DNA of 64,000 nt from the NCBI GenBank assembly GCA_964554805.1, contig CAZKPX010000002.1, positions 113,889-177,888 of the forward strand, given 5' to 3'. Positions within the stretch are counted from its first letter, which is position 1. Each line of letters begins with the position of its first letter. Shown here one piece after another: positions 1-64,000 of the stretch. Source of the stretch: an uncultured Candidatus Saccharibacteria bacterium. Its GTDB lineage: Bacteria > Patescibacteriota > CAZHWT01. The notes below the pieces were generated by a model. That model did no database searches and was not told the DNA's origin. It worked only from the letters and a program-made list of their open reading frames with translations. Both the position numbers and the translations under genes were made by a program.

Positions 1-10
1 TCTGGTTCCT

Positions 11-301
11 ATGGTATTGAGCGGAGAAAAGTATTCTACGTGGCGATTGTGGGATGATAAGAATATTGAAGTCGGCGATGAATTAAAATTATTGGGTTGG
101 CCTGATTTGGAGGAGTTTGGTGAGGCTAAGGTTGTGAAAATAATCGTTAAGCCATTGGGCCAGCTAACTGAAGAGGATAGGCTGGGTCATGAAGGTTTTG
201 CAAGCGACGAGCAGATGTATGAGACATATACCAACTACTATGGCCGGCCAGTTGATCCCCTGACTACTGTAAAGATTATTTGGTTTGAACTGCTTAAGTA
301 G
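11..301 (+). CDS. ASCH-domain-like small protein (hypothetical); frame is open to the window start, so possibly 5'-truncated
   Basis: 96-aa ORF; G-E-K-x-x-T-W-R resembles the ASCH GxKxxExR motif; no stop upstream within the window. Confidence 0.35.
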   Translation: MVLSGEKYSTWRLWDDKNIEVGDELKLLGWPDLEEFGEAKVVKIIVKPLGQLTEEDRLGHEGFASDEQMYETYTNYYGRPVDPLTTVKIIWFELLK

Positions 302-304
302 ATT

Positions 305-395
305 AACGGCCTAAGTTGGTGAAGATGCCGACGCCTAGTTCGGCCCAGACATACAGGGCTACAAGTAAGAAGCCCAATGCCGATTGCTTATTTAA
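305..395 (-). pseudogene. Duplicated 3'-terminal fragment (about 30 codons) of the adjacent small membrane-protein gene
   Basis: Minus-strand translation LNKQSALGFLLVALYVWAELGVGIFTNLGR* parallels the C-terminus SFLLVALYIWAELAVGIFTHLGS* of ORF 473..751; about 80% nucleotide identity between 305-395 and 478-575. Confidence 0.5.
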
Positions 396-434
396 GATTT
401 AATCCCGCCTAGGCGGCTGGGATTAAATCTTAAA
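392..434. terminator. Near-perfect hairpin (ttaagatttaatccc...gggattaaatcttaa) between convergent genes; likely bidirectional terminator
   Basis: 15-bp inverted-repeat arms read directly; lies downstream of both 11..301(+) and 473..751(-). Confidence 0.5.
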
Positions 435-472
435 TTATGGGTATAGTAGGTTAGGGGTTTACGGTTGTGCTT

Positions 473-751
473 TTAGCTGCCTAGGTGGGTGAAGATGCCG
501 ACGGCTAGTTCGGCCCAGATATATAGAGCAACGAGCAAGAAGCTGATGCCGATAACAATCCTATCAGAAGTAGATCTGGATTTTCTGGTGAATATGACAA
601 ACAGACTGGCCATGGCAAGTATCAAGCCACCCATAATCAGGAAGTCGAATAGTTTCCAATCAACCTCAGAGGTGAATTGCATGGCGATGAGAGGGATAGC
701 TAAGATTGCAACGGTGACGGCAGCTAGCCAGAGGAGGATTTTGTTATCCAT
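473..751 (-). CDS. Small integral membrane protein (hypothetical, 3-4 TM)
   Basis: 92-aa ORF with hydrophobic segments. Confidence 0.45.
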   Translation of the reverse strand: MDNKILLWLAAVTVAILAIPLIAMQFTSEVDWKLFDFLIMGGLILAMASLFVIFTRKSRSTSDRIVIGISFLLVALYIWAELAVGIFTHLGS

Positions 752-801
752 TATGAGATCATTGGTGGTGTTTTGCCTGGTTGGTCTTCTTGCAAATAAG
801 A

Positions 802-1017
802 TTAATTACTTGTATCGTTTTGGTATTCAAGGATATCTCCAGGTTGGCAGTCTAGCGCTTTGCAGATCGCTTCTAGCGTTGAGAAACGAATGGCTTTGGC
901 TTTGCCGTTTTTGAGGATTGATAAATTAGCCATGGTGATGCCAACTCGTTCGGATAGCTCGGTAACGCTCATTTTTCGTTTTGCTAGCATAACATCGATA
1001 TTAATAATAATTGCCAT
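802..1017 (-). CDS. XRE-family HTH transcriptional regulator (YozG-like)
   Basis: 71 aa; MSVTELSERVGITMANLSILKNGKAKAIRFSTLEAICKALDCQPGDIL is a Cro/C1-type HTH signature. Confidence 0.8.
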   Translation of the reverse strand: MAIIINIDVMLAKRKMSVTELSERVGITMANLSILKNGKAKAIRFSTLEAICKALDCQPGDILEYQNDTSN

Positions 1018-1028
1018 GGTAAATCCTT

Positions 1029-1523
1029 TTAAACTGTCAGGTCGTTTTCAGACTTTATATCGGCAGCATTTTGAAGCAACCTCTGTAGCAGAGCAGCTAC
1101 TGAAGCGACTATGAATGAACCACCGATTATGAGCAGGGCAGCCAACAGTACGCCAGGAGCATCGTCTTGGCCTGCCGCATAGAATATGTACGGTAAAGCT
1201 GTCGCAAACAAGCCGCTAATTATCAGGCCGCAGATTTTGGTGTTTTTGAGTCTCAATACCGAATCGGCTGAAAATGTTTGACTTTGGTCAATATTGTTTA
1301 ATAGCTTAAATAACTGAAAAATTGCAATAAAGAATGGGATGGCTGTGACATACAGACCAAATAGTATTGGTCGGTAGTAACCGGTTTGATCTGCCATTAT
1401 GCCGAAAGGTATGACAAATACCAAAATAGACAGAATAGCTAAGCTAAATATGCCGATAATTGATTTTAAAAACAAAGTAGAAGACAGACTCATCAGAGAC
1501 CTCATTGAAGTGTAATAGAACAA
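1029..1523 (-). CDS. DUF2975-like membrane protein, typical partner of YozG-type regulators
   Basis: 164-aa multi-TM ORF directly upstream of and co-oriented with the small XRE regulator. Confidence 0.55.
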   Translation of the reverse strand: MFYYTSMRSLMSLSSTLFLKSIIGIFSLAILSILVFVIPFGIMADQTGYYRPILFGLYVTAIPFFIAIFQLFKLLNNIDQSQTFSADSVLRLKNTKICGLIISGLFATALPYIFYAAGQDDAPGVLLAALLIIGGSFIVASVAALLQRLLQNAADIKSENDLTV

Positions 1524-1576
1524 ATTATATCATAGTGTTTATCGAATAACAATATATAGATATTGTTTAATAAAAA

Positions 1577-1607
1577 ATAACCTCAGCATAACTGTGGTTA
1601 TTTTTTG
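1577..1607. terminator. Hairpin (aataacc...ggttatt) flanked by A/T runs on both sides; bidirectional terminator candidate
   Basis: Inverted repeat followed by tttttt on the plus strand and its equivalent on the minus strand. Confidence 0.4.
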
Positions 1608-2271
1608 ATAATTTGATTTACTTCGTAGAGATCTATTGCTGGTCGAGCATTTTTTCTAGAGCTTTGATAGACTGACGCCAACTTTGCTCCGCTTTAGTTG
1701 ACAGTGCCGCTGGTGATTATGCTATCGCGGTCAGTCAGACTTTGATAGGTGCTAGTAGTATGAATCTTGGCTGGTTGGTCATCAGCGGCGCTAGGCACCA
1801 TTTTTTCTAGTGCGACATGTCTACGCTTAGGCATATCGAGGAATCTAAAGGTCCAAATAATGGGCTGCTTATCGGCCGCTTCGTGGAAGCAGCCTATGAA
1901 TTCATAGGCTGCCCGGTTCGCGACTTCAACTACGTGAAATGGCCGAGGACTTTTGTTGGGAATTGGTTTGGAGCGTGAACTGGTTGTGTATATACGGTGG
2001 GCCTGGCACTTGGGGTGTGGCTGGCGCTGGTTTTTGTCAAAGTTTGTATTCTTGGTGGTACTTGATGTGTTATTTGGATCGGCTGTTGAAGTTAGTAACT
2101 TTGTTGGCTCGATGCTGATTATTTTGGCGATGGCTTTGCTTCAAAAAGCTATAGAAACTGGGCATAGCGTTGGCATAACCTGCCTATATAGCGTGCATGT
2201 TTGGCAGAATATGTGATGGATGATAGACTATAACCGTGCATACATGTTATCACTATTTAGGAGATATATAT

Positions 2272-2688
2272 ATGGCAGAACCTATTGTAATTCAAGCTAC
2301 TGTTCGTGCATCTTTGGATAAAGTATGGAAATATTGGAATAGCGCTGAAGATATCCCCTTCTGGGCATTTGCCTCGGATGATTGGGGTGCTGAGTCCAAA
2401 ACGAATGACATAGTTGTAGGTGGCCGTTTTGTGACTCGGATGTATTCAAAGAATAGTGGCCAAGGTTTTGATTTTAGTGGAGCATATGACGAAGTGGTGC
2501 CAAATCACGTGCTGGCCTATACATTGGATGACGGCCGTAAAGTGAGGGTGGAATTTACCGAAACAGCTGATGGTGTAGAAATTGTTCAAAGTTTTGAGCC
2601 GGAGTCAGAGAATGACCTAGAGTTTCAGCGAGCTGGCTGGCAGGCTTTTTTGGATAATTTTAAGAAGTATGCCGAAATCAAGGGATAG
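2272..2688 (+). CDS. SRPBCC (Aha1/START-like) family protein
   Basis: MAEPIVIQATVRASLDKVWKYW... pattern; aggag RBS precedes the ATG at 2272; the track ORF starts earlier at 2236. Confidence 0.55.
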   Translation: MAEPIVIQATVRASLDKVWKYWNSAEDIPFWAFASDDWGAESKTNDIVVGGRFVTRMYSKNSGQGFDFSGAYDEVVPNHVLAYTLDDGRKVRVEFTETADGVEIVQSFEPESENDLEFQRAGWQAFLDNFKKYAEIKG

Positions 2689-2780
2689 TAAAGTATCCGG
2701 GCGTTTGCACTCCTGTAATTTATGAGTAGATGTTGATGTATCTAGTCGGTTAGTTTAATTATCTAGAGGGTACTTTCTAT

Positions 2781-4394
2781 TTAGGCTTCAGTTGTTGCGA
2801 CCTGTTTGGCAGGTAAGGAGCGAGACAGTATGAACATAACCAGTGCGGCGAAAGCTACTGCCAGCATCGTGATACGGAAAGCATTGGTGCGAGCCGTGTC
2901 GTACATCTGCAAGAGTTGATCGGCATTATCCGGAGTTAGTTCTGTCACAGCGGATCTTATTTGTTGATCGGAAACTACCTCTACGCCCTGCTCTATCTTC
3001 TGTTGGGCGCGTTGAGCAATGTCGGCAGGGATGTCCGTCTGCTGATTAAATTGTTGGGTTAAGCCAAGCGAAAGAGATAGCGTCAAGACAGTTCCCAGGA
3101 TGGCCACACCGACCGAGTTGCCAACCTGTTCGAGGGTGCTGGTTAGGCCAGAAGCTTCGGCTGTCTGATCCTGCCTGACGCTTGAGAGAATTAGGTTGAC
3201 AATCTGAGAGCCTATTAATCCGCTACCCAGACCCAAGATGCCTAAGCCCCAGCTTAGCTCAAAGGCTTTGGTGCTGGTGTTCATGGTCGACACCAAAACT
3301 AGGGCGCCCAATATCATAATGGATGATCCTACTTGAATAATGGTTTTGGGTAGGTACTTCTTGCCCGCTTTTACGCCAATCACAGCTCCTATAATTAGGA
3401 ATATGGACAACGGCAATAAGGCGATACCGGTATTGAAAGCGCTGATACCAAATGACACCTGCATAAATAAGGGAGCGGTGAAGAGGATGCCCGCTAGTAG
3501 TGACACCTGGATGGCTCTAACTTTAAGGCCATTAACGAAATCTCCGATTTTAAATAAAGCTAAGTGAATCAGAGTTGGGCGATTGTTGTGTACATTGCGA
3601 TTTTCAAGTCGTATAAATAGCATTAATAAAATAACTCCTAGGGCCAGCAACCAAACCGTTGGTGATAGGCCCAGGTTGAAGGGTGAGATTTCTACGCCAT
3701 TTATTTCAAACGGTTTCTTGGCAAAAAATAAGCCATAGTCAGAAATTAGTAATATACCGAGAACTAATGACATCATAGCGCTGGCTTGCAGGCCAGTACC
3801 GAGCATATCAATGTTAGTGCGCTGGGTGATGGTTTTGTCGCGAGGAATGAGGCCATGAAAAGCTAGGATGACTACAAGTGCAATAACCTCTAAGCGAAAA
3901 GCCCAGCGCCAGGAAAAGTAGGTGGTTAAAAAGCCGCCAATAATCGGGCCCATGGCAGCGCCGAGTGCATTGACACCGGCCATGGCTCCGTAGGCTTTGA
4001 CCCGGTCATTGCCTCCTAAATTGGCTCGAATAATGGTCTGAACATTTGGCAACATCAGAGCTGCTCCTAAGCCTTGGATGAGGCACCAACCTAGAATAAA
4101 GACGGTCAAGTTATTGCTTAAGGAAGCCAAGAGACTGCCCGAAATATATAACAAGACTCCTGTAATAAATGTTCTTTTCATGCCGATGATGTCGGCCAGT
4201 TTGCCACCAAACAACACAAAGGCGGCCATCATCAAGGCGTTGAGGGCGATAGCGCTCTGAACTCCTGATACGTTTGTGCCCAGATCCTCGACCAAGGCTT
4301 GAATGGACACATTCATAATGGTGTTATCCATCACCACCACGAAAGTGCCTAAGGCCATTATCAAGGTGAAGTAGGTTATTTTCTTCTTGTCCAT
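2781..4394 (-). CDS. MFS transporter, DHA2 (EmrB/QacA-like, 14 TM) drug:H+ antiporter family
   Basis: 537 aa; repeated hydrophobic helices; conserved GxLaDxxGrkr-type and LxxGxGxGxxxP motifs. Confidence 0.85.
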   Translation of the reverse strand: MDKKKITYFTLIMALGTFVVVMDNTIMNVSIQALVEDLGTNVSGVQSAIALNALMMAAFVLFGGKLADIIGMKRTFITGVLLYISGSLLASLSNNLTVFILGWCLIQGLGAALMLPNVQTIIRANLGGNDRVKAYGAMAGVNALGAAMGPIIGGFLTTYFSWRWAFRLEVIALVVILAFHGLIPRDKTITQRTNIDMLGTGLQASAMMSLVLGILLISDYGLFFAKKPFEINGVEISPFNLGLSPTVWLLALGVILLMLFIRLENRNVHNNRPTLIHLALFKIGDFVNGLKVRAIQVSLLAGILFTAPLFMQVSFGISAFNTGIALLPLSIFLIIGAVIGVKAGKKYLPKTIIQVGSSIMILGALVLVSTMNTSTKAFELSWGLGILGLGSGLIGSQIVNLILSSVRQDQTAEASGLTSTLEQVGNSVGVAILGTVLTLSLSLGLTQQFNQQTDIPADIAQRAQQKIEQGVEVVSDQQIRSAVTELTPDNADQLLQMYDTARTNAFRITMLAVAFAALVMFILSRSLPAKQVATTEA

Positions 4395-4497
4395 GCTATG
4401 CTCCTTTATTTATTTGGTGTGCAATTGATTGATTGCGTAAGCTATGCAGACGCGGATGTCCATTTAAATAATAGAGCACAGCCTAGTCAAGATGTTC

Positions 4498-4749
4498 CTA
4501 GATGCCTAGAATTTGTTTCTTCTTGGCGCCGAATTCTTCTTCACTGAGGATTCCTTGGTTTCTTAACTGAGCCAATTCCTGTAACTGCGCGGTCGTGTCG
4601 TCAACTGGTGCCGCCTGAGCTTGCTCTGCTTCGGCTTGCTGATTGTCGTTGGACCATCGGTTTTGTTGTCGTCGGCTAACTCGGTTTGATACCGCAGTGG
4701 CTGTGCCAGCGACTACTGCCGTTTTAGCCATTCCTCTTATAAGTCCCAT
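4498..4749 (-). CDS. SHOCT-domain protein
   Basis: C-terminal LRNQGILSEEEFGAKKKQILGI matches the SHOCT motif; aaggagg RBS. Confidence 0.6.
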   Translation of the reverse strand: MGLIRGMAKTAVVAGTATAVSNRVSRRQQNRWSNDNQQAEAEQAQAAPVDDTTAQLQELAQLRNQGILSEEEFGAKKKQILGI

Positions 4750-4786
4750 ATTATTACCTCCTTGCTATACTAATTAATTAGTGGTT

Positions 4787-5203
4787 CTATGCTTCTAATT
4801 CTGCGGCGGCTTCTGGATGAATTCTGCCTTCAGCTACTAATACACCATTGGCATCAATCAAAGCTTGTTTGAGGGGTTTAGCCCATAACTGCTCAATTAC
4901 GAGCAGTCCGGCTGCTGTATTGTTCTCCAGTAAGTCCGCCATTTCAGCGACATCGTCTTCATCTATTGGTTGGTCGTCGGATTGTGGGTATTTTTGAATA
5001 AATTCAATAGTTGGCCCATCTCCCAGATCCTCTATATCCATGGTTGTGGTTATACCCTGGTCATCTTTAGTGATTACTGTCAGTGCAATTAAGCCAATCA
5101 CCCCCTGGTCGAGAGCATCGCTTAATGTTTGCAGAATGCTGCCGTTAAATTTCTGACCTTCAAAACCGACTATAATGTAGTCTATTGGTCCTCTCATAGT
5201 CAC
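4787..5203 (-). CDS. Hypothetical acidic protein (DUF), co-transcribed with the SHOCT gene
   Basis: 138-aa ORF with strong RBS (aaggagg); no recognisable catalytic motif. Confidence 0.4.
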   Translation of the reverse strand: MTMRGPIDYIIVGFEGQKFNGSILQTLSDALDQGVIGLIALTVITKDDQGITTTMDIEDLGDGPTIEFIQKYPQSDDQPIDEDDVAEMADLLENNTAAGLLVIEQLWAKPLKQALIDANGVLVAEGRIHPEAAAELEA

Positions 5204-5460
5204 CTCCTTTATTTATATATATTGATACAATCATATTGTCATCTCATAGAAATTGTCAAGACTCAGTTTTTTTGCTGCTACTGTGAGGCAAGGCTGACTT
5301 GGCGGTATTGGTTGACTCCCGTGTGTGCGCAAGTTAGCGCTGTGCAAAATATATGAATCATTAATGATTATGGTTCAGACCCAATCAATCCGAATGCTCA
5401 GTATCGGAATCCAGCCCTGTACTGCTTGGCTGTTGAAGTGTTACAGGTTATACTGAATAT

Positions 5461-7074
5461 ATGAAAAATAAATGGTGGCAGGATCGGGTAGTCTATCAAA
5501 TTTACCCAAGAAGCTTTTGCGATTCTAATAATGATGGCGTTGGCGACATAGCAGGCATAATCTCTAAGCTTGATTATCTAAAGAGTTTAGGCGTTGGAGC
5601 AGTGTGGTTGTCTCCTGTTTATAAATCCCCTAATCGAGATTTTGGCTATGATATCTCTGATTATTGTGATGTTAATCCTGAATTCGGTAGCTTGAAGGAT
5701 ATGAAAAAGTTGTTTGCCGAGTCGGCCAAGAGAGATATTAAAGTCATTATGGATTTGGTGGTAAATCATACTTCTGATCAGCATCCTTGGTTTCAGTCAG
5801 CTCTTAAAGATCCCACATCTCCCTATCGAGATTATTATATTTGGCAACCACCTAAAGTTGGTGATGGCGACTATGCGCTGCCTAACAACTGGTCGTCTGT
5901 TTTTACCGGTCCAGCTTGGACTCTGGATGAGGCATCGGATGAGTTTTATCTACATCTGTTTACAAAGCATCAACCTGATTTGAATTTTGACAATCCTAAG
6001 GTGGTCGAAGAAGTAAAGAATATTATGAAGTTTTGGCTGGACATGGGGGCCGCTGGGTTCCGGTGTGATGTTATTAATTTAATTCACAAGCAATCATTTG
6101 AAAACGGCCGAAGACGGATATTGTCGACTGGTAGCGAGCATTATGTATCGGCTCCCGGCAGCCATGCGTTGCTCAGACAGTTTAATAGCGAGGTCTGGCA
6201 GCCATATGGTGCTTTTACGGTGGGCGAGGCTCATCAGGCAACTATCGAAGATATTAAGTCTTTTACTAAGGGTGATGAGCTGACCACGGCATTTTCATTT
6301 GAGCATATGATCCCGAAAGTGGGTTATCAGGCGGATAAGGTAAAGCGTCAATTGATTCGACAGCAAACTCAACTAGATTGGCCGACGGTATTTTTTGAGA
6401 ACCATGATGGCTTGCGATCGGTGTCTCGGTTTGGCAATGACTCAAAGTTTCATTATGAGTCAGCCACCATGATTGCCACTTTAAATCTGACTCTGCGGGG
6501 AACAGCCTTTATCTACCAAGGACAAGAAATAGCCATGACAAATGCGCCCTTTCGCAATATTGGGCAAATTCAAGACATAATTACGCTATCGATCTATAAA
6601 ATTATGTTACGATATGGTATTCCCAGTCGGCTAGCATTTAAGTTGGTTATGTTCGTATGTCGCGATCATTCTCGGACACCGGTTCAGTGGACTGATGAGG
6701 CCAATGGTGGTTTTAGTCAATGCGAGCCATGGTTAATGGCAAATCCCAACTATCCTTTGATTAACGTGGCTCAGCAGATGACTGATCCTCAATCGGTGTG
6801 GCATTTCTATCAACATTTGCTGGCTGTTCGTCAACAGACTGCAGCTTGGCGCACCGGCTCAATCAATTTTTTGCCCTCACCTAAAGGAGTGATGATATAC
6901 GATCGACAGGAGAAATCTAATCATTATCGAATAGTGGTTAACATGGAGGGCAGGGCTAGAAAGCTGGATCTGAGCCTGAAAGGTTTGGTAGTTAGCTCGA
7001 ATTACCAACGCAAGAGTTGCAGTCGAGTAGATCGTCTGCAGCCGTTTGAAGCTCTGGTCGTTGAGTTGGCTTAG
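5461..7074 (+). CDS. Glycoside hydrolase family 13 alpha-glucosidase / oligo-1,6-glucosidase-like
   Basis: VVYQIYPRSFCDSNNDGVGDIAGI...AVWLSPVYKSPNRDFGYDISDY...DLVVNHTSDQHPWF: classic GH13 subfamily motifs. Confidence 0.85.
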   Translation: MKNKWWQDRVVYQIYPRSFCDSNNDGVGDIAGIISKLDYLKSLGVGAVWLSPVYKSPNRDFGYDISDYCDVNPEFGSLKDMKKLFAESAKRDIKVIMDLVVNHTSDQHPWFQSALKDPTSPYRDYYIWQPPKVGDGDYALPNNWSSVFTGPAWTLDEASDEFYLHLFTKHQPDLNFDNPKVVEEVKNIMKFWLDMGAAGFRCDVINLIHKQSFENGRRRILSTGSEHYVSAPGSHALLRQFNSEVWQPYGAFTVGEAHQATIEDIKSFTKGDELTTAFSFEHMIPKVGYQADKVKRQLIRQQTQLDWPTVFFENHDGLRSVSRFGNDSKFHYESATMIATLNLTLRGTAFIYQGQEIAMTNAPFRNIGQIQDIITLSIYKIMLRYGIPSRLAFKLVMFVCRDHSRTPVQWTDEANGGFSQCEPWLMANPNYPLINVAQQMTDPQSVWHFYQHLLAVRQQTAAWRTGSINFLPSPKGVMIYDRQEKSNHYRIVVNMEGRARKLDLSLKGLVVSSNYQRKSCSRVDRLQPFEALVVELA

Positions 7075-7101
7075 CATAGCTTGCCTGGTATACTTGGACA
7101 T

Positions 7102-7314
7102 ATGGCTACTACTTCTCGATCTCTGACCAAAGCAATTACCTATCGCGTTTTGGTGGTTATTGCCAATGCGGTCGTTGTCTACACGTATACTAAGAGCTTC
7201 TCGACTGCTATTGATATTGCCATAGCTATGGCAATTGTAGGCACGTTAATTTACTTTTTCCATGAGCGACTTTGGAGTAGAGTTATGTGGGGCAAACAAC
7301 TAGCAAAACGATAG
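7102..7314 (+). CDS. DUF2061 family membrane protein
   Basis: MATTSRSLTKAITYRVLVVIANAVVVY... resembles DUF2061 (RSLxKAITWRxI); inner Met preferred over the track start at 7081. Confidence 0.55.
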   Translation: MATTSRSLTKAITYRVLVVIANAVVVYTYTKSFSTAIDIAIAMAIVGTLIYFFHERLWSRVMWGKQLAKR

Positions 7315-7324
7315 GGGTAAATCT

Positions 7325-7855
7325 ATGACAAAGCTAATCTTTGAAGCACACTCAACGACATTTGATAATGAGGCCAAAATAAGTTCAGGTTGGAATGATG
7401 TTGACTTGTCGGAGTTGGGTCATCGTCAGTCTGTTGAATTAGGCGAAAGGTACAAGAATGTACTGCCTGATGCAATATATTGTTCGGATTTGCAGCGAAG
7501 TTACAAATCAGCTGCTATAGCTTTTAAAAATACTGGTGTGCCAATATTCATTGACAAACGCTTGCGTGAATGCGATTATGGCGAATTAACTCAAGCACCC
7601 AAGGAGCAGGTAGATGGTCAAAAGTTGCAACGAGTAAATACGCCTTTCCCTGGTGGCGAAAGCTACAATGACACATTAACTAGGATGGAGTCATTCTTGA
7701 AAGATGTAAAAGCAAGGCATGATGGACAAACAGTTGCGGTTATTGGGCATCGGGCAACTCAGTATGGTCTGGAAGTTCACATTCTAGGTAAGGGTGTCGA
7801 AGATGTAGTGACTGCGCATTGGTCGTGGCAACCTGGTTGGGAATACGAGTTTTAA
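7325..7855 (+). CDS. Histidine phosphatase family protein (phosphoglycerate-mutase-like)
   Basis: 176 aa; EAHSTTFDNEAKISSGW...LSELGHRQ matches the RHG-type phosphatase fold signature. Confidence 0.65.
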   Translation: MTKLIFEAHSTTFDNEAKISSGWNDVDLSELGHRQSVELGERYKNVLPDAIYCSDLQRSYKSAAIAFKNTGVPIFIDKRLRECDYGELTQAPKEQVDGQKLQRVNTPFPGGESYNDTLTRMESFLKDVKARHDGQTVAVIGHRATQYGLEVHILGKGVEDVVTAHWSWQPGWEYEF

Positions 7856-8029
7856 AGATAATAAAGTTATTGGCTTTTGGTTGCCATTAAATTAATAATA
7901 AATTCAAACTATGGCTACTATACGGGCGGTCCTTTAGCGGTTGGTATCTTTTATTTTACCAATACTTTCCATATTGAACAAACCATGTACTCAATATCTG
8001 AGATACAGGACTTATTGCGAGAGTGCTAA

Positions 8030-8518
8030 TTAATTTTCCACGGCTTTTTGGACGGTGCGCTTGTAGTCATTTATTACAGGTTTAACCTCTTGGTATTGAT
8101 GGGGAAAGACTAAATATTGATGCAGTTCATCAATTGGCACCCATTTATATTGGCGGACTTCTCCCGGGTCAGCATTAATTGAGTTTTTGTCTCCTGTCAA
8201 TGTGAACATGACATGATCTTTATGTTGTCCGCGGAACATCTTGGTTATAGGCGCTTCTTTATCAATCATGGTTTGAGGGAATTCGTAGGTATTGGCATGG
8301 TTAGAAACACCAATAATCTTTAGATCATCTGGGGTCAATCCTAGCTCTTCGCCGACTTCTCGCAGGGCATTTTCGATAGCTGTTTCATTCGCTTCTCTGC
8401 CTCCTCCGGGAAAGTTCCACTGATTGTCATGGTAGCTTTGATGTTGGATGAGCAAGAGCCGATGATCCTGATCAAAGATGAGAGCGTGCGCTCCGAGACG
8501 ATATGGTTTTTCTGACAT
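8030..8518 (-). CDS. NUDIX hydrolase
   Basis: Nudix box GGGREANETAIENALREVGEELGL. Confidence 0.8.
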   Translation of the reverse strand: MSEKPYRLGAHALIFDQDHRLLLIQHQSYHDNQWNFPGGGREANETAIENALREVGEELGLTPDDLKIIGVSNHANTYEFPQTMIDKEAPITKMFRGQHKDHVMFTLTGDKNSINADPGEVRQYKWVPIDELHQYLVFPHQYQEVKPVINDYKRTVQKAVEN

Positions 8519-8709
8519 GTTGAAACCCTTTCACTTACATACTCTAGCGCAGATAGGTGCTGAATCGCTTTTAAGATAAAACGAGTGTCGTATCGATTAT
8601 TGGACAGCAATTGTACAGCAATTGTACGGCAGAAAGCAATTCTTAAGTGGTTTATTTTGTGTATAAGAACACAGTTCCAGATGTGAGTACGGGCTGTGTT
8701 GGGGATGAC

Positions 8710-9068
8710 TTAGCTTTGCCAGGGAGACATGAGTTGAAAGTAATTACCGTCGGGGTCGGCAAAGGTGGCTATCCACATGGTGGCCATTTCATACGGCTCT
8801 TTGATGACTGTGACACCATCGATGTTTTTAATACGGTCGAATTCTTGTTGAACCTCGGAGGTTTCAAGAGAAAATATCATGCGGGCTGGGTCTTGAGCCT
8901 GTCCGGATGTTTCTGAATGCTCCATAATACCAAAGAAGCAACTGCCTGCCTGCCAGCCGCGGCCTCCTTCATCAACCATATCGGGCTTTTATCAAAAACC
9001 TTATCATAGAAATCCGCCATGATTGGCATTCGCATTGTCCCTACCATTATTGAGTTAAGATTTAACAT
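8710..9068 (-). pseudogene. VOC (glyoxalase/bleomycin-resistance) family gene split by a frameshift
   Basis: Two overlapping minus ORFs (8877..9068 and 8710..8979) together encode one VOC-like protein; frame change near an A5 run around 8990. Confidence 0.5.
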
Positions 9069-9348
9069 ATCCCCTCCTTTTGTTATATTGTGATTGTATA
9101 GTTATTCATGATAATCCGTGTATAATCTAAGGTATCAAAAGTACTGGCTTGATGACTAATTAATTTTTATAAAAATATTCTATCCCGCGAGCCTGCTGAA
9201 CATAACAGGTGGCGATTGATGGCTAGGACGGCCATCACGATGCTGAGAGATGTTTGGGTACGTTTTAAATGAAGAGACGCTTTGTTTTAGTCGACGTAGA
9301 TTGGATGATCGCTGTGCTTTCAAGGGCAGGACAGGTTTTATAGCATAA

Positions 9349-9377
9349 CAAAATAGCCAAGATCCTTGGCTATTTTG
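9349..9377. terminator. Perfect 12-bp-stem hairpin aaaatagccaag-gatc-cttggctatttt followed by T-rich tract
   Basis: Inverted repeat read directly, downstream of minus gene 9390..10127. Confidence 0.5.
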
Positions 9378-9389
9378 TTATGGTTGTAT

Positions 9390-10127
9390 TTATGTTTCTA
9401 CGTGTTCGGCAGACTCAGTTTCTGTGCTGGGCGTAGCTGGGGTTTTATCAACCTGACCACCCTTCGCCCCGGCCATCATGGGCACGATTGTAACATCATA
9501 GCCACCATAGTCTAATTGTTGCGACTCGCTAATCTTTTGGCTAAATGCGTACTGAGCGACAATGCCGGCTATAACCAAACCAACCCAAATTGCTGACCAC
9601 CATATCGACTGTCCGATGATGCTAGGCACGATACTGATGTTATTGCCAAAGAATGCGGCTTGATTTGTTATCAGCATTATACCTGTGATGATGGTAGTCG
9701 CTCCTGCCAGTGAGGTGAAGAATACCACCAAGGCTTTGGCAGCTTTGACAAAAAAGCTGGCAGCAGCTAGGGCTAGGCCGACGGCGATAGCAGTTAAGTT
9801 GACTATTACGCCATCCGGCAAACCAACAGCCAAGAATAAACCAAGTGTAATTGCATAGGTCATAGTTCCGACCAATATAGCCACTGCTAGCTCGTAAAGA
9901 GCGTATGACGCCAAGGCTAAGGCAAAACCTGTGATAATGCCGAATACCCAACCAGTAGTAGTAGCTAAGAAGCCTTGTCCTAGCAGACTGGCAACGATGC
10001 TAGCCGCAAGTCCGAAACCTGCTAGAAATCCCCAAACTGTCAGTAGAACACGATAAAACTGATAGCCAGCTACGGTTAAGGCTGTGCCGAAGAGAGCTAT
10101 TAATATACCGACGATAAAAAACTCCAT
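9390..10127 (-). CDS. Polytopic membrane protein (hypothetical; DUF4203-like)
   Basis: 245 aa, 7-8 hydrophobic helices, hydrophilic Thr/Ser-rich C-terminus. Confidence 0.45.
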   Translation of the reverse strand: MEFFIVGILIALFGTALTVAGYQFYRVLLTVWGFLAGFGLAASIVASLLGQGFLATTTGWVFGIITGFALALASYALYELAVAILVGTMTYAITLGLFLAVGLPDGVIVNLTAIAVGLALAAASFFVKAAKALVVFFTSLAGATTIITGIMLITNQAAFFGNNISIVPSIIGQSIWWSAIWVGLVIAGIVAQYAFSQKISESQQLDYGGYDVTIVPMMAGAKGGQVDKTPATPSTETESAEHVET

Positions 10128-10379
10128 GGTCCCCTCCTTTATATGTTATATTATGTAATCCCCCCTCCTTTTATATAATGTAATAGTTGTTAAATGTTAT
10201 ACCAATGCATACATATTATTAATAGTAAACCAAGCAGACGAATAGTCAACAGGCAGCCATTATTATTTATTAATTATCGAAACATTACAGATTGCAGGTA
10301 GAAACTGAGCGGATAGGATAGCCTGTATTAAAGGCTTGGTTTCTGCGATCTGATGAACTGTCAGTTCAATTTTCAGGAT

Positions 10380-11106
10380 TTAGTCTACCTCTCTCGCCTC
10401 CTGAATGTGATCATCCCCTACACTGGCTGCTGCATCAAGGACCGCATTAATTTCTCTCGGTTCAAATACCTCCAAGTGGTTGACAGAATTTGCCCAAACA
10501 CCTGCCAAGCAGTCGGCCTGTAGTTCAAGTTCGATTGATTGCTGGTTCGTAGCCGAGCTCATAGCAAGTTCGAGTTGATGCTGTATGTGGTGCCCAACTT
10601 CATGGGCAATAACATAGACTTCAGCAACATCCCCTCCGCTAGCCCCATACTGCTGTTGCAGAACATCAAAGAAGGTTTTATCGATATATATTGTTTGATC
10701 AGCCGGGCAATAGTGCGGGCCGGTACTGGACGTAGCGCTGCCGCATGCAGAGGAGGTAGTTTGTCGAAATAGAACTGGTTTCGGCTCAACATAGGGCCGG
10801 TTATTGGCCTGAAAGGTTTTTTGCCAAAGATCGTTGTTGGATCCTAAGCCGGTTGAGGTAAAGATCTTGTAATTGTCCGCTCCAGCAAGGGCTTCAGGCT
10901 GAAGATTTGACTGATAGGTGGGGTTGATTTGGAGTTGGCTTCAGGCATCATTTATAATCGCCGGATTGCCGCCCATCAAGCTGATAGCAATATAGGCAAT
11001 CAAGCCAATAATGCCTAGACCTCCGGCACCACCGATCATAGGCGCCATGCCACGCCTATCTTCAACATTGCCTCGTGATACTATTTTCCCAATCCGCCAT
11101 ACCGCC
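10380..11106 (-). pseudogene. YpfJ-family neutral zinc metallopeptidase gene, disrupted
   Basis: A single minus frame reads RGNVEDRRG...GGAGGLGIIGLIAYIA...*...PKPVLFRQTTSSACGSATSSTGPHYCPADQTIYIDKTFF...AEVYVIAHEVGHHIQHQLELA...ELQADCLAGVWANS...GDDHIQ; there is an in-frame TGA (plus 10941-10943) and no ATG at the N-terminus (a 1-nt lesion at atggcgg). Confidence 0.55.
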
Positions 11107-11265
11107 TCCGCAATAAAAGTACTAGCTGGTTTGATTAGTTTTAGATAAAGTCAAGCAGCTTGTTGAAAGACTTGTGCTAGCTTGGCGATGTCAAATTACT
11201 TCATTTGTAGAAAATCCTTAGTGACAGCTTTGATTTGTTGGGGGTTGCCTTGTTACAGCATTTGA

Positions 11266-11670
11266 TCAAGGCGCACTGGACTGAATTTGCCAACTAACAC
11301 CGAACTTATCACTGAGCCAGCCATAGCGGGGTGCAAAATCGTATGGGCCTACATCCATCAGCGATTTACCATCTTCAATTAACTTATTCCATAATTGATC
11401 GACCTGATCTGGGGTGTCGCAGAAGACGCTGAATGAGACGGATTCATTGGGTTTAAAGTGTTGACCGCCATTTAGAGCGATAAACCGAAAACCATCTATT
11501 GAGAATTCAATGGTTAGAACATCTCCTGCTTGATGACCATGAATTTCTTGTCCTGCATCAGGGTAATAATCGGTACGAATAATAGTGAAATTGTTAAAGA
11601 CTGTCTTATAAAAATCGGTAAGTTGTTCAGTGGTATCATTGAGCCAAATGTTTGGAATGATATGCTGCAT
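11266..11670 (-). CDS. VOC-superfamily protein (PhnB-like / 3-demethylubiquinone-9 3-methyltransferase-domain)
   Basis: MQHIIPNIWLNDTTEQLTDFYKTVF...GWLSDKFGVSWQI pattern; start moved to the Met with an upstream gagga RBS. Confidence 0.55.
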   Translation of the reverse strand: MQHIIPNIWLNDTTEQLTDFYKTVFNNFTIIRTDYYPDAGQEIHGHQAGDVLTIEFSIDGFRFIALNGGQHFKPNESVSFSVFCDTPDQVDQLWNKLIEDGKSLMDVGPYDFAPRYGWLSDKFGVSWQIQSSAP

Positions 11671-11767
11671 AGGTGATCCTCTCGTAGCTGTATTCTTATT
11701 AAATATGATAGTCACATTATAACCTTTAGTGCATTATATCAATATAATATTATAAAGCGGAGGTGAT

Positions 11768-12096
11768 ATGAAGAAACTTTGGCAGAATTATAATCTTAGT
11801 ATTGTGCTGGCAAGTCTTTTCTTATTGAGTTGGGTAGGTCAGGCAGTATTTTAGTGGCAGGAGTTTGCTTCTAATCAAGCGATGCATCAGCAAGCGGCAC
11901 AGATAACTGATTTTATTCCTGAATTTTCAGTGCCACATTTGAGAATTGGCAATCAGAATTTTTGCAATTGTTAACTATGGTTGTGCTGACTTCATTTTTG
12001 ATTCACAAAGGCAGTCCTGAATCTCGCGATGAGGATGACGAGATGAAGGCTACCTTGGCTAGAATTGAATCGAAATTGGATAAAATATACTACTAG
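11768..12096 (+). pseudogene. DUF6766-like small membrane protein gene broken by stops and a frameshift
   Basis: MKKLWQNYNLSIVLASLFLLSWVGQAVF*WQEFASNQAMHQQAAQITDF...; the C-terminal part ...LIHKGSPESRDEDDEMKATLARIESKLDKIYY is in another frame. Confidence 0.4.
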
Positions 12097-12893
12097 TGGC
12101 GGTTGTCTTTGGCTTGACTGGCTAACCAATAGCCAAAGTCATTCAGGTGTAAGCGAAGCGCTTGCTTATCAGTTATGGGATTGATTGCTAGGTTAAGTGT
12201 TGCCCACATAGTTGATTGCTTGCCAGGGTAGTATTTGCTAAAACCTGCATAACATGGATACAGATCTCTGGTGTAGGCCTGTTCCCTTTCCATAACAATT
12301 TCATAACCAGAACGCAGGATGCGTTTCATAATCCAGGTGCAGCGGGCAGCAATAGTTTTGTTCGGCCAAGTATCTAGATTATTTAGGAATGTTGCAATGT
12401 CTTTGTCTAAGTTGAATATATGTCCAAAGATTATTGGCCCTGGTTTGACTGGAGGAAGTTGATCGGTACTATCGCGACCGTAAACATGAGCGGTTTGGGT
12501 CTTTATTATGCTGCGGCGCCAGTTTAGCTTTGGGTCTGCACCAAGGATGCCTTTTAGACCGCTAAAAGAGAATTCCACGCCTTGAATGAACTTAAATTTG
12601 TCTATAACCTCCTTCTCCATTTTATTTAAATCATCGGGACTTATATTGTGTCTACTGTCAGTTACTATTAGTAGATCTATATCAGAAATCTGGTCAATTG
12701 CTTGCCCTCTCGCAACCGAGCCTCGAACATATACAGAAACTATATTTTCACCCTCTAGAGTAACAAGTTTGCTAATTGCCTCATCGACCGGTTTGCGCCA
12801 TTTTGGTTGTATCTTATCTGATGATGACTGGCTGACGATGTAGCCCTGATTGTCAGTTTGTAATATTGAGCCGAGGTTTTGAATAGACGACAT
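12093..12893 (-). CDS. Nucleotidyltransferase-domain protein (Pol-beta-like; ANT/AadA-like architecture)
   Basis: VSVYVRGSVARGQAIDQISDIDLLIVTD is the GS-x(n)-DxD NTase motif; 266-aa size is similar to aminoglycoside adenylyltransferases; substrate unknown. Confidence 0.55.
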   Translation of the reverse strand: MSSIQNLGSILQTDNQGYIVSQSSSDKIQPKWRKPVDEAISKLVTLEGENIVSVYVRGSVARGQAIDQISDIDLLIVTDSRHNISPDDLNKMEKEVIDKFKFIQGVEFSFSGLKGILGADPKLNWRRSIIKTQTAHVYGRDSTDQLPPVKPGPIIFGHIFNLDKDIATFLNNLDTWPNKTIAARCTWIMKRILRSGYEIVMEREQAYTRDLYPCYAGFSKYYPGKQSTMWATLNLAINPITDKQALRLHLNDFGYWLASQAKDNRH

Positions 12894-13154
12894 GGCAGCA
12901 TTATATCACTGAGCAATATATCCTATAATATTTACTTTTTATGATTATCTGCTCTAATTATAAGTGATCGAGAATTGGTCTCGATTGTATCATTGGAGTT
13001 GTCTTATGGCTTCATCTGACGGTATCGACATACCCGCCCAGTTTATGGAACGAGGAGTACCTTCGGTATTGAACGGGGGACTTGGCTTCGGGGAGGGTCA
13101 GTTTGAGGATTGGGGCAATCTGTCTGATATGCCCCCGATGATCCGCTGTGTGAC

Positions 13155-13478
13155 GTGGATCTAGTTTTGGAATTCGTGAATGAGCCAACCGAGGGAATAC
13201 ACGATGCTGTATGGGATCTAGCCTACAACTCGCTCGACGTTCCGAATGCCGGAGACGATGATGGGGATATGCTGGAGCTGTACAATGCGCCAGACGATGA
13301 CCCTCGCGAAACCGCAGCTCACATCTATGACATGGGCGTCGACGTCAACGATAGGCAACTATTGCTCTCAATCGACGGCCAAAACTTGTCCCGGCAGGAG
13401 CTGGCAGATCGCCTCAAACCCTTAGTCTTAGCTTGCCACGAACTGTGGCCGCTGCTAAGGGTCTACAGTGTGATGTAG
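13155..13478 (+). CDS. Hypothetical acidic protein in a G+C-rich insert (possibly one gene with 12964..13164, frameshifted)
   Basis: ORFs with markedly G/C-rich codons compared with neighbours; no recognisable motif. Confidence 0.3.
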   Translation: MDLVLEFVNEPTEGIHDAVWDLAYNSLDVPNAGDDDGDMLELYNAPDDDPRETAAHIYDMGVDVNDRQLLLSIDGQNLSRQELADRLKPLVLACHELWPLLRVYSVM

Positions 13479-13575
13479 CGGGAGTGGGACGGAATGACTT
13501 TTGTAGGGGTGCTGGTAATTTACCGGCACCCTCCGTTTTATTTATAGGATAAGAATATATGAGAATACCACAACT

Positions 13576-13601
13576 ACCTCAAGACGAATCTTGAGGTAGT
13601 T
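13576..13601. terminator. Perfect 11-bp-stem hairpin ctacctcaaga-cgaa-tcttgaggtag; bidirectional terminator
   Basis: Read directly; lies immediately downstream of the nrdA stop (minus) and of the plus-strand ORFs. Confidence 0.55.
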
Positions 13602-13631
13602 TGTTGATGCGTTTGGTGAGCAATTTACCAA

Positions 13632-15329
13632 CTAGGCTTCGCAAGCGCCGATGCACATTTTGGAGCGGTTGAAGTCTTGGGCAGCACTGGTGCTGTGTTG
13701 GTAGTAGAGAGACTTGACGCCGGATTCCCAGGCAAAGATCAGGAAGGCATTGACATCTTTGGCGGGAGTCTTGGGGTTGATCATTAAGTTTAATGACTGG
13801 GCCTGGTCAATGTAATTTTGACGCATTCCAGCCTGATCAATGATAGCAATCTGGTCTATTTCGCTAAAGGTCTTAAAGACTTCCTTCTCGTGGTCGGATA
13901 AGAAGTCGAGGTGTTGAACGCTACCATCTCGATCTCGGATAGAGTTCCATGTTTCTCGATCATTCTTGCCTTTTTCTTCAAGCAGCTTCTCAAGGTTTGG
14001 ATTCTTGATTGTCACTTTTACCTTGGCTAAATCTTTAACATAGCAGTTAGACCAAATAGGCTCAATGCTTTGAGATGTCTGGCCGATAATGAAGGCTGAT
14101 GAAGTGGTTGGTGCAACTGCTGTCAGTGTAGTATTGCGACGACCATAGCCTTTCAGCAAGCTTGGCTCACCGAATAGTTTGGCCAATTCTTTGGAAGCAT
14201 TCCAGGCGCGCTCGTTAATGGTCTTGAAGATTTTGCCGTTGAGGCTCTTGGCTTCTTTGCTATCAAAGGGCAGCATTTTTGACTGCAGATAAGAGTGCCA
14301 GCCAAGAACACCTAACCCTAAAGCTCGGTTTGAGACTGCAAAGTCATAGGCTCGCTTCATAAAGTAAAAGGCCCGAGTATATTCTGAGCTTTCACCGTCA
14401 CGCAGTTTTTCTAGCTTTTCGATGAAGTCAGTCATAACAGCATCTAGGAAATAAACCATGGTTTCAACGGCATCGGTATCTTTCCATTGGTCGAAATAAA
14501 GGACGTTCATTGAGGATAGATCGCAGACAAATGACCATTCGTCATTGGTTGGCAGCATGATCTCTGAGCAGAGATTGCTATGGCGGATTGTTAGATTATT
14601 ATCCTTATAGACATCAACCGTATTAGTGTTGACCGTGTCGGTAAACATAATGTACGGATAACCCATTTCTCCGCGACGCTGGATAACCTTGGCCCACGTA
14701 GCGCGCTTATCTTTGTCGCCTGCTACCATGGCTTTCATAAATTCGTCGGAAACGGTCACAGCGGTGGTCATGATTTGAATCTCATTACCTTCCGTGCCGA
14801 TTTCGAGGAATTCATGAATATCCGGATGATCAATTGGCAAGTAGGAAGCAAATGATCCTCGTCGGGTGGAGCCTTGACTGACTACGTTCAAGAGTGATTC
14901 AAACAATTGCATAAAATGAACTGAGCCAGAGGAAGTGCCATTGTCAGTAATTGGCGTACCACGACCACGAAGGTGGCCGAAGAACGCTCCGGTGCCGCCA
15001 CCATACTTACTCATCATGCCGACTTCTGATTGTGCATAAAGGATCTGAGCCATGCTATCGCCGATGTCGACAGAGAAGCAGCTGATTGGTAGCCCCCGAC
15101 CTAGGCCGTAGTTGGTCCAAATTGGAGTTGATAGCGAGTAAAAGCCTTTGGAGAGATAGGTGTAGAATTTTTCAGCAAAGCCTTCCATCTTCAATTTCTT
15201 TTCTGCTTCAACTGCAATCTCCCACATGCGTTCTTCAGGCGTGGTGTCGCCAACTAAGTAGCCGCGATTGAGAAATTTGCGACTATTGTCATTGAGCCAA
15301 TTAAAAGTAAGTTCGGGGCGGTCGTTCAT
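13632..15329 (-). CDS. nrdA: Ribonucleoside-diphosphate reductase alpha subunit (class I), short form without ATP-cone
   Basis: 565 aa; NLCSEI active-site motif, C-terminal ...CIGACEA redox tail; aaggag RBS; immediately downstream of nrdB. Confidence 0.85.
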   Translation of the reverse strand: MNDRPELTFNWLNDNSRKFLNRGYLVGDTTPEERMWEIAVEAEKKLKMEGFAEKFYTYLSKGFYSLSTPIWTNYGLGRGLPISCFSVDIGDSMAQILYAQSEVGMMSKYGGGTGAFFGHLRGRGTPITDNGTSSGSVHFMQLFESLLNVVSQGSTRRGSFASYLPIDHPDIHEFLEIGTEGNEIQIMTTAVTVSDEFMKAMVAGDKDKRATWAKVIQRRGEMGYPYIMFTDTVNTNTVDVYKDNNLTIRHSNLCSEIMLPTNDEWSFVCDLSSMNVLYFDQWKDTDAVETMVYFLDAVMTDFIEKLEKLRDGESSEYTRAFYFMKRAYDFAVSNRALGLGVLGWHSYLQSKMLPFDSKEAKSLNGKIFKTINERAWNASKELAKLFGEPSLLKGYGRRNTTLTAVAPTTSSAFIIGQTSQSIEPIWSNCYVKDLAKVKVTIKNPNLEKLLEEKGKNDRETWNSIRDRDGSVQHLDFLSDHEKEVFKTFSEIDQIAIIDQAGMRQNYIDQAQSLNLMINPKTPAKDVNAFLIFAWESGVKSLYYQHSTSAAQDFNRSKMCIGACEA

Positions 15330-15362
15330 GATACTCCTTGTAGTAGATTAATTAGGTGTCTC

Positions 15363-16654
15363 TTAGAAGAGATCTTCTTCGGTAATGCTTTTGCTGCGTT
15401 TGTTGTAATTGGTTGATCGTTTGACAAAGAAGTCGCCGTGTTTGGTGGTGATAACTTCGTCGTCGAACCAGTCGGTTTGAGCCAGTAGCTTTTGGTCAAC
15501 TGGCATGATGCGTTTGTAACCAATGCTATGCAAGGAATTGTTAAGGCGATTTTTAACGAATTCTTTCACTACAGCTTTGGGCATAAAGTCCAAGTCGCCT
15601 TTTTCGTAGATCCAATCGATGACCTGCTCCTCACCTTCATAGGCTAGCCTGCATGCGTCGTAGATCTCATCAGCCAGCTCATTATCAAACCAGTCTGGCT
15701 CTTCTTGGCGCAAGATGTTTACCAAATCGATGCCGAATAAGCCATGGATTTGCTCTTCTTTGGAGGTTGCTTCAATGGCATTGGAAATACCTTTAAATAT
15801 ATTTCTATGCTTATTAAAGGACATAATGATCAAAAACTGAGAGAAAAGTGATACGTGCTCAATAAATAGAGAGAATAAAATAATAGCTTTGGTGTAATCT
15901 CTATTTTCGCCAGAAGCAATCAGCTCAGTATGCATGGTTAAATAACGGATGCGATCTTTAATAACTGGCACTTCGACAACTTTTTCGAAGCCTTTGTTGA
16001 GGCCTAGAATCTCAATAAGATGTGAATAGGCATCGTGATGGCGAACTTCGCTTTCAGCAAAGGTATAACCAACTGCTCCGACCTCTGGCTTGGGCATTCT
16101 CTTAAAAATTTCACCCCAAAAGGTTTTAACGGCAACTTCTACCTGAGCGATGGCCAGCATGGCATTTTCAATAACTTGACGCTCAGCCTCATTGACATTA
16201 ACCTTAAAATCTTGAACGTCACTGGCGTAGTTGAATTCGGTATGAACCCAATAGGAGTGTCTAATGGCATCGACGTAGTCATTTAATTCGGGATATTCGT
16301 GAGGTTTGAGGTTGATGCGTTTTTTGAACAGGCTTCGCCGTCGTTCTTGATTTTTGTGTTCGCGATAAAGAATGTAGGCCTTGGCAACGCTGGTGAAGTC
16401 GCTGGTCATTAACACTTCTTCAACTATATCCTGAATTTCTTCTACAGTTGGGGTGTAAATCTCGCCTTTTTTCTTGGCACTGAATTTGATTTGACGATTG
16501 TCTAAAATTCTTTCAACTTTTTCTGCTATTTTGTCTGCGTCTTCCCGCTGGCCATGCTTAGTAGCCTTCATGGATTTGTAGACAGCATTGGCGATCTTTT
16601 TCTGACTATACTTAACGGTGGTGCCGTCTCGCTTTATAATATGGGCAAGAGCCA
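15363..16654 (-). CDS. nrdB: Ribonucleotide reductase beta (radical-generating) subunit with N-terminal ATP-cone domain
   Basis: N-terminus MALAHIIKRDGTTVKYSQKKIANAVYKSM...VEEIQDIVEEVL...VAKAYILYREHKNQ is an ATP-cone; ferritin-like core with ExxH motifs; C-terminal ...EEDLF tail; aggagg RBS before the ATG at 16654 (track ORF starts further upstream). Confidence 0.85.
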
Positions 16655-16690
16655 TGATGGTAGAATATCCTCCTATATATATTGTGTTCG

Positions 16691-16741
16691 ATGTACTGCA
16701 CTGTGTATTGCCAAGTTGGCGCAACTGCCCCTGCAGTACAT
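16691..16741. promoter_or_regulatory. Inverted repeat atgtactgcaC...(29 bp)...Gtgcagtacat in the nrdBA leader; candidate operator
   Basis: 10/11-bp inverted-repeat arms read directly, 40-90 bp upstream of the nrdB start. Confidence 0.25.
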
Positions 16742-17304
16742 GATTTGTCGTATGGCACTGTGTTAACTAGTCGCAATTTTTGACTAGTGCGGTGTGAGGT
16801 TTTGCTGGTGATCTAAATTCGGATTATGAGTAGTAGATTTGGATGGTTTTTGTAGTTTTAGGTACGTTATGAAACTTGTTGCTAAGTGATACAAAAACAC
16901 TATATATGGTGTGTAATATCCATGGTAGACCCAATATGTAGATGTGTCAATGCTTGCTTTTTGTGCAAAACCTGGATCATTTTGTGTCATAAAGACTGCC
17001 AAAAATGTTTATTTTTATATAAGCAAAAATCAAGACTGTTGTCTAAAATCAACATCATCTAATGGTTAGTTTTTAACTATTTTTTGATAGTCATAGTGTT
17101 ATGCAATACAATATTATATTATTGAGATGGTGCTGCGGCATGGTTCACATTTGCGTAATGATTGTTGATCCTGTGTGGGTGTTTAACGGTCTCGCAGGAG
17201 TAGCTGCAGTCAAAAAAATACAAGGTTTTAATAGGCGGTGAGCTACATACCAGCACAATCACTTTTAGGTATATACTAGGTTTAGTAAGGAATTAAACTC
17301 AAAG

Positions 17305-17646
17305 TTGGTAGTTATGACTTATATGACTCAGAAAGAAGCCAAAACTTACTCGATACTGGCGTCCTTGGCCATAGGGCTTTTGGTTTTGGGAACAATTTTC
17401 TATCACCTTATTGAGGGCTTCTCATGGGTTGATGCCTTTTACTTTAGTGTCATAACACTGACAACGGTTGGCTATGGAGACTTGTCGCCTCATACGGATG
17501 CAGGTAAATTATTTACATCAGGCTATGTGTTGTTTGGTGTCGGCATTATAACGACTTTTATCTCGGTCTTTTTAAAAAAAGAACGGCACAAGTTCCATGA
17601 GCGACATCTGAAGAAGCAGCAAGAAGAACCTAAAAGTAAGCGTTAG
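17305..17646 (+). CDS. Minimal 2-TM potassium channel (KcsA-like pore protein)
   Basis: Selectivity filter TTVGYGD between two hydrophobic helices; 113 aa. Confidence 0.75.
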   Translation: MVVMTYMTQKEAKTYSILASLAIGLLVLGTIFYHLIEGFSWVDAFYFSVITLTTVGYGDLSPHTDAGKLFTSGYVLFGVGIITTFISVFLKKERHKFHERHLKKQQEEPKSKR

Positions 17647-18104
17647 CTAGAAGCTTTCGGTTGAACGGGTTGAGCCATCTTGGCATATGCTTTGCGTATA
17701 AGTAGGGCAATAAACGGTAGCGGGCAATAGATTAAGGCTAGGGCGATCATTGGGCCAAGAAGGTTATAGACAATGTGAGTATCTATCAGGTAGCTTACGG
17801 CGGTGGTGGAGGTTTGTGAATAAAGAAGTAGTATGACACGTTATAGATCAAGGGCACTGGAATAGGACAGATTGCTGGTGAAGTCTTTGACAGATGGAAG
17901 ATCTATTTTTATAAAAAAAGAAGGCAGTGGTTGTCTATCGTGCGTGACTGCATGATCATTCCTCATCTTGCAGGAATCAAGTAAATTATCATAGAAATAG
18001 CAGGGCATAAATAATTGACTATTGATTTTGACAAAAAGCGGATATAGTATTGCTTTATAAACAAACTAACAAGCCTTGAAATAATTATTTATTACCTATA
18101 AGGA

Positions 18105-18845
18105 GTGTCCTGTATGTCTAAGCTAGATTCAGTAACCGCTAGTTCTGTGCCGGCAGATAATTATGTGACTCCATCACCGTTAACTCAGAAGATCGCCTGG
18201 GTATTGCGGACATTAATATTGGCTTCTGGTATTTATCAAATGTTTTGGGGTGAGCCCGTGGCTAGTGTCTTGATTTTGGCCTGTCTGGCCGGTATTTTAG
18301 TTCCGCAGATTGTATCTTTTGGCAAGGTCAAGTCTTTGCCGATTGAATTTGAAATAGTGTTGTTTATTATGGTGCTGCTGCAGTTTGTGATTGGCGAAGC
18401 GCGAGATTTTTATACTGAAGTCCCGTATTTTGATAAGCTGGTTCATTTTATCTTGCCGATGTTAACAGCTTTTATCGGATTTTTGATTGTCTATTCGATG
18501 TACTATCACGGGAAATTGAAAGCATCGCTGAGCGTCATGTTTTGGCTGATTGTATTTGTAGCATTGGGTGTAGGTGCGCTATGGGAGATTGGCGAATATC
18601 TATCTGATGAGATTCTGCTAGCCAGAGACCCTAATTTTCATCAGTTTCAAGGCTCTATGATGGAAGATCCCCTTCATGACACTATGAACGATTTGATTTT
18701 TGATATGGTTGGAGGGATTGCTGGAGCAGCACTCGGCGTTTGGTATATTCGTCGAGGGCAGAAGCAACTGGCCGAAACGGGTCGTTTGCACAGTTTTATG
18801 GATGATATTGAAACAATGTGGGCAGGCAAGGCTATTCAGAAGTAG
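18105..18845 (+). CDS. Polytopic membrane protein (hypothetical)
   Basis: 246 aa, about 6 TM helices; no catalytic motif recognised. Confidence 0.4.
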   Translation: MSCMSKLDSVTASSVPADNYVTPSPLTQKIAWVLRTLILASGIYQMFWGEPVASVLILACLAGILVPQIVSFGKVKSLPIEFEIVLFIMVLLQFVIGEARDFYTEVPYFDKLVHFILPMLTAFIGFLIVYSMYYHGKLKASLSVMFWLIVFVALGVGALWEIGEYLSDEILLARDPNFHQFQGSMMEDPLHDTMNDLIFDMVGGIAGAALGVWYIRRGQKQLAETGRLHSFMDDIETMWAGKAIQK

Positions 18846-19449
18846 CTTGTGGCCGTTGTTGATAGGCAACGGTGGTATGCTTGCCAAATAACAAAAGGTC
18901 CATATCTTTCTTAAAACCCTGGCCAAGTAGAAAGCGCAAGATGCCAGCACATAAACTGTATATACCAAATACTCTGCCTACATTGCTAAAGGTTGGATCA
19001 GATATGCCAAGCATCAAGATGCCAAAGACTAGACTGAGGAGAGCAATACCGAATAGCAAGATTCTTTCTCGGGAACGAATTAGCTTGTCGGTCATTAAGA
19101 ATAGGCTGGTGAGTCCACGCAAGGCTATTATAATAATTAAGATTGACACCATGCTCGCATCGGCTCGCTCAAGGTTCATGAGGAAAAAGATACCGCTACT
19201 TATTTCGATAAGACCGCTAAAAACAAGAACTGGCCAACTGCTTGCCTGATTGCGCCAGAGTCTGATAGCTGCAATAATTTGGATGAGTCCATCGGCGAAC
19301 AGAAACAACCAGAAGATCATTAGCAACAGGCCTAGACTTATTTTAGGCCAGATTAATAAAACTATGCCTAGGAAAACTTGGCTAAGTCCTCTGATAGTAT
19401 AAGCCATTCTTAGGAGTTTATATGCGTTAATATCTGAAGTAGGTGCCAT
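18832..19449 (-). CDS. HdeD/DUF308-like membrane protein
   Basis: 205 aa; repeated short TM pairs typical of DUF308. Confidence 0.45.
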   Translation of the reverse strand: MAPTSDINAYKLLRMAYTIRGLSQVFLGIVLLIWPKISLGLLLMIFWLFLFADGLIQIIAAIRLWRNQASSWPVLVFSGLIEISSGIFFLMNLERADASMVSILIIIIALRGLTSLFLMTDKLIRSRERILLFGIALLSLVFGILMLGISDPTFSNVGRVFGIYSLCAGILRFLLGQGFKKDMDLLLFGKHTTVAYQQRPQATSE

Positions 19450-19552
19450 AGGTGCGAAGAGTTATTTGCCAATACAGACTAGAAGTAGTAGCATCATATT
19501 GGACATTATATGTTATATAAGCAAATTAATCTGCCTTTAGATTGAAGCGTGT

Positions 19553-20635
19553 ATGAATAATTTCGCCAGAAGTGTCGCACAAAATAAATTACTGTCAGGT
19601 TTGATCGTGACAGTGTTGATACTATTGCTCATCCAAGGGCTGATGCTCATTGGTCCATTCTTTGCCCCACTGTTCTTCGCTTTTACAATCACCTTGCTTA
19701 TCTACCCTGGGGTGCAATGGTTGATCAATAAGGGCTATTCGCATAACAAGTCAGTATTCTTATTCGTCTTAGCTATAGTCGCAACCTTTGCGGCTGTTTT
19801 TATGATCTTTTATGTATCAATAGGGCAGTTAGCCAATAACCTCCCTGAGTACGCCATTAAATTTGAACAACAAATCCAACCTTTCGTAGACTTTTTAGCC
19901 CAGTATAATCTTTCGATTGGCTTCTCGACTGCAGAAGGCGGAAGCTGGCCCAATATGCAGTCATTTGTGGCAGGCTTGACGAGCTTCCTGTCCGGCTTAA
20001 TGCAATCAATGGTGTTTGCCTTCTTTTTCTTAGCAGCCCTGTTGATGATGGTGATTGGTTCCAATGATGTGGTTGATAAGTTTAAAAAACAGCTGGGCGC
20101 AGGGCATAGATTTGTGGTCGGTTTTAGTATGTATGCTTCTTACATTCAGAAACAGTACGCAATTCAGACCTTTAGCAACTTTATTAGTGCAGTGGCGGTG
20201 ACTGTAGAGTTGATGCTCTTTAGAATCGATTTGGCGCTGTTATGGGGATTGCTAACCTTCTTGTTTGGATATATCCCTAATGTCGGCATGGTGTTGGCTA
20301 TAATTCCTGCCGCATTATTGGCATTTATTGAATACGGTCCATGGGTGGCCATATTGTTGGTAGTAATTGCGGCTATACTAAATCAGATCATGGATAACGT
20401 GGTAACGCCACGATTTATGGGCAAGGGTTTGGAGCTGCCCGTGCCATTTGTCTTCCTGTCGTTCCTATTCTGGACATGGTTATTTGGTCCGTTTGGCACC
20501 TTGATTTCATTGCCATTAACTTTGGCTTTGCGCGCTATCTTCGCTAATTTTAGCCAAACTAAGCTGGCTTCGCAGTTGTTGAGTGGTTATATGGATGAGG
20601 TCAAGACGGAGACTGCTGTCAACAAGACACATTAA
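19553..20635 (+). CDS. AI-2E family transporter (UPF0118/PerM-like)
   Basis: 360 aa, 8 TM; conserved C-terminal ...FGxxGxLxxxPL... region. Confidence 0.75.
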   Translation: MNNFARSVAQNKLLSGLIVTVLILLLIQGLMLIGPFFAPLFFAFTITLLIYPGVQWLINKGYSHNKSVFLFVLAIVATFAAVFMIFYVSIGQLANNLPEYAIKFEQQIQPFVDFLAQYNLSIGFSTAEGGSWPNMQSFVAGLTSFLSGLMQSMVFAFFFLAALLMMVIGSNDVVDKFKKQLGAGHRFVVGFSMYASYIQKQYAIQTFSNFISAVAVTVELMLFRIDLALLWGLLTFLFGYIPNVGMVLAIIPAALLAFIEYGPWVAILLVVIAAILNQIMDNVVTPRFMGKGLELPVPFVFLSFLFWTWLFGPFGTLISLPLTLALRAIFANFSQTKLASQLLSGYMDEVKTETAVNKTH

Positions 20636-20890
20636 TAACCAAAATCAAATAGATCGCCGAGGAAGAACTCTTTTGTCTGGGGAGGTTTTCGGTGTTGTTG
20701 AGCGACAATGAGACAGATAGACTCCCGACAACTTGATGTGGGCCGACTTTGAAGAAGCAAAACTACGCCTGAGACTGGTGCCGCGAGCAAATGATCGTCT
20801 GATCTTGGATCGATTCTCAAAAGCTTTATGGAGAGGAATTTGGGTATTTCCATCTTATCGCTCAATGATCTATACCTTCGTCTTAGACGT

Positions 20891-21556
20891 TCAGTGCCAG
20901 TCAATCGGTGTTTGGTTGGTTTGTTCGAGGTATTTATTGCACTGACTAAAATGGTGATTGCCGTAGAATTTGGTGGCTGATAATGGTGAGGGATGAGCGG
21001 ATTTGAGGACTAAATTATGGTCATGATCAATCCCCTGCCCCTTTTTTTGAGCATAAGCGCCCCACAGAATATAAACAATATGATGGCGATTTTGGCTGAG
21101 GGCTTGGATGGTGGCGGTGGTGAATGCTTCCCAGCCCATATTGGCGTGTGAAGCAGCTTGATGAGCCTTGACCGTTAAGACGCTATTGAGCAGTAGGACA
21201 CCCTGTTTGGCCCAGCGAGATAAATCTCCGGAAGGATTTGGCTCAATGCCCAGATCATTGCGAATTTCTTTATAAATATTACGGAGAGAGGGCGGTATCT
21301 GAATATCATCATTGACGGCAAAACATAAGCCATTAGCCTGACCTGGGCCATGATACGGATCTTGCCCCAGTATAACTACTTTGACTTGATCAAAGGGGCA
21401 CATATCATAGGCACGAAAAACATTGACAGGTTCTGGGTAGACGGTCGTTGACAGGTAGTCCTGACGAACTTTGGCGGCTAGTGGTTGCCAATATGGCTGG
21501 TTAAATTCTTGGGACAGAGCTTGCTTCCAGGATGACTCGAGATGTATGTCTGGCAT
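20891..21556 (-). CDS. ung: Uracil-DNA glycosylase (family 1)
   Basis: VKVVILGQDPYHGPGQANGLCFAV and HPSPLSA motifs. Confidence 0.85.
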   Translation of the reverse strand: MPDIHLESSWKQALSQEFNQPYWQPLAAKVRQDYLSTTVYPEPVNVFRAYDMCPFDQVKVVILGQDPYHGPGQANGLCFAVNDDIQIPPSLRNIYKEIRNDLGIEPNPSGDLSRWAKQGVLLLNSVLTVKAHQAASHANMGWEAFTTATIQALSQNRHHIVYILWGAYAQKKGQGIDHDHNLVLKSAHPSPLSATKFYGNHHFSQCNKYLEQTNQTPIDWH

Positions 21557-21593
21557 ATGTTTAAGTATATAGTATTTGTATTCTCAGGCAAAA

Positions 21594-22271
21594 TTACTTC
21601 GCTGCAGGGAAGTTTGGAATAGTAACTGGTGTGTGTTGTGGGAGAATTTGCTCAGGATTAGTCGACAGACTCGGATTGGCGGCTCTTAACAAATCCACAT
21701 AATCTGAGTCACCAAAGAATAATAGGGAGAGATTTAGCAGATTCTTTGGTGTAGTGGTGTTATGAACAGTGTAGGTGAAATGTGATTGCCAACGATCAAT
21801 TGATTGGTTAAAATTTGGTTCAAAAACCATCGCAGGTAAGGTGGTTTGACTTAAATCTCGTAGTTCGAAATGTAGATGAGGCTGGAAGGTTGCTTGCCCC
21901 GTATTGCCTGACATGCCAATCAAATGCTCAGCACCTACTACGCTTCCTATAGTTGTGTCGATAGTTGATAAATGCGCATAGAGAGCTACGATGCTGCCAT
22001 TCCGAATACCGACAGTATTGCCCATGCCTCGATGGTTTTCTTGCCTGACAATTATGCCATCAAATGAAGCATTGACTGGAGTGCCTTCCGGAAGATTAAA
22101 ATCTACTCCCGGGTGCTTGTTTTCAAACAACTCATAAAATGTATGTTGACCTGTGGCATCGTTACCGAATGGCTGACTAATGGCAGCTTGCACTGGGTAT
22201 CTTAAAACTGGTGCAGAATCCAGCTCCGGCGAATGTTGAATTTCTTGATTAAAGTCTGGTTTCTCTGACAT
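21594..22271 (-). CDS. M23 family metallopeptidase
   Basis: HxxxD...HLHFEL zinc-binding signature (GNTGQATFQPHLHFELR). Confidence 0.75.
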   Translation of the reverse strand: MSEKPDFNQEIQHSPELDSAPVLRYPVQAAISQPFGNDATGQHTFYELFENKHPGVDFNLPEGTPVNASFDGIIVRQENHRGMGNTVGIRNGSIVALYAHLSTIDTTIGSVVGAEHLIGMSGNTGQATFQPHLHFELRDLSQTTLPAMVFEPNFNQSIDRWQSHFTYTVHNTTTPKNLLNLSLLFFGDSDYVDLLRAANPSLSTNPEQILPQHTPVTIPNFPAAK

Positions 22272-22388
22272 ATGGTCAAAGTATACTACAATGTCGATAA
22301 ATTATTGTCGCAGGCCACTTTCCATGAGTGCTAATGTATTTTCCATATTGAGTATATAACTTATTCAGTATCTGAGATGTGTGGCACA

Positions 22389-22976
22389 TTATTTTGGTAC
22401 AATATCAGTTAGCAGTCTGGTATGGCGTAGTTGATATGGTTGGTTGTAGGCAGGGTCTTTGGACCACAGAGCTAAACGGTCAAACATTGTCAGTTGAGGT
22501 AATTTTGCAATGGCTTGGCGGAGGTGTTGCCTGGCTTTTTGTTGCTGATTTGGTTGGATATGCTGAGCTAAGGTGACATGAAACCAGTGCTCCTGGCTGA
22601 CGGCAATGGCAACATCATTGCCGGCTTGCTTAAATACTGGCTGTAAATGTTGACGGAGCTGTGACATTAGAATATGCAGCTGGTCGGCTGGTTGAACATC
22701 AAGAGATAGGTGCGTGTCAGTGCGATCAATGAGTGCGACTTGACTCTCAATGGCGGGCTTTATTCGAAGGCATTGAAATGTCTTGAAGGCTTGAATCAGC
22801 TGATGTCTGTCGATGGTTTGATTTGGTTGATCTTGAATATTGGACAGTATTGTAATGTGCGGAAGCGGGTAATCAAGAGCCTTGTTTTGGCCGACAATTT
22901 GTGCTGCATCGAGTCTAAGCTGGTTAAGAAGCTGGCTGTGTTGGTCCTTGGCTAATAGTTGGATTACATATCTCAT
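22389..22976 (-). CDS. 2H phosphoesterase superfamily protein (LigT/2'-5' RNA ligase-like)
   Basis: Two H-x-T/S-x motifs (HITILS and HVTLAQ) at the spacing expected for the 2H fold. Confidence 0.5.
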   Translation of the reverse strand: MRYVIQLLAKDQHSQLLNQLRLDAAQIVGQNKALDYPLPHITILSNIQDQPNQTIDRHQLIQAFKTFQCLRIKPAIESQVALIDRTDTHLSLDVQPADQLHILMSQLRQHLQPVFKQAGNDVAIAVSQEHWFHVTLAQHIQPNQQQKARQHLRQAIAKLPQLTMFDRLALWSKDPAYNQPYQLRHTRLLTDIVPK

Positions 22977-23038
22977 GCCGATTTATTTTGATAGCAGTAT
23001 TATATCGTAATTAGATTATTATGATACACTGATAAAAT

Positions 23039-23869
23039 ATGAGCCATGTCTTGAAAATAGTCAGCCAAAACATGTCAATCAATAATGGAGATGTGACTCA
23101 ACGGTATAAGGATTTTTGCAATTGCATCCTTACTATTGAGCCGGATATTGTTGTTGTGCAAGAAGTTTCATCAGATGTGGGCAGGTCAGCACTTGATGCC
23201 TTGGCCGTTCGGCTTGGTAGTAATTATAGGCATATATACGACAAGGCCTACGCAGGTCAAGAACATGAACAGGGCTTGTCCATCATAAGTCGTCTTCCGG
23301 TAGTCAAGAATGAGTTGGTGGGCAGTAAAATCCCTGGAAGTAAAATGCAACTGGTTGAGTTGAGTTGGTATGGCCGTGCACTTGCTGTGGTCAACATACA
23401 TTTAGAAGCAGCGCCTATTTTAGAAAGACGCAGAATTCGAAAGTTCCGTTATCTGGCTCACTATCTTCGTACCAACTATGGCAATGCGGATTATATTGTT
23501 GCTGGTGATGCCAACTCTGTGCCGTATAGTCTAGGTATATTGCTCTTTAAAGGACGGTATGGATTTAAATCTGCCTTTGAGCGAGTGCATGGCAAGGAGC
23601 CTGATTATACTTTTCCTGCTTTGAGTGGGGCGGAATTAGTTGATGGTCTTTATATCAAGCATAACCAGCTGCGAATGCTTCAACACCTAGCTAAAGTGCC
23701 TACATTTATGTCAAAGACTCATGACGGTTTGCCTCGATACACGACTGATTACATTTTTACTAATATAGGACTCAGTACGGTTTCTGCTAGAGAAATAGGG
23801 CTAAGTGAAAAACACAAAGCATTTTCTGACCATTTAGGTCTGCATGTTTCATTGACACGACGAGATTAA
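23039..23869 (+). CDS. Endonuclease/exonuclease/phosphatase (EEP) family protein
   Basis: VVVQEV, NIHLEA, GDANS and SDH motifs of the EEP fold. Confidence 0.6.
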   Translation: MSHVLKIVSQNMSINNGDVTQRYKDFCNCILTIEPDIVVVQEVSSDVGRSALDALAVRLGSNYRHIYDKAYAGQEHEQGLSIISRLPVVKNELVGSKIPGSKMQLVELSWYGRALAVVNIHLEAAPILERRRIRKFRYLAHYLRTNYGNADYIVAGDANSVPYSLGILLFKGRYGFKSAFERVHGKEPDYTFPALSGAELVDGLYIKHNQLRMLQHLAKVPTFMSKTHDGLPRYTTDYIFTNIGLSTVSAREIGLSEKHKAFSDHLGLHVSLTRRD

Positions 23870-24298
23870 TTAATCAAGGCTCTGGGTGGAGAGAAAGTCT
23901 TCTTGGGTAAGCTTGCCGGCTAGAAATTGTTTAACCTTGTCGAGCACTTGATGAGGCAGGAGGTCGGCTTTCAGGATGTAGCCGTTGGCGCCTATTTTAA
24001 AGGCTTCTCTAATGATTGACTCTTGGCCAAGATTGGTCAGGAGGATAATTGGCGTATTAATTGCGCGCGAATCAGGAAGACGCAGCTGCCGAAGAACATC
24101 AATGCCTGTTTTCTTGGGCAGCATGATATCTAGCAGGATAAGCTGAACATTGGTTGACTCGGCTACTTCAATGCCTTGTTCACCATCTTCGGCTTGAATC
24201 ATAGAAAAGCCGTCTTTGGCAAAGACATGGACATACATTTCTCTCAGAAACGTATCGTCTTCAACAATGAGTATTGGTAGTTGGCTCGTATTGTTCAT
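23870..24298 (-). CDS. Stand-alone response-regulator receiver domain protein (CheY-like, no DNA-binding domain)
   Basis: ILIVEDD...LILLDIMLPKKTGIDVLRQLR receiver motifs; 142 aa. Confidence 0.8.
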   Translation of the reverse strand: MNNTSQLPILIVEDDTFLREMYVHVFAKDGFSMIQAEDGEQGIEVAESTNVQLILLDIMLPKKTGIDVLRQLRLPDSRAINTPIILLTNLGQESIIREAFKIGANGYILKADLLPHQVLDKVKQFLAGKLTQEDFLSTQSLD

Positions 24299-24343
24299 AT
24301 GACTTAATGCCTAAGCGGGGTAATTAAACGTGGGGCTTACTGT

Positions 24344-26542
24344 TTATTTCTGAGGGCGGCCGAAGATTGGCACTTTGGCACCTTTGGGGGCAAGCGGGAC
24401 AGTGAAGGTAAAGGTCGATCCTTTGCCGACTTCTGACTCAACCCAGATTTTGCCATGGTGTGCATCGACGACAGCTTTGGAAATAAACAGGCCTAGGCCA
24501 GTACCTTTCGAGCCCATAGCCAGGCTACTTTGGACCCGATAGAACTTGGTGAACATGCGCGGAATAGATGAGGATGGGATGCCTTGGCCATTGTCTGAGA
24601 CAGAGATGGCTACACCATGAACGGTTTTTTTGGCTTCAATGCGAACCCAACCATTCTCTGGCTTAGAGTAGTTGATAGCATTGGCGGTTAAGTTGGTGAG
24701 CACTTCGGCGATGCGGAAATTATCTGCCAGGATAAGGGGCAATGGCCTGTCTGGCTGGATGAATTCTAGTTTTATTAAACGCTGCTTGGCCACTTCTTGC
24801 AAGTTGGTCAGAGCGTTGGTTATCATTGTTTCTGGTTGGAGTGGGGCGAGGTCGAGCTTGAGTGATCCCCGTTCAATGCGTGACAGGTTGAGCAGGTTTT
24901 CAACAAGTGAACTCAGTTGGCTACTGCTGATAACTGATCTTTCCAGGTAGGTTTGTTCATCCTTGTTTAGCTTGGACATGGATTCAAACTCCAGAATAGA
25001 TAGGTATCCGCGCAGGGCTGTTAAGGGGGTGCGGAGTTCGTGGGCAGCCATCGATACAAAGTCCAGCTTCATGGCTTCTAGCTCTTTTTCTTGAGTCATA
25101 TCGTGGAAGCTAACTACCCAGCCTTGCTGCTTATCATTGTCTTCCGTGATTGGCGCAACTGATATGGATAGCAACCGTACGCCCTGGTCAGTGTTGAACT
25201 GCAGGCCTTCGTTTCTGAGGCGATTTTTGTATCGGGTTGATTGATTGCTGTACTCTTCTAAAGATACTAGTTGGTCATTATTATAGAATTGTAGGGCTGC
25301 ATCAGCTGGACGATCAATGATGGCATCGGCTTTGATATCGGTGATTCGTTCAGCGGCTTTGTTGAATAAGATGATATTGCCAAGACTATCTGTCGCAAAA
25401 ACGCCACTCGTTAACGACTGCAACAGCGTAGAATGGCGGTCCTTCTCTAAGCTGAGCGTGGCATTTGTTTGCTCGAGCGTTCTCTGTCGCTCCTTTAGTT
25501 GCAGAGCCATAGTGTTAAAGGCCTGAGACAAATCTTGCAGCTCATCGCCAGTTGTAATATCCGTTCGGTGGTTAAACTGACCTTTCTGAAAGTGTCTAGC
25601 TTGGGTTGTTAATTGAGCAATTGGCTTGGCGATCTTGTTGCTTAATATTAGTGCAATGGCTAATAGTATGAGGATGGCTAGTCCCAGTCCGACTAACAAG
25701 ATATTGTTGGTCAGCGTGATGCGGCCAAAAGCTTGGTTTTGTGGTTGCTCCAAGGCAACAACCCAGTCTAAGCCAGGTAGGATGGCGCTGGCTGCTACTA
25801 CTTCGGTATTGCTTGGATTGACATAATAATGCTGACGATCATCTAGATTATTGACAGCCAAGGCTATGATGGGTGATTGGCTGAAATCTTGATACTGGAC
25901 CTGTGATTTATTTGGGTGGTAGATGACTGATCCGTCTTTGGCAATAATGTAGAAGACACTAGAATTTTGAAGGTGATGCCGACTGTCAGTCTGCAATGAA
26001 GACAGGATGGACAATTCGACTTGCCCCTTAACGATTGTATTTATTTGGCCTTGAGCGTTGCGTGCCGGGGTATATATATCGACATAGTACGTGCTTTGAT
26101 CTTGGTATATGGGCGAGACGGCGCGAGAGCCATTTTGGGCACTGGCAAGCGAAGTGGATGTTTGCTCGGTTGATAGAGGAGCTATTGAGCCTTGGCCTCT
26201 CTGGTACTTATGCTGCTGGCGACCTTGGGCGTCCAGTATGGTGATGGCGTTGGTGTGCGGTGAGCTATGCATGGCTGCTTCTGATAACCGCAGATGGTCA
26301 GTCGGACCAGAGGCTGCTAGCTGATTGGCTAGGCTGGTATGAGTTTGATATATCGTTTGCAGGTAGTCATTTAAACGCTGGGTGTTATTGTCGACCTGGA
26401 TTTGCAAGGCTCTGACCTGCTGTTGTCGCAGGTATTGATCATTTAGTTGCATAATGACTAGTATCAGTCCTGCCGAAATGATGATAATCGACAAAAAGCT
26501 GACTAGTATTTTGCTACGGAGGTTGAGTGGTAAGCGATTCAT
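24344..26542 (-). CDS. Sensor histidine kinase (TM - periplasmic region - HAMP - PAS - HisKA - HATPase)
   Basis: H-box AAHELRTPL; N, G1 and G2 boxes (DNGQGIP, GTGLGLFISK); start MNRLPL overlaps the stop of the upstream SBP gene (ATGA). Confidence 0.85.
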   Translation of the reverse strand: MNRLPLNLRSKILVSFLSIIIISAGLILVIMQLNDQYLRQQQVRALQIQVDNNTQRLNDYLQTIYQTHTSLANQLAASGPTDHLRLSEAAMHSSPHTNAITILDAQGRQQHKYQRGQGSIAPLSTEQTSTSLASAQNGSRAVSPIYQDQSTYYVDIYTPARNAQGQINTIVKGQVELSILSSLQTDSRHHLQNSSVFYIIAKDGSVIYHPNKSQVQYQDFSQSPIIALAVNNLDDRQHYYVNPSNTEVVAASAILPGLDWVVALEQPQNQAFGRITLTNNILLVGLGLAILILLAIALILSNKIAKPIAQLTTQARHFQKGQFNHRTDITTGDELQDLSQAFNTMALQLKERQRTLEQTNATLSLEKDRHSTLLQSLTSGVFATDSLGNIILFNKAAERITDIKADAIIDRPADAALQFYNNDQLVSLEEYSNQSTRYKNRLRNEGLQFNTDQGVRLLSISVAPITEDNDKQQGWVVSFHDMTQEKELEAMKLDFVSMAAHELRTPLTALRGYLSILEFESMSKLNKDEQTYLERSVISSSQLSSLVENLLNLSRIERGSLKLDLAPLQPETMITNALTNLQEVAKQRLIKLEFIQPDRPLPLILADNFRIAEVLTNLTANAINYSKPENGWVRIEAKKTVHGVAISVSDNGQGIPSSSIPRMFTKFYRVQSSLAMGSKGTGLGLFISKAVVDAHHGKIWVESEVGKGSTFTFTVPLAPKGAKVPIFGRPQK

Positions 26543-27417
26543 AGTTGATGGAGCCATTTTTGCTGCAAGCTCTGCAGAACGCCTTTTCGGTGCAGGGAGG
26601 TTATAGCACTGTTCACTATGTCCGCCAGTTGCCACTGACTTTTAGCTGTGGCAATGACGTATGATTCTTCCACAAGTGCTGGTGAAGCGACCCGAAGCTG
26701 TTCATTGGCGGCTACCAGTTGATTGGCTGTATAGAGATCTATTAAAGCCAAATCGGTTTGAGCGTTGGTGAGTAGACTGGTGAGCTGGTCTGTGTCGGTG
26801 GAAGTTTTTACTTTGGATGAGGCAGTGATGGTTTTTGCAAATTCATGATTGATACTGTCTTTCACAACAGCCACGACTTTATCTTTGATATCACTAGCGG
26901 AGTCGATATTCGGGGCATTCTTGAGTGTTATGGCAACCTGGCTAACTGAAACATATGGTTGTGATAGGTTGAGCATTTCTTGACGATATGCGGTGGGAGA
27001 TAAGCCAGCTATTAAGAGGTTGACCTGGCCTTGATCCAAAATATTGGTTGCACCAGAATCGCCAGGGCTGACCGCTTGGGAGGGCTTTATCTTTTTGAAT
27101 GTAATTGGAGTGCCTATCTCTACCGCGAGTGCTTTGGCTAGGTCTATTTCGTAGCCGCTCAGTTGGCCGCTTTTTTCAAGGGTAAATGGTGGTCTGTCCG
27201 CCACAATACCGACTATCAGCTGACCTTGTTGGCGGATAAGAGCAATCTCCTGGCTGGCATGATTGGGCTCTTGGGGTAAGCTAGAGGTTAGCCGATTGGC
27301 CACTAGGGCACTGGTGCTGGCCAGCAGTAGCACAATTAAGACAATTGTTAGTAATGTTAGTCGTTTGCTGCTGGAAGTGATTGATTTGACTGGCTTAGTC
27401 AGAGTGCGAAAAGGCAT
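26539..27417 (-). CDS. Membrane-anchored family-3 substrate-binding (SBP_bac_3-like) protein; likely periplasmic sensing partner of the kinase
   Basis: 292 aa, N-terminal TM, ...GQLIVGIVADRPPFTLEKSGQLSGYEIDLAKALA... typical of family 3 solute-binding domains; translationally coupled to the HK. Confidence 0.65.
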   Translation of the reverse strand: MPFRTLTKPVKSITSSSKRLTLLTIVLIVLLLASTSALVANRLTSSLPQEPNHASQEIALIRQQGQLIVGIVADRPPFTLEKSGQLSGYEIDLAKALAVEIGTPITFKKIKPSQAVSPGDSGATNILDQGQVNLLIAGLSPTAYRQEMLNLSQPYVSVSQVAITLKNAPNIDSASDIKDKVVAVVKDSINHEFAKTITASSKVKTSTDTDQLTSLLTNAQTDLALIDLYTANQLVAANEQLRVASPALVEESYVIATAKSQWQLADIVNSAITSLHRKGVLQSLQQKWLHQL

Positions 27418-27473
27418 AGTTGGGGCATTTTGTTAGTCTATGTCATTTTCACTGTTAGATGCTTGGTTGTCAA

Positions 27474-27867
27474 CCTGTCCGCCCACAGGGCGGAACCAGG
27501 GCAGGTTGGATGCGATGGTTGCGCGCCACCGCGCGCGATCTATATTACGCATGCAACTTACCATGCCACAGGGCGGAACCAGGCAGGTTGGATGCGATGG
27601 TTGCGCGCCACCGCGCGCGAATTTATACTACGCATGCAATCTGTCCGCCCAAGGGCGGAACCGGGCAGGTTGGATGCGATGGTTGCGCGCCGCCGCGCGC
27701 GATCTATATTGCGCATGCAACTTACCACGCCATAGGGCGGAACCAGGGCAGGTTGGATGCGATTATTGTTTGCCGCCGCAAACTATTGTTACTATTTTCC
27801 AGCTAAGGCTGGAAAACGCATGCAATCTATCATGCCGTTGGCGGAACTAGGGCGGGTGGGGTGTGAG
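27474..27867. repeat. Tandem array (about 4.7 copies) of an ~82-bp G+C-rich, hairpin-dense unit; the 4th copy carries an internal substitution/insertion
   Basis: Units ...gggcggaaccagggcaggttggatgcgatggttgcgcgccaccgcgcgcgatctatattacgcatgcaa... repeat head-to-tail; each has tccgccc/gggcgga and gcgcgc/gcgcgc hairpins. Confidence 0.85.
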
Positions 27868-28031
27868 ATTTTGGACCTTGATAGTAACATACACATTTCC
27901 AAGGAGCGTATCTTTTGGTTGGGTGTAGTTTGCCAGCGATTGTGCTCGCCAAGTCTGTGCTCTAAGTTGCTGGTACTGCCTATATGGTAGTTATCATTTA
28001 GTTCGCTTGGTAGGATATAAAAATAAGCCAT
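27792..28031 (-). pseudogene. Small GIY-YIG nuclease-family gene, frameshifted and 3'-truncated where it runs into the tandem repeat array
   Basis: N-terminus MAYFYILPSELNDNYHIGSTSNLEHRLGEHN matches GIY-YIG; an alternate frame gives KRYAPWKCVCYYQGPKSH (compare RRPWKLVYYEEF...), then the sequence is repeat-derived. Confidence 0.5.
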
Positions 28032-28070
28032 CCAAGTATTTGGACGGCTTATTTATGATTAAAGTCTATA

Positions 28071-28145
28071 TGGAGCGAGTGAGGGGACTTGAACCCCTGA
28101 CCTCTTCCTTGGCAAGGAAGCGCACTACCACTGTGCTACACTCGC
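28071..28145 (-). tRNA. tRNA-Gly (GCC), CCA encoded
   Basis: Manual fold: acceptor GCGAGTG/CACTCGC, D-stem GCAC/GTGC, anticodon loop TTGCCAA, T-arm AGGGG-TTCAAGT-CCCCT. Confidence 0.8.
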
Positions 28146-28160
28146 TTGATGTAAAGTTAT

Positions 28161-28236
28161 ATGGTGCCAAGGGTCGGTCTCGAACCGACGACACCGGGTT
28201 CTTCAGACCCGTGCTCTACCAACTGAGCTACCTTGG
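28161..28236 (-). tRNA. tRNA-Phe (GAA), CCA encoded
   Basis: Manual fold: GCCAAGGTAGCTCAGTTGGTAGAGC...CGGGT-CTGAAGA-ACCCG...GGTTCGAGACC... Confidence 0.85.
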
Positions 28237-28330
28237 CCAACAACTGGCTTGGCAGGGTGTAAGTTATAAGAGTGAGCTGTGGCGCTCATTTGGCTCTTAC
28301 CACTTACACGCTGCCAATCAGTTTTCAATT
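28237..28330. other. Long imperfect hairpin (about 66 nt; arms ggcagggtgtaagt...acttacacgctgcc) between tRNA genes
   Basis: Inverted-repeat arms read directly; does not fold as a tRNA. Confidence 0.3.
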
Positions 28331-28337
28331 TAAGAAC

Positions 28338-28480
28338 TATTTGGTGGAGCTAGAAGGACAACTCTCCGCCGGCTGGCGGATCGTGACGGTAGTGCCAGTT
28401 ATTAAAATCGATGTTTTAACAACTTCTTCCTACCTTCGACCTTAATCGCTGGCAGCGATAGGTTCTCGATATCTGGCTAC
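28338..28480 (-). other. tRNA 3'-half-like duplicate (…GTCCTTCTAGCTCCACCA) fused to a structured ~120-nt segment; 30-bp direct repeat with the tRNA-Val 3' flank
   Basis: ttaagaactatttggtggagc[t/c]agaaggac occurs at 28328-28357 and 28488-28517; no matching 5' acceptor strand, so it is not an intact tRNA. Confidence 0.35.
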
Positions 28481-28500
28481 ACAAAATAATTAAGAACTAT

Positions 28501-28576
<76 letters not shown>

Positions 28577-28654
28577 CAAATAATTATCTTTGCTAGATTA
28601 CCATATTCGATTGTTTTTGACCATACTGGTCTGTGCTTGATGTCTATGATACCG

Positions 28655-28799
28655 CGGTAGTTTTAATCTTCGGCTAAGGGCAGTACACATCGAAGAGAGC
28701 AATGTTCGCTTGGCTCTCGGACTATAGATGCCCCTTGGTGTTTAGGACCACCCTGTGTTACCAGGCGTACACAACCATCAAATGATAGTCACGTGCACC
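28655..28799. repeat. Degenerate third copy of the tRNA-Leu downstream repeat; lacks the 38-bp palindromic insert
   Basis: ...gttcgcttggctctcggactatagatgcccc...taccaggcgtacac... is alignable to 28935-29100 and 40091-40256 with substitutions. Confidence 0.5.
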
Positions 28800-28885
28800 T
28801 GGTGCCGAAGAGAGGATTTGAACCTCCACGCTTTTTACAGCACTACGACCTGAACGTAGCGTGTCTACCGTTCCACCACTTCGGC
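28800..28885 (-). tRNA. tRNA-Leu (CAG), long variable arm, CCA encoded
   Basis: GCCGAAGTGGTGGAACGGTAGACAC-CTACG-TTCAGGT-CGTAG-variable arm-GGAGGTTCAAATCCTCT-CTTCGGCACCA. Confidence 0.8.
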
Positions 28886-28920
28886 CCACATAGGTTTATC
28901 GATTGTTAACAATGCTAATC

Positions 28921-29100
28921 TTCTGGTGCCGAGGAAAGTAACGTTCGCTTTGCTCTCGGGCTATAGTCACCTTCTATTCGGCTCGTTGGCCGAATAGAAG
29001 GTGACTATAGATGCCCCTACAGCTTGAAGCTGTTGAAGGTTATTACCTGCCCTGACTACCAGGTGTATGTTACCCACCAAGTGAGTAAAATACACCTGGT
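28921..29100. repeat. Left copy of a 180-bp perfect direct repeat (begins tggtgccgaggaaag, mimicking a tRNA-Leu 3' end); contains a 22-bp-stem hairpin
   Basis: Identical by eye, base for base, to 40077-40256. Confidence 0.85.
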
Positions 29101-29196
29101 GCCCTAGATGACTCATCACCATTCGAACACTTTATGGAGTGGCTTAATAGTTTATACCAAGCTTTTCAAAGTGAGGATGATCACTAGAGTCTAAAT

Positions 29197-29406
29197 TCAC
29201 CGGGGTATTATATCATGAAAATCCAGATTCAGTGCATTTAGAATCTTGATGAAATTCTGAAGCGAAACATTAACTTCACCACGTTCAATAAGGGCGTAGG
29301 AGGACACGTTTATGCCCACTATTTGTGCTAACTGTGCTTGGCTAAGGTCTTTTGCCCTGCGGGCCGTTCTTATTTTTTGTCCAATTTCTTTAGCGGTGGC
29401 GTTCAT
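29197..29406 (-). CDS. XRE-family HTH transcriptional regulator (Cro/CI-like)
   Basis: IGQKIRTARRAKDLSQAQLAQIVGINVSSYALIERGEVNVSLQNFIKIL. Confidence 0.8.
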   Translation of the reverse strand: MNATAKEIGQKIRTARRAKDLSQAQLAQIVGINVSSYALIERGEVNVSLQNFIKILNALNLDFHDIIPR

Positions 29407-29462
29407 ATGCTTCGGATTATATCACAGAGACTCCAGAGCGACTGCAATTTATGGAGAGTGTC

Positions 29463-29750
29463 TCAAGGTAAATCCCTGCTATGCGCCTCTATCAGAATAT
29501 CCTCCAGTAAGAGTAATGACCACTGGACTCGGTTAGCCTGCAGGTGTGCATTTACTTCCTTGACCATTCCAGGAAAGCCTTTGTCATTGATCATTTTCTG
29601 AACCGTATCCGGGGAGAACTTGCCCTCCAGCATGTGGAACGTGGCGCGTACTTCAATTTTGTGGTCTGGATCATGGATATCAGACCACCTAAGGCCTTTT
29701 TCATCTGTGATATCCTCTGATGCCGATGCTTCTTGAGTGTCGATATTCAT
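29463..29750 (-). CDS. Hypothetical 95-aa protein immediately upstream of the XRE gene (possible toxin- or regulator-like partner)
   Basis: ORF only; co-oriented with the XRE gene, 56-bp gap. Confidence 0.35.
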   Translation of the reverse strand: MNIDTQEASASEDITDEKGLRWSDIHDPDHKIEVRATFHMLEGKFSPDTVQKMINDKGFPGMVKEVNAHLQANRVQWSLLLLEDILIEAHSRDLP

Positions 29751-29780
29751 ATGGTGGGATTATAACACAGGTCTTTTCAC

Positions 29781-30623
29781 TTAAAACTCTTGATAAAGAT
29801 CACTATCTTCCATCCAGTTTTGAGCACTTGTCTCTCCCCGAGTAGTAGTCCACCCGCTTGATTTTTGTGATGGGTAGCGGCTGGGTGGCACCTCACCATC
29901 ATATAGCCACATATCATCAGTCCCATCTTTGCCGCCCACAGCAAAGGTCCATCCTGAGGGAGTTGTACGCCAAGCGTACCAAGAACGGCCGTCTTGAGAT
30001 ACCTTAACAGTAGTGCTTGCTTCAAGTGGCTGATCTTTAACAGAGCCATTGAATAAAAGTATCGGATCATCTCTATATCCCGGCGGATGGCCGTTTCTAT
30101 AGTAGCCCCGTTGGGTAGAAAAAAGACGTATGAATAGTTGTTGTGTTCGCTTAAACTCTCTTTGGTCTAACTGCTTTCCGTCGCAATCTACCTCCTTAAC
30201 ATCAGCATACCTTTTTAGCCGCAGTGCTTGGGCTTTGGCTCTATGCTCAGTTTCTTGAACGCTTAAGCGAAACCGCCACATTACTTTTCGCGCTCCCATG
30301 AAAGTTCTTTCCTTCTGTATGTCTGTGTACCATGTCCCACTAAACGCGCTTGCATACCTTAAGCTACCATGTAGCCCTAGCACTACAGCTAATTTTACTG
30401 TGCATTTTATGCTACTTCCCTTCCTGGCTGTAGCTGAAAGCCCTTTTGAAACCACTTCAATCCTCATAGCTAGGCTGAGTATATAAATAAATGGGATAAG
30501 AGATAGTGGAAACCAGATAGACAGAATAAGAGGCGCAAGCACTCCTTCGCTGCCCTGACTAATCCATATTTCACGAAAATCGAGAGTTGTCTTGGTGAAC
30601 AAGATAGCCGTTACAATTATCAA
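29781..30623 (-). CDS. Hypothetical membrane-anchored protein (N-terminal 2 TM, C-terminal Gly/Trp/Thr-rich soluble domain); 4th gene of island operon
   Basis: 280 aa; ATGA start/stop overlap with the upstream gene. Confidence 0.45.
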   Translation of the reverse strand: MIIVTAILFTKTTLDFREIWISQGSEGVLAPLILSIWFPLSLIPFIYILSLAMRIEVVSKGLSATARKGSSIKCTVKLAVVLGLHGSLRYASAFSGTWYTDIQKERTFMGARKVMWRFRLSVQETEHRAKAQALRLKRYADVKEVDCDGKQLDQREFKRTQQLFIRLFSTQRGYYRNGHPPGYRDDPILLFNGSVKDQPLEASTTVKVSQDGRSWYAWRTTPSGWTFAVGGKDGTDDMWLYDGEVPPSRYPSQKSSGWTTTRGETSAQNWMEDSDLYQEF

Positions 30624-31105
30624 GACCGTCTGAAGAAAATTATAGTCGATTTTGGTGTTTCTTGCCGATGTGGCGCTATTGCCAGCATCACAACTGTGCA
30701 GATTAGAATCAGTTGAATTACTATTTCTGCCAGGATATTAAATGAACTTAGATTGACATAAAAGGCTAAAAATGCCGAGAGGCCAAGGGTATCTTTGAGC
30801 GTTTTTCTTGTTATGTCGCTGGACCTTCTGTTGGTGTGAGCGCTAAATACCATTCCCATGCCGATTAAAAGAACCATGACAAAGGTGTCCTTTAAAAGGC
30901 TTGTATCCCACCAGCCCTTTGCCCAGGCAAGCCATAAAAGAAGTCCTGCGTAGCACAGGTAAAAAGCAATTACAGAAAGAATCGGTTTGCTGCAGAACGT
31001 TTTCAGGATATCTGCAAAGCTTTTTCGTACCTCAGCTCGAAAAAAGGCGAAGGCCAGGAATGTACCTACTATGATCAATGTTGCGACTTCACGGTTTGTT
31101 AGCAT
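30620..31105 (-). CDS. Hypothetical 4-TM membrane protein; 3rd gene of island operon
   Basis: 161 aa; overlaps both neighbours (17 nt upstream, 4 nt downstream). Confidence 0.45.
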   Translation of the reverse strand: MLTNREVATLIIVGTFLAFAFFRAEVRKSFADILKTFCSKPILSVIAFYLCYAGLLLWLAWAKGWWDTSLLKDTFVMVLLIGMGMVFSAHTNRRSSDITRKTLKDTLGLSAFLAFYVNLSSFNILAEIVIQLILICTVVMLAIAPHRQETPKSTIIFFRRS

Positions 31106-32231
31106 GCGTTCTACCTTTAGACTTAACCAGCTTGAGAAGATCTTCCTCTATCTCATAGACTCTTAGCCTGCCTGTGAGTACACCTAGCCTGTAATTGACG
31201 CCTTCGCTCATCAGTTGCCAGTTGGTGTCCTTTAATTCTTGCTTTATCAGCCTTTCCAAATTCTTTGTACTCCTATATTTGTCTCTATCCGGTTCAGTGT
31301 CCCGGACTGAAAAAGCGGCAGCGCTATAGCGGTCATCGGTTGGGTTTTCAAGGCTGAATTTTGCATATCCCTTGGCTTCAGTGCGCTTAGTCAGCCTTCG
31401 CTCTACTTCGTGGACAGTAGGTTTTTGGATATTGGCGACGTTCTCATATAGGTCTTTGTTGTCTATGCGCTCTTTCATTTCGCGCATAAAGGAGGCCATC
31501 TGCAATGTCTGCTGCTTGGCTTTGAGGAACTCTTGGCCTTGTTTATCGTCAAAGCAGAACAGGACCTTATCTTTTTCAAAGTCTGGATCAGGCACTTTTT
31601 CAGGTTCTTCCTTTAGGTCTAAAACATCTTGGTAGCCATGCTCACAGCTTGAACAAGTATAGGTAGTAATAATACGGCCATCTTCCCGCTTATTAGAGTC
31701 TTCCATGACCTGACTACAGACTGGACAAGACGCTTTAGGTTTCTCCCATAATATGCCGTCATGCCACACAGCCGTTCGCTTACTGCAATCAAGGCAGTCA
31801 AAAAGAAAGACGACCTCTTCCTTTCTCTCTGGCCTAGGGACTAAATCCTTGGAAATAAGCTGAAGATTGTGTGAGCGGCAGTGCTTGCAAGGAGATGACT
31901 TTTTAAGCTGAGCAGACTCAACCTCGTTATCTCTAGCCCTATCTTGCTCCATCCACTCATCTATTGTTGCTTGGCGCTCTTCCCAGCGTTCACCAGCCAC
32001 CCACTCAGTAGCAAACCAATAGTGCAAGCTAAATACTTTGCGAAGCTCAAACTCCGGGTCTTCAATCTCTGGATCTACTTTAGAGAGGTCGTTTTGCTTT
32101 AATTTATTGCACGCCTCAATAATCGTTGCTTCACTTCTGCGACACTTTTCTACAGTAAACCGATCGTATAGGTCTTGGTAATAGGAGGCGTCTTTAAGGT
32201 AGCGCGGTACTGTTTTATTCTTCTGAGTCAT
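31089..32231 (-). CDS. Hypothetical charged protein with two CxxC...CxxC zinc-ribbon modules; 2nd gene of island operon
   Basis: CKHC-(27)-CLDC and CPVC-(19)-CSSC motifs; 380 aa; 17-nt overlaps with neighbours. Confidence 0.45.
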   Translation of the reverse strand: MTQKNKTVPRYLKDASYYQDLYDRFTVEKCRRSEATIIEACNKLKQNDLSKVDPEIEDPEFELRKVFSLHYWFATEWVAGERWEERQATIDEWMEQDRARDNEVESAQLKKSSPCKHCRSHNLQLISKDLVPRPERKEEVVFLFDCLDCSKRTAVWHDGILWEKPKASCPVCSQVMEDSNKREDGRIITTYTCSSCEHGYQDVLDLKEEPEKVPDPDFEKDKVLFCFDDKQGQEFLKAKQQTLQMASFMREMKERIDNKDLYENVANIQKPTVHEVERRLTKRTEAKGYAKFSLENPTDDRYSAAAFSVRDTEPDRDKYRSTKNLERLIKQELKDTNWQLMSEGVNYRLGVLTGRLRVYEIEEDLLKLVKSKGRTHANKP

Positions 32232-33012
32232 TCATCTTATCAACCGCCTGGTTAAACTCGTTAACCAGTTGATTTAATTTGGCCTCATAATCTAAGTCCA
32301 ACTCATCATGGACTATACTTAAGATTAAGTGCATATAATCAAAGGCTATAATTAAACTTTCACTTACCCAATTGTCACTTTCTCCAGCATCAACGAAAAA
32401 GCCATCTTCAGACTCTTTGTAGTAGTTGCTAAAAGACAATGAATCTGAGTGGGTTAAACCTGAAAGCATGGGATACATAGTATCGTAAAAATGTTGTCGC
32501 CCAATAGTCCTGGCCATCTCCCATAGTTTTTTATCAGACCAGCCGAATGCATTATAGTCTTGTCGCCCAAGTATCTCATCTGCAGCAGCATGAATCTCTG
32601 CTACTATTGACTGCCCTGGCCTTGGATTTTCTTCCCTTCTCTTTAACTCTTCAAGAAGCGATTCATGTTTCTCAGCATGCTTGATACTTTGCGAAGCTTT
32701 GACAGGGGCATATTCTATAAATCTAGTTAGCAAGTCATCAGTCTTATCGTTAAAAATGTATTTCATCACCACTGCAAGCTCAAATAGAGATCGTGAAATA
32801 ATTGCAGCATCTTCTCCATTGCCATTGGCGCACAGAGACATGATCGCTATGTGAGACTTAGAGGCCTTAGCTAGCGCAATAGCGGCCACTAACGACCTCC
32901 GGGTGCTCTCGCTCTGCCCGTTGGTCATAATCTCTTCTACTATCTCGTGCATTCTTAAGTGCAGCGAATAAAGCTTTTCGTTTGGATCAGAAGGCGATAT
33001 CTCAATTGGCAT
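32215..33012 (-). CDS. Hypothetical soluble protein with an R-x5-H (HEPN-like) motif; 1st gene of island operon
   Basis: 265 aa; ...EMARTIGRQHFYD... contains R-x5-H; own 5' region of about 260 bp. Confidence 0.4.
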   Translation of the reverse strand: MPIEISPSDPNEKLYSLHLRMHEIVEEIMTNGQSESTRRSLVAAIALAKASKSHIAIMSLCANGNGEDAAIISRSLFELAVVMKYIFNDKTDDLLTRFIEYAPVKASQSIKHAEKHESLLEELKRREENPRPGQSIVAEIHAAADEILGRQDYNAFGWSDKKLWEMARTIGRQHFYDTMYPMLSGLTHSDSLSFSNYYKESEDGFFVDAGESDNWVSESLIIAFDYMHLILSIVHDELDLDYEAKLNQLVNEFNQAVDKMNDSEE

Positions 33013-33273
33013 TTTGTTGTTCTGCGCTTTCAGTACTAGTAACTATTTCCGGGATATAACCATAATATTGTTCGTCATCTCTTCGATTAAACCTGAGGTT
33101 TATGACAAATTCTTCTGGCTTTAGCAAAGAACTCGAATACAAGTTAAATGTTAGCTGGTATAATCCTTTGTCATTTATTGGAATCGTGTAGAGACTTTGT
33201 CCAAATACAAGATCATCGTTGTTGGTTTTGAACTTATATTCTCCCTTAGATATAATTCGAATGTGGCTAGAGG

Positions 33274-33900
33274 CTAAGTGCAGGGTATTATTCTGAGATA
33301 CGCTAAAAAACCAACATCCTCGCCTGAGGGTTTTTCCTTGTAGTTGTGAGGATACCTCTTGAGCAAGTATTCATCTCGCTCTTTTTGGATTGTTTTTGTC
33401 TGCCTTGAGAATATAGAAATAAATACGGGATAACTCGCATCCCGGATGGGCAGGAAATCATGTGCTGTGTTTTTCTCGTAATTGGATATTATGACAGGGG
33501 ATTGAAGTAGGTTCTTCCCTATCGAGTTCGAAAATTTCTCCAACCTTAATTCCGCATTAGGTAATACATCACCAGCAACGGCAATATTTATGGTTAATAA
33601 ATTCCCTTCAATTTGGCCTAACGGGAATTTTTCACCTAGTCCTTCTTCCGCAGCTTTCTCGTGTTGGCTATCGTATCCAATTACCCTAACCCACCAGAAG
33701 TAATCCCAACCAAGCTTTGATTCAATCTTGTCTATGCTGGCCACGAAGATTACTTTTGGCCGAGAAAACCTTTTTCTAAATACATCTGCTTTAAAACCTA
33801 CCCAAAAACCAGTAAGGGCAAGGAATACTGGTACAAAAATTTGCAATCCTGCTACGAGGTAATCAAATCCATCTGGAATAATATTTACATCAATTAACAT
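33274..33900 (-). CDS. Hypothetical protein with N-terminal TM segment
   Basis: 208-aa ORF upstream of the operon. Confidence 0.4.
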   Translation of the reverse strand: MLIDVNIIPDGFDYLVAGLQIFVPVFLALTGFWVGFKADVFRKRFSRPKVIFVASIDKIESKLGWDYFWWVRVIGYDSQHEKAAEEGLGEKFPLGQIEGNLLTINIAVAGDVLPNAELRLEKFSNSIGKNLLQSPVIISNYEKNTAHDFLPIRDASYPVFISIFSRQTKTIQKERDEYLLKRYPHNYKEKPSGEDVGFLAYLRIIPCT

Positions 33901-34213
33901 TTAGTTGGCTTCCACCTTCCCAGAGAATCATTTGTTTTGTCATAGACATAAATGCTTGCAATCTCGCCCTTTGACATTATTAATTAAATACTAATTATTT
34001 TTGCTAAAGATGCGCTTGGATCATTTTATTACCTATCTCTGTACACTCTGTATATAGGATATCATATTGGTCGTCAGAAAGAGACCTAACAACGTCTCTG
34101 CCTATTCTTCATCCATTTTTTATATGAGGAGCAAGCGACAACCCTGTAACATCTCTGAGTTTGTGCCTGCTTGATATTATCAGGTATACTGGAATCTGCA
34201 GAGAACTTTTCGC

Positions 34214-37200
34214 GTGCTGTGCACAACCTCTTTACTTGACCGCATGATTAAAAAACTCGTTGTCTTTACTCTAGCAACTACTGCACTGCTCCTAACTATC
34301 ACCTTCTGGCCAGGCAACAATCTGGTCAAGGACTTCTTTGGCTTCAATCAGCAAGCCAACCCTCAGGATGTGACGGGGGGGCAATTTGATGCCAAACAGC
34401 CTTTAGACGCTACTACTCTGCTCGGTCAAGATGGTCTTTACTACCTTCAAGCAGGCAATCTGGTTGGCACCATCGCCACTGACCGTTTCTCAGCCTATGA
34501 TGACCTGATCGACGAGGGACGCATCCCTGCAAACTCCCGCCTGCTTACTGATCAAGACTTACCACTATCCACTCCCCCAGCTCCTCAGTCTGTTCTGCAA
34601 ACCCAGCCCAACACGCCCAATCTACCCAATCAATCCAGCCTTCAAACCCTGTCATCCTCTACTCTCAACTTAACCCTTCACCATGGCACTCTCACCGGCT
34701 CAGTTATCCAAAATGGCCTCCAAACCAGCCTGATAACCAATGACGCTGGTTTCCTAACTTCTCTACTTAACTTCACCACCGACGACCTGACTCAAGGCAG
34801 CACTAACCGCTACACTCAGTGGCAAACGGTCTTAGGTGGTATTTCCTATACTCAATCCGTTACTATTAGTGGCAATGTAACTTTAACTCAATTCACCTCT
34901 CCCTCTGGTCTCCTCTACACTACCAACACTGGTCTTGTCTCTCAGCTTCCCCTCGGCACCTCTGGCCAGTGCCTCCAGTCCGACACTACTGCTCTGGTTT
35001 GGGGATCGTGCGCTACTGGCACGCTAACTGGCACCGGAACCACGGGACAATTGGCCCTTTTTAGTAGTTCCAGCAGTTTGAGCGGCAGCAATGGCTTGGT
35101 CTGGAATGTCCTAGATGGAGCTTTTGAAATTGACGGTGATGTGGATGTAACTGGCGGCTTCTTGGTGGACGGCAACCCGTTGAGTACGACTCATGTGATT
35201 GAAGGGACTAATCTTTACTGGACCAATGGCCGATTTGATACCCGCTTCGGTACTGCCTTTGGCCCGGCCTTTGATAGCGCCTTTGGTGGCAAGACAACTA
35301 ATGACCTGACTGAGGGCGGTAGCGCTTTGTATTGGACTAATAATCGGTTTGATCTGCGTCTGGCCACTAAGGATACTGATGACTTGACTGAAGGCGAAGA
35401 CAACTTGTACTTTACTCAGCTGCGGGTGTCGGCTAATGCTGATGTAGCCGCTAACACTGCCGCCCGGCATGCGGAGGCGACCGTAGGAGATACGGGAACC
35501 CTGGATCTAACTATTGTGGGACAACACATCACAGGTACAGTTATTCAGTCGGGCATTCAGACGACCTTGATTACCAACGACGCGGCCTTTATTTCTAATC
35601 TAACTGACTTTGATACGGATAACCTAGGTGAGGGAGATGTAAATTTGTATTGGACTAATGATCGGTTCGATACCCGCTTCGGCACCGCCTTCAGTTCGGC
35701 CTTTGGTTCAGCTTTTGACAGCGCTTTCGGTGGCAAGAATACTGATGATCTGGATGAGGGTGAAACGAATCTTTATAGTCAATGGGCCTACAATTCGACT
35801 GCCATTACTTTCGGTGACAGTGTCGGTATTGGGGCTTCATCGGCACCGACAGCTACCTTGGATGTGACGGGTACTTTCAGGGTTAGTGGGGCAGTGACTT
35901 TGGCTAACTACACTACCAACGGTGGTATTTTGTACACCAATGGGTCAGGAGCCTTGTCTCAGCTAGGAGTTGGATCTTCCGGGCAATGTCTGGTGTCGAC
36001 CGGCGGTGTGCCGACTTGGGGGTCGTGCGCTGAGGCGGGAACCATTACTGGCTCTGGCACTGCAGGGCAGTTAACCTTCTTTAGCAGTGGGGACACTATT
36101 ACGGGTAGCGCAGCCTTGGTTTGGGATGGGGTGGAGGAGGCATTGGCCATTGGTGGGGATGTGGATGTGACCGGGGTTATTTCAGGTGATGGATCGGGGT
36201 TGACCGATTTGAGCGGTACAGCCATTACTTCAGGAACGATTCTTAATGCTTGGTTAGTTAACTCCGGCGCTCTGACGGTTAGCGCCGGTACTGGCTTGAG
36301 TGGTGGTGGCAGCACGGCACTGGGTGGGTCGACTACTATTAACTTGGCCAACACGGCAGTTGAAGCTGGTTCGTATGGTTCAGCTACCCATGTAGCCCAC
36401 TTTACGGTTGATGCTCAGGGTCGGTTGACGGCTGCTGGTACCACGGCTATTGCCATCGCCGGTGAAGCTATTTCTTCCGGCACTGTGGCTAATGCTCGGT
36501 TAGTTAATGGCGGTGCTTTGAGCGTTAGTGCCGGTACCGGTTTATCTGGCGGTGGTAGTGTGGCTTTGGGTGGGTCAACAACCATTGATTTGGCTAATAC
36601 GGCAGTTGATGCCGATGACTATGGTTCTGCCTCACAAGTGACCACCTTTACCGTTGATGCCCAAGGCCGATTGACGGCGGCTAACAGCGTCAATATTTCT
36701 ATTAATGCCTCAGCCATTAGCGCTGGTACTGTGGCTATTAACCGCGGCGGCACTAACTCAACTGCTACCCCAACCGCTGGCGGGATTGCTTACGGTACCG
36801 GTAGCGCTTATGCCTTTACTGCGGTTGGCACGGAAGGTCAGTGTTTGATGTCTGATGGTAGCAGTGCTCCAACCTGGGGAACTTGCGGCGAGGCTTTGCC
36901 GTCAGATAACCTTACTGGTTCAGGTGCCAATGGCCAACTGGCCTTCTTTGACGGCACTCACACCCAAACCTCCTCTGCCAGTCTGACTTGGAACGGTTCT
37001 CTGTTGAGTATCACTGGCGGGCTTAGTGTCTCTGGTAGTATCACTTTTGCTAACTTTGCTACAAACTACGGCTTGCTCTACACCAACGCCTCTGGTTTGC
37101 TTCATCAACTAACAACTGGATCGGCGGGTCAATGTCTCAAATCGGGAGTTGGCGGGTCGCTCCTTTGGGATGACTGTGGCGGCGGTGGCCTAGCCGGCGG

Positions 37201-38164
37201 TAGCAATCCTGGAGACATGATCTACTGGAGTGGTAGTGCCTGGGTGCAGCTGGCTGCTGGCCTCGATGGTCAGTCAATGGTCTTTTGTCAGGGCCAGCCT
37301 CGATGGGGCGGGGCTATTCCTGTACTTACCACCAAAGCTGGTACTAATACTACTTGGGAGCAAACAGAGACCGGTGGTATTATCAGCGACAATGGTTGTG
37401 CTGAGATTATTGAGCGGGGAGTGGTTTTCTCTACCTCTCCTAATCCCACCTTGGCTAACGGCGTATCTGTCTCCTCCGACACCACTGATAATTTTGATGT
37501 AGTGGCTCATCCCTTGCCCTCGGATACCACTGTCTACATCCGCGCCTATGCTACCAACGCTGGCGGTACTGGATACGGTAACCAGATCACCGTCAATACT
37601 CCTGAACCTCCGGCCTTTAGTATTGGTGATCCTGGTCCGGCTGGGGGAGTTATCTTCTATGTTAAGCCTAGTTACTCTGACGGTTGGCGCTACCTAGAGG
37701 CTGCCACCGCCGATTACGGCTCCCCTACCACCGTCCAATGGGGTTGTCGTGGCACCTCAGTCCCTGGTTCTGGAGGTACGGCCATTGGCACAGGTAAAGC
37801 CAATACTCTCGCTATTGTGGCTTTCCATGACAATCCAGCCAACTTTGGTGGCAATAATTACTACTCCTTTGGTGGTGATTATGGAACCATAGGTTGTAAC
37901 TCGGCCAACAACGGGGTCGTAGCTGCCAAGCTAGCGACGCAGTTTGTTCAAAACGGCTATGACGACTGGTTCTTGCCTAGCTCAGGTGAACTCAATGAAC
38001 TGTATGACCAGCAAGCAACCGTCGGTGGCTTCGGCGCTACCGATTACTGGAGTAGTTCGGAGTACACGGTGACTACCGCCCGCTACCAGAAGTTCTTTAG
38101 TGGTAACGAGAATGGCGGTAGTAAGAGCAATAGCCTCCGGGTCAGGTTCGTCAGGGCTTTTTAG
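34214..38164 (+). CDS. Giant secreted/surface repeat protein with phage-tail-fibre-like repeats and a C-terminal DUF1566 (Lcl C-terminal)-like domain; putative adhesin
   Basis: 1316 aa; N-terminal signal/TM; 4x [TDDLTEG..NLYWTNxRFDxR..AFDSAFGGK], 4x [SGQCLxS....WGSC], 2x [LVNGGALSVSAGTGLSGGGS...FTVDAQGRLTAA]; C-terminus ...GWRYLEAA...DDWFLPSSGELNELY...DYWSSSEY...SLRVRFVRAF. Confidence 0.7.
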   Translation: MLCTTSLLDRMIKKLVVFTLATTALLLTITFWPGNNLVKDFFGFNQQANPQDVTGGQFDAKQPLDATTLLGQDGLYYLQAGNLVGTIATDRFSAYDDLIDEGRIPANSRLLTDQDLPLSTPPAPQSVLQTQPNTPNLPNQSSLQTLSSSTLNLTLHHGTLTGSVIQNGLQTSLITNDAGFLTSLLNFTTDDLTQGSTNRYTQWQTVLGGISYTQSVTISGNVTLTQFTSPSGLLYTTNTGLVSQLPLGTSGQCLQSDTTALVWGSCATGTLTGTGTTGQLALFSSSSSLSGSNGLVWNVLDGAFEIDGDVDVTGGFLVDGNPLSTTHVIEGTNLYWTNGRFDTRFGTAFGPAFDSAFGGKTTNDLTEGGSALYWTNNRFDLRLATKDTDDLTEGEDNLYFTQLRVSANADVAANTAARHAEATVGDTGTLDLTIVGQHITGTVIQSGIQTTLITNDAAFISNLTDFDTDNLGEGDVNLYWTNDRFDTRFGTAFSSAFGSAFDSAFGGKNTDDLDEGETNLYSQWAYNSTAITFGDSVGIGASSAPTATLDVTGTFRVSGAVTLANYTTNGGILYTNGSGALSQLGVGSSGQCLVSTGGVPTWGSCAEAGTITGSGTAGQLTFFSSGDTITGSAALVWDGVEEALAIGGDVDVTGVISGDGSGLTDLSGTAITSGTILNAWLVNSGALTVSAGTGLSGGGSTALGGSTTINLANTAVEAGSYGSATHVAHFTVDAQGRLTAAGTTAIAIAGEAISSGTVANARLVNGGALSVSAGTGLSGGGSVALGGSTTIDLANTAVDADDYGSASQVTTFTVDAQGRLTAANSVNISINASAISAGTVAINRGGTNSTATPTAGGIAYGTGSAYAFTAVGTEGQCLMSDGSSAPTWGTCGEALPSDNLTGSGANGQLAFFDGTHTQTSSASLTWNGSLLSITGGLSVSGSITFANFATNYGLLYTNASGLLHQLTTGSAGQCLKSGVGGSLLWDDCGGGGLAGGSNPGDMIYWSGSAWVQLAAGLDGQSMVFCQGQPRWGGAIPVLTTKAGTNTTWEQTETGGIISDNGCAEIIERGVVFSTSPNPTLANGVSVSSDTTDNFDVVAHPLPSDTTVYIRAYATNAGGTGYGNQITVNTPEPPAFSIGDPGPAGGVIFYVKPSYSDGWRYLEAATADYGSPTTVQWGCRGTSVPGSGGTAIGTGKANTLAIVAFHDNPANFGGNNYYSFGGDYGTIGCNSANNGVVAAKLATQFVQNGYDDWFLPSSGELNELYDQQATVGGFGATDYWSSSEYTVTTARYQKFFSGNENGGSKSNSLRVRFVRAF

Positions 38165-38204
38165 CTATTTATCTATTTAACTATTTAAACGAAAAAATTT
38201 GACT

Positions 38205-38549
38205 ATGGCCCTTTATTACGATCTTCCTGTTTTCCGTGATACCTACCAACTTTCCCTTCTCATTTTTTCCTACACTCAAGAATTTCCCAGAGAATATAAA
38301 TTCACCCTCGGTCAAGACATGAAGCGAGACACCATTCAGCTGATGCGCAGCATCTACCGGGCCAATAAAACTAAAGACAAAACCGAGTATCTCAACGACT
38401 TTTTGGACGACTTTGAGCTGCTTAAGCTCCAAATTCGCCTAGCTACTGATCTTAAAATCTTGCCGGTAAAGAATCAGGCCCAGCTGGCGCTTCACTTGGA
38501 ATCCATCGGCAAGCAGGTCACCGCCTGGCGCAACGCTGCGACCCACTAG
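38205..38549 (+). CDS. Four-helix-bundle protein (Avd / 23S-rRNA-IVS-protein-like)
   Basis: About 114 aa, predicted all-helical; MALYYDLPVFRDTYQLSLLIF... resembles the TIGR02436 family. Confidence 0.45.
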   Translation: MALYYDLPVFRDTYQLSLLIFSYTQEFPREYKFTLGQDMKRDTIQLMRSIYRANKTKDKTEYLNDFLDDFELLKLQIRLATDLKILPVKNQAQLALHLESIGKQVTAWRNAATH

Positions 38550-38685
38550 TCACCCCTTTTCCTTTGCTTGGTTGATGGGATATACTGAAGTAGCCAGAAT
38601 CTGCTGGGTCATGGCCTAGTAGAGTGAGCGTTCGTATTAGTCTAAAAGCGGCATAGGGACTGTCCCTCGTCATGCCTTTTAAAGG

Positions 38686-40119
38686 TTGGACGAATCAGTT
38701 GATTCTGATTGTATATTTAGGGAAGAAGGACGCTCAGCCAAGACAATTGCTGGTCGGCCGAAGCTGCTTGATTTACTCAATTACTGCCGGAAGAATAAGA
38801 AGATTATTGATAGTGTTATTGTTTATCGCTTGGATCGCATCTCCAGACAAACGGCAGACTATCTCACAATTAGAACTAAATTAGCCGAGAGCGGTATTAA
38901 TCTCATATCTGCCACCGAGCCGACAGGTAACAGCCCTGCTGAAAAGATGATTGAGACAATCTTGGCCAGCTTTGCTCAGTTGGATAATGACGTAAAGAGC
39001 GAGCGGTCTAAAAACGGCCTTCAGGCTCGCTTCAAAGCTGGCTTGAAGTCTTCTTCTGTGCCGATTGGATACCTGGCTAAAAATGGTTTTGCCATCAAAG
39101 ACCCTGATACTTTTGAATATATAAAGCATGGTTGGGAAATGTTAGCCACAGGTAAAGACAGTCTGCAGGATGTGATGCACTATCTTAATGAGAATGGTGT
39201 TCGGATGCGGCAAAAAGGTAAAGCAAACCTCATCAGCAAGCAATCTGTGTCAAGAATCTACAGAAACAAATTTTACTGCGGCATATTGGTATCTAAAAAG
39301 TATGGCATGGAAGTTAGCGGGCAGCATCAGCCGATGATCAATGAAAGTATGTTTTATGCGGTGCAGGCCATGATAGATAATCGCGGTCCAAATAGGTCAG
39401 GACACAAGCTTAGATATATTCTGGATCACCCTGAATTCCCCTTGCGGCGCTTTATGATGTGCGGTATATGCGATAAGCCTATGACAGGTGGATTTAGCAA
39501 GGGTAAAAACCAGCGATATGGCTATTATTTCTGCGCTAATCGTTGTGGTGCACCATCATCAATCAATATAAACAATATGGAAGTGTCGGTTATAAGTAAT
39601 CTCAAAGACCTTGAACCAACCGCTCGGTTGTTTGAGAAGGTTTCAAAAAGCCTGCGCCAAAAATACATCTCACGAATGGGCAAATTTCAAACAGCGGCTC
39701 AGGACAAGGTAGCAGTCATTGAAGCAGTTAAAGAAACACGACAATCACTTATCGAAAAGAACCTAGCTGGTTTATATTCTGATGAGTTATTCAGGGAGCA
39801 ACTAGCGGTTCTAGACCAAAAACTAGCTGATGCGTACGCGGCACAATCACGAGCCAATCTGGCAAATTACAATTATGAGGTGTTATTTAAGTTTATAGAA
39901 GAAAAATTGGCACATATTGCCAAGACATACGAGGAATCAACGCTATCTCAGAAAAAAGCATTGCTGTGTTCGATATTCCCTTCTGGTATGCGCTGGATGT
40001 ACCCAGGCATTTCGAACACTGAGATTTCACCGTGGTATCAAGTAATTCAAGGTGTTAATAAGCTTGATGTCACACTTGGTGCCGAGGAAAGTAACGTTCG
40101 CTTTGCTCTCGGGCTATAG
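38686..40119 (+). CDS. Large serine recombinase (resolvase/recombinase domain + zinc-ribbon); N-terminal catalytic motif missing or degraded
   Basis: ...IFREEGRSAKTIAGRPKLLDLL...VIVYRLDRISRQ... (resolvase core), recombinase domain, C..C...C..C ribbon, coiled-coil tail; called ORF begins with TTG; upstream frames carry only a corrupted RVS-like remnant with stop and frameshift. Confidence 0.7.
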   Translation: MDESVDSDCIFREEGRSAKTIAGRPKLLDLLNYCRKNKKIIDSVIVYRLDRISRQTADYLTIRTKLAESGINLISATEPTGNSPAEKMIETILASFAQLDNDVKSERSKNGLQARFKAGLKSSSVPIGYLAKNGFAIKDPDTFEYIKHGWEMLATGKDSLQDVMHYLNENGVRMRQKGKANLISKQSVSRIYRNKFYCGILVSKKYGMEVSGQHQPMINESMFYAVQAMIDNRGPNRSGHKLRYILDHPEFPLRRFMMCGICDKPMTGGFSKGKNQRYGYYFCANRCGAPSSININNMEVSVISNLKDLEPTARLFEKVSKSLRQKYISRMGKFQTAAQDKVAVIEAVKETRQSLIEKNLAGLYSDELFREQLAVLDQKLADAYAAQSRANLANYNYEVLFKFIEEKLAHIAKTYEESTLSQKKALLCSIFPSGMRWMYPGISNTEISPWYQVIQGVNKLDVTLGAEESNVRFALGL

Positions 40120-40256
40120 TCACCTTCTATTCGGCTCGTTGGCCGAATAGAAGGTGACTATAGATGCCCCTACAGCTTGAAGCTGTTGAAGGTTATTACC
40201 TGCCCTGACTACCAGGTGTATGTTACCCACCAAGTGAGTAAAATACACCTGGTGCC
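40077..40256. repeat. Right copy of the 180-bp direct repeat; overlaps the recombinase 3' end and abuts tRNA-Leu(GAG)
   Basis: Identical to 28921-29100. Confidence 0.85.
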
Positions 40257-40335
40257 GAGGAAAGGAGTTGAACCTTCACGCTTTTTACGGCACTACCACC
40301 TCAAGGTAGCGTGTCTACCATTCCACCACCTCGGC
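40250..40335 (-). tRNA. tRNA-Leu (GAG), long variable arm, CCA encoded
   Basis: GCCGAGGTGGTGGAATGGTAGACAC-CTACC-TTGAGGT-GGTAG-variable arm-GAAGGTTCAACTCCTTT-CCTCGGCACCA. Confidence 0.8.
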
Positions 40336-40345
40336 TTATGTAATT

Positions 40346-40422
40346 GTAAAAATACTGGTCGGGGTAAGAGGACTTGAACCTCTGACCTCACGCTCCCAAA
40401 GCGCGCGCTCTAGCCAACTGAG
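40346..40422 (-). tRNA. tRNA-Pro (TGG), CCA encoded
   Basis: CGGGGTGTAGCTCAGTTGGCTAGAGC-CGCGC-TTTGGGA-GCGTG...AGAGGTTCAAGTCCTCT-TACCCCGACCA. Confidence 0.8.
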
Positions 40423-40563
40423 CTACACCCCGTAAATTAAATCAAAACTTAAAAGTCAAGATTCAAAAATTATCATAGAACTAATCTGGGATATGCATGA
40501 TTTTTAACTAATGGATTATAGCACAATCTTGCCTGTTAGCAAAGATAGCTTAGGTGAGCAAGC

Positions 40564-42213
40564 TTAGTTCTGTCTTTGCAGGTTGAGATACCACTTATCA
40601 ATATTAGCAAAGCGATCCGATTCGGTCCACAAGCCTGGCATTTCCAGACCATACACCTTATTGCTCCAGGTGTATACATAACTGGGCTGGTACAGCCAGA
40701 TGACCGGCAGTTCTTGGTTCAGTAGGTTTTGGAAGGTTGTGTATTTTACCTTCCGTTCATCTTCTTTGATAAGCCGACGACCGTCTTCCAAAGCGCGGTC
40801 AATTCGTTGGTTATTTAGTCCGGCGACATTCAGTCCGGTTGGGGGTGTTTGAGTTGAGTGCCAGTTAGTGTACCGGTCAGGATCCTGCCTGGTCTTTTCA
40901 CCCAGCAGAATCACATCATAGCCCGTTCGATTGGTAATTAGCTGGTTTAATTCATCCCCTTCCTTGACTAATACGGTTACAGACACTCCCAATTGCTGCC
41001 AGGCTTTGACAATACTGTTGGCCACTGAGGTGTGGGTGTCTTTATCAGGGATAACAAGGGTGATCTTGGGCGGCTTATTGGACAACGTTTGCCAGGTTTC
41101 CTTGGCTTTATTTAAGTCGTATTCAAGTGGCTTGATTGTGTCGCTGTTAGCCCAGTTTGTAGGAGAGAAAACGTTGTTGACTGCTTGCCAATTATTGCCC
41201 AAGGCTTGATTAAGCAGAGATGATTTATCAATGGACTGGCTTAGAGCCTGCCTGACAGCTACATCTTTGACAGTAGCGCTGTTTAAATTGAAATATAGGC
41301 CATACGTCTGACCTTGAAGCGCCTGGCTTTGCTGTTGTTTGTCAAAATCATTTAACTGAGATAGCTTGGTAGTATAGTGGCTGCCAAAGGATTGAATCTT
41401 GCCTAATTTGAAGTCGGTGATGACTTCATCTAAGGTGTCATAGAAATGAAAGTTAATAGCTTCGAGATAGCCGTTTTGTAGCTCAAACTGCATGGTAGAA
41501 ACATCTTTGTTGATTGAGTCTGCCTCGGTGGATTTATATTTTAGTGGACCATTGCCCATGGGTTTTGCATTGAAAGCACTGCTGGCTAATTGGGCAGCGG
41601 TCATATCTTTTAAGACGTGATGTGGGAGTAGTCCGATAGTTAAGTACTGAGCAAAAGGCCCAGAGGTTTGATTTAAAGTAAGTGTTAGGTTTTTGCTATC
41701 AAGAACTTTGACTGACACATCAGTAAAGCTATGACTCCAGCTGCCATTATAATTATCGTCTTGGGCTTGAGCTATGGTAAAAGCTACGTCTTGACTTGTA
41801 ACTGGTTGACCATCGTGCCATTTATTATCAGCCAGAGTAATGGTATAGACTTTGCCGTCGTCGCTTAGCTTCCATGATTGGGCAAGGTCGCCAACCAGTC
41901 GTTGATTTTGATCGTACTTCAATAAACCGCGGAAGATAAGTGGCGTTATTTCGGCATCGACAGGATTGAGATTGCTATAGAGCGGATTGAGGCGTTGTGG
42001 TTGACCTACAATACCTTCTTCCAGTACTCCGCCAGCTGCTGGTTGTTGTTGAGCCTGCCAGACCCACCAGCCTCCCGCGGCTGTAGCGGATATGATAACT
42101 ACAGCTATTGTTGAGTACAAAGCTAGCTTGTGCTTTTTGTACCAGCGGGTCCAAGGTTTTTGGCGCGAGGTAACATCTCCAAATTTTCCAATTGTTGGCG
42201 AGAATGAGGCCAT
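40564..42213 (-). CDS. ABC transporter substrate-binding protein, family 5 (oligopeptide/nickel-type), N-terminally membrane anchored
   Basis: 549 aa; N-terminal TM; SBP_bac_5-like length and motifs. Confidence 0.7.
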   Translation of the reverse strand: MASFSPTIGKFGDVTSRQKPWTRWYKKHKLALYSTIAVVIISATAAGGWWVWQAQQQPAAGGVLEEGIVGQPQRLNPLYSNLNPVDAEITPLIFRGLLKYDQNQRLVGDLAQSWKLSDDGKVYTITLADNKWHDGQPVTSQDVAFTIAQAQDDNYNGSWSHSFTDVSVKVLDSKNLTLTLNQTSGPFAQYLTIGLLPHHVLKDMTAAQLASSAFNAKPMGNGPLKYKSTEADSINKDVSTMQFELQNGYLEAINFHFYDTLDEVITDFKLGKIQSFGSHYTTKLSQLNDFDKQQQSQALQGQTYGLYFNLNSATVKDVAVRQALSQSIDKSSLLNQALGNNWQAVNNVFSPTNWANSDTIKPLEYDLNKAKETWQTLSNKPPKITLVIPDKDTHTSVANSIVKAWQQLGVSVTVLVKEGDELNQLITNRTGYDVILLGEKTRQDPDRYTNWHSTQTPPTGLNVAGLNNQRIDRALEDGRRLIKEDERKVKYTTFQNLLNQELPVIWLYQPSYVYTWSNKVYGLEMPGLWTESDRFANIDKWYLNLQRQN

Positions 42214-42233
42214 AAATTATGATTTAGGAGGGA

Positions 42234-42458
42234 TTACTGTGACAGAATCACTAACACTAATGAAGATAACCCAAATAGGATACCAAGGGCAATGGTGGCG
42301 TTGAATATGAGTTTTTCTGCTCCGCGCCGGGTGCGAAATCCGGTGGCAGTGCCACCAAAGCTCATGTTAAAGCCTTGGCCTTTTGACTGAAGTAAAACGC
42401 AGATAATAAGTAGTACAGCAATGACTGTCTGGGCGACCCATAAAATGTTTGTAAGCAT
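42234..42458 (-). CDS. secG: Preprotein translocase subunit SecG
   Basis: MLTNILWVAQTVIAVLLIICVLLQSKGQGFNMSFGG... matches the SecG pattern (LLQxxKG...G); ATG at the 7th codon of the track ORF. Confidence 0.65.
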   Translation of the reverse strand: MLTNILWVAQTVIAVLLIICVLLQSKGQGFNMSFGGTATGFRTRRGAEKLIFNATIALGILFGLSSLVLVILSQ

Positions 42459-42596
42459 AGGGGGATTATACCACAAAATAGCTTTTAAGCTATTTTGTGG
42501 AGGATATAGGATTTAAGGATTTAGAAAATTAGCAACTAAGATACATTAGATCCATATCCTATATTCAATATCCGATATTCGTCTCAATCAGTTTGC

Positions 42597-43013
42597 TTAT
42601 TTAGACTTGGTTAGCCAGTAGAGGAAGCTGGTGATCAAGCCGATGACAATAGAGGCTAACAGGGCGGTGCCCCAGGCAGGCAGCATAAAAGGTGGGATGA
42701 TGAAGGAGTTGAGGCTTAATCCTGGGAAAGCGAAGCCGATAATTTGGAATTCAGGTAGCAGATGATCGACGATCAGCAGCATGGCCGTATTTATAGCGAC
42801 CGTGCAGATGCCGATGGTGGCTATCTCTATGGGGAGTGAGAGTAATTTTAAAATAGGCTTAATCAGAATATTGACTGCGCCTAAGACAATAGAAATGGTT
42901 AGTAGCCCCTGAAGACCATAGTCATAGGTAATACCTGGAATAATTGAAGCAGTCACAGCGACGGCGAAAACGTTAATGAGAAGGGTGAGGATGATCTGAC
43001 GAATGAGGCGCAT
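42597..43013 (-). CDS. DUF360/YvlD (phage-holin-4-like) family membrane protein
   Basis: 138 aa, 4 TM with pGi...GllN..l.Pil motif-like segments. Confidence 0.5.
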   Translation of the reverse strand: MRLIRQIILTLLINVFAVAVTASIIPGITYDYGLQGLLTISIVLGAVNILIKPILKLLSLPIEIATIGICTVAINTAMLLIVDHLLPEFQIIGFAFPGLSLNSFIIPPFMLPAWGTALLASIVIGLITSFLYWLTKSK

Positions 43014-43144
43014 GCTTTATATAGTATACACATTTGGAGCTTCTGATTGGAGGTTGGAGTCGAGAGATTGGCTTGATTGGAGAGCGTATAGTTCTTGTAT
43101 GACGGGACCCTCGAGCTTGAAGCCCCAGGGGTCTTTGTACCTTA

Positions 43145-44185
43145 TCATGTATTTTTCGGTGCAATACCGAGGAAGAACAGCTTAAGATCGGTGGCCAGGT
43201 TTTCGCCATGGCGAGCGACCTTAGAGCTGCGCCTAATTTTGTCACCCGGCTGAGGCTCGATGATGGTTTCGTCGAGATAATCTCCTTGGTATAGATCGAT
43301 ACCGGCCGGCGGATTGTTCTTGTCAAGCAAAACCTGGCTTTCCTTCTCCATAGCGTAGAGCTCGGCAATAGGAGCCGAGGCGAGACGCATATTGATGAAA
43401 GCAGCCGACACCTTGGCGGGATTCATCTGTTCAGCGTAGAAGTCGATGTGACGATTTGCTGACCAGTCAGTGGACTGACCATAGCGGTTGAATAGCGGGA
43501 CGATGATGCCCACTTTTGCCTGGCTGCCACAAATAGCTTCAGGCATACCCTTGACCATTGTGCAAGCAGCAATTGATCCATAGGGATCTCCAGCGCTGCC
43601 AATGATGAAGTCGGAATCCAGGATGGCTTGGAAAGCCTCCGGGTTGAGCTCAACCTTTGGTTCAAGCCAAGCCTTGATGATCTGAATGGCGCCATCATGC
43701 TTAGGCTCGTCGATTTGATGTTCGCCGCAAATAACGCGACCATCCTCCAGTTTGACACAGAGAGTAGGACTTTCAAGTGTCGATGGGAAGACGTTGGCTT
43801 GGGTCTGCATGGCTCTAGCCAAAGACGGAATAGCCTGAGGTAGTCCTCCTGGCGAATTTTTAATCAGGCGCTGAAAGAGCAAGCTTCCCGCTTTTAGTCC
43901 TGACAATTCCCCGAGGTCATCCTCATAGCGATCAAGCATGGTGTTGACCCAGGCCAGGTCTTCGCCAGTAGCCGCCATGACATTGATAATATCACCCAGA
44001 GCCGGTCCACCGAAAAGTGCCCGGATTCGACCGGCAGCTCCACCATCATCGGCTACAGCAACAATGGAATTGATGTGCAATTCAATGTCTTGCAACCTCA
44101 ACAAAGCTCTGACAACCAGAAGAATTTTGAGTAGGCGCGCTTGGGCGCTCCCTCCTCCAATGGCCGTTACGCGTATGTGTTTCAA
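43145..44185 (-). CDS. yvcK: YvcK / CofD-like (UPF0052) gluconeogenesis-factor family protein
   Basis: AIGGGSAQ...IVAVADDGGAAGRIRALFGGPALGDIINVMAA matches the YvcK signature; TTG start. Confidence 0.75.
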   Translation of the reverse strand: MKHIRVTAIGGGSAQARLLKILLVVRALLRLQDIELHINSIVAVADDGGAAGRIRALFGGPALGDIINVMAATGEDLAWVNTMLDRYEDDLGELSGLKAGSLLFQRLIKNSPGGLPQAIPSLARAMQTQANVFPSTLESPTLCVKLEDGRVICGEHQIDEPKHDGAIQIIKAWLEPKVELNPEAFQAILDSDFIIGSAGDPYGSIAACTMVKGMPEAICGSQAKVGIIVPLFNRYGQSTDWSANRHIDFYAEQMNPAKVSAAFINMRLASAPIAELYAMEKESQVLLDKNNPPAGIDLYQGDYLDETIIEPQPGDKIRRSSKVARHGENLATDLKLFFLGIAPKNT

Positions 44186-44260
44186 AGTGATTCCTTTCTT
44201 TCGCTGATAAAGTACCCGTGTATTCTAAATAATCAAAGCATTTTTTGTCAATGCTATAAG

Positions 44261-45892
44261 CTACTTCTGTGATGGTTTTTGCTTGCCTGGTAGGAAAGCT
44301 TTTTTGCGTAAGTTTTTGTGATAGGTAATGGCGAAGCGGTGGGCTTCGTCGCGGAGGCGTTGGATCATGAATAGGGCCTGACTACCTCGGGCTAGGCGGA
44401 TGGTTGTGTATTCAGCTTGGGTGATGGTTTGTGTTTCTAAGTCAGTATCTGATTTAGCTATGGCTCCATGAGCTCCGGAACGCTTAGGGGAGCCGAGTTC
44501 ATGCGACGAGCGACGGGCGACGGGCGACGAGTTTAGACCAGAACCATTAGTGTCCTGCCTCCCTGAGCCTGTCTTGAGCATTAGTTCCTCCTCTCTTTTG
44601 GTCATTCCTGCAACTGGAATATTCAGACCAAGCTGACCCATGACTTCAATTGCTCCGCTTAGCTGGCCCTTGCCGCCGTCGATAATTATGAGATTTGGTG
44701 AATCAGAAAACGATATATCATTACTTCGGAGAGAATCCTGGATTCTAGATGCTGGGGTCTTTGGCTCATTTTTGTCGCCCGTCGCCCGTCGCTCGTCACT
44801 GGAAGTGACCTTTAGTCTCTTGAATCGACGCGTCAACACCTCTTTGATCATGGCCACATCATTGGGAACATTTTCCTGTTTGATGCGGAATTTACGATAA
44901 TTGGACTTGGCGGCCTCCCCTTCGATGAAAACTACCATTGAGCCGACTGAATATTCGCCCATGGTGTTGGAGATGTCGTAGCACTCGATGCGATGCAGGG
45001 GGGAAAGAACCTCGGAGGTTGGAGGTTGGAGGTTGTTGAAATATGGACTTAGTGACTGAGAGAGTTCTTCTAGGCCTTGTTGACGTCGGTCGGCCATGAG
45101 CTCCGGGTTCTGAAGGTAGTCGTCTGGAGCGATTGATTGATTGGCTAGATAGATGAGGTTGTCTAGTTGCTGCTTGAGTTCGGCTGCTTTTTCGAAGTTT
45201 AACTGTTTGGCTTGAGCTTGCATGTCTTTTTGGATTTCCTCCATTAAGCCCAAGCGCTTACCTTCAAAAAAATGCACTAATTGGAATACCTGTCGTCGGT
45301 ACTCTTTTTTATCCCAAACCTCATCCTTATTGACTTGGCCAAGATTTAAATTGTAGTAAAAAAATGACTGACCAGTTCGCCGTCTACCTTGAGGCACGGG
45401 AGGTCTATGGGCTAAGTAGGGAAAAACTTTGCGAAGATAGCGCAGAGTTTGACGGACTACTCTTCCCGACGGATAAGGGCCAAAATAGGTAGCTTTGGTA
45501 TCGAGGGGCAAATCAGTTTGTCGGCAGGTAGAGATGGTTGGATACTCCTGATAGGTAGTAATCTTGACATAGACGTGCGACTTGTCGTCTTTGAGGATAA
45601 TGTTATACGGTGGTTGATGCTGCTTAATGAGGTTGGCTTCTAAAATCAGAGCGTCTATCTCGCTGGCTACAATGATTGTTTCAAGCCGGTCTATTTGACT
45701 GACCAAGGCCTTTGTTTTTGGTGAAGTGTGCTTATCGGCGAAATAAGACTTGACCCGATTTTTTAAATTCTTAGCTTTGCCAACATATAACAATTGCCCC
45801 TGCTGATCGTAGTAGCGATAAATGCCGGGGTCTGTGGGTAGATTGGTCAGTTGTTTGGCAAGCTGATCGTTCATGGTTTTCATGTAACTCAA
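44261..45892 (-). CDS. uvrC: Excinuclease ABC subunit C (short form, no C-terminal HhH region) with low-complexity insertions
   Basis: N-terminal GIY-YIG (GIYRYYDQQGQLLYVGKAKNLKNRVKSYF), LIIIDGGKGQL...IPVAGMTKREEEL, C-terminal QRLRDEAHRFAITYHKNLRKK; start codon uncertain (TTG in the track, ATG at 45883 or 45874). Confidence 0.8.
   Translation of the reverse strand: MSYMKTMNDQLAKQLTNLPTDPGIYRYYDQQGQLLYVGKAKNLKNRVKSYFADKHTSPKTKALVSQIDRLETIIVASEIDALILEANLIKQHQPPYNIILKDDKSHVYVKITTYQEYPTISTCRQTDLPLDTKATYFGPYPSGRVVRQTLRYLRKVFPYLAHRPPVPQGRRRTGQSFFYYNLNLGQVNKDEVWDKKEYRRQVFQLVHFFEGKRLGLMEEIQKDMQAQAKQLNFEKAAELKQQLDNLIYLANQSIAPDDYLQNPELMADRRQQGLEELSQSLSPYFNNLQPPTSEVLSPLHRIECYDISNTMGEYSVGSMVVFIEGEAAKSNYRKFRIKQENVPNDVAMIKEVLTRRFKRLKVTSSDERRATGDKNEPKTPASRIQDSLRSNDISFSDSPNLIIIDGGKGQLSGAIEVMGQLGLNIPVAGMTKREEELMLKTGSGRQDTNGSGLNSSPVARRSSHELGSPKRSGAHGAIAKSDTDLETQTITQAEYTTIRLARGSQALFMIQRLRDEAHRFAITYHKNLRKKAFLPGKQKPSQK
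44507..44530. repeat. 24-bp repeat (gacgagcgacgggcgacgggcgac) inside uvrC; inverted partner at 44770-44795
   Basis: Exact reverse-complement copies read directly; both translate in-frame (SSDERRATGDKNE and SSPVARRSSHE). Confidence 0.7.
44770..44795. repeat. Inverted partner of the 24-bp uvrC-internal repeat
   Basis: tcgcccgtcgcccgtcgctcgtcact is the reverse complement of 44507-44530. Confidence 0.7.
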
Positions 45893-45958
45893 ATTCTACA
45901 AGTTAGTGTACACTACTCATTCAAGTGGCATTGAATAGTGCGCTGTCTTGCAGTATGA

Positions 45959-47956
45959 CTAGCTATGGTGCTGTAGCTTTGGATCTTGGACTAGTTGTGG
46001 TTTATCGGGTTGCGATAATTGTTTTTCACGTCGATCGTGAAGCCAATGCAAACCGTACCACACTCCACCGATAGTAATCAGAATGACAGTCATCACAACT
46101 AAAATAGGCGCGATAGTGGACTTGAATATAGATGCCACCTCGATGTCAAAAGACTGCTGGTCAGTTATATCCTGCTGATAAAAGTCTGTGGCAGTAGTAG
46201 TGGTAATTACCTTTATTTGCTGATCGGCAAAAAGGGAGTTATTTATATTTTTGATTGAGACGGTTATTGTCTCGCCTGGCAAAAGTCGAGATTGTTGATG
46301 GTCGATTGGCTGGCTTGTATTGCCCTGACTGGCCGTCTTGAGATGAACATTATAGGCAGTGGTGTTGCCAGTATTTGTAACTGCTAGGTTGGGCGCTTGG
46401 CCAAAGCTGGCAGATAATACCGGGTTATTTAAGGCGGTGGTTAGTTTGGGTAGACCTGTTTGATCGGTATCGCTAAAGGCAACTGTAACATCCCCGTCTT
46501 GTTCGGCTGATGTCTTATAGGCTCCAGCCGCGTACGGTGTTTGAGATGATAGTCCTTTGATGGCGAAGGCCACCCGGTTGAGATCGATCTGACCAAAAAA
46601 GTCTATGCCGTCGGTGGTTGATCCCCAGGTTGGATCGACCATAACCCAGCCATCCCCCGGCAGATAAATTTGAGCCCAGGCATGCAGTATATCGCTACCG
46701 ATCTCTGGGTAGTAAATTGGTTGGGCGTCCTTGCCAGTTGTATAAGCGTAACCATCTATTTCTCGAGCAGGTATGCCAGCAATGCGAGCCATGGTAATAA
46801 ATAAGTCGGTAAATTCCATGCAGACCGCATTGTCTGGTTCATTCATGGCGGCAGCGGCGCCCATGCGGGCTAAATTTTCATCTATTCTGGCGGTGTTATA
46901 ATTGAGCGTCTGAGTTACGTAATCATAAATGGCTCTGGCATTTTCAATGACGGGCTTATTGGGATCAGTAATTTCATCAACCTTACTTTTTAAAGTGTCA
47001 TTATCGGTTTCCCAATATTTTTGATATACGGTGTAATTTTTGACTAACTCTGGAGGCAAACTGCTAGCCAATTCAGTGCTATCGAGGGCAACTTTTTTCT
47101 GGTCAATGCGAGCCCAGCCGGTAAATGCTACATCAAGGTTTGCAGATGGACCAAGATAATAAGTGGCTAATGTATTGCCATCTTGATCGGTTCGCATCTT
47201 AACTGGCTGAGGATCTAGCTGGTCGTAAATAATCTGCTGGTAGCCAGGAATATCGGGAGGTAGGGCTATTTCAGTTGAGGCTTGACCAATATTTGGATTA
47301 TTGAGGTGGTATAAGAGGGTAAATTTGAAGACCTGAGCTTGGCCAAAGGCGGCAATAATGCCTGCGGGCATTATTTGATCTTTGGTAAAGGCGTAGATTC
47401 GATTGCTGCCGCTTGTGGTAACACTGTTTGTCCCCGGTGTCATATAATGAGCCTCTTCCAAATCGACAGGAGTGATTAGATTGGCTTTGTAGCTGGCGAT
47501 ATCATATGAGTCGTGAGGTTTGATGCGAGGAATAGAGATGTCCCACATCTGGCCATTTTTTTTGGCTAGACTGGTTGAATCGTATTCGATGGTCCACTGC
47601 AATTTATTGCCTGCTCCGACAACCTTGTCGTTGAAGGTGAAAGTAATTGTCGGCGCGCCATTGGCATCTTTTTCGGTAAAGGCTAGAGCCCCGCGCGAGT
47701 CGTAAGCCTTAAGGTTTTTGTAACTATTACTTTCTAGTGTTAATGAGTAGCTGCTGGCTCGCAAATTTGGCTGCTTGTTGGTTAAGCTAATTTGCTGCTT
47801 AACTTTCATAACCTGATTCGTAGTATCCAGTGTGTAATCTACTACATAATCGGCTTGAAAGTCTTTGGCCCAGGCTGGCTGAACAAGTATGACAAAAAAG
47901 GCTATAGCCAGCAGACCAGCAGCAAGGCTTTTGTAAAGATGAGGCAGTGAAAACAT
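45959..47956 (-). CDS. Transglutaminase-like domain membrane protein (signal peptide, C-terminal TM)
   Basis: Cys-protease-like core ...VCMEFTDLFITMARIAGIPAREIDGYAY... with downstream His/Asp; N-terminal signal, C-terminal hydrophobic anchor. Confidence 0.65.
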   Translation of the reverse strand: MFSLPHLYKSLAAGLLAIAFFVILVQPAWAKDFQADYVVDYTLDTTNQVMKVKQQISLTNKQPNLRASSYSLTLESNSYKNLKAYDSRGALAFTEKDANGAPTITFTFNDKVVGAGNKLQWTIEYDSTSLAKKNGQMWDISIPRIKPHDSYDIASYKANLITPVDLEEAHYMTPGTNSVTTSGSNRIYAFTKDQIMPAGIIAAFGQAQVFKFTLLYHLNNPNIGQASTEIALPPDIPGYQQIIYDQLDPQPVKMRTDQDGNTLATYYLGPSANLDVAFTGWARIDQKKVALDSTELASSLPPELVKNYTVYQKYWETDNDTLKSKVDEITDPNKPVIENARAIYDYVTQTLNYNTARIDENLARMGAAAAMNEPDNAVCMEFTDLFITMARIAGIPAREIDGYAYTTGKDAQPIYYPEIGSDILHAWAQIYLPGDGWVMVDPTWGSTTDGIDFFGQIDLNRVAFAIKGLSSQTPYAAGAYKTSAEQDGDVTVAFSDTDQTGLPKLTTALNNPVLSASFGQAPNLAVTNTGNTTAYNVHLKTASQGNTSQPIDHQQSRLLPGETITVSIKNINNSLFADQQIKVITTTTATDFYQQDITDQQSFDIEVASIFKSTIAPILVVMTVILITIGGVWYGLHWLHDRREKQLSQPDKPQLVQDPKLQHHS

Positions 47957-48105
47957 AACGCGTATATCATATCATGACGATTGGGTTGACGTCATGATTT
48001 GAACTTTGAATCACCCCGGAAAGTGGAGGCAGGCCCTAGCACGAGTGACGAGCACGGGTTTGCTGCAGTATTGAGTTGCCTTGTGTTGGTGCTGGTACTC
48101 TCGTG

Positions 48106-51057
48106 TTATGCGGTGAGTTTCTTTAGGTAGAATCCAGTGGCCGAACCCTCTACTTGAGCTACTTCGGCGGGTGTGCCAGTTGCTACAATAGTCCCGCCAT
48201 TATCCCCGCCACGAGGGCCGAGATCAATGAGCCAGTCAGCGGTCTTGATTACATCAAGATTATGTTCAATGACGACGATAGAGTTGCCATTGGCCACTAA
48301 TCGATGCAGCACTTGAAGCAGATTGTCTATATCTGCGAAGTGTAGTCCGGTGGTTGGCTCATCCAGGATGTAGAGCGTTTTGCCCGTAGCTCGCTTGGAT
48401 AGTTCTGCCGCTAGCTTGATACGCTGGGCTTCTCCGCCTGACAGAGTTGGCGCTGGCTGACCAAGCTTGATATAGCCTAATCCGACATCAACAAGTGTCT
48501 GCATTTTATTGGCTATGCTTGGAATGTTGATGAAGAAATTTAAGCTCTGTTCGACGGTCATGTCTAAGACGTCAGAAATAGTCTTATCTTTAAAACGAAT
48601 TTCCAGGGCTTCTCTGTTGTAGCGGGCACCATGACAGACTTCGCACTCGACATAGACGTCTGGCAAGAATTGCATTTCTATCTTGATTTGGCCATCGCCC
48701 TGGCAGTTTTCACAGCGACCGCCTTTAACATTAAAACTAAATCGACCTGGCGTATAACCACGAGCTCTCGACTCAGGGGTTTGGGCGAAGATTTCGCGAA
48801 TGGTGGTAAATGCTCCAGTATAGGTGGCAGGGTTGGAACGCGGGGTGCGTCCGATGGGACTTTGGTCAATATCGATAACCTTATCTAGATGAGACAAGCC
48901 TTCTATTCGGTCATGTCGACCGGGGATCTCTTTGGCATGCATTAGTCGAGAAGCGAGTGATTTGTACAAGACATCCATGACGACAGTAGATTTGCCAGAA
49001 CCTGAAACTCCGGTTATGCAGACGAACTTGCCCAACGGTATGGATATATCGATGTTTTTAACGTTATGTTCTTGGATGCCATAGATGGTTAAGAAGGCTG
49101 GTTCTTTGTCTTTTATTTCGATTTTCTTTTTTAGATTAGGTAGCTGGTTGCCAACTTTTTTCTTGCCGGACAGATATTGACCGGTAATTGACTGGGGGTC
49201 TTTGACTATTTGTTCAGGGGTGCCATGAGCAATTATTTTTCCACCGTGAATACCTGCTCCTGGGCCAAAGTCGACCATATAATCGCAAGCCATCATGGTC
49301 TCATCGTCATGCTCTACCACAATCACCGTGTTGCCAAGATCGCGCAGTTCATGAAGAGTGGTAATCAGTTTGGCATTGTCGCTTTGATGCAAGCCGATAG
49401 ATGGCTCATCTAGCACATATAGTACGCCTGACAATCCAGATCCAATTTGGCTGGCTAGGCGGATACGTTGGGCCTCGCCGCCAGATAAGGTGGCAGCACT
49501 TCTTTGGAGAGTCAGGTAGTCCAGGCCGACGTCAAGCAGGAACTTTAATCGTGCTTGCAGCTCTTTGACTATCTGATTGGCGATCATGGTTTCACGGTCA
49601 GATAACTTACCCTGCTTAATCAAGTCAAGAATCCAAGAGCTGGCTTTGTGAATCGATAGGTCGGTGATCTGAATGATTGATTTGTTGTCGATTACGACAG
49701 ACAAGGCTTCTGGCTTTAGTCTTTTGCCGAGACAAGATGGGCAAAGTCTGGCAACCATATATCGCTCTATTTCACCGCGAATATAGTCCGACTCTGTCTC
49801 TTTGTAGCGACGAGTCAGGTTGGGCACGATTCCTTCGAAGGTGGTGTCGAACTGAGTCATGCGACCCTGACGATTTGACCCTTTAACTGTCATCAATTCT
49901 TCGCTACCGAATAATAGCAGCAATTTCACGTCATCTGGTAAGGTTTTGATTGGTACATCAAGGCTAAAACCGTGCTCGGCGGCCACTTCGGCTAACATGC
50001 GATTGTGCCAGGTGTCGGCATTGGCCGTTCTGGACCAAGGCAGGATGCCGCCTTCATTGATGGTCAAGTTAGGGTTTAGAACTAAATCCGGCTCGACTTC
50101 AAGAATGGTGCCAAGGCCGGTACAGGTTGGGCAGGCGCCGTGGGGTGAGTTAAAGGAGAACAATCGAGGTTCAATATCAGGTAGAGAAATATTATCTACG
50201 GGACAGGCAAACTTTTCGCTATAGAGATGATCCTTCATCTTAGTTGGACTAACTGGGAAATCAAAATCCTTATCCAACACTTCAGCGACAATCAGCGAAC
50301 CTGTTCCGAGGCGCAAGGCTGTTTCGACTGAGTCGGCTAGGCGACGTTGCAATTCGTCTTTGTCGGTCACATCTTCTGGTACGATTACACGATCGATTAT
50401 GGCTTCGATAGTGTGCTTATTGGTTTTGATAAGAGTAATATCGTCATCAATCGAATAGACTCGTCCATCTATGCGCAATCGGCTGAAGCCTTGCTTGCGA
50501 AGATCCATGAAAACCTGAGCGTGTTCACCTTTGCGATCTTTAATAACCGGGCCAAGGATCATTAATTTTGTACGAACTGGGAATTTTAGAATCTGGTCAA
50601 CGATTTGCTGAGGAGTTTGTTGGGAGATTTCTCGACCACAGATAGGGCAATGGGGGTGACCGATGCGGGCATATAGTAAACGGAGGTAGTCATAAATCTC
50701 AGTGACTGTGCCGACGGTTGAACGGGGGTTACGAGAGGCTGTTTTTTGATCGATTGAGATGGCGGGACTGAGTCCGGTGATTTGATCTACGTCGGGTTTT
50801 TCCATGAGACCAAGGAATTGGCGCGCGTAGGCGGATAGGCTTTCTACATAGCGGCGCTGTCCTTCGGCATAGATGGTGTCAAAAGCAAGGCTCGATTTGC
50901 CCGAACCTGAAATACCGGTAAATACGACAAATTTATTTTTGGGGATATCCAGGTCGACGTTTTTTAAATTATGTTCTCTCGCTCCGCGCACCGACAGCAT
51001 GGAAGTGCCGGTTTCAATAATTTTGGTGGTTGCTGTTGGGTTGGTTGAATCTGCCAT
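48106..51057 (-). CDS. uvrA: Excinuclease ABC subunit A
   Basis: 983 aa; duplicated ABC ATPase ([10 protein letters not shown]; GVSGSGKST), zinc-finger CxxC pairs, LSGGE signature motifs. Confidence 0.9.
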
Positions 51058-51206
51058 AAGTACAATGTCTCTCTTCGTCTTTTCTTTGGGTAATATTAAC
51101 CGTTAAAGTATAGTGGAAATGTCAAGATTGTTCAAGTGTCTAATGGGCTGGAAGTGAGGGCGGATGGAATTGTAGTTTCATCCGCCCATGAACAGTGAGG
51201 ATTAAC

Positions 51207-52391
51207 TCACTTGCTAGGAAGGTTGTAGCCAAGCTTTTGCTTGTGTCTGGTTAGTTCAAGCACCCGCTCTTTGGGCCAAAGATTGATAATCGACTCAGGG
51301 AAGATATGATAGTCAGCGCATGTTTGGCTGACAAAATCTTCCATTGTTTCGACCATGTACATGTGTCTGGCTGGCACTGCATCGCCTCTCGGCACTTGGG
51401 GAGCATCGATATTGATACTGATCAGACCTCCCCGGGCAGTGAACTGACTCAATTGTGGCATCAGGCGAGAATCGCTAAGATATGGTGTGTCGCACTTGAG
51501 TCCGGACTTGAATTCATCAAGCCATTGAGTGGTACCGCTAGGGTATTTGGCCGGATCCAAGAATGTCTGAGCTGCTTGGTGCCAGGCTCGCGACAGATTG
51601 ATCTCGAGGGCAATGTTGTGCTTGATGAGGGTATCGGCAAATGGCAAGCCTAGGCGGAAGCGAAAATTCGTTTCAGCGTCTGGTTGGCCGCTTTTAACAG
51701 TTGTGCTGCATTTGTAGCCAGGATGAGCAAAAATGAGCGCATCGGGATGTCTGTTTAAGACTTCCTGTGCAAATCGACCGTATAAAACAGGGTCTGACCT
51801 GATTTGCTCAAAACCGACTGGGTCAATGTTGGGATGTATGGACAGGATCCAGTACTGACACCGCGCTTGACGCATAGAATAGGCATCCATGCTACCGTCT
51901 GGCAGAGTGTTGCATTCTGCTGCTCTGAGCAACGTGTTTGGCTCGAGATGATAGGTGTCATGCGCTTGAGTTATATCATGCCAGGTTTGAATAATGCGCC
52001 GATCATCGTAATGCGCCACCGCATCAGCTGCTTGACTGCAATACTGATAGAGTCTTAGATGGTCTGCGTCATCAAATGACTTAAGACTGACTCTATCTAT
52101 ATTGGCATAGCGCCACCACTCCGGATGTCGGTGCATTTCAATCATGAAAGCATTCAAGATGCCTTCCTTAACCTGCGGACCATCAGCTTCACGGATGTGG
52201 TTGGAAAAGCCAAAAAATTCGACATTCCTGGACTTCAGGTAGGTTATAAATTGATCGAGTGGCGCTGGAGAACAATTACTGCCTCGGCGTTTCTCAGCAA
52301 GCTCATGTGGAGGTACTAGTAGGCCAGCTTCATTCCAAAGCTGAAGCCCGAAATGATTATGCAGTGAATATGCTGTCAGATTGCTAGACAT
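51207..52391 (-). CDS. Hypothetical metal-dependent hydrolase (PHP-domain-like?)
   Basis: ORF 51207..52463; start placed at the internal Met with a ggag RBS (MSSNLTAYSLHNHFG...); His-rich N-terminal motif is suggestive only. Confidence 0.3.
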   Translation of the reverse strand: MSSNLTAYSLHNHFGLQLWNEAGLLVPPHELAEKRRGSNCSPAPLDQFITYLKSRNVEFFGFSNHIREADGPQVKEGILNAFMIEMHRHPEWWRYANIDRVSLKSFDDADHLRLYQYCSQAADAVAHYDDRRIIQTWHDITQAHDTYHLEPNTLLRAAECNTLPDGSMDAYSMRQARCQYWILSIHPNIDPVGFEQIRSDPVLYGRFAQEVLNRHPDALIFAHPGYKCSTTVKSGQPDAETNFRFRLGLPFADTLIKHNIALEINLSRAWHQAAQTFLDPAKYPSGTTQWLDEFKSGLKCDTPYLSDSRLMPQLSQFTARGGLISINIDAPQVPRGDAVPARHMYMVETMEDFVSQTCADYHIFPESIINLWPKERVLELTRHKQKLGYNLPSK

Positions 52392-52483
52392 CTGCAAGGC
52401 TCCATTGTTTAGGTGCGAATGAGTGTCAGGTGACAGCTCGGCAGGATTATAGCATACTGTCATAAGTATGAGGGACTATAGAT

Positions 52484-53110
52484 TTACATGAGATGGTATT
52501 TTTTGAGGATTGAATCAATGGATTCCGGATTGCCAAGTTGGCCGTATTGCTCGGCGTAAATGCCTAAACGTTGAGCGCCTTCTATGTTTTTCATCATATC
52601 GTCGATGAATAGTGTCTGGGTAGGCTTGGCCCCTTGATCGTTAAGAATATATTTAAAAAAGTCAGCATTTGGTTTGGTGTGACCGATGGTGCTGGAGACA
52701 TATATTTGATCGAAGTGATTAAGCATGCCTCGGTTGACTAAATTTTGATGATGATCGCTGGCAGCATTGCTGGAGATAGCTACTTTGATTCCTTTGTCGC
52801 GTAGCTGTTTAATGCGTTTTAATAGGTATGGGTCGGGATTAATGTGCTGTTCTAGCCAAGCATGAGCATCCTGAGGAGTGTGCGGCTGACCGGTGCTGAT
52901 GGTCATTAGTTGGGCTTGAACGGCATAAATATCCTTAACTTCCACATACTTGTGGTCCGCTAAAAAGTTAATAGCAGCTAGCGCTTGTTGCTGATCTTCA
53001 TTGAGCTTAAAGGTTTTAATTAACTCCTTGGTTAATTCAACGACCATAACGCCAAACCAGTCGAATAAAACTAGCTTGATATCAAATTGGTGGGATTGTG
53101 GTTGTCTCAT
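52484..53110 (-). CDS. HAD-superfamily hydrolase
   Basis: Motif I LVLFDWFGVM, motif III/IV ...ISSNAASDHH...FIDDMMKNIEGA. Confidence 0.6.
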   Translation of the reverse strand: MRQPQSHQFDIKLVLFDWFGVMVVELTKELIKTFKLNEDQQQALAAINFLADHKYVEVKDIYAVQAQLMTISTGQPHTPQDAHAWLEQHINPDPYLLKRIKQLRDKGIKVAISSNAASDHHQNLVNRGMLNHFDQIYVSSTIGHTKPNADFFKYILNDQGAKPTQTLFIDDMMKNIEGAQRLGIYAEQYGQLGNPESIDSILKKYHLM

Positions 53111-53215
53111 GAGTTTAGACCTTTAATTATTGTTTGAAGCCATTTTAACAGATTTTATCTGTAGTTACGGAAAACCCGGGCACGCGTAATATCGCGGCCC
53201 GGGCGGATTGTTTGA

Positions 53216-53506
53216 CTAGTCTAGTAGCACAACATCAAATTCTTGTTGAGCAATCAAGCTGTTTTTGAAGGTTAAATCCCTCGGTTTTGTAAGGAAGCAT
53301 TCGAACACCTGATCGAAGGTAGTGGTGGCATTTGTCGCGAAGCTGAGGCAGATATACTCTCCATCTCGAATCTCATATCGTGACTCTGCTTCAGTACCGT
53401 TTTGTTGGACTCGGTGCAGTGTGCAGCCATTTGGCAATTGCCTGAAATTGGCGGCATCTATCGGGTTCGCAGTTGCCTGCGATGCTATGTTCTGCGGTTC
53501 AAGCAT
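53216..53506 (-). CDS. Hypothetical protein
   Basis: 96-aa ORF only. Confidence 0.3.
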   Translation of the reverse strand: MLEPQNIASQATANPIDAANFRQLPNGCTLHRVQQNGTEAESRYEIRDGEYICLSFATNATTTFDQVFECFLTKPRDLTFKNSLIAQQEFDVVLLD

Positions 53507-53672
53507 TTGACGCTTTTTCTCCCTAGTTCAGAACTAATCAAACGAATCAATTTTAGCAGCTTTTAGTGTAAAAGTCAAAATGCTATAGGCATTTTGTTGT
53601 AATTTAAGTCTTGAAATAGTGTGGTTATCAAACCGGATACTGGGTAGTATCCGGTTTGAAATGAATCGGAAG

Positions 53673-54122
53673 CTAAATCGGTAGCGGTGGAGCTCCCATC
53701 ACATGTCGAGCTTGCTCTGCAAGCAGTCTCAGTACTTGACGCATCGAATCCCGGTAAGCTTCAGGCACCTGAGGGTTCTGTAGCAGGCCAAGCACTTCTG
53801 TGAGTTCTGGTTCGCCAGACAGTAGGCTTGAGATTTCTCCTGGGAGGAATCCTGCTGAGGCAAGCAGCTCGTCCCGGTTGACTTGATCAAGATCCATGGC
53901 CTCGGCGAGCTGCTCCACTGCGAAACGAGTTGGGGTGCGTGCCCCTGACTCAAGTCGACTGACATACGAGTGATCGAAGCCTGCACGCTCGGCAAGCTTC
54001 GATTGCGAGACGCGTCGCGCTCCTCGAAAACGTTTGAGCGTGGTGCCAAAACCAAAATCGCCCCTGATATACAGATGAATTGGTTTCTGAGTGGGCGGCT
54101 GGTTTGCAGCAACAGTACCCAT
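53673..54122 (-). CDS. XRE-family HTH regulator encoded by a conspicuously G+C-rich gene (probable horizontal acquisition)
   Basis: ...LKRFRGARRVSQSKLAERAGFDHSYVSRLESGARTPT...; G/C-rich codons (gcc, ggc, ctg) unlike neighbouring genes. Confidence 0.6.
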   Translation of the reverse strand: MGTVAANQPPTQKPIHLYIRGDFGFGTTLKRFRGARRVSQSKLAERAGFDHSYVSRLESGARTPTRFAVEQLAEAMDLDQVNRDELLASAGFLPGEISSLLSGEPELTEVLGLLQNPQVPEAYRDSMRQVLRLLAEQARHVMGAPPLPI

Positions 54123-54208
54123 CGTGCTTCTCCTTACTACATCTACATGACGACTCTCCAGCCTTAGCCGGATTTTAGTTTAGCGAGGCGATGTTGTCAA
54201 TGCCAAAG

Positions 54209-56197
54209 CTAGGATTGACGCTTGGCTTCGGTTAGTTTGTCGCGGACTTGGGCGGCGTATTCGAAATCTAGGTTCTCGGCGGCGGTTTTCATTTCGTCTT
54301 CTAGGCGGCGAATGACACGCTTGAGCTCGTCTTTGGGTATGGATGCTACATTCAGTTGCTGGAGTACATCTTCGGTAATGTCATTTTCCAGGACGTCAGC
54401 TTTTTGGTGAGGCAGCTGGTCTTTGATGGTTTTGCTAATTGTAGTCGGGGTTATGCCGTGCTTGGTGTTGTACTCAATTTGGACTGCGCGCCGACGCTGA
54501 GTCTCTTCGATGGCGATACGCATGCTTTCGGTCTGCCTATCGGCATACATAATGACATGACCTTCTTGGTGACGAGCACCTCGGCCCATGGTCTGAATAA
54601 GGGCAGTTTTGCCCCTGAGGAAGCCTTCTTTATCGGCATCGAGGATAGCAATGAGTGACACTTCGGGCAGATCCAAGCCTTCGCGAAGCAGGTTGATGCC
54701 GACGATTACGTCGTAGACACCCAGTCTCAGATCCCTCAGAATATCAATACGATCCAGTGTTTCTATATCGGAGTGAAGATATTTGGCTTTGATACCAGCT
54801 TCTTCTAGGTATTCGGATAAATCTTCAGCCATGCGTTTAGTCAATGTGGTAACGAGTACTCGCTGGCCTTTTTTAACCGTTTTACTTATTTCGACTAATA
54901 GGTCGTCTATTTGGCCTTCGGTTGGCTTGACCTCGATGGTTGGATCCAGTAAGCCTGTTGGTCGAATCAGTTGTTCGACAACTTGCTTTGATTGTTGGAC
55001 TTCATAATCTCCAGGTGTGGCAGATACAAAGATTGTTTGATTGATGCGTCGTAAATATTCTTCAAACTTAAGAGGGCGGTTGTCTTTGGCGGCCTGCATG
55101 CGAAAACCATACTCGACCAGTACATCTTTTCTGGCTTTGTCTCCAAAGTACATGCCTCGGATTTGAGGAATGCTGATATGCGATTCATCAACGAATAGCA
55201 AAAAATCGTCCGGGAAGTAATCGAGCAGACTTGAAGGGGCGCTGCCTGGTGGGCGGCCATCAAAATAACGGGAATAGTTTTCAATACCGTTGCAAAACCC
55301 AATCTCGCGAATCATTTCCAGGTCATAGCGGACTCGTTGCTCTAGGCGTTGAGCCTCAATTAATTTATTGCGATCCTTGAAGGCTTTGACTTCGGCTTCT
55401 AGATCGGCTTCTATTTCAGCCAGGGCGCCTTGGAGTTTATCCTGTGGGGTGACATAGTGCTTGGCTGGGAAGATGATGGTTTCATCGATAATGCCAATTA
55501 TTTCTCCGGTTAAGGCGTCAAGTTCGACTAATCGCTCGATGGTGTCGCCTAATAGCTCAATCCGAATAGCTTTGTCTTCGTAGGAAGGTATAATCTCGAT
55601 GCGCTCGCCTCGGACGCGGAACTTGCCTCGAACAAAATTGACATCATTTCGCTCATACTGCAAGTCTGCTAATCGACGCAAGAGCTTCTCGCGCTTAAAG
55701 GTTTCACCGGCTTTGAGTGCCAGAGTCATCTCAGAGTAATCACCTGGATCTCCAAGACCATAGATGGCCGAGACGGAGGCGACGATCAGGACATCCTGAC
55801 GAGTCAATAATGATCTGGTGGCTGAGTTTCTGAGCTTTTCGATTTCTTCGTTGACCTGACTTTCCTTTTCGATATAGGTATCAGTTCGGGCAATATAGGC
55901 TTCCGGTTGGTAATAATCGTAGTATGAAACGAAATACTCGACGGCGTTATGAGGGAAGAATTCACGGAACTCGGCGGCGAGTTGGGCCGCTAAAGTTTTA
56001 TTGTGGCACATGACCAAGGTGGGGCGTTGGACTTGAGCTACGATATTGGCCATGGTGAAGGTTTTACCTGAGCCGGTTACACCAAGCAGGGTTTGGAAAT
56101 CATGGCCTAATACCAGGCCGTCTGATAAATCGGCGATGGCTTTGGGCTGGTCGCCTTTGGGTTGAAAGTTGTGATCAAGTCTAAATTGGTTGGCCAT
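54209..56197 (-). CDS. uvrB: Excinuclease ABC subunit B
   Basis: 662 aa; helicase motifs (GVTGSGKT, DESH), beta-hairpin region, C-terminal UVR coiled-coil. Confidence 0.9.
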   Translation of the reverse strand: MANQFRLDHNFQPKGDQPKAIADLSDGLVLGHDFQTLLGVTGSGKTFTMANIVAQVQRPTLVMCHNKTLAAQLAAEFREFFPHNAVEYFVSYYDYYQPEAYIARTDTYIEKESQVNEEIEKLRNSATRSLLTRQDVLIVASVSAIYGLGDPGDYSEMTLALKAGETFKREKLLRRLADLQYERNDVNFVRGKFRVRGERIEIIPSYEDKAIRIELLGDTIERLVELDALTGEIIGIIDETIIFPAKHYVTPQDKLQGALAEIEADLEAEVKAFKDRNKLIEAQRLEQRVRYDLEMIREIGFCNGIENYSRYFDGRPPGSAPSSLLDYFPDDFLLFVDESHISIPQIRGMYFGDKARKDVLVEYGFRMQAAKDNRPLKFEEYLRRINQTIFVSATPGDYEVQQSKQVVEQLIRPTGLLDPTIEVKPTEGQIDDLLVEISKTVKKGQRVLVTTLTKRMAEDLSEYLEEAGIKAKYLHSDIETLDRIDILRDLRLGVYDVIVGINLLREGLDLPEVSLIAILDADKEGFLRGKTALIQTMGRGARHQEGHVIMYADRQTESMRIAIEETQRRRAVQIEYNTKHGITPTTISKTIKDQLPHQKADVLENDITEDVLQQLNVASIPKDELKRVIRRLEDEMKTAAENLDFEYAAQVRDKLTEAKRQS

Positions 56198-56425
56198 ATA
56201 TTATTGCCTAAGAAGCTAGAAGAGAGAAGCGAAAAGTTTGTTTTTGCAATTATAATAATACCGAAAGTAACCCAAAAGGTCTATCTATTATTATACTATG
56301 AATGGATTGGATTGTCAATTACTATGGGTTTTATGTGTAGAGATTTTTAACTCTGGCACAACTTGGAATGAACGCGCCGCATCTTTTTGGGAGAGATGCG
56401 GCGCTTAGTTGGCTTGACGATGCTG

Positions 56426-57061
56426 TTAAACGAGTCGGAAATAATCGAGTTCGTCGAGCCAGCTATCAGCCTGCTCGGCAAAGTCCGGATTCGACTCAGC
56501 AAATATTCGATAGGCGTCGATGACCTGTTGCCGGTACTGAGATGGGATGCCGACAGTAACTAACCCTCGACCAGCCATTTCGACCACATAATGGTGCGGG
56601 TCGTAGAGCAGGCCTGTCAGGACTTGATACTGCAGCTGGCGGAGTTTGCGTGGGACTGGCCAGTCGCCAAGACGAGCTGCGATAAAGGCTCTGACCATGG
56701 AGAGATGGTGCTGAGTCAGCTTCTGAGCTAGCCACTCAAACTCCTTATCAGATGGTTCTGGCACATTCCAGCCAATGTCAAGCCTAAACATGTCGCGATA
56801 GTCTTGATCCTCTTGGGAGGTCGTCCGATCTGTGGTTGAGATGAGGTGATTGTGAACCCCATCGATGCGACAGTTAGGGCAGGTGGAGGCATGGAGGAAG
56901 CATTCTTCGACTAGGCCGCGATGACGGTTGATGTTGAGCCCTCGCGCCATCTTGCAGCATAGCGCTAGGTCCTGGCAAGTGATAGCCGAGATAGCTTGAG
57001 ACGGTGAAGGGTGATTTAGCAAGCTGTCCATTGTGCTCTCTTCTTTCACTATGTCATCCAA
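56426..57061 (-). CDS. Hypothetical protein with CxxC (CPNCR) motif
   Basis: 211-aa ORF only. Confidence 0.3.
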   Translation of the reverse strand: MDDIVKEESTMDSLLNHPSPSQAISAITCQDLALCCKMARGLNINRHRGLVEECFLHASTCPNCRIDGVHNHLISTTDRTTSQEDQDYRDMFRLDIGWNVPEPSDKEFEWLAQKLTQHHLSMVRAFIAARLGDWPVPRKLRQLQYQVLTGLLYDPHHYVVEMAGRGLVTVGIPSQYRQQVIDAYRIFAESNPDFAEQADSWLDELDYFRLV

Positions 57062-57157
57062 CAGTGTCGACGGGCTGATTATAGCACTCCGGTTTGAGTT
57101 GGCAATATATGGTCGGTGCTAAATCTAAAAACTACTAGTAATGCTATAGTTAGTAAT

Positions 57158-57775
57158 ATGAATTCAGTTATTGATGATCTTGAGCAGGTCGACCTGGGCC
57201 TGTTTAAGGCTGAGTCAGAATTGAGTGGCGTTTTAATACGTGGCGGTGCGATGCAGGACGCTGTGCTGGATCGTGCTGAAATTAAGGAGTGTTGTTTCGA
57301 TAAAGTTCGATTGACATCGTGTGATGCTTCTAAAATTTATCTGAAGAAAAGCTCTTTTATAGGATGTGATTTGAGCAATACTCGGCTTAATGATGGAAAA
57401 CTGACCGAGGTTGTCTTTGAGGATTGTAAATTGGTGGGAGTTGGGTTTAACGAGTGCGCCTTGGATACTATAGTATTCAAAAACTGCCTGATGAATTTGA
57501 GCCAGTTTAGTGCTGTTACGGCTAAGAAGTTGACCTTTATTAATTGTCAGCTAGAACAGGCTTATTTTGATCAAGCCAAGATGCCTGGCTCGAAGCTACT
57601 TGATTGTAACTTGAATAAGGCAGACTTCTCTCAGGCAGTGATTATAAAATCGGACATGCGCCGCAGTACCATTGAAGGCATCCGAGTATCTCCGAGTCAG
57701 CTGGGAAATGTGATTGTTAACCCCGATCAAGCCTTGTATCTGGCTAGGCTGATGGGCTTACAGATTGAGTTCTAG
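57158..57775 (+). CDS. Pentapeptide-repeat protein
   Basis: Tandem A(D/N)LxX-type pentapeptides (...CDLSNTRLNDGKLTEVVFEDCKLVGVGFNECALDTIVFKNC...); internal Met start preferred over the track start at 57116. Confidence 0.7.
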   Translation: MNSVIDDLEQVDLGLFKAESELSGVLIRGGAMQDAVLDRAEIKECCFDKVRLTSCDASKIYLKKSSFIGCDLSNTRLNDGKLTEVVFEDCKLVGVGFNECALDTIVFKNCLMNLSQFSAVTAKKLTFINCQLEQAYFDQAKMPGSKLLDCNLNKADFSQAVIIKSDMRRSTIEGIRVSPSQLGNVIVNPDQALYLARLMGLQIEF

Positions 57776-57968
57776 ATTGGGCCTTTGGTTGAGTTTTGGC
57801 TAGACGCTTGGAGCGCAATTTGTGGCTGGTATAGTACATTTGGTGGCTGAAACATAAAACCTGGCCATCGCATCGCTGCTTAGACTTCTGAGCTAAGTCA
57901 GGCGAAATGGTTTTGAAACACTGTTTGCAATGATATATGTTTGTCACTGGAGTAATATATTGCTTCAT
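57744..57968 (-). CDS. Small Cys-rich (zinc-ribbon-like) hypothetical protein
   Basis: 74 aa; CKQC...C..C; overlaps the 3' end of the pentapeptide gene, so may be spurious. Confidence 0.2.
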   Translation of the reverse strand: MKQYITPVTNIYHCKQCFKTISPDLAQKSKQRCDGQVLCFSHQMYYTSHKLRSKRLAKTQPKAQSRTQSVSPSA

Positions 57969-58192
57969 ATCTTAAGGGGAACTCTCGTCGTTGCCCGCCT
58001 CTTTCTTGATAGCACTAATGTATACATAAGTGATAGTTCATTGCAACAGACAAGCTCAGCTATCTCAGATATTCGCGATGCCTCATGCCCTTGACTTGCA
58101 CGCGTAAAGCCAAGCATGATTGTTTTTTATGCCGCTGTAGCGCGGCGAAAATCGCATCCAACATGTCCAGTCCGAAACATAGTTTTGGCATG

Positions 58193-58250
58193 TTGACATT
58201 CGGGTAATTTATGGGTAAAGTAATTATACGAACAAAATACGAAGCACATA
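58193..58250 (+). promoter_or_regulatory. Putative lexA promoter (ttgaca-17 bp-taaagt) with candidate operators: GAAC-N7-GAAG direct repeat and a 12-bp palindrome ATTAGTACTAAT
   Basis: Sequence read directly 45-105 bp upstream of the lexA ATG; operator identity is inference. Confidence 0.3.
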
Positions 58251-58296
58251 GACATTAGTACTAATAAAACATTGCCCTAGGCAGGAGGAGGTCGAA

Positions 58297-58914
58297 ATGG
58301 CCGTTACTTTATACAAAAAACAACGACAGATTGTTGACTATATTGAATCTTTTATTCGAACCAATGGCTACTCCCCTACTCTGCAGGAGATAGCTGATTC
58401 TATCGGTGTCAAAAGCCTAGCTACAGTCCACGAGCATCTCAGTGCTTTGGCTAAGAAGGGTGTTATTCGTAAAGTGGCTGGCGAGGTGCGTGGCATTGAG
58501 TTGGCGGAGCAAAGAATGGGCCATGTTATGGATGGTGTGGAAGTGCCTTTGTTTGGCTATATTGCAGCTGGCTCACCTATTGAAGCCATTGAGAGTCAGA
58601 GCGAGACGGTGACCATACCGGGAGATATGGTCGGCCGTAAGCGCACGTATGTGTTGCAAGTACGTGGCAAGAGTATGATTGAGGCCTGTATTGATGACGG
58701 GGATCACGTGGTGATTGAAGAAGCTAATACTGCTAACAACGGTGATATTGTGGTAGCCTTGCTTGATAACGAGTTTGCTACGCTCAAGAGATACTTTAAG
58801 GAAAAAGATCATATTCGCTTAGAGCCAGCTAATAGTACTATGAGTCCGATTCGAGCTAAGAATGTGACCGTTCAAGGTAAAGTGGTGGGTGTTATCCGTC
58901 GGTATACTCACTAG
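58297..58914 (+). CDS. lexA: LexA repressor (S24 peptidase family)
   Basis: N-terminal wHTH (LTLYKKQRQIVDYI...GYSPTLQEIAD), Ala-Gly cleavage site region, Ser...Lys dyad (VRGKSM ... KRY). Confidence 0.85.
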   Translation: MAVTLYKKQRQIVDYIESFIRTNGYSPTLQEIADSIGVKSLATVHEHLSALAKKGVIRKVAGEVRGIELAEQRMGHVMDGVEVPLFGYIAAGSPIEAIESQSETVTIPGDMVGRKRTYVLQVRGKSMIEACIDDGDHVVIEEANTANNGDIVVALLDNEFATLKRYFKEKDHIRLEPANSTMSPIRAKNVTVQGKVVGVIRRYTH

Positions 58915-58941
58915 AGAGGGTAAATATATGTGATAAGGAGC

Positions 58942-58985
58942 GGCTAGTCGATTGGGACTAGTCGCTCCTTTGTGTTTGCACAATA
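58942..58985 (+). terminator. Rho-independent terminator (ggagcggctagtc...gactagtcgctcc + tttgtgtttg)
   Basis: 13-bp stem with one mismatch followed by T-run, 30 bp after the lexA stop. Confidence 0.55.
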
Positions 58986-59017
58986 TACGCGCTTGCGCTT
59001 TGCTTGTTGTCAGTCGA

Positions 59018-59431
59018 TCATGCTCCTGTTGCTACCAGGATATCGGGTATGCCTGGCTTCATGAGATGAGAGTGCTGAACTAGCTCTGCTTCAAATTTGT
59101 CAACTGACTTTTGAGAAGCAACTGCTAGTGACTGGCTTAACAGAACAACAATCTGTGCTGAGATCCAGCTTGGGCTGACACCGAATGCATTTAGATTCTC
59201 TGCTCCCCGCAGGAAATGATAGGTCTGCTTGCGTTCACCGACTGGTCGTCTAGAAAACGCTATAGTAGACTCCAAATCCACGTCGTGTCTTACTTGTCGG
59301 GTATGAGTTGGTAGTCTCATGGCGATTTTAACACGATGCCGGGGAGAGTCTGCGGTTGGGCTATACCCGAGATCGTAGCCTGAATGCTGATGATGATTGA
59401 CATCGCTAAAGAAGAACATATAGCGATGCAT
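59018..59431 (-). CDS. Hypothetical protein (frame stays open further upstream without an ATG; true start uncertain)
   Basis: 137-aa ORF; the same frame continues N-terminally ...FYPHDEVCLKSAQICKLALECLDESNP... Confidence 0.3.
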   Translation of the reverse strand: MHRYMFFFSDVNHHQHSGYDLGYSPTADSPRHRVKIAMRLPTHTRQVRHDVDLESTIAFSRRPVGERKQTYHFLRGAENLNAFGVSPSWISAQIVVLLSQSLAVASQKSVDKFEAELVQHSHLMKPGIPDILVATGA

Positions 59432-59675
59432 TGGGTTCGACTCATCTAAGCATTCTAAGGCTAACTTACAAATCTGAGCCGACTTGAGACAAACTTCATC
59501 ATGAGGATAAAAGTTGCTGATTCCAGAGAAGCTCGACAGAAACTCATCTAGTTGCCTTCATCTCTATCTCCTCTTGCTTTAAGAGCGACTTCCAGAGTTC
59601 ACAAGATATTAATATTTGTTCTGGCATAAGTCAAGATGCTAGTTGTATCCCCTATTTGTTGTATACTAGTACTCT

Positions 59676-60350
59676 ATGGCTGGAATTTTATATATAGTAC
59701 CAACTCCGATTGGTAACCTTGATGACATTACTTTGCGGGCATTGCGAGTTCTTAATCAGGTTGCCGTAATTGCTGCTGAAGACACTCGCCACAGCGGCTT
59801 GCTCCTTCAGCATTTTAAAATAAAAAAGCAGCTTGTATCGTACCAGGAGCATAATGAGCAGCAACGGATTCCGCAGATTATATCGGCACTACATGACGAA
59901 CAGTCTGTAGCATTGATAAGCGATGCCGGTACGCCTGGTTTGTCTGACCCTGGTTTTAAGTTGATTCGCCAAGCAATTGCTGAAAATATAACCGTTGAGG
60001 TGTTGCCGGGAGCGTCTTCGATTGTGGTTGGTTTGGTTGGGTCGGGCTTAGCGACTGACGCTTTTTATTTTGGTGGATTTTTGGCTAGAACTACTATCAA
60101 AAGACAAAAGCAGCTTCAAGATTTGTCTGCTATAGAGGCTACGATTGTATTGTTTGAGTCACCCTATCGCACAGCAGCTTTGCTGATTGATGCCCTGGAG
60201 GTGATGGGAGATAGGCAGGTGGTGGTGTGTCGTGAACTGACCAAGCTACATGAAGAGTATTGGCGAGGCAGTTTGTCGGAAGCAGCGGCTCACTTTTCTA
60301 AAAAGGCAACCCGCGGAGAGATTGTAGTGGTTATTGATCGAGAGCGCTAG
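59676..60350 (+). CDS. rsmI: 16S rRNA (cytidine1402-2'-O)-methyltransferase
   Basis: MAGILYIVPTPIGNLDDITLRALRVLNQVAVIAAEDTRHSGLLL: tetrapyrrole-methylase-like RsmI signature. Confidence 0.85.
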   Translation: MAGILYIVPTPIGNLDDITLRALRVLNQVAVIAAEDTRHSGLLLQHFKIKKQLVSYQEHNEQQRIPQIISALHDEQSVALISDAGTPGLSDPGFKLIRQAIAENITVEVLPGASSIVVGLVGSGLATDAFYFGGFLARTTIKRQKQLQDLSAIEATIVLFESPYRTAALLIDALEVMGDRQVVVCRELTKLHEEYWRGSLSEAAAHFSKKATRGEIVVVIDRER

Positions 60351-60406
60351 CTTGGCGGCAAATACTCGTTGGTCTGTAATGCCTACTGACCGGCAGAATT
60401 TCTAGG

Positions 60407-61624
60407 TTACAATTTTTGGATGGGTAGAGTGAAGGTAAAAGTTGAACCTTTGCCCATTTCGCTTTTTAGATCAATATTCCCGCCCATTAATTCAATAAAT
60501 TCTTTAGTAATGTATAGGCCTAGCCCCACACCTTGCTTGCTTTCAGTCAGAACACCTTCTCCGCGCTTAAACTTGGCGAAGAGTTTTGGTTGAACTTCTG
60601 GATCAATGCCTGGGCCGTTATCGACGACGCTTACAGCAACCATGCTATCCTTGCTGGACACCTCAATCTTGACCCATCCTTTTTCTGTGTACTTCAGGCC
60701 ATTGGTGCATAGGTTGACCAGTGCTTCACGAGCTCTGGCAGGGTCTGCCCAGACCTTGGGTAGTGCAAAACGTGGGTAGTCAAATTTTAATTCTAAACCT
60801 TTAGCTCTGGCTTGTGGCTCTAGTTCGTTAACGACTTGGCCGACCAATTCTTCCATCTGGAAGGCTTGAGGCCTAATTGGAATAGTTCCCCGCTCTAAGC
60901 GAGATAGATTGAGTAGTGATTCGACTGTTTCAAGCTGACGCTCGTTAGACACATAGACGCGTCGGAGCATCTCAGCATGTTCTGGATCAAGCTTGGTTTC
61001 TCGCAACAGGATGTCAATATATCCCTTGATGGCGGTAATGGGTGTGCGCATCTCGTGAGACACAATAGACACAAAGTCAACTTTCATCTCTTCAAGGGCT
61101 TTTTGCTTGGAAGAATCTTGGAGCAATATGACTGCCCCCATAATCTCGTTGCGGGAGTTAGTAATGGGTAGCCAACTAATATCTAGAGGTCGGCTGACAT
61201 TGTTGTGAATAACTTGGAACACTTGACGTTCCATCGGCTGTCGAGTCTGAAATACATGGAGAATAGGATCTTTGTCCTCGGTTAAGGCTTTGCCGTCTTG
61301 ACGCAAAATCCCTAAGCTAGTCTGATAGCTACGTCCTTTAACTTGGGCTAAGGTAACGCCAAGAATTTGTTCGGCGGCCTCATTGATGAAAGAGACATTG
61401 AGCGACGGGTCAACCAAGGCTGATCCGATAGTTAGGCTGCTGAAAGATCGTTCCAAAAATGATGCCCAGCGCTCAAGAGGCAGGTGATCTCTTTGCCATT
61501 GTTGAAGTTCAGTTACTTCGTTATCTAATTTGCCGGTGGTGGTTGATAGTTTTTGCCAAAGAAAAACCATCACAACTAGAGTGAAGAAGATAATGGCGAT
61601 TAAGGCGTAGGCGAATATTTCCAT
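60407..61624 (-). CDS. Sensor histidine kinase (TM, PAS, HisKA, HATPase)
   Basis: H-box VSHEMRTPITAI; N and G boxes (NGLKYT; DNGPGI; GVGLGLYI). Confidence 0.8.
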   Translation of the reverse strand: MEIFAYALIAIIFFTLVVMVFLWQKLSTTTGKLDNEVTELQQWQRDHLPLERWASFLERSFSSLTIGSALVDPSLNVSFINEAAEQILGVTLAQVKGRSYQTSLGILRQDGKALTEDKDPILHVFQTRQPMERQVFQVIHNNVSRPLDISWLPITNSRNEIMGAVILLQDSSKQKALEEMKVDFVSIVSHEMRTPITAIKGYIDILLRETKLDPEHAEMLRRVYVSNERQLETVESLLNLSRLERGTIPIRPQAFQMEELVGQVVNELEPQARAKGLELKFDYPRFALPKVWADPARAREALVNLCTNGLKYTEKGWVKIEVSSKDSMVAVSVVDNGPGIDPEVQPKLFAKFKRGEGVLTESKQGVGLGLYITKEFIELMGGNIDLKSEMGKGSTFTFTLPIQKL

Positions 61625-61763
61625 AATGATAGTTCTCCGACAGACTACTGATTATGGCGTTATTGGCACAATAATGCTTGTCTGTTACACTGGTATTGTA
61701 GTGGATTGTGGTAAGTGGATGCAAGCACTTGGTTGTTACTGTGTTGAGGAGATTTAGTTATAT

Positions 61764-63296
61764 ATGAAAACTGGTCATCGTCCCGTTGTTTTAGCAATAT
61801 TGGATGGTTGGGGTATCGCTCGGCCCGATCACGGCAATGCTATAGCCATGGCTTCTACGCCACATATGGATAGTTGGATGAAACGCTATCCTCATAGCAA
61901 ATTGACTGCATATGGTCAAGCTGTGGGTTTGATGGCTGATACGACTGGCAATAGTGAGGTTGGTCATATTAATCTGGGAGCCGGCTTTGTGGTGTCTCAG
62001 GATGAAGTAAGAATTAATCATGATATTGAAGTTGGAACGTTTTTTGCCAATACGACTTTAATTGAAGCCTTTCAATCGGCCAAGAGACGCGGTAGCTGTT
62101 TGCACTTGGTTGGCTTGGTTGGTCCAGGAGAGGTTCATAGCCGCATCGATCATCTGTGGTCGCTGCTGGATATGGCAGGTAGGCAGAAATCAGAGCGTGT
62201 GTATGTTCATTTGTTTTCTGATGGTAGAGATGCCCCGCCTACTTGGTTAGGAAAGAATGCTGAGGCAATTCAGATTAAGGTGGAGACTTTTGGTGCTACC
62301 GTGGCTAGCCTGTGTGGGCGTTATTTTGCAATGGATAGGAATAACCACTGGCCGAGAACTGAAGCTGCTTATCGACTGCTGACGGAACGTCGAGGTAAAC
62401 GGGTAGCCACGCTCAAAGGGGCCGTGCAAGCCAGCTATGACGAAGGTAAGACCGATGAATTTATCTTGCCAACGGTTATTGCTAACGGTAAGGCAATTGA
62501 TAAAAATGATGTCGTTATATTTTTTAATTTCCGCACCGATCGGCCACGACAGTTAACTGAAGCTTTTGTCGAGCCAAAGTTGGCCGGTTTTCGTCGCCCT
62601 GACTACTTAGAAGGCTTGGCTTTTTATAGTATGACGCAGTATAAGGAAGGATTGCCGGTAACAGGCGTGGTCTACCCCCCGATACAGGTTAAGCATCCAT
62701 TGGCAGAGGTTGTGTCTAAAGCTGGCATGCGACAACTCCATGCGTCAGAGACTGAGAAATACGCACATGTCACATTTTTTATCAATGGCGGTCGGGAAAA
62801 ACCTTTCCCAGGAGAAGATCGATTGCTGATACCCTCTCCTGAGGTAGCCACCTATGACCTGCAACCAGAAATGTCTGCTCAGGCGCTAACTGAGTCGGTC
62901 ATATCAGCAACGGCTAAAACTACCTATGATCTTGTCATCATGAACTACCCAAATGCCGATATGGTTGGTCATAGTGGTAATCTGGAAGCTACTATTGCAG
63001 CCGTTGAGTCAATTGACAGCAATTTAGGCACATTGGCAGAGCATGTTGCAAGTATGGGCGGGGTGTTGCTGATTACCGCTGATCATGGCAATGCTGAGGC
63101 GATGTTGACTCTCGATCGCCAAATGAATACCCAGCATCACTCCGCCGATGTGCCATTTATGGCTATAGGCAATGATTTACCCGGCAATCTGCACAATGGG
63201 GTGTTGGCGAATGTAGCGCCAACCATCTTAGATTTGATGGGTCTCAAACATCCTGCAGAAATGACTGCCAGCAGTTTATGGGAAAAGAAGTCATGA
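61764..63296 (+). CDS. gpmI: 2,3-bisphosphoglycerate-independent phosphoglycerate mutase
   Basis: 510 aa; ...VLAILDGWG...NSEVGHINLGAG... and ...TADHGNAE... metalloenzyme motifs. Confidence 0.9.
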   Translation: MKTGHRPVVLAILDGWGIARPDHGNAIAMASTPHMDSWMKRYPHSKLTAYGQAVGLMADTTGNSEVGHINLGAGFVVSQDEVRINHDIEVGTFFANTTLIEAFQSAKRRGSCLHLVGLVGPGEVHSRIDHLWSLLDMAGRQKSERVYVHLFSDGRDAPPTWLGKNAEAIQIKVETFGATVASLCGRYFAMDRNNHWPRTEAAYRLLTERRGKRVATLKGAVQASYDEGKTDEFILPTVIANGKAIDKNDVVIFFNFRTDRPRQLTEAFVEPKLAGFRRPDYLEGLAFYSMTQYKEGLPVTGVVYPPIQVKHPLAEVVSKAGMRQLHASETEKYAHVTFFINGGREKPFPGEDRLLIPSPEVATYDLQPEMSAQALTESVISATAKTTYDLVIMNYPNADMVGHSGNLEATIAAVESIDSNLGTLAEHVASMGGVLLITADHGNAEAMLTLDRQMNTQHHSADVPFMAIGNDLPGNLHNGVLANVAPTILDLMGLKHPAEMTASSLWEKKS

Positions 63297-64000
63297 GCTA
63301 CTTACATATAAAATGGCCTAGACAAGTTGATTTGGTGAGGCATGCTCAGTCGACGTACAACTTAAGCAAAGACTTTCAGAACTCTCAACCTCTCTACAAA
63401 GCATTTTTGGCTGAATACTCCAAAGACTCTCATGGCAAGCATGCCCGCCAACTTGCCGAGCAGCTAGTGTCTGAGTATGCCGAGATAGCTAGTGATACTA
63501 CTACCGGCATTACCGAGGAGGGCAAGGTTGATATTATTCGTACCGGAACGTATATGGCAGAACACCATGCCTTGCCGGATGTTATTTATGTGTCACCGTA
63601 TGATCGAACCAAGCAAACTCTGCAGGTGTTGTTAAAAGCCTGGCCGGAATTGCATAAGGTGAGAATTATAGAGGAGGAGCGAATCAGAGAGAAAGAATTT
63701 GGTTTACGATTGCTGTATGGTGATCACAAAATCTTTTATTGTCTTCATCCTGATCAAAAAAGGCTCTATGATATTCAAGGTCGCTACTGGTATCGACAAC
63801 CTCAGGGCGAGAATATTGCCGATATGAGGCTGCGACTGAGAAGTTGGACTAACACTTTGACGCGTGATTATGCTGGCAAGCGAGTTCTGGCTGTAACCCA
63901 TCATCTGACAATATTGGCTTTTCGAGCCAATATTGAGCGGTTAACAGCCGAACAATTTATACAGTTGGACAAGACAGCTCAGCCTGGCAATGCCAGTCTC
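63293..64000 (+). CDS. Histidine phosphatase family protein (RHG motif), 3'-partial at the window edge; start overlaps the gpmI stop (ATGA)
   Basis: Manual translation MSYLHIKWPRQVDLVRHAQSTYN... is open to the end of the window; not in the ORF track because no stop is reached. Confidence 0.55.
   Translation, partial: MSYLHIKWPRQVDLVRHAQSTYNLSKDFQNSQPLYKAFLAEYSKDSHGKHARQLAEQLVSEYAEIASDTTTGITEEGKVDIIRTGTYMAEHHALPDVIYVSPYDRTKQTLQVLLKAWPELHKVRIIEEERIREKEFGLRLLYGDHKIFYCLHPDQKRLYDIQGRYWYRQPQGENIADMRLRLRSWTNTLTRDYAGKRVLAVTHHLTILAFRANIERLTAEQFIQLDKTAQPGNASL

Follow-up and report, generated by a model that had tools for sequence, protein, structure and literature searches.

A class Id ribonucleotide reductase operon with an ATP-cone on NrdB in a Saccharibacteria-like bacterium

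Genes and features of the nrdBA locus

The 64,000-nucleotide stretch of DNA that was analysed (the window) contains two adjacent genes on its minus strand, nrdB followed by nrdA, which very probably form an operon for an aerobic ribonucleotide reductase (RNR) of class Id (NrdAi/NrdBi) with an ATP-cone on NrdB as activity switch. The elements of the locus, from the promoter to the end of the operon, are the following:

16945..16950 (-), -35 hexamer TTGACA of the nrdBA promoter (consensus scan)
16929..16944 (-), NrdR box 1, core CTACATATTG, in the promoter spacer (palindrome match)
16922..16927 (-), -10 hexamer TACCAT (consensus scan)
16897..16912 (-), NrdR box 2, ACACCATATATAGTGT, just downstream of the -10 hexamer (consensus score)
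16691..16741 (-), leader hairpin with a 10-bp stem and the conserved loop start GGGGCAGTTG (from the sequence)
16669..16674 (-), Shine-Dalgarno AGGAGG of nrdB (from the sequence)
15363..16655 (-), nrdB, ATP-cone::NrdBi, the class Id radical-generating subunit, 430 aa (ORF and translation, Pfam, full-length PDB match)
16350..16643 (-), ATP-cone domain of NrdB, residues 5-102 (PF03477)
15498..16319 (-), ferritin-like metal-binding core of NrdB, residues 113-386 (PF00268)
15366..15497 (-), C-terminal tail of NrdB, residues 387-430, ending in EEDLF (conserved in orthologues)
15334..15339 (-), Shine-Dalgarno AAGGAG of nrdA, inside the 33-nt nrdB-nrdA spacer (from the sequence)
13632..15329 (-), nrdA, cone-less NrdAi, the class Id catalytic subunit, 565 aa (TIGR02510, PDB matches)
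13573..13600 (-), hairpin with a 12-bp stem and a weak U-tract, 32 nt past the nrdA stop (read directly from the sequence)

The nrdB gene starts with an ATG at 16655 and runs without interruption to a TAA stop at 15363-15365. This ATG is favoured over an upstream TTG at 16724 because of the AGGAGG at 16674-16669 and because homologues align from residue 1. The initial annotation had placed the gene at 15363..16654; the first of these ends holds and the other is one base short, a frame begun at 16654 giving 18 stops on translation. The product was described there as a fusion of an ATP-cone with the domain that generates the radical, with an EEDLF tail, and Pfam bears this out: residues 5-102 match the ATP-cone family (PF03477, 71.3 bits against a cut-off of 25.8, E 9.9e-20) over profile positions 2-87 of 88, and residues 113-386 match Ribonuc_red_sm (PF00268, 194 bits). 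The tail, with a mean top-residue frequency of 0.81 among orthologues, is presumably the peptide that binds NrdA, as in class I enzymes generally; the equivalent segment of Leeuwenhoekiella blandensis NrdB is disordered in the 5OLK structure.

The nrdA product has only the Ribonuc_red_lgN and lgC domains, and no ATP-cone was found in it by Pfam. Stops located 5 and 10 codons upstream of its ATG close the reading frame, so that no cone can be added by revising the start and a cone hidden in an upstream extension is ruled out; the earlier description of NrdA as a 565-residue protein devoid of a cone therefore stands. NrdA contains the NLCSE motif (252-256), C84, C269, the YY pair (542-543) and a C-terminus, MCIGACEA, that keeps the cysteine pair C559/C563. 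Of 77 related loci whose NrdA C-terminus could be scored, 20 lack this pair (as does one more locus, truncated by a contig end, which lies outside the 77), and the retention of the pair distinguishes this NrdA from a tail-less class Id clade of Patescibacteria. The hairpin at 13573..13600 is the probable end of the operon; the terminator scan did not flag it.

Assignment to class Id and comparison with characterised enzymes

NrdA scores 742 bits (cut-off 602) over residues 8-565 with TIGR02510, the NCBIfam equivalog model for NrdE-prime, and it fails the class Ia and class Ib models (99 against 813 bits and 164 against 750 bits, respectively). Its best PDB matches are class Id alpha subunits, 6DQX (699 bits) and 6DQW (598 bits). 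The placement of NrdB as NrdBi rests on its ranking of PDB scores, which is headed by 5OLK (567 bits, E 2.6e-169, over the full length including the cone) and continues with 6SF4 (496), 8DQ3 (383) and 6CWO (300), while R2 structures outside class Id reach 90 bits at most. The metal site of NrdB contains E173, K177, W180, E203, H206, Y210, E266, T297, E301 and H304, and an offset of +3 matches them to Glu170, Lys174, Trp177, Glu200, Tyr207, Glu263, Thr294 and His301 of the L. blandensis protein. These include the residues named as the signature of class Id (PMC5794259, PMC6754362): a glutamate as first ligand, a lysine that protrudes from the helix B loop, Trp177, and Tyr207, which Thr294 keeps at a distance from the metals.

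The closest characterised system is NrdAi/NrdBi of the flavobacterium L. blandensis (PDB 5OLK, 6SF4/6SF5; PMC5794259, PMC6754362, PMC8350387), whose NrdB has the same layout of N-terminal ATP-cone, short linker, ferritin-like core and disordered tail, with residue numbering identical from residue 106 of the crystallised chain. Both systems share the metal ligands, the Lys174 loop, Trp177, the Tyr207/Thr294 pair, residues of the cone-cone interface, a cone-less NrdA of similar length and the absence of NrdI. They differ in the host, an ultra-small Saccharibacteria-like bacterium in the present case, in a 7-residue insertion in the cone, which is only about 43% identical (about 60% overall), and in an NrdR operator on the operon described here. 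In addition, the class Id enzyme is the only RNR found here, whereas a class II enzyme accompanies it in L. blandensis. NrdA and NrdB are clearly orthologous to the L. blandensis pair and make up an intact and ordinary copy of this type of enzyme.

Facklamia ignava has an enzyme of the same subclass, Grx::ATP-cone::NrdBi (PMC6187632), in which the cone on the beta subunit acts as an on/off switch through beta4 formation, the cofactor is Mn(III)/Mn(IV) and nrdA lies just downstream of nrdB, as it does here. That NrdB bears a fused glutaredoxin, which this one does not, and has a more divergent cone with room for a single ATP. The class Id enzymes of Flavobacterium johnsoniae and Actinobacillus ureae (PDB 6CWO-6CWQ, 6DQW, 6DQX) also belong to the NrdAi/NrdBi subclass, as seen in the scores of alpha with 6DQX and 6DQW and of the beta core with 6CWO, but their crystallised beta subunits (about 307-344 residues) align only to residues 106-430 of NrdB and have no counterpart of the cone. 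The initial annotation had stated that regulation through the radical-generating subunit is on record for just a subset of class I RNRs; this is correct, and the present enzyme belongs to class Id, as characterised in L. blandensis and F. ignava.

By homology with these enzymes, NrdA would reduce NDPs and bear the specificity site, and its C-terminal cysteine pair would be re-reduced by thioredoxin or glutaredoxin; a thioredoxin and one glutaredoxin are encoded in the genome, away from the nrdBA operon. NrdB is predicted to hold a dimanganese Mn(III)/Mn(IV) oxidant, generated from reduced oxygen species (probably superoxide) without NrdI, and its conserved tyrosine would store no radical. NrdI (PF07972) was not found in the genome.

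The ATP-cone as a putative activity switch

A 2018 publication (PMC5794259) presented the architecture together with its mechanism, and the mechanism in the orthologues has been described in several reports (PMC5794259, PMC6187632, PMC6754362). If NrdB behaves as its homologues in L. blandensis and F. ignava do, its N-terminal cone would be the overall activity switch: with ATP bound, a beta dimer would enter the active alpha2beta2 complex, and with dATP bound, the cones would pair to form beta4 tetramers that trap alpha in inactive alpha2beta4 or alpha4beta4 complexes. The dATP response, the formation of beta4 and the manganese cofactor are thus attributed to this enzyme by analogy with its orthologues. 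The cone-cone (beta4) interface residues of L. blandensis Asp73, Asp76, Met80, Lys89, Ile92, Ile93 and Arg95 correspond to D76, E79, M83, K92, I95, L96 and R98 in this NrdB, five of the seven being identical and the other two conservative changes.

Two other readings of the cone have to be weighed against a switch of this kind. The first one, that the cone is a degenerate relic with no nucleotide binding or switching, leaving regulation to the specificity site and to NrdR, is quite improbable. Non-functional cones are known in other RNRs, this cone carries the 7-residue insertion relative to 5OLK, and its conservation lags far behind that of the core (0.42 against 0.68 in mean identity to orthologues). 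Nevertheless, its Pfam score is strong (71 bits against 25.8), the interface residues are retained, and the KR(D)G motif and the VAKAYIxYR helix are near-invariant in 74 full-length orthologues spanning several phyla; every full-length relative recovered keeps the cone, which argues for selection.

A shade less probable still is a cone that works in another way than the L. blandensis model, be it in its nucleotide stoichiometry, as in F. ignava, or in the oligomer that forms on inhibition. Cones of the class Id subclass can indeed differ in the number of ATP molecules bound, those of F. ignava and L. blandensis being only 28% identical and unlike in ATP stoichiometry (PMC6187632), and the present cone shares about 43% of its residues with that of L. 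blandensis. Against this, the alignment to 5OLK is continuous and spans the whole cone, and the beta4-interface residues are conserved or conservatively replaced.

The possibility of an artefactual fusion, in which mis-assembly or a frameshift joined a separate ATP-cone gene (for example, an nrdR fragment) to nrdB, found no support and is refuted by the uninterrupted ORF, by the presence of both domains (ATP-cone and R2) in all of the best 120 database clusters and of the same architecture in every genomic locus kept but one (79 of 80, the remaining locus being truncated by a contig end), and by the distance of this cone from that of the genome's own NrdR (21% identity). A recent copying of the NrdR cone into NrdB was likewise rejected (21% over 43 residues, E 0.017).

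Probable NrdR control of the promoter, genome context and distribution

The nrdBA promoter has 10 of 12 consensus matches and a 17-nt spacer, and in a related locus (L090) the -35 hexamer is conserved and TACCAT aligns with TAACAT. NrdR motifs are present at this promoter, in two boxes whose cores lie 32 bp apart and which are both conserved in L090. The core of box 1 matches 9 of the 10 positions of the C-N8-G palindrome, and box 1 is weak outside the core. Scored against a consensus for which PMC9110341 backs no more than the spacing and the conserved G-C pairs, box 1 reaches 11/16 and box 2 reaches 15/16, the latter being the single best box of the 1.4-Mb genome in a genome-wide scored scan. 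A search of the whole window allowing three mismatches gave four boxes against 2.65 expected, no better than chance, and a third NrdR-like site over the ribosome-binding site (16672-16687, 13/16) was not counted, as 16 sites in the genome score equally.

The initial annotation had raised the possible absence of nrdR, which did not hold: a 162-aa ORF on contig 1 (G000:C1:236143-236631), unlinked to the nrd operon, codes for NrdR, with a Zn_ribbon_NrdR domain (PF22811, E 6e-16) and an ATP-cone (PF03477, E 5e-22). The arrangement resembles that of the nrdAB and nrdRJ operons of Streptomyces coelicolor (PMC9110341), where NrdR also combines a Zn-ribbon with an ATP-cone and where the promoter and the start of transcription are overlapped by a pair of palindromic, AT-rich boxes, flanked by conserved G-C pairs and spaced by about three helical turns (31 bp in the fragment from S. 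coelicolor). Unlike in S. coelicolor, box 1 is degenerate outside its core and nrdR is not linked to the nrd operon. NrdR probably binds these tandem boxes, which overlap the -35 and -10 hexamers, and it would there provide a second layer of dATP sensing, at transcription; two separate ATP-cones in this genome would then sense dATP, that of NrdR at the promoter and that of NrdB at the enzyme.

The leader hairpin has a counterpart in L090, with one compensatory stem change. The 260-nt leader as one globally stable structure was rejected (z -1.4, with 20 of 200 shuffles folding equally well), and Rfam returned only noise for positions 16500-17400 at E <= 10, with no known RNA family and no B12 riboswitch; a cobalamin riboswitch is present in another locus (L091). 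A covariance model (R1) of a structured nrdBA leader RNA of Patescibacteria, built from 10 loci, matches 18 loci on the plus strand and gave nothing at E <= 1 in the window, where this structured RNA is absent.

The genome, rated 100% complete in a 25-contig assembly, encodes one RNR alpha and one RNR beta subunit; NrdD was not found in it, and the class Id enzyme is the only RNR detected. In 2018 it was stated that all species with a cone-bearing NrdB encode other RNRs (PMC5794259). This genome contradicts that statement and suggests that a minimal genome can rely for its dNTPs on nothing but a class Id enzyme with the cone on beta, which implies that this Saccharibacteria-like organism would need manganese and oxygen-derived oxidants to replicate. 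Beyond this, the design, the structure and the mechanism were already published between 2018 and 2021 and the present copy has every canonical feature, so its novelty is low; it adds little to RNR biology and has a modest value as a data point.

In the closest relatives, whose NrdB is 85-86% identical, a gene for a PNPOx-like (FMN-binding split-barrel) flavoprotein lies directly upstream of nrdB; the NrdR operator described here aligns with the operator before this gene in a relative, and in two database clusters only the protein is fused to the N-terminus of ATP-cone::NrdB. It is conceivable, although unlikely, that the class Id operon of this lineage originally included the flavoprotein, which, if it supplied superoxide to the dimanganese site, would be an NrdI-like activase, and that the present genome is a natural loss variant. 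If so, the flavoprotein would be the kind of activase that the literature describes as not found so far for class Id, and this bacterium would run its sole RNR without it. A tblastn search gave no trace of the gene in the 650-bp gap upstream of nrdB or elsewhere in the genome, so a decayed copy upstream of nrdB was rejected. The association was rejected as a general feature, with the gene near nrdB in none of 80 genomic loci, and, among the 400 other genomes sampled from the phylum, the three that also have a cone-bearing NrdB lack a homologue, a tally that takes in one unpublished genome (G157) on which no claim depends.

The architecture had been noted as uncommon, and within the phylum it is, an RNR with the cone on NrdB being present in only 4 of 401 evenly sampled genomes, including this one; it is nonetheless frequent in absolute numbers, as 289 stretches in species-representative genomes encode a relative. 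The gene order is also widely kept, nrdA following nrdB in 78 of 80 loci. In a quick tree the present NrdB forms a long branch for which no sister has strong support, and no donor is proposed. The patchy occurrence of the gene in the phylum (about 1% of the sampled genomes) and its interleaving with sequences of Bacillota, Bacteroidota and Pseudomonadota are consistent with horizontal spread.

An ATP-cone on NrdB in a class Id ribonucleotide reductase operon

The minus strand carries two co-directional ORFs, with nrdB upstream of nrdA:

16674-16669, minus strand: AGGAGG of nrdB
16655 (ATG) to 15363-15365 (stop codon), minus strand: nrdB, 430-aa product
Between nrdB and nrdA, minus strand: 33-nt spacer containing AAGGAG
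15329-13632, minus strand: nrdA, 565 aa, with RNR all-alpha and barrel domains

The initial annotation placed the upper end of nrdB at 16654, which is one base short, and the frame read from there contains 18 stops. Its central claim, a class I RNR operon with the ATP-cone on NrdB and not on NrdA, is borne out by the Pfam domains: the profile search matches an ATP-cone (PF03477) at the N-terminus of NrdB (residues 5-102; 71.3 bits, cut-off 25.8, E 9.9e-20) together with Ribonuc_red_sm (residues 113-386; 194 bits), and the EEDLF tail is present at the end of the product. No ATP-cone was found by Pfam in the 565-aa NrdA and, because stop codons lie 5 and 10 codons upstream of its ATG in the same frame, a cone cannot be gained by start revision, so that NrdA is indeed cone-less, as had been proposed.

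NrdA scores above the threshold of the NCBIfam equivalog TIGR02510 ('NrdE-prime'; 742 bits, cut-off 602) and far under the class Ia and class Ib models, and has as top solved relatives the class Id (NrdAi/NrdBi) alphas 6DQX (699 bits) and 6DQW (598 bits). It contains the catalytic NLCSE motif, C84, C269, a YY pair (542-543) and a C-terminal pair, C559/C563. NrdB aligns over its full length, cone included, with Leeuwenhoekiella blandensis NrdB (5OLK; 567 bits, E 2.6e-169), followed by the cone-less construct 6SF4 and the F. johnsoniae beta 6CWO, the best non-Id R2 match reaching only 90 bits. From residue 106 onward its numbering is that of the 5OLK chain, which equals the published numbering plus 3, and this allows E173, K177, W180, E203, H206, Y210, E266, T297 and H304 of NrdB to be equated with L. 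blandensis metal-site residues. The class Id site is defined by Glu170, Lys174, Trp177, Glu200, Tyr207, Glu263, Thr294 and His301 (PMC5794259, PMC6754362), all of which have their counterparts kept. The feature is real and was read correctly at first; it is another member of a kind already characterised, with minor local points of interest.

The dATP-induced cone-cone interface of 5OLK comprises Asp73, Asp76, Met80, Lys89, Ile92, Ile93 and Arg95 (PMC5794259), to which D76, E79, M83, K92, I95, L96 and R98 correspond here (five identical, two conservative). In a set of 74 full-length orthologues, mean identity to the window protein is 0.42 in the cone and 0.68 in the better-conserved NrdB core, with the KR(D)G start of the cone and its VAKAYIxYR helix almost unchanged throughout. 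The NrdR of the same genome has a cone of its own, with which that of NrdB shares only 21% identity; this rules out a local domain shuffle and indicates that the cone came with the nrdB gene. Architecture and residues are observed directly, and the biochemistry is transferred from characterised enzymes (PMC5794259, PMC6187632, PMC6754362, PMC8350387), by homology to which ATP-loaded NrdB would be a dimer that forms an active alpha2beta2 complex, dATP on the cone would lead to beta4 and to inactive alpha2beta4 or alpha4beta4 complexes, and the oxidant would be a Mn(III)/Mn(IV) pair generated from superoxide or H2O2 without NrdI.

Distribution of the operon and RNR content of its hosts

Both the cone and the R2 domain are present in each of the 120 best database clusters, and relatives are encoded in 289 stretches of species-representative genomes from Patescibacteria, Bacillota, Mycoplasmatota, Bacteroidota, Spirochaetota and Thiotrichales. 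Eighty of these stretches were kept (identity 57-69%), and nrdA follows nrdB in 78, the two exceptions being short contigs. The gene is rare in the phylum: in an even sample of 401 genomes, 4 have it, counting the one studied here. Phyla are interleaved in a quick tree, in which the window NrdB sits on a long unplaced branch, a pattern compatible with horizontal spread in which no donor can be named. A Patescibacteria clade has lost the C-terminal Cys pair of NrdA: the pair is missing at 20 of 77 loci in which that C-terminus could be scored.

Six related MAG loci (L044, L046, L051, L052, L055 and L058) have in-frame stops in nrdB under table 11, and NrdA of L055 has a stop where relatives have Gly (..CH*CEA versus ..CSGCEA), a hint of stop-codon recoding in these genomes. 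In Paenibacillus pini (L081:7245-8998) the best NrdA match begins only at query residue 254, 1.7 kb downstream of nrdB, which suggests that nrdA is split or is interrupted by inserted sequence such as an intein or a further gene.

The genome studied here (1.4 Mb in 25 contigs, completeness rating 100%) contains one RNR alpha and one beta, and neither class III NrdD nor NrdI was found in it, so that nrdBA is the only RNR detected. According to a 2018 paper, every species with a cone-bearing NrdB encodes other RNRs too (PMC5794259). Among other Patescibacteria with the operon, G041 and G043 show only the class Id alpha, and a second RNR is present in G042 and in G002 (the same genome as G044), a same-family relative labelled at NCBI as an 'uncultured Candidatus Saccharibacteria' MAG. 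The absence of nrdR, which the initial annotation had raised for checking, does not hold: contig 1 carries a 162-aa ORF with Zn_ribbon_NrdR and ATP-cone domains.

Promoter, NrdR boxes and leaders

The following elements precede nrdB:

16950-16945, minus strand: -35 element TTGACA, 17-nt spacer to the -10
16944-16929, minus strand: putative NrdR box 1, core CTACATATTG, within the promoter spacer
16927-16922, minus strand: -10 element TACCAT, upstream of nrdB
16912-16897, minus strand: putative NrdR box 2, ACACCATATATAGTGT, just past the -10
16741-16691, minus strand: leader hairpin, recurring in the close relative L090 at about 2920-2960

The box cores are spaced 32 bp, in the same layout as described NrdR operators (PMC9110341), and in a scored scan of the whole genome no other site matches as well as box 2 (15/16). 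The whole promoter-operator block can be aligned with that of L090, whose NrdB is 86% identical. The second-best pair in the genome (14/16 and 11-12/16, 31-33 bp apart; L087:2684-2732, i.e., G000:C1:244183-244231) lies in the intergenic region from which a thioredoxin gene (2346-2669, minus strand) and, in the opposite direction, a UvrD/PcrA-type helicase gene (2808-5111, plus strand) run outward, suggesting that the RNR reductant belongs to the NrdR regulon. A third, half-palindromic NrdR-like site, ACACAATATATATAGG (13/16; 16672-16687, minus strand), overlaps the nrdB ribosome-binding site and may be due to chance, since 16 sites in the genome score as high.

The remaining leader of about 260 nt matches no Rfam family and folds no better than shuffled sequences. 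Its hairpin, shared by the window and L090 only, is conserved at the start of the loop (GGGGCAGTTG) and in the 3' flank (ACACAGTG), and the stem differs between the two by one compensatory change (G-C to A-T). In the Patescibacteria clade that has lost the NrdA Cys pair, nrdB is preceded by a conserved leader, structured and about 200 nt long, with an invariant TCGGAGGTAAGACACAC and nested long-range stems (L049:5776-5967, L064:3392-3602, L080:5763-5963 and 15 further loci), for which Rfam gave no match; its covariance model matched 18 loci and nothing in the window, and wherever NrdA is scorable in these loci it lacks the C-terminal Cys pair. In L091 (NrdB 77% identical to the window's), the class Id nrdBA leader has an NrdR-box-like pair followed downstream by a cobalamin riboswitch (RF00174, 98 bits; L091:2613-2837); Rfam finds none in the nrdB leader of the window. 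With its Cys pair retained, and neither structured leader nor cobalamin riboswitch, the window copy is the plain, canonical form of the class Id operon.

A flavoprotein gene beside nrdB in close relatives

In the closest relatives (L088, L089 and L090) a gene for a 135-aa PNPOx_N protein, an FMN-binding split barrel, adjoins nrdB directly upstream (L088:2554-2961; L090:2417-2824), and the protein clusters P0010 and P0012 are PNPOx_N::ATP-cone::NrdB fusions. The window's genome has no PNPOx_N homologue, and the link is not general; the flavoprotein is tied to NrdB in this lineage, which makes it worth attention even though it is not a feature of the window. Its candidate role is that of an NrdI-like helper to the class Id Mn cofactor.

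Follow-up and report, generated by a model that had tools for sequence, protein, structure and literature searches.

What is the G+C-rich tandem array that lies between the promoter of a two-component operon and a tRNA cluster in this Saccharibacteria contig, and does its repeat unit occur anywhere else? The window, that is the whole stretch of DNA analysed here, comprises 64 kb of a 270-kb contig. The original prediction had placed in it about 4.7 head-to-tail copies of an 82-bp unit, and both repeat detection and alignment bear this out. Tandem Repeats Finder, run on the 64-kb window, reported a period of 82 at 27483-27763, with 3.4 copies, 87% matches and a score of 453, the scores of all other arrays in the window being at most 52. 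By unit alignment the array covers 27466-27877 and holds approximately 4.7 copies, all head-to-tail and in the same orientation. It is made of three good units of 81-83 nt (u1 to u3, pairwise identity 82-89%), a 105-nt unit with a replaced core (u4) and a degenerate fifth (u5), so that the units decay toward the GIY-YIG end of the array. The coordinates of all features are collected in Table 1.

The G+C content of the array is 0.587 against 0.453 for the window, in agreement with the predicted excess over the surroundings; by unit, it is 0.59-0.64 in u1-u3 and only 0.49-0.50 in u4 and u5. The unit types alternate, u1 being closest to u3 and the 5' part of u2 matching that of u4. From this alternation, a 164-bp dimer was probably what was duplicated as the array grew. 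As the units are contiguous, without unique spacers, the array does not have the organisation of a CRISPR. The Rfam scans were null as well: at gathering scores nothing besides tRNAs was detected in the whole window, and at E <= 10 the best hits in 27380-28070 had E-values of 2.4-8.9, far below the gathering scores. It thus holds true that the array looks like neither a CRISPR nor an rRNA, nor like a member of an Rfam family.

Table 1. Coordinates of the array, of the solitary copy and of their neighbours in the window
Feature	Position	Strand	Remarks
Receiver-only response regulator	23870-24298	-	no DNA-binding domain
HAMP-PAS histidine kinase	24344-26635	-	
Family-3 solute-binding protein (SBP)	26539-27417	-	first operon gene
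Promoter of the SBP/kinase/receiver operon	27445-27473	-	sigma-70-type; TTGACA 27473-27468, 17-nt spacer, GAAAAT 27450-27445
u1	27466-27546	+	81 nt; covariance model match 104 bits
u1 helix A	27471-27477 with 27502-27508		CAACCTG with CAGGTTG
u1 hairpin B	27478-27484 with 27488-27494		TCCGCCC with GGGCGGA
u1 helix C	27510-27514 with 27548-27552		ATGCG with CGCAT
u1 hairpin D	27521-27526 with 27531-27536		GCGCGC with GCGCGC
u2	27547-27629	+	83 nt; hairpin B weakened (CCATGCC); helix A retained via U-G pair
u3	27630-27710	+	81 nt; 89% identity to u1
u4	27711-27815	+	105 nt; core replaced; extra hairpin TTTTCCAGC-TAAG-GCTGGAAAA inserted
u5	27816 to ~27877	+	degenerate; ~57-64% identity to other units; model match 64 bits
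GIY-YIG pseudogene	27878-28031	-	one frameshift near 27935; truncated after about model position 57/78
Hairpin with T runs on both sides	28021-28054		likely terminator of tRNA operon
tRNA operon Leu, Val, Phe, Gly	28885-28071	-	
TTGAC, left copy of 5-bp direct repeat flanking the solitary copy	58091-58095	+	
Solitary diverged copy	58096-58202	-	30 kb from array; covariance model
Helices of the solitary copy			A CAACATG/CATGTTG; B CCAAAAC/GTTTCGG; D GCCGC/GCGGC; C ATGCG/CGCGT
lexA promoter	58193-58221	+	TTGACA 58193-58198, 17-nt spacer, TAAAGT 58216-58221
lexA	58297-58914	+	LexA_DNA_bind + Peptidase_S24

We first consider whether the array could be coding. All three plus-strand frames are open over the array for 300-400 nt, with ORFs of 101, 136 and 115 aa, and since 82 = 3 x 27 + 1 the frame would rotate by one base per unit, allowing in principle a repeat protein encoded across all three frames. 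None of these ORFs matches a Pfam family even at E <= 1, and neither a ribosome-binding site nor a promoter was found for them. Among 1.84 billion representative proteins the 136-aa ORF retrieved three weak matches and no real homologue; all three are tandem-repeat proteins, two of which read like translations of other DNA repeats. The solitary copy described below carries no matching ORF. We consider a repeat protein extremely improbable, and the reading frames behave as the overlapping, frame-shifting pseudo-ORFs that had been announced.

To look for further copies, a covariance model (R1) was built from the five array units only and run over the whole window with filters off. It detected one locus besides the array, at 58097-58202 on the minus strand, over the full model length with 35.3 bits and an E-value of about 5e-7. 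With a rebuilt model (R2), no third locus was found within the 64-kb window. The 12-mer GTTGGATGCGAT is exact in both the solitary copy and the array, and its 5 occurrences in the window are all located there. The description of the unit has to be revised in view of this diverged full-length copy, which shows that the unit is not confined to the array. A match to a known family of extragenic palindromic repeats, widespread in the genome, had been named as an outcome that would refute the original prediction. The second copy brings the finding closer to that outcome, with two loci in 64 kb, but the family is not a known one.

The second copy also bears on another account of the array, namely a purely local tandem duplication without family or function. 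Slippage duplication of hairpin-rich DNA is common and the decay of the units toward the GIY-YIG end would fit it, but a full-length diverged copy with compensatory changes lies 30 kb away, which implies that the unit existed as a discrete element before the array or apart from it. We thus hold a local accident to be very unlikely.

The solitary copy sits between the back-to-back promoters of lexA and of a zinc-ribbon ORF (57744-57968, minus strand), upstream of both. This ORF of 74 aa, divergent from lexA, has a CxxC...C...C pattern and is uncalled in the Logan annotation. Counterparts of 66-113 aa occupy the same place in four relatives, and a conserved promoter motif of its own precedes it (TTGCAA/T, 15-16 nt, TATAYA). 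The ORF may thus represent a small zinc-ribbon gene with a link to the SOS response.

The lexA locus could be compared between genomes. uvrB being only 2 kb from the element, the contigs of four relatives (L116, L119, L121 and L123), whose UvrB proteins are 82-84% identical, were fetched; the nearest named UvrB proteins are those of Chloroflexota, at 63-65% identity. Synteny and the lexA promoter TTGACATTCGGGT...ATACAAATAAAAGGCGAA are kept in 4 out of 4 relatives, and the element was not found in any of the four contigs with the covariance model, filters off. The spacer between the divergent-promoter motif tGCAACAnACAAG and the lexA -35 box measures 15 nt in L119, 17 nt in L123 and 47 nt in L121; it consists of about 140 nt of unrelated sequence in L116 and is about 135 nt long in the window. 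The promoter being kept and the element missing in all four relatives, the -35 box is ancestral and the element was added to it: the comparison of these genomes shows the lexA-side copy to be a lineage-specific insertion, acquired since the split from the nearest sampled relatives. The unrelated sequence that L116 (GCA_964597145.1) carries in place of the element spans 6413-6553. The spacer between the lexA and divergent promoters seems to be a recurrent insertion site.

The borders of the solitary copy are flanked by TTGAC on both sides, the right copy (58193-58197) being the first five bases of the -35 box of the lexA promoter. These flanks may be a target duplication, a coincidence having a chance of roughly 1 in 10; under such a duplication the empty lexA site would read ...TTGACATTCGGG with a single TTGAC. 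On the array side GTCAA is visible at the promoter side only (27469-27473), with none at the far end. By analogy with IS200/IS605 elements, insertion may take place next to a fixed pentanucleotide, GTCAA on the element strand, a rule read from one and a half junctions; the element's own end, TGCAA, is similar to it. Terminal inverted repeats are absent: the ends TTGCACGCG... and ...TTTTGGCATG are not complementary, and the inverted repeats are internal.

Within the window the element thus occupies at least two loci; the two seen are both intergenic and both touch a TTGACA -35 box. At the array, the -35 box of the operon overlaps the first bases of u1 (TGTCAA/C, the slash marking the junction). 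The element-promoter junctions are alike and in the same relative orientation, CAGG/TTGACA for the SBP operon and CATG/TTGACA for lexA. Each of the two visible copies is thus set right against a -35 box, in one case that of the SOS repressor gene. Should the rest of the genome follow this rule, one would be dealing with a promoter-targeting insertion, which would be unusual.

This arrangement would fit a cis-acting DNA site of promoter control, either a protein platform or a supercoil-absorbing cruciform, the array then tuning the two-component operon. The common orientation of the two copies relative to the promoters they abut agrees with such a role, as does the location of the solitary copy between divergent promoters, where negative supercoiling is inferred to accumulate from the twin-domain model. 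The 8-mer AACAAAAT is found 40 and 41 nt on the gene side of the two promoters, and BOX modules and Correia elements have been reported to change the expression of adjacent genes (PMC3049150, PMC3184786). Nevertheless, four relatives conserve the lexA promoter without the element, so that this promoter does not require it. In the operon that flanks the array the response regulator lacks a DNA-binding domain, no candidate binding protein was found, and two sites are too few for showing a selected position. We hold a control site of this kind to be unlikely.

We then analyzed the folding of the units. Four helices are possible per unit: helix A (CAACCTG/CAGGTTG), which is long-range and encloses hairpin B, and helix C (ATGCG/CGCAT), which encloses hairpin D and the A+T-rich tail. 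Moreover, CGCATGCAAC is nearly complementary to GTTGGATGCG, so that each GTTG has a possible partner on either side, giving a chain of alternative helices along the array. Two perfect hairpins had been attributed to every copy. For D (GCGCGC-CACC-GCGCGC) this holds in u1-u3; u4 retains the hairpin by three double substitutions as GTTTGC-CGCC-GCAAAC, and this hairpin and the inserted one (Table 1) are those already described for its replaced core. For B (TCCGCCC-ACA-GGGCGGA) it does not, the hairpin being intact in u1 and u3 only: the 5' arm reads CCATGCC in u2, CCACGCC in u4 and TCATGCC in u5, with 3-4 pairs left.

Within the array 82% of the cells pair, and 4 pairs change on both sides compared with 1.0 +/- 0.9 in shuffles. 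With the solitary copy added, 10 of the 27 pairs change on both sides (shuffles, 3.3 +/- 1.5; slid controls, 2-7), a count for which the alignment of the solitary copy was itself fitted to the covariance model. The aligned copies show that all four helices persist from one copy to the next through two-sided changes. In helix A, every one-sided change replaces C by T, which results in U-G pairs on the plus strand that would be A-C on the opposite one. The folding energy of the array as RNA was -207.7 kcal/mol (z -6.0) for the plus strand and -164.6 (z -1.3) for the minus strand; with DNA parameters the values were -107.7 (z -5.1) and -91.6 (z -2.9), respectively. The solitary copy, which is A+T-richer (G+C 0.48), folds unremarkably, with z-scores of -0.7 for its own strand and -1.8 for the opposite one. 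The asymmetry between strands that is seen in the array is therefore not shared by the whole family.

These features raise the possibility that each unit is a gene, or a module, for a structured non-coding RNA transcribed from the plus strand, the solitary copy being a second gene on the minus strand. The array would then yield either a series of small RNAs or a single RNA of about 600 nt with its end at the 28021-28054 hairpin. The compensatory changes that keep the four helices, the U-G pairs of helix A and the strong strand asymmetry of the array folding energy all point in this direction. In addition, the plus strand carries terminator-like hairpins with a T-containing tail in u1-u4 (6 sites versus 2.2 +/- 1.5 expected), and a perfect TATAAT, on the same strand as the solitary copy, precedes it by 20 nt. 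However, a two-hexamer promoter of the sigma-70 type was not found on the element strand at either locus, and promoters of this type are clearly in use in this lineage. The solitary copy does not support an RNA either, for its own strand folds no better than shuffled sequences and slightly less well than the other strand, one of its helices needs a G-U pair on the opposite strand, and its hairpin D is followed by an A run instead of a U run. The element is also missing at the orthologous site in four relatives and has no Rfam match. We judge an RNA gene unlikely. The missing element-strand promoter, the position of the lexA copy outside the flanking transcripts, its absence in relatives and its unremarkable folding favour a DNA element over an RNA gene. 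Intrinsic terminators acting on the operon strand were considered and dropped.

The explanation that we prefer is that the array is a non-coding, interspersed, structured repeat of about 82-105 nt, specific to the lineage and amplified about five-fold at one insertion site. We give it an even chance of being correct; its interspersed nature rests on two loci in one 64-kb window of the 270-kb contig. Such an element would probably spread at the DNA level, its single strand folding into a form that an enzyme from another part of the genome recognises, on the model of REP sequences with their RAYT transposases and of the hairpin ends of IS200/IS605 elements. This mode of spread would explain the conserved hairpins, the missing terminal inverted repeats and the partial strand bias, and the compensatory changes would mean that the hairpins matter for propagation. 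The array itself would have grown by replication slippage or by unequal exchange between units. If the operon is affected at all, this would only be a side effect of having some 400 bp of cruciform-prone DNA just upstream of its promoter.

It had been predicted that the array overwrote the 3' end of a GIY-YIG gene. The ORF 28031-27792 matches positions 1-50 of the 78 of the Pfam GIY-YIG model, and repairing the frameshift lifts the score from 29.2 to 43.9 bits and extends the match to positions 1-57 of 78. The homology stops at 27878, exactly where u5 fades, and this coincidence of the two ends supports the replacement of the 3' end of the gene by the array. The missing part would have been removed on arrival of the array or during its growth. 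A link between the element and the GIY-YIG nuclease was dropped, the solitary copy having no GIY-YIG neighbour.

No orthologous locus is available for comparison on the array side, because the genes there lack close homologues. For the solute-binding protein no homologue above 30% identity was found among 5.8 billion proteins, for the kinase none above 38% in the species genomes and for the neighbouring phosphatase-family gene none above 42%. Judging from these searches, the stretch with the solute-binding protein, the kinase and the phosphatase-family gene is lineage-specific. For the proteins at the window edges and for the HTH gene nothing is on record in other assemblies. Within the neighbouring tRNA operon, tRNA-Phe and the intact tRNA-Val are separated by a tRNA-Val remnant (28330-28395, minus strand), in which the D-arm, the last 30 nt (97% identical to 28490-28519) and the downstream flank are left, the middle being deleted.

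We compared the element with known families of bacterial repeats. The BOX elements of Streptococcus pneumoniae have the organisation boxA-(boxB)n-boxC, in which the number of boxB modules varies by gain and loss (PMC3049150). Like them, the present element is a small structured intergenic repeat, with a module that is single at some loci and arrayed at others, often beside promoters: one unit is found at 58096-58202 and about 4.7 at 27466-27877. It differs in its unit of 82 nt instead of about 45. Distinct terminal A and C modules could not be clearly made out: the 5' flanks of the element share just AACAAAAT and the -35 box, both owned by the promoters, and the 3' flanks are not clearly alike. 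No known element was found to be similar in sequence, the comparison with BOX being one of organisation.

The MIRU/VNTR minisatellites of mycobacteria are 40-100-bp intergenic tandem units with G+C-rich internal inverted repeats; their filled sites have short direct repeats, and the homologous sites of relatives lack the unit (PMC3184786). The array resembles them by its tandem intergenic period of 82, and the site of the solitary copy is empty in four relatives. The first MIRU locus, that of Supply et al. 1997, was reportedly described inside the senX3-regX3 two-component operon. MIRUs, however, are located within operons, are co-transcribed and contain small ORFs overlapping the neighbouring genes, whereas the array lies upstream of the operon promoter and has its open frames on the opposite strand.

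REP sequences and BIMEs are G+C-rich imperfect palindromes, extragenic, single or clustered, with neither terminal inverted repeats nor coding capacity of their own (PMC3184786). Hairpins B and D share with REP palindromes, which measure 20-40 nt, a G+C-rich composition and an intergenic location. A genome with REPs has tens to hundreds of them, against two loci in the 64 kb analysed here. In BIMEs, by contrast, REP orientation alternates, while the array units are all head-to-tail; the unit moreover combines two different hairpins with two long-range helices, and no RAYT is encoded in the window. Non-autonomous, hairpin-ended derivatives of IS200/IS605, for which IS608 and ISDra2 serve as reference, are comparable by a hairpin near each end and the lack of terminal inverted repeats; they also fold in a strand-specific manner, a bias that here is evident in the array and not in the solitary copy. 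No TnpA, the Y1 (HUH) transposase of such elements, was seen in the window, and a conserved central 12-mer and long-range helices are not features of that family. Finally, Correia elements, the MITEs of Neisseria, are intergenic, about 100-150 nt long, often located 5' of genes, and can affect promoters (PMC3184786, PMC3049150). They end in terminal inverted repeats of 26 bp and supply promoter boxes themselves, whereas the present element has no such ends and is younger than the lexA -35 box.

A 26-base unit pattern had no match in one genome per GTDB species or in the JGI metagenomes, and an 18-base pattern gave 21 single matches in viral contigs, taken as chance since none was tandem. The family-level pattern CAACNTG-N18-28-CANGTTGGATGCGAT retrieved nothing in viral contigs and 27 stretches in metagenomes, almost all within coding sequence and with model scores of only 12-20 bits; among these, L102 and L090/L098 were looked at and not accepted as members. 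A blastn search of the array against plasmid and phage records gave no match. Among ORFs of at least 150 aa, no transposase, RAYT or IS200/IS605 gene was found in the 64-kb window.

What would be new under the preferred reading is a further lineage-specific family, in addition to the many interspersed structured repeats and minisatellites already described in bacteria. A bolder version, which we hold to be a long shot, is that of a mobile DNA of a new type, folded as a single strand, which inserts beside TTGAC, the core of -35 boxes, forms head-to-tail arrays by repeated self-targeting at its own TGCAA end and not by slippage, and remodels promoters, or else of a new four-helix RNA motif on the plus strand. 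If true, a TTGAC-inserting element would systematically land on promoters and remodel them, here those of lexA and of the two-component operon.

In practical terms the array is likely to be a variable-number locus useful for telling strains apart, and it marks a fragile spot of the MAG, at which short-read assemblies break. A short-read contig of the same organism (SRR16798009) ends inside u1, as repeated DNA would cause it to do (L001 1-60 corresponds to window 27529-27470). A second contig from the same data (L115) starts at about 58241, 39 nt beyond the solitary copy. Short-read assemblies of this genome thus tend to break at or near the element.

Two other identities were considered for the array and rejected. 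A replication origin or terminus was suggested by a GC skew sign change near 28 kb, but the negative skew is confined to an 11-kb island. Integron attC sites are imperfect palindromes of 57-141 nt bounded by RYYYAAC ... GTTRRRY core sites, with cassettes and an IntI integrase alongside. Of the two core sites, GTTRRRY is matched by GTTGGAT, whereas TGTCAAC/ATGCAAC agrees with RYYYAAC at no more than 5-6 of the 7 positions. Moreover, the palindrome measures about 40 nt, and there are no cassettes and no tyrosine integrase in the window.

The sole recombinase in the window is a large serine recombinase 11 kb from the array. It belongs to the negative-GC-skew island, which also contains a 1316-aa protein, a DUF5677 protein and the HTH gene and is bracketed by perfect 180-bp direct repeats (28924-29103 and 40077-40256, 11,153 bp apart; recombinase, 38686-40119). 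Each repeat holds a 50-nt palindrome and a short copy of the tRNA-Leu 3' end. The bracketed island is probably an element integrated at tRNA-Leu.

Tandem repeats of another kind occur in uvrC (44261-45892, minus strand), whose reading frame holds heptanucleotide repeats at 44498-44528, 44774-44804 and 45014-45035. GCGACGA x4 and its complement GTCGCCC x3.4 form a 31-nt inverted pair 245 nt apart, and GGAGGTT x3 is also present. The match to the UvrC RNase H domain takes 226 residues to cover 152 positions of the model, a difference suggestive of an in-frame insertion.

Follow-up and report, generated by a model that had tools for sequence, protein, structure and literature searches.

The window analyzed here, a 64,000-nucleotide stretch from a metagenome assembly, contains, between two leucine tRNA genes of a Patescibacteria-like genome, ≈11 kb of foreign DNA, an integrative island adjoining the 3' end of tRNA-Leu(GAG) (Table 1). 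The NCBI and Logan assemblies of SRR16798008/9 are the sole sources with the same proteins, and the nearest genomes share only ≈30% identity in a flanking gene. ARAGORN and Rfam reproduced the tRNA calls of a preliminary description of this DNA, and our analysis supports its view that accessory DNA was inserted at a tRNA-Leu 3' end within a tRNA cluster. As expected of an integrative island, an intact target tRNA stands at the edge and a copy of the tRNA 3' end lies at the far boundary; the island splits a tRNA operon.

Table 1. Features of the tRNA-Leu island and its surroundings, in positions of the window
Feature	Position	Strand	Basis
S', degenerate repeat-unit copy directly downstream of tRNA-Leu(CAG)	28683-28799	-	Alignment to repeat unit S
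tRNA-Leu(CAG)	28800-28885		
Spacer a, 38 bp, tRNA-Leu(CAG) to left repeat; host side of left junction	28886-28923		Sequence
Left 180-bp repeat	28924-29103		Self-comparison
Island left end, attL-type: TGGTGCC, then P'-type half-site GGTG-N-TTCGAACA (29098-29129)	29097-29187	+	
XRE-family HTH regulator, 69 aa, first gene inside left end	29197-29406	-	Pfam HTH_3, E = 1.3e-13
Six co-directional cargo ORFs, function unknown	29463-33900	-	Pfam and PHROGs scans
DGR target gene, 1316 aa	34214-38164	+	Pfam Lcl_C, E = 1.8e-8; phrog_4245, E = 2.4e-21
bAvd, DGR accessory protein	38199-38549	+	Pfam bAvd, E = 4e-20; phrog_3206 'Avd protein of DGR', E = 2e-22
Putative avd-TR spacer remnant (38593-38664), then probable deletion junction (~38665-38698)	38593-38698	+	Comparison with L093
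Large serine recombinase, 5'-truncated, 477 aa	38686-40119	+	Pfam, alignment
Right 180-bp repeat	40077-40256		Self-comparison
tRNA-Leu(GAG), intact, target gene	40250-40335	-	ARAGORN and Rfam, 54 bits
tRNA-Pro(TGG), upstream of tRNA-Leu(GAG)	40356-40432	Same as tRNA-Leu(GAG)	
Promoter-like site, upstream	40542-40515	Same as tRNA-Leu(GAG)	Promoter scan

The island proper spans ≈10.98 kb, from the TGGTGCC at 29097 to the TGGTGCC at 40077, bounded on one side by the recombinase gene and on the other by a repressor-like gene. As in relatives, the 3' end of the recombinase gene forms the right end of the island; the cargo comprises an XRE regulator, a DGR, and six genes without an assigned function. 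Our scans bear out the gene list drawn up previously, namely an XRE/HTH_3 regulator, a co-directional cluster including a DUF5677 protein, a 1316-aa protein, bAvd, and a large serine recombinase. The cargo ORFs encode proteins of 95 aa, 280 aa (TM), 161 aa (TM), 380 aa (Zn-ribbon), 265 aa (DUF5677), and 208 aa (TM); the Zn-ribbon protein is one of a family with 27 members, most of them from Patescibacteria. This region had been called G+C-shifted, which holds for the 1316-aa gene (0.523) and for 33013-34213 (0.379), both beyond the range of 2-kb flank windows (0.391-0.496), but not for the mean, which is near that of the flanks (0.461 versus 0.450), the composition of the island being a mosaic.

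An integrative element or a decayed prophage remnant had been proposed, and the former stands. The island's PHROGs matches are a regulator, an integrase, Avd, and one unknown family, with no phage structural, packaging, or lysis genes among them. The recombinase family, moreover, has a single close match among 2.9 million viral contigs (IMG/VR) versus more than 431 matches in metagenome contigs. On these two grounds, we rejected the prophage reading.

The gene at the right end belongs to the large serine recombinase family, as previously described, but does not encode an intact enzyme. It retains the Recombinase domain (PF07508, E = 2e-14), a match to the phrog_95 integrase (E = 6e-70), and a zinc ribbon (PF13408, E = 7e-5) that at 23.5 bits falls just under the 25.3 cut-off, whereas the catalytic resolvase domain is incomplete, its Pfam match starting only at profile position 34 of 145. 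Homologues are mostly 505 to 560 aa long, compared with 477 aa in the island; the first ≈42 to 45 residues, including the catalytic serine, are absent, the YLRVSTEEQ segment being present in eight of eight aligned homologues. The missing N terminus was not found anywhere in the 64-kb window, and stop codons occur in every frame upstream of 38686. Since homologues carry the catalytic N terminus, the island copy is a truncated family member. Judged by its sequence, this recombinase is catalytically dead, and with its catalytic serine lost the element should be unable to move itself; the truncated gene leaves the island end without a functional integrase. At the other end of the gene, the ORF stops 43 nt into the right repeat, placing its last 14 codons and stop inside that repeat, as had been noted.

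The 1316-aa gene and its neighbor had been read as an adhesin/tail-fibre gene and Avd; the pair is instead a DGR stump, an Lcl_C target plus bAvd, without a template repeat (TR) or RT. An N-terminal membrane anchor and repeats precede the Lcl_C/DUF1566 domain of the target protein, which lies at the C terminus (aa 1240-1314) and is the expected site of the variable region (VR). An intact relative, L093, has the order target-Avd-TR-RT and a TR/VR pair that matches at 84% over 140 nt. The island bAvd is 73% identical to the L093 Avd, and 38154-38186, comprising the 3' end of the target gene and sequence downstream, matches the end of the L093 VR region at 94% identity. An Avd next to an Lcl_C target is therefore present, but the RT and the TR/VR pair are not: no second copy of 37800-38200 was found in the 64-kb window at word size 7, no RT ORF occurs in the window, and tblastn with the L093 RT matches 10 related loci but not the window.

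Downstream of avd, the segment listed as a spacer remnant weakly matches the L093 spacer preceding the TR (E = 0.008 at 69% over 72 nt). The TR and the RT are missing at 38593-38698, as are ≈135 nt from the start of the recombinase gene. Comparison with L093 suggests that one deletion at ≈38665-38698 probably removed the TR, the RT, and the recombinase 5' end. Relatives indicate that such a deletion would have been ≈2 kb long, running from the avd-TR spacer to about recombinase codon 45, and would have taken the catalytic serine with it, ending both self-excision and target diversification in cis. With TR and RT absent, the DGR stump is non-functional unless another part of the genome supplies them in trans. 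For this genome, then, the 11 kb is dead cargo with an orphan DGR target, and neither mobility nor hypervariation should be assumed.

The island is one of a large, apparently undescribed group that targets tRNAs, and its recombinase is a member of a sizeable Patescibacterial family. Homologues of the recombinase number 828 at E ≤ 1e-10, and those with a named source are mostly from Patescibacteria or Saccharibacteria. Among 82 related loci, 68 have a convergent tRNA gene whose 3' end abuts the end of the recombinase ORF, with 23 tRNA species represented; the 14 loci without an abutting tRNA are mostly contig ends. The junction consensus, GTCnCnnT followed directly by TGGTG, fits the end of the island recombinase. 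No tRNA 3'-end repeat above chance was found in 50 related loci, each covered over at most 10 kb of upstream sequence, and in the two relatives with a locatable left end (L033 and L099) the ends share 8 to 9 bp. At least 10 of the 82 loci contain RT genes, which lie ≈0.5 kb upstream of the recombinase in four. One family member, P0005, matches 3BVP, 4KIS/6DNW, and 9DXH, with hits to the A118/LI integrase CTD and to SprA. Three relatives have features that may be signatures of accretion: three P' sites form an array in L035, a remnant of a recombinase 3' end (E = 6e-7) adjoins the left end of L033, and in L045 a recombinase end is joined to the same module as in this island.

The family P' half-site, TTCGAACAC, is found at the island left end, which in the recombinase frame reads PGALDDSSPFEHFMEWLNSLYQAFQSEDDH*. 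Because this family left-end motif directly follows the left repeat, the TGGTGCC heptamers at 29097 and 40077 are taken as the island junctions. The same left-end architecture is common to L021, L033, L035, and L099. The last of these, a sister island, has a host trailer, TGGTGAC, the same half-site, an XRE gene that likewise adjoins the left end, and a 70% identical homologue of the 380-aa Zn-ribbon gene. A search of 968 kb finds GGTG-N-TTCGAAC[AC] outside tRNAs at six sites, all of them in recombinase orientation and at recombinase ends or plausible left ends: two recombinase ends, two more sites in the L035 array, one 9.27 kb upstream in L033, and 29098 in the window. TCGAAC starts at +19 in tRNAs versus +24 in five of the six element sites, which corresponds to the offset of 5 bp described for serine integrases, in which the same motif occurs in attP and attB half-sites (Rutherford et al. 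2013, PMC3783163). At +27, this island departs from the family P' spacing of +24.

The two 180-bp repeats are identical base for base, and the identity stops at both edges; an exact repeat of this length in 64 kb vastly exceeds what chance would produce. The preliminary description was right about this identity, but its left coordinates (28921-29100) are off by 3 nt. The edges it reported, a start mimicking the 3' end of tRNA-Leu(GAG) and an end in TGGTGCC, are as we find them. Both copies open with TGGTGCCGAGGAAAG, which is how the final 15 nt of tRNA-Leu(GAG) read on the plus strand, and the last 7 nt of the right repeat are the genuine 3' end of that gene. Copies of the 15-mer lie at 28924, 40077, and 40250, and copies of the 7-nt TGGTGCC at 29097 and 40250. 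The left repeat runs from the 15-nt tRNA-end copy (A, 28924-28938) through a module, AACGTTCGCTTTGCTCTCGG, a palindrome, and ≈86 bp to the heptamer (B, 29097-29103); the palindrome, 50 bp long and perfect (28961-29010), amounts to a 44-bp insertion flanked by CTATAG. At the right repeat, the recombinase end, A, and the module form an attP-like junction, and the succession of recombinase end, tRNA mimic, and GTTCGCnnnGCTCTCGG recurs at identical offset in L045. An independent Logan contig (L011) spans 37706-40256, and of the four junctions only that from recombinase to repeat is confirmed independently. A search of metagenome contigs did not find the repeat pattern, and spacer a has no similarity to the sequence preceding the right repeat. 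Beyond the heptamer, what is duplicated is a 173-bp mini-segment, comprising the 15-nt tRNA 3'-end copy and 158 bp. As a candidate for a decayed recombinase 3' end, the 3' half of this mini-segment failed statistical tests and is without the family GTC motif.

A degenerate third copy past tRNA-Leu(CAG), also reported previously, is real and aligns best at ≈28683-28799. This copy, S', opens with CGAAGAGAG, copying the 3' end of its own tRNA, and after removal of the 44-bp palindrome insertion from the repeat unit (S) the first block is identical at 38 of 45 nt, a match equaled in none of 500 shuffles. Within the 5' ends of S and S' (9-15 nt), two positions covary with the cognate tRNA. The earlier suggestion of repeated events at this tRNA-Leu locus is supported.

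Taken jointly, these features are probably best explained by a defective LSR-type genomic island at tRNA-Leu(GAG) that decayed and came by its 180-bp repeats through accretion. We infer the recency and mobility of the island solely from the identity of the repeats. By analogy with relatives, the recombinase would normally exchange strands within or beside the terminal TGGTG of the tRNA; we propose that its zinc ribbon reads the universal T-loop TTCGAA, a motif that would recur in the site of the element itself, displaced outward by 5 bp. The least certain step is the origin of the repeats, which would be two copies of the 173-bp mini-segment plus the shared heptamer, an older copy sitting at tRNA-Leu(CAG). 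The order host, mini-segment, island, mini-segment, tRNA would most likely have arisen by tandem accretion, when a composite circle of island plus mini-segment entered a chromosome already bearing a mini-segment, either by a recombinase-mediated event at the tRNA or by RecA recombination within the mini-segment. No simple serine-integrase event yields this order; the recombinase paths that we constructed all involve a non-canonical site pairing or two or more events. At present, the island could be lost in cis solely by homologous recombination between the repeats.

We consider it unlikely that the arrangement is instead a loop in the assembly graph, produced by an island-free chromosome with spacer, mini-segment, and tRNA and a separate 11,153-bp circle bearing one 180-bp copy, an excised or episomal form that the assembler threaded once. 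The loop and the integrated form share all four junctions and hence would yield identical k-mers, the DNA comes from a metagenome assembly, and the recombinase end, A, and module are joined in an attP-like manner, as in L045. Contig L011 ends exactly at the repeat end, where the graph branches, but Logan contigs also break at the unrelated positions 29361, 37254, and 37706, making contig ends weak evidence. Furthermore, the 11,153-bp unit has no recognizable replication gene, a non-replicating circle should be too rare for full-length assembly, and, with a catalytically dead recombinase, circles could persist as a standing pool only with the help of a trans-acting enzyme or RecA.

Less probable still is the model of the preliminary description, a single integration in which an attP sharing 180 bp with the host tRNA trailer gave rise to the repeats as attL and attR. 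Perfect direct repeats do bracket all accessory genes, with the tRNA 3' end within the repeat and the recombinase gene extending into one copy. However, serine integrases exchange at a 2-bp core, for which long identity is unnecessary (PMC3783163), and the relatives described above, 50 without a tRNA-end repeat above chance within the upstream sequence covered and two with mapped ends sharing just 8 to 9 bp, led us to reject the 180-bp repeat as an att core and as the product of a serine integrase. A single integration also leaves unexplained why the repeat starts with a 15-nt tRNA copy and ends with a 7-nt one, and it is at odds with the family left-end motif starting right after the repeat, with the recurrence in L045 of the junction between recombinase end and module, and with the homologous mini-segment that stands alone at tRNA-Leu(CAG). 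Least probable of all is that the S-type sequence is a host tRNA-Leu trailer, tandemly duplicated, with the island inserted at a pseudo-tRNA end between copies: both Leu tRNAs bear homologous S-type sequence, joined alike (..cacc, then TGGTGCC), and by sequence logic one insertion at the middle 15-mer of spacer-A-s-A-s-A-tRNA gives both junctions, but the 5' 9-15 nt of S and S' copy their own tRNAs at the two diagnostic positions, which fits integration scars rather than an inherited trailer, the adjacent module recurs beside the recombinase end in the unrelated locus L045, a tandem S-S array is seen nowhere, and the 180-bp copies are identical whereas S' is ≈30% diverged.

Within the preferred reading of decay and accretion, we tentatively suggest that the island may be a decayed member of a very large, apparently undescribed Patescibacterial family of serine-integrase islands whose attB is the acceptor/T-loop end of tRNAs. 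The zinc-ribbon motif would then be the T-loop TTCGAA, placed 5 bp further out in attP, and the universality of the tRNA end would explain how enzymes that are ≈50% identical were retargeted to at least 23 tRNA species. The C-terminal ≈25 to 30 residues of the recombinase would be swapped upon integration, DGRs would often ride beside the recombinase, and the 173-bp mini-segments may be non-autonomous partners or landing pads duplicated by accretion. Targeting of tRNAs is a classic habit of tyrosine integrases, and the window points to a large serine-integrase family doing likewise via the conserved tRNA end. If true, such a family would offer ultra-small CPR bacteria a main route to defence systems, conjugation genes, and DGRs, and because tRNA-like landing sites exist in every genome, such integrases could serve genome engineering. 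The locus also suggests that long perfect repeats flanking an island can stem from accretion of a mini-remnant rather than from an att site, which is relevant to automated island delimitation.

Several known systems resemble parts of this locus. Like the canonical DGR cassette of L093 (target-avd-TR-RT), the island has a C-terminal Lcl_C/DUF1566 target followed by bAvd, with the end of the variable region conserved; unlike that cassette, it is accompanied by neither TR nor RT in the whole 64-kb window. With phage-type large serine integrases (A118/LI, TP901-1, SPbeta SprA), the family shares the resolvase catalytic domain, recombinase domain, and zinc ribbon, as well as the use of one DNA motif in element and host half-sites at a 5-bp offset. 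Phage-type enzymes usually target protein-coding genes. In contrast to them, the island recombinase family is nearly missing from viral contigs, and its attP overlaps its own stop-codon region. Tandem accretion of CIME/ICE elements in streptococci, as far as the citing accounts describe it (PMC3146451 and PMC5704250), likewise places an att-bounded remnant without a recombinase beside an incoming element at the same target, and the remnant can be copied or relocated when a composite excises and re-integrates; those elements use tyrosine integrases with identity-dependent crossover, whereas here there is a serine recombinase and a 173-bp remnant without transfer functions.

The closest analogue is the ssrA islands of Dehalococcoides, which have the serine recombinase DsiB, 20-bp repeats overlapped by the recombinase 3' end, tandem islands, and cis-mobilizable remnants (McMurdie et al. 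2011, PMC3146451), the recombinases being compared by their features. There the target is the single tmRNA gene ssrA, whereas this family uses ordinary tRNAs of at least 23 species; the direct repeat of the RNA-gene 3' end is 20 bp, compared with 15 and 7 bp here; and the hosts are Chloroflexi with reductive dehalogenases as cargo rather than Patescibacteria with a DGR. A Pfam scan of all island ORFs found no DsiA small partner recombinase, ParB, or Mom-type integration module. In both systems, however, a large serine recombinase lies at the island end with its 3' end overlapping a structured-RNA gene or its repeat, insertion is in or near the T-loop and acceptor end, and a conserved element motif adjoins the repeat. 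The recombinase C terminus also varies with integration state in both, and both show tandem accretion in which remnants without a recombinase are read as cis-mobilizable elements.

The segment is a defective island of the serine-recombinase type that carries an orphan target of a diversity-generating retroelement (DGR) and lies within a cluster of tRNA genes, itself a hot spot of integration. Searches of Pfam and PHROGs bore out the gene list of the preliminary description, which comprised a repressor, unknown genes, a 1316-aa protein, an Avd-like protein, and a serine recombinase. These searches identified no phage structural genes among the island genes, and viral contigs contain hardly any members of the recombinase family; thus, of the proposed integrative element or decayed prophage remnant, the former stands and the latter does not. 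The G+C shift ascribed to the island holds as a compositional mosaic and not as a uniform shift. We rejected a defense system as the cargo, PADLOC returning only a weak DUF5677/PDC-S52 match (E = 0.004). An exact-protein look-up found matches only in Logan metagenome contigs of the same samples (SRR16798008/SRR16798009) and returned no entry for the XRE protein. Logan contigs from these samples end inside the 1316-aa gene at 37254 and 37706.

Features of the island and the adjacent tRNA cluster (window positions)
Feature	Position	Strand	Details
82-bp tandem array	27483-27860		~4.5 copies (CAGGGCGGAACCAGGGCAGGTTGGATGCGATGG...), between the SBP_bac_3 gene and the tRNA cluster
tRNA-Gly	28071-28145	minus	
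tRNA-Phe	28162-28237	minus	
30-bp direct repeat	28330-28359; 28490-28519		29/30 identical, 160-bp spacing
tRNA-Val	28502-28577	minus	
tRNA-Leu(CAG)	28800-28885	minus	
180-bp repeat, two copies	28924-29103; 40077-40256		A-s-B
A, 5' part of each repeat			TGGTGCCGAGGAAAG, last 15 nt of tRNA-Leu(GAG), plus-strand reading
s, middle part of each repeat			158 bp
B, 3' part of each repeat			TGGTGCC; right-copy B is the true tRNA 3' end
Palindrome, two copies	28961-29010; 40114-40163		50 bp, perfect
GGTG-N-TTCGAAC[AC] site	29098		directly after the left repeat
XRE/HTH_3 regulator	29197-29406		Pfam, PHROGs
Run of ORFs		minus	includes DUF5677 and a 380-aa Zn-ribbon protein; Pfam, PHROGs
1316-aa protein			membrane-anchored, C-terminal Lcl_C/DUF1566 domain; Pfam, PHROGs
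Internal repeats of the 1316-aa gene	36214-36682; 35230-35760		223 nt twice (246-nt spacing, 73% identical); 87 nt twice
bAvd	38199-38549		Pfam, PHROGs
Recombinase			Resolvase and Recombinase domains, zinc-ribbon match borderline; Pfam, PHROGs
tRNA-Leu(GAG)	40250-40335	minus	
tRNA-Pro(TGG)	40356-40432	minus	
Promoter-like site	40515-40542	minus	TTGCTA-16-TATAAT with TG, best of the region

The window recombinase has 828 homologs at E ≤ 1e-10 (≈50% identity), and those with a source name come mostly from Patescibacteria or Saccharibacteria. The family has more than 431 metagenomic loci; tRNAs were predicted with ARAGORN in 82 family loci (L009-L091). At 68 of the 82, a convergent tRNA begins within a few nucleotides of the end of the recombinase match, and the ORF ends at the tRNA or reads antisense into it; the C termini of the homologs read like antisense tRNAs. 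These tRNAs comprise 23 species, and the other 14 loci are mostly contig ends. Many family contigs end right at the recombinase-tRNA junction. The junction has the consensus GTCnCnnT/TGGTG (slash, junction), to which the window sequence gatgtcacact/TGGTGCC conforms. In 50 loci, the available upstream sequence (at most 10 kb) contained no copy of the tRNA end that exceeded chance, the best matches reaching at most 12 to 15 nt. Other family loci carry BREX/restriction genes (L009) or TraG/relaxase genes (L010). In the literature searched, no family of serine integrases that targets tRNAs is described from Patescibacteria/CPR. The window copy is an ordinary, decayed member, and the interesting part is the family-level features.

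The window recombinase is truncated. Its Resolvase match begins only at profile position 34 (Pfam), ~42 more N-terminal residues with the serine motif YLRVSTEEQ are present in all eight aligned homologs, stop codons occur in all three frames upstream of 38686, and tblastn with eight N termini as queries found no N-terminal part or exon elsewhere in the 64 kb. The DGR is likewise a stump with an orphan target. The genes previously described as a tail-fiber and Avd-like pair are present, and they are instead a DGR remnant, consisting of an Lcl_C target and bAvd (a family ~70% conserved across phyla); the window contains neither a template repeat (TR)-like copy of the target 3' end nor a reverse transcriptase (RT). 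In L093, a relative with an intact DGR, the order is Lcl_C target, bAvd, TR, and RT, and the TR is 84% identical to the variable repeat over 140 nt. Just past the target stop, the window and the equivalent part of L093 share 94% identity, and 38593-38664 bears a weak resemblance to the avd-TR spacer of L093 (69% over 72 nt, E = 0.008). At least 10 of the 82 family loci contain RT genes; DGR RTs, often accompanied by Avd-like genes, are situated no more than 10 kb upstream of the recombinase in L014, L018, L020, L037, L042, L046, L056, L057, L063, and L086, at a distance of only ~0.5 kb in L014, L018, L063, and L086. DGRs seem to be recurrent cargo of the family islands. From the L093 gene order and the RT adjoining the recombinase in those four loci, we infer that one ~2-kb deletion at ~38665-38698 would have removed the TR, the RT, and the recombinase 5' end.

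A repeat search of the window returned a single 180-nt family with two 100% copies, and direct comparison found them identical without extension on either flank. Their identity was thus correctly described, as was the position of the right copy; the left copy had been placed at 28921-29100, 3 nt too low. Because each repeat has the structure A-s-B and the right B is the end of the tRNA, the layout is tRNA-Leu(CAG) - 38 bp - A-s-B - island - recombinase end - A-s - (A + tRNA body). The degenerate third copy (S') reported at tRNA-Leu(CAG) is real and abuts this gene: with a 44-bp palindromic insertion removed from the 180-bp unit (S), 38 of the first 45 nt match, and none of 500 shuffles did as well. 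S' starts with CGAAGAGAG, the 3' end of its own tRNA-Leu(CAG) and not that of tRNA-Leu(GAG). The insertion, flanked by CTATAG and missing from the older copy S', forms the perfect palindrome (22-bp arms, 6-nt loop) inside both perfect copies. It has no T-run and no further occurrence in the window, and it may be a small hairpin-type insertion.

Several other identities for the repeat were considered and rejected. A structured RNA was suggested by a very stable fold (z = -10), but the tRNA and the 22-bp palindrome account for most of it, and S and S' keep no single pairing register on hand inspection. The 173-bp A+s mini-segment (m) is not supported as a pseudo-tRNA: outside the 15-mer, its local alignment to tRNA-Leu reached a borderline score (23 of 500 shuffles), and Rfam detected no tRNAs besides the six real ones. 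The reading of m as a decayed recombinase 3' end was prompted by an anchored 'P.YQV' located 13 codons ahead of TGGTGCC; a protein profile search, an nhmmer search using a DNA profile of 67 sequences, and tests against shuffled sequence yielded nothing, and the family GTC motif is missing.

Where no tRNA follows the recombinase (L021, L035, L069, and others), its end is followed by TGGTGnC...TTCGAACAC, and the ORF runs on as ...FG....FEH... With true tRNAs excluded, the motif GGTG-N-TTCGAAC[AC] occurs six times in 968 kb, always in recombinase orientation: at the ends of two recombinase genes, twice more in L035, where the sites form an array, at L033 position 542 (9.27 kb upstream of the recombinase-tRNA-Gly junction), and in the window. 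The L033 left end is directly preceded by a ~75-nt recombinase 3'-end remnant (L033:479-570, E = 6e-7), and L035, within a 616-kb chromosomal contig, has one recombinase surrounded by three to four TTGGTG...TTCGAACACC sites (L035:982-13571). This array and remnant look like tandem accretion. A sister island from the same samples (L099/L100) presents host trailer, TGGTGAC, the same half-site, an XRE gene, and a Zn-ribbon gene 70% identical to that of the window (74% nucleotide identity; left-end module at L099:11600-11923). Its other cargo differs, including an Eco57I-type restriction enzyme and a HATPase_c protein, and a shared left-end module with different cargo suggests modular cargo exchange. 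The motif after the left repeat and the sister island together place the island proper from 29097-29104 to the recombinase end at 40076-40083, and these ends share only TGGTGCC.

Measured from TGG, TCGAAC starts at +19 in tRNAs, at +24 in five of the six element sites, and at +27 in the window, and TTCGAACAC has zero synonymous variation across the element sites, which argues for constraint at the DNA level. For serine integrases, the established rule is that a motif common to both sites lies 5 bp further outward in attP than in attB (PMC3783163). We infer that the T-loop serves as the zinc-ribbon motif, with crossover within TGGTG(C). Excision (the attP form) would add to the recombinase ORF a tail of ~25-30 aa (..FEHFMEW..) whose coding sequence lies at the opposite element end, and in the integrated form its C-terminal tail is antisense tRNA, a possible integration-dependent change of the C terminus. 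The sites bearing on this tail are window 29104-29187 and the recombinase ends of L021, L035, and L099.

The right repeat opens with the recombinase end, A, and AACGTTCGCTTTGCTCTCGG. At the same offset, L045 has a recombinase end followed by ~20 nt that mimic a different tRNA and then GTTCGCACGGCTCTCGG, an arrangement found nowhere but in the window and L045; its recurrence there indicates that the module next to A is element-type DNA. The 15-mer A behaves like the short repeat of the Dehalococcoides ssrA islands. The best reading of the mini-segment m is a remnant with an att-like sequence at either end, with S' as an older instance beside the sister tRNA. The observed order spacer-m-island-m-tRNA does not follow from any single attP x attB event, and three routes each reproduce both junctions. 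A composite circle of island and m may have entered a spacer-m-tRNA chromosome, via the recombinase at the tRNA or RecA within m (a), or the composite may have been tandemly duplicated and the second copy of the island then precisely excised (b). We favor these accretion routes because of the arrays and remnants in L033, L035, and L045 and because the same behavior is documented for ssrA islands. Insertion of the island into a pre-existing m-m tandem (c) accounts equally for both junctions and is less favored on those same comparisons. Less probably, the arrangement is an assembly loop in which the real molecules are a chromosome with one m and an 11,153-bp circle with one m. The four assembled junctions are equally compatible with these molecules, and an independent Logan contig (L011, corresponding to 37706-40256) confirms the recombinase-to-repeat junction only. 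Logan contig ends were set aside as junction evidence, since contigs also break at unrelated positions. In a spacer-m-tRNA host, integration at the tRNA site gives the observed left junction and not the right, and integration at the left 15-mer the right and not the left; the 180-bp repeats are thus unlikely to be the att duplication of one integration.

The expected junctions are spacer-TGGTGCCGAGGAAAG-GAGTTGAACC for a scar-free empty site, recombinase end-A-GAGTTGAACC for a simple attR, recombinase end-TGGTGCC-CTAGATG for the circular island, and s-end-A-TAACGTTCGC for an m-m tandem. The S pattern had zero matches in metagenome contigs. A genome scan with a flanking gene gave closest matches only ~30% identical, in Moranbacteria-type MAGs, and no close relative or empty site; the host accordingly belongs to a CPR-like lineage that is still unsampled. 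Within the cluster, the second copy of the 30-bp direct repeat covers the tRNA-Val 3' end and 12 nt of trailer, and the first lies 160 bp downstream of the gene. This pair looks like another integration scar; homology between its insert and S was sought and not found. A Logan contig ends inside the 82-bp tandem array. The promoter-like site lies upstream of tRNA-Pro. Had the six tRNAs been one operon, the island would now put 11 kb between its Pro and Leu(GAG) genes on one side and its Leu(CAG), Val, Phe, and Gly genes on the other.

Among known systems, the serine-recombinase islands at ssrA in Dehalococcoides come closest, and for them a short repeat and tandem islands are documented (PMC3146451). 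In both systems, the recombinase 3' end overlaps an RNA gene, the 3' end of that RNA recurs as a short repeat, insertion is near the T-loop, and tandem islands occur along with recombinase-less remnants. The two differ in target, which here is many tRNAs, as well as in accessory integration genes, host, and cargo.

Follow-up and report, generated by a model that had tools for sequence, protein, structure and literature searches.

Gene content of the array

The window analysed here, a 64,000-nucleotide stretch of DNA from an uncultured Candidatus Saccharibacteria bacterium, contains a closely packed array of minus-strand genes. Four of the ORFs had been described in an earlier note as a tightly coupled candidate module: gene 1 (32215..33012, 265 aa), gene 2 (31089..32231, 380 aa), gene 3 (30620..31105, 161 aa) and gene 4 (29781..30623, 280 aa, TTG start). 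The ORF coordinates confirmed the four minus-strand frames and their successive overlaps of 17, 17 and 4 nt, and as each has homologues they were accepted as real genes. The array is nevertheless longer than these four. Its first gene, also on the minus strand, encodes a 208-aa protein with one N-terminal hydrophobic helix (33274..33900); none of the related loci contained a homologue. Downstream of gene 4, and again on the minus strand, are a gene for a 95-aa acidic protein with no assigned family (29463..29750, after a 30-nt gap) and the last co-directional gene, encoding a 69-aa Xre/HTH_3 regulator (29197..29406, after a 56-nt gap).

Scans of the four proteins and their neighbors against Pfam, NCBIfam, PHROG and PADLOC returned only matches to DUF5677 and generic HTH matches, bearing out the initial view that none of the four belongs to a housekeeping family; the PADLOC matches of the 69-aa HTH protein were to generic control proteins. 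Genes 1 to 4 resolve into three protein families, as described below, none of whose profiles gave a significant match in PDB sequence searches. Promoter and terminator signals in the operon region did not exceed the shuffled expectation, and an Rfam scan found tRNAs only. The 17-nt overlaps between genes 1 and 2 and between genes 2 and 3 represent tight local packing, and the three genes packed head to tail in the window are probably co-transcribed.

The DUF5677 protein

Gene 1 encodes an acidic, all-alpha protein that is a clear member of Pfam DUF5677 (PF18928), which it matched with 96.2 bits (gathering cut-off 27.1, E 2.8e-27) over profile positions 4-165, or 162 of 166. Both the alignment of homologues and a confidently modeled N-terminal helix favor the 265-aa start, and the 224-aa NCBI record of the gene is probably too short. 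The protein is intact, was modeled with confidence (pLDDT 91) and retains every invariant residue of the family.

An R-x5-H motif in this protein had been read as compatible with a HEPN-type RNase fold. The string is present (R169-x5-H175), but both residues vary across 25 homologues, and the HEPN assignment is therefore unsupported. The residues that are invariant among those homologues are L60, D68, A69, R74 and H188, and R74 and H188 are 114 residues apart. Gene 1 resembles the HEPN-domain RNases in being all-alpha with a four-helix bundle and in carrying the string in this one sequence; it differs from them in that the string is not conserved and the invariant arginine and histidine are far apart. 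The fold match was generic, and no HEPN family in Pfam (E up to 1) or NCBIfam matched the protein, DUF5677 being its sole Pfam match.

Elsewhere, DUF5677 genes stand alone beside restriction and conflict genes: after type I restriction-modification (RM) genes, after SMEK/MC6/DUF2326 genes and beside DpnI. In several metagenome loci they adjoin S24, ParB-methyltransferase (ParB-MTase) or serine recombinase genes. A conserved partner was sought among the immediate neighbors in four contexts and no homology was found; a viral-contig scan for the DUF5677 subfamily found nothing. The RADS pipeline (10.1101/2025.10.07.681051, PMC12632615) placed DUF5677 among the domains enriched beside large serine recombinases and selected for testing. 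The DUF5677 gene was assayed in Enterococcus faecalis with six phages, and it does not appear among the five ORFs for which defence was reported. The regions described in that work are comparable to the present ones in that large serine recombinases mark defence cargo, including KAP NTPases, which were also found here beside gene 2 homologues. They differ in that the study concerned Bacillota and makes no mention of the gene 2 family.

The zinc-ribbon protein

Gene 2 encodes a protein, here called ZnR, comprised of a helical hairpin, two zinc ribbons, further helices and a C-terminal alpha/beta domain. Its four CxxC pairs, at residues 115, 146, 169 and 193, are conserved in the family and were modeled as two beta zinc ribbons, in keeping with the two CxxC-Xn-CxxC ribbons noticed earlier. 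The paired knuckles resemble generic zinc ribbons (Zn_ribbon_8/FmdB, and the N-terminal ribbons of TFIIS, TFIIB and NrdR) and give weak matches to them, but these matches fall below every family threshold and span only about 30-40 of the 380 residues; for Zn_ribbon_8/FmdB the scores were 21.6 against a cut-off of 34.4 bits in Pfam and 17.9 against 31.3 in NCBIfam. No HTH or WYL domain was recognizable in ZnR with Pfam or NCBIfam, and neither the helical hairpin nor the conserved C-terminal domain (TNWRLMSEGVNYRLG...) gave an informative fold or sequence match.

By these comparisons ZnR represents an unannotated family. Searches recovered 27 full-length homologues, and GTDB species genomes gave 227 hits, of which almost all were in Patescibacteria. 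Eighteen columns are invariant across sequences that are 27-67% identical, and the ZnR of the window is full length. A literature search returned no description of ZnR or of its element family.

A membrane protein gene in two frames

The products of genes 3 and 4 had been reported as two membrane proteins, one of which has a C-terminal Gly/Trp/Thr-rich domain. Both are hydrophobic and the Trp/Gly-rich domain is present, but they are not separate genes: placed end to end, they align with single proteins of ~425-450 aa, and the TTG 'start' of gene 4 is therefore regarded as a frameshift artefact. This membrane family has 473 clusters, and most of the 150 representatives listed are 425-450 aa long. 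Gene 3 begins with the family N-terminus (MLTNRE) and supplies the N-terminal hydrophobic helices, and gene 4 supplies the last TM helices, a basic linker and the Trp/Gly-rich soluble domain; in most relatives the latter part does not form a gene of its own.

The uninterrupted ORF typical of the family is split between frames at 30620-30640 in the window. One additional base in a T run (30636-30639), within the minus-strand site ATTTTCTTC (30632..30640), restores a single 440-aa ORF that is collinear with the family. On these alignments, genes 3 and 4 together make up a single membrane protein of ~435 aa, split in two by a 1-nt frameshift. The sequence at the site is identical in an independent Logan assembly, and the protein of the window is probably inactive, or at least altered. 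Programmed -1 frameshifting at a canonical slippery heptamer was considered and rejected, as the sequence is not of the form X XXY YYZ; that a P-site slip on U_UUC could restore the frame is pure speculation.

Elsewhere, members of the membrane family occur alone and in varied contexts, and a viral-contig scan for the family found nothing. Another member has a second, independent split that persists in three samples, and for this reason a split form may be functional.

The integrated element

The array lies between two perfect 180-nt direct repeats (28924..29103 and 40077..40256) that are 100% identical. Each begins with the 15-nt 3' end of tRNA-Leu(GAG), TGGTGCCGAGGAAAG, of which there are three copies, at 28924, 40077 and 40250; the right repeat overlaps the 3' end of a recombinase gene and the 3' end of the tRNA-Leu(GAG) gene (40250-40335). 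Repeats of this length are longer than would be expected for serine integrases. The recombinase gene (38686..40119, plus strand) encodes a large serine recombinase remnant with Resolvase, Recombinase and Zn_ribbon_recom domains. Also on the plus strand is a gene for a repeat-rich protein of 1316 aa that has an Lcl domain at its C-terminus (34214..38164); this gene is island cargo on the strand opposite to the array.

The repeats, the recombinase and the Xre-type HTH gene agree with the earlier placement of the genes in a mobile island beside a regulator, and indicate an element of ~11.2 kb integrated at tRNA-Leu(GAG), of which the region of genes 1-4 would form the cargo arm. Direct repeats at a tRNA gene are a feature of active islands, as is an intact catalytic N-terminal serine motif; the island has the former and lacks the latter. 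The recombinase is missing its first ~49 residues, which contain the catalytic serine in its homologues: it matches Pfam Resolvase from profile position 34 onward, its alignment with homologues starts at their residue ~50, and the upstream frames hold stop codons. As the catalytic N-terminus is missing, the element is probably immobile. TerL, TerS and ParB-MTase, which are core genes of related elements, are absent from the island.

Gene order across related loci

The genomic context of ZnR was counted in the 80 best of 227 ZnR loci, with genes called by a naive longest-ORF rule (code 11). DUF5677 adjoined ZnR in 0 of 81 ZnR loci, and a gene of the membrane family lay within 8 kb of ZnR in one of the 81, on the opposite strand. 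Conversely, among 51 DUF5677 loci, one had ZnR within 8 kb (and not adjacent) and none had a membrane-family gene. The four-gene order, conservation of which had been proposed as a check on the module, was thus conserved nowhere else in the loci examined, and the reading of the genes as a tightly coupled four-gene unit is not upheld. Given their tight packing, the genes could conceivably still function together in this lineage. In one locus (L147) a distant DUF5677-like gene adjoins the membrane-family gene with the second, independent split, which hints at some association between these two.

Models of known defence systems gave no convincing match for any of the three families. With the window proteins, PADLOC-DB v2 returned a single match, of PDC-S52 to the DUF5677 protein (E 0.0042). 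With homologues of the three families (E<=0.01) it returned weak matches to PDC-M45A (0.0039) and Csm6 (0.0085), and the other homologue matches fell in the SEC-C-type N-terminus of P0186. The coupling and location of the genes had been regarded as hallmarks of a defence, abortive-infection or toxin module. DUF5677 and ZnR do recur among known anti-phage systems, but the absence of synteny argues against a single module.

Variable cargo around ZnR

A set of core genes lies upstream of ZnR: ParB-MTase (31/31), TerS (31/31), TerL (21/21) and an S24 repressor (17/18), with identities confirmed by PHROG. No element core gene was present within 8 kb in 35 of 81 loci. The order and orientation of the core genes around the ZnR slot are fixed, as is characteristic of prophage and satellite hotspots.

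The slot itself is filled by diverse known defence systems, again as in such hotspots. Cassettes upstream of ZnR include type I RM, Hachiman HamB, a CBASS cyclase with a 2TM effector, a KAP NTPase and reverse transcriptases (RT/DRT), as well as a RelA-like gene, DUF4238 and an FtsK/SspH-like gene; at least one of a few labeled families was present in 29 of 81 loci. Position -1 relative to ZnR was occupied by 62 distinct gene clusters in 79 loci, and position +1 by 70 in 75 loci. Of the 79 loci with a -1 gene, 67 have it on the same strand as ZnR and 57 have it within 50 nt of ZnR, which suggests that ZnR is co-transcribed with whichever cassette is present. No cassette separates ZnR from the ParB-MTase gene in several loci (L067, L079, L080 and L084). 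In the window, the slot upstream of ZnR holds DUF5677.

Cassettes also differ between close relatives, with homology breaking at ZnR, a further property of hotspots. ZnR proteins that are 86-95% identical have different -1 genes, yet ZnR identity follows ParB-MTase identity (Spearman 0.47, p 4e-14), and DNA homology between close ZnR relatives ends within tens of nucleotides of the ORF ends. Between the window and its closest relative (L001, 70% ZnR identity), DNA homology covers the ZnR ORF only. At the protein level, the 95-aa acidic protein is 51% identical to the product of the gene directly after ZnR in L001 and L002, and the 69-aa HTH gene has a homologue downstream of ZnR in L001. To call ZnR a 'boundary' would be too simple, as the genes downstream of it vary too. 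No consistent presence of tRNA genes near ZnR was found in 60 loci.

Interpretation

The gene identities, the absent synteny, the architecture of the hotspot, the frameshift and the mapped ends of the island are best explained, with a probability that we put at about 0.7, by three unrelated passenger genes that make up mosaic cargo of a decaying, phage-derived integrated element, at a site that serves as a defence hotspot. The 'four genes' would then amount to three, independent of one another and adjacent head to tail by chance. ZnR would be a conserved gene of a family of phage-derived integrative elements in Patescibacteria, which also encode ParB-MTase, TerS, TerL, a CI-like repressor and a serine integrase. 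It lies on the repressor-side strand, is flanked in both directions by hypervariable genes that include many known anti-phage systems, and co-varies with the element core and not with its neighbors. ZnR may serve the element itself, most likely by binding nucleic acids through its zinc ribbons or by acting as a regulator, and would be expressed together with the repressor; its conserved ORF could provide homology for the recombinational swapping of neighboring cargo. The DUF5677 protein would be exchangeable cargo; in other genomes its gene either stands by itself near restriction and conflict genes or adjoins core genes of these elements. The ~435-aa membrane protein would be a stand-alone protein, the window copy of which is split by a 1-nt deletion.

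It is highly unlikely that the genes constitute one lineage-specific defence, abortive-infection or toxin system, in which a DUF5677 sensor or nuclease, a ZnR adaptor and a membrane effector are translated in a coupled manner. The overlaps on a single strand, the lack of any internal terminator beyond chance expectation, the defence-type hotspot, the suitability of a membrane protein with a cytoplasmic domain as an Abi effector and the neighboring genes of L147 would all fit such a system. Against it are the lack of DUF5677 beside ZnR (0/81), the single membrane-family gene near ZnR on the opposite strand, the lack of that family in the 51 DUF5677 loci, the lack of a PADLOC match and the frameshift in the putative effector; moreover, the closest relative has ZnR, the 95-aa gene and the HTH gene, and has neither the DUF5677 nor the membrane gene. 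Ordinary decay, in which the genes are prophage debris with no current function and the hotspot reflects the general variability of prophage accessory genes, is also improbable. It would account for the truncated recombinase, the frameshifted membrane gene, the missing TerL, TerS and ParB-MTase core and the E. faecalis DUF5677 gene that was not among the defensive ORFs (PMC12632615), but sits poorly with a full-length ZnR from a family that keeps 18 invariant columns at 27-67% identity, with an intact DUF5677 protein (pLDDT 91) that retains all invariant residues, with direct repeats that are still 100% identical and with known defence systems that do occupy the slot.

A role for ZnR as a shared accessory (a regulator, sensor or safety factor) of many defence cassettes, working with DUF5677 in the window, is likewise doubtful. 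The strand and spacing of the -1 gene, the conservation of ZnR amid changing surroundings and the typical use of zinc ribbons as nucleic-acid or protein interaction modules are consistent with it. Regulators of the BrxR/CapW type occur beside diverse defence systems, and ZnR would be comparable to them as a common accessory; however, ZnR is at the 3' end of cassettes and those regulators are at the 5' end. The lack of a recognizable HTH or WYL domain, the loci in which ZnR faces the ParB-MTase gene with no cassette, and the correlation of ZnR identity with the element core also argue against this role. A somewhat broader proposal, that ZnR is an element-encoded factor functionally tied to the hypervariable cargo and acting with DUF5677 in the window, seems quite unlikely. 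Such a tie could take the form of a universal partner, regulator or safety device of the adjacent cassette, or of a protein that favors the exchange of cassettes at the borders of its own gene; both would account for a single ORF being retained, with base-precise homology breaks, between ever-changing flanks in hundreds of Patescibacteria genomes.

The mosaic-cargo reading has precedents in the hotspots of P2/P4 elements and of Pseudomonas aeruginosa, in which conserved genes reportedly flank a slot of mutually replacing, unrelated anti-phage systems; the cassettes are said to differ between close relatives, and slot position to reveal new systems. The ZnR slot is similar in its swapped defence systems, in their divergence among close relatives and in its suitability for position-based discovery. 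It differs in belonging to elements of Patescibacteria with another core (ParB-MTase, TerS, TerL, an S24 repressor and a serine integrase), in having as its marker a zinc-ribbon protein that lacks annotation and is bordered by variable genes upstream and downstream, and in being known here from sequence alone. Rousset et al. 2022 (PMC9122126) describes the defence hotspots of P2-like prophages and P4-like satellites, and PMC10250203 the core defence hotspots of P. aeruginosa.

For the original proposal the value of these results is mostly corrective, as they argue against both a four-gene module and a HEPN system. Three protein families have been flagged that have neither annotation nor structural relatives. 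Patescibacteria (CPR) account for a large share of bacterial diversity and, according to the abstract of PMC6509639, rarely carry CRISPR, and their phage resistance is poorly known as a result. ZnR is easily recognized and marks a slot in which type I RM, Hachiman, CBASS, KAP, reverse transcriptases and many uncharacterized genes interchange. The slot therefore offers a practical handle with which to catalogue CPR defence cargo and to nominate new systems by position, DUF5677 among them. The E. coli P2/P4 hotspots have reportedly been put to the same use, with new systems named by position. ZnR was also found on 5 IMG/VR contigs, together with the same core genes.

Architecture of the array and its island

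Four minus-strand ORFs are present exactly where the earlier note had placed them, with successive overlaps of 17, 17 and 4 nt: gene 1 (32215-33012), which encodes a 265-aa DUF5677 protein; gene 2 (31089-32231), which encodes a 380-aa protein with two zinc ribbons (ZnR); gene 3 (30620-31105; 161 aa); and gene 4 (29781-30623; 280 aa, TTG start). All four have homologues elsewhere and are therefore genes rather than chance ORFs. The start of gene 1 is backed by homologue alignment, in which the N-terminal helix is conserved and confidently modelled; that of ZnR by the lack of any other Met ahead of the conserved YLK motif in the alignment; and that of gene 3 by an N-terminus (MLTNRE) that is the same in its relatives. 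The same-strand array exceeds these four genes: a 208-aa gene lies upstream, and downstream there is a 95-aa gene (30-nt gap) followed by a 69-aa Xre-type HTH gene (56-nt gap). The array would be co-transcribed, and the overlaps may couple translation.

The array is tightly packed on one strand within an element integrated at tRNA-Leu. The proposal that it occupies a mobile island adjoining a repressor was borne out by the HTH gene, a serine recombinase and a perfect 180-nt direct repeat at tRNA-Leu(GAG), the copies of which (28924-29103 and 40077-40256) are 100% identical and 11,153 bp apart. The first 15 nt of both copies are the 3' end of tRNA-Leu(GAG), a core with three occurrences in all: 28924, 40077 and, inside the tRNA itself, 40250 (chance expectation, 0.07 matches). 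The threefold core suggests that integration events were nested or in tandem. The repeats are longer than we would expect for a serine integrase, and each holds two perfect hairpins with arms of 22 nt and 20 nt. The flanking tRNA-Leu genes, CAG (28800-28885) and GAG (40250-40335), are 86% identical over 99 nt.

Inside the repeats, a large serine recombinase gene (38686-40119) has Resolvase, Recombinase and Zn_ribbon_recom domains (Pfam). Its N-terminus is missing, as indicated by a Pfam match that starts only at profile position 34, by alignment to relatives from their residue ~50 on (past the catalytic-serine motif) and by stop codons in the frames upstream. An apparent remnant of the catalytic N-terminus (…RVSVRISLKAA*GLSL…) lies upstream at 38300-38720 in another frame with an in-frame stop, so that the gene is either truncated or a pseudogene. 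The island looks incapable of excision by its own enzyme. It also carries, on the opposite strand (34214-38164), a gene with internal 223-nt and 76-nt DNA repeats for a 1316-aa Gly/Thr-rich protein with an Lcl C-terminal domain, probably a surface protein and unusual cargo for the ZnR element family.

The genes share no conserved order in the loci read

The earlier note had proposed that the four genes may constitute a novel HEPN/zinc-ribbon/membrane module. This proposal is not supported: no conserved order of the DUF5677, ZnR and membrane genes was found among 81 ZnR loci and 51 DUF5677 loci, and DUF5677 adjoined ZnR in 0/81. A membrane-family gene lay within 8 kb of ZnR at one of the 81 loci, on the opposite strand, and none was present in the 51 DUF5677 loci. 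The closest relative of the window (70% ZnR protein identity, same sequencing run) retains ZnR, the 95-aa gene and the HTH gene, and is without DUF5677 and the membrane gene.

From the DUF5677 side, a single locus (L136; Ga0265297_10000038) has ZnR and phage-type core genes within 8 kb, not adjacent. It is the only other place with this proximity among the 51 DUF5677 and 81 ZnR loci, and its order (ZnR; TerL, TerS and ParB-methyltransferase on the other strand; two small genes; DUF5677) gives the appearance of two elements (or arms of elements) joined back to back. The sole hint of an association between DUF5677 and the membrane gene came from locus L147, in which a distant DUF5677-like gene (E 1.8e-5, just below the Pfam threshold) is convergent to a split membrane gene. 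The latter sits beside an MmeI-type RM enzyme in an island that also has Mrr and SocA/Panacea genes, and the pairing is read as co-residence in defence islands.

ZnR is a conserved gene of a phage-derived element family

Family models (Pfam, NCBIfam) gave no assignment for ZnR, with zinc-ribbon models matching below threshold only. Twenty-seven full-length homologues (27-67% identical) have four CxxC pairs in common, which upholds the two CxxC-Xn-CxxC ribbons described for gene 2; they also share an N-terminal motif (YLK..YY.DLYDRFTVE.CRR) and a C-terminal motif (TNWRLMSEGVNYRLG..GRLR.YE). Two more cysteines in this alignment, C30 (N-terminal helix) and C226 (after the ribbons), are invariant or nearly so, and C149, the second Cys of the second knuckle, is absent from some members; ZnR may bind metal at a third site or through a different set of ligands. 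When one genome from each GTDB species was scanned, 227 coding matches emerged, and nearly all of those listed were from Saccharibacteria or other Patescibacteria. ZnR also occurs on five IMG/VR contigs.

The best 80 of the 227 loci were read, and counts were made over 81 non-redundant loci, with ORFs delimited by a naive rule and PADLOC hits from a batch scan counted by family, not assigned gene by gene. Wherever phage-type core genes were found they lay upstream of ZnR (ParB-like DNA methyltransferase 31/31, TerS 31/31, TerL 21/21), as did the S24 CI-like repressor in 17/18, and core genes were never found downstream in the 81 loci. Serine integrases occur on both sides. The space between the core genes and ZnR is occupied by known defence systems: type I RM (with HsdR at 11 of the loci), Hachiman HamB, a CBASS cyclase with a 2TM effector, KAP NTPase, reverse transcriptases, a RelA-like gene, DUF4238 and an FtsK/SspH-like gene. 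The flanking genes are extremely diverse: position -1 is filled from 62 protein clusters over 79 loci, and position +1 from 70 over 75. Of the upstream genes, 67/79 share the strand of ZnR and 57 are ≤50 nt from it; the upstream gene differs even between ZnR proteins that are 86-95% identical. ZnR identity correlates with ParB-methyltransferase identity (Spearman 0.47, p 4e-14, 227 pairs).

DNA homology between close relatives begins approximately -17 to +30 nt from the ZnR start and ends approximately -18 to +83 nt from its stop, reaching beyond the ORF only where a cassette is common to both. Between the window and its closest relative it spans 31126-32200 only, inside the ZnR ORF. ZnR thus belongs to the conserved genes of a family of phage-derived elements and is set amid hypervariable, defence-rich cargo. 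ZnR probably serves the element itself, and its conserved ORF may supply homology for exchange of the neighbouring cargo. As the alignment has no conserved catalytic-type residues other than the Cys ligands and the C-terminal domain is basic, our best guess, held with low confidence, is a nucleic-acid-binding or regulatory role.

Several of these elements (L003, L036 and L091; also L047 and L063) comprise TerS, TerL, ParB-methyltransferase, a CI-like repressor and a serine integrase, to which an HNH gene is sometimes added. In ZnR loci where the integrase abuts TerL, neither portal nor capsid genes were seen, and IMG/VR classes five ZnR-bearing elements as viral. The Patescibacteria elements may be phage satellites or reduced prophages. 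Prophage- or satellite-like elements with an internal defence hotspot are of a known kind (PMC9122126, PMC10250203), and the ZnR region is of the same kind. This instance, with its phylum, element family, ZnR marker, DUF5677 and many uncharacterised cargo genes, seems not to have been described before in the literature that could be searched.

DUF5677 and the membrane gene are exchangeable cargo

Gene 1 matches Pfam PF18928 (DUF5677) over the entire domain (E 2.8e-27). The R-x5-H motif that had prompted a HEPN reading (R169-x5-H175) is not conserved across 25 aligned relatives and is not shared by the nearest homologue either; the protein is a DUF5677 member and not a recognisable HEPN. L60, D68, A69, R74 and H188 are invariant in that alignment, and D68, R74 and H188 may form an active site. 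DUF5677 relatives stand alone among varied neighbours, which include DpnI, a type I RM operon (within an island flanked by an integrase) and SMEK/MC6/DUF2326-type genes; several metagenome loci have an S24 repressor, ParB-methyltransferase or serine recombinase alongside. No homology was found between contexts among the immediate neighbours. DUF5677 is exchangeable cargo and a candidate stand-alone conflict protein; in the window it fills the cargo slot of the ZnR element. A 2025 preprint on Bacillota reported DUF5677 enriched next to serine recombinases; in that work five ORFs gave E. faecalis protection against six phages, and the one DUF5677 gene tested was not one of them (PMC12632615).

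Genes 3 and 4, previously taken for two membrane proteins, are one split gene, collinear with single relatives of ~435 aa. One 447-aa ORF in another locus (L064) aligns with the two along their whole length. A search of 1.84 billion representatives returned 473 relatives. Of the 150 listed, the majority have lengths of 425-450 aa; gene 3 aligns to their N-terminal third and gene 4 to residues ~165-435. The two frames meet at ATTTTCTTC (30632-30640), and one added base in the T run would restore a 440-aa ORF. A Logan assembly that is 100% identical over 7.9 kb has the same split; it is an independent assembly, possibly of the same reads. Pfam, PHROG and PADLOC gave no match for full-length members. 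In the few contexts seen, which vary and are often mobile, the members stand alone, and the gene is exchangeable cargo.

The membrane protein is probably disabled in the window. A second, independent frameshift split, ~15 residues past that of the window, occurs in L147 (2486-3834) and L148, giving products of 190 or 176 aa and 277 aa that overlap by 58 nt; the identical C-terminal product was found in three different samples. Among the 150 best representatives, roughly twelve consist of the C-terminal part only. The second split and these forms imply that the split may be tolerated, or that the gene is recurrently inactivated.

Observations outside the island

An 82-nt, G+C-rich tandem repeat (27483-27763; 3.4 copies, 87% matching; partial copy at 27816-27859) sits between a solute-binding-protein gene and a small GIY-YIG ORF. 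Its units have no Rfam match and form a stable hairpin on the plus strand only (z -3.4 and -2.9; minus strand, z -0.5 and +0.3). The small ORF (27792-28031; 79 aa) encodes the N-terminal half of a GIY-YIG nuclease domain (E 1e-6) and directly adjoins a tRNA-Gly/Phe/Val/Leu cluster; it may be the remnant of a homing-type endonuclease.
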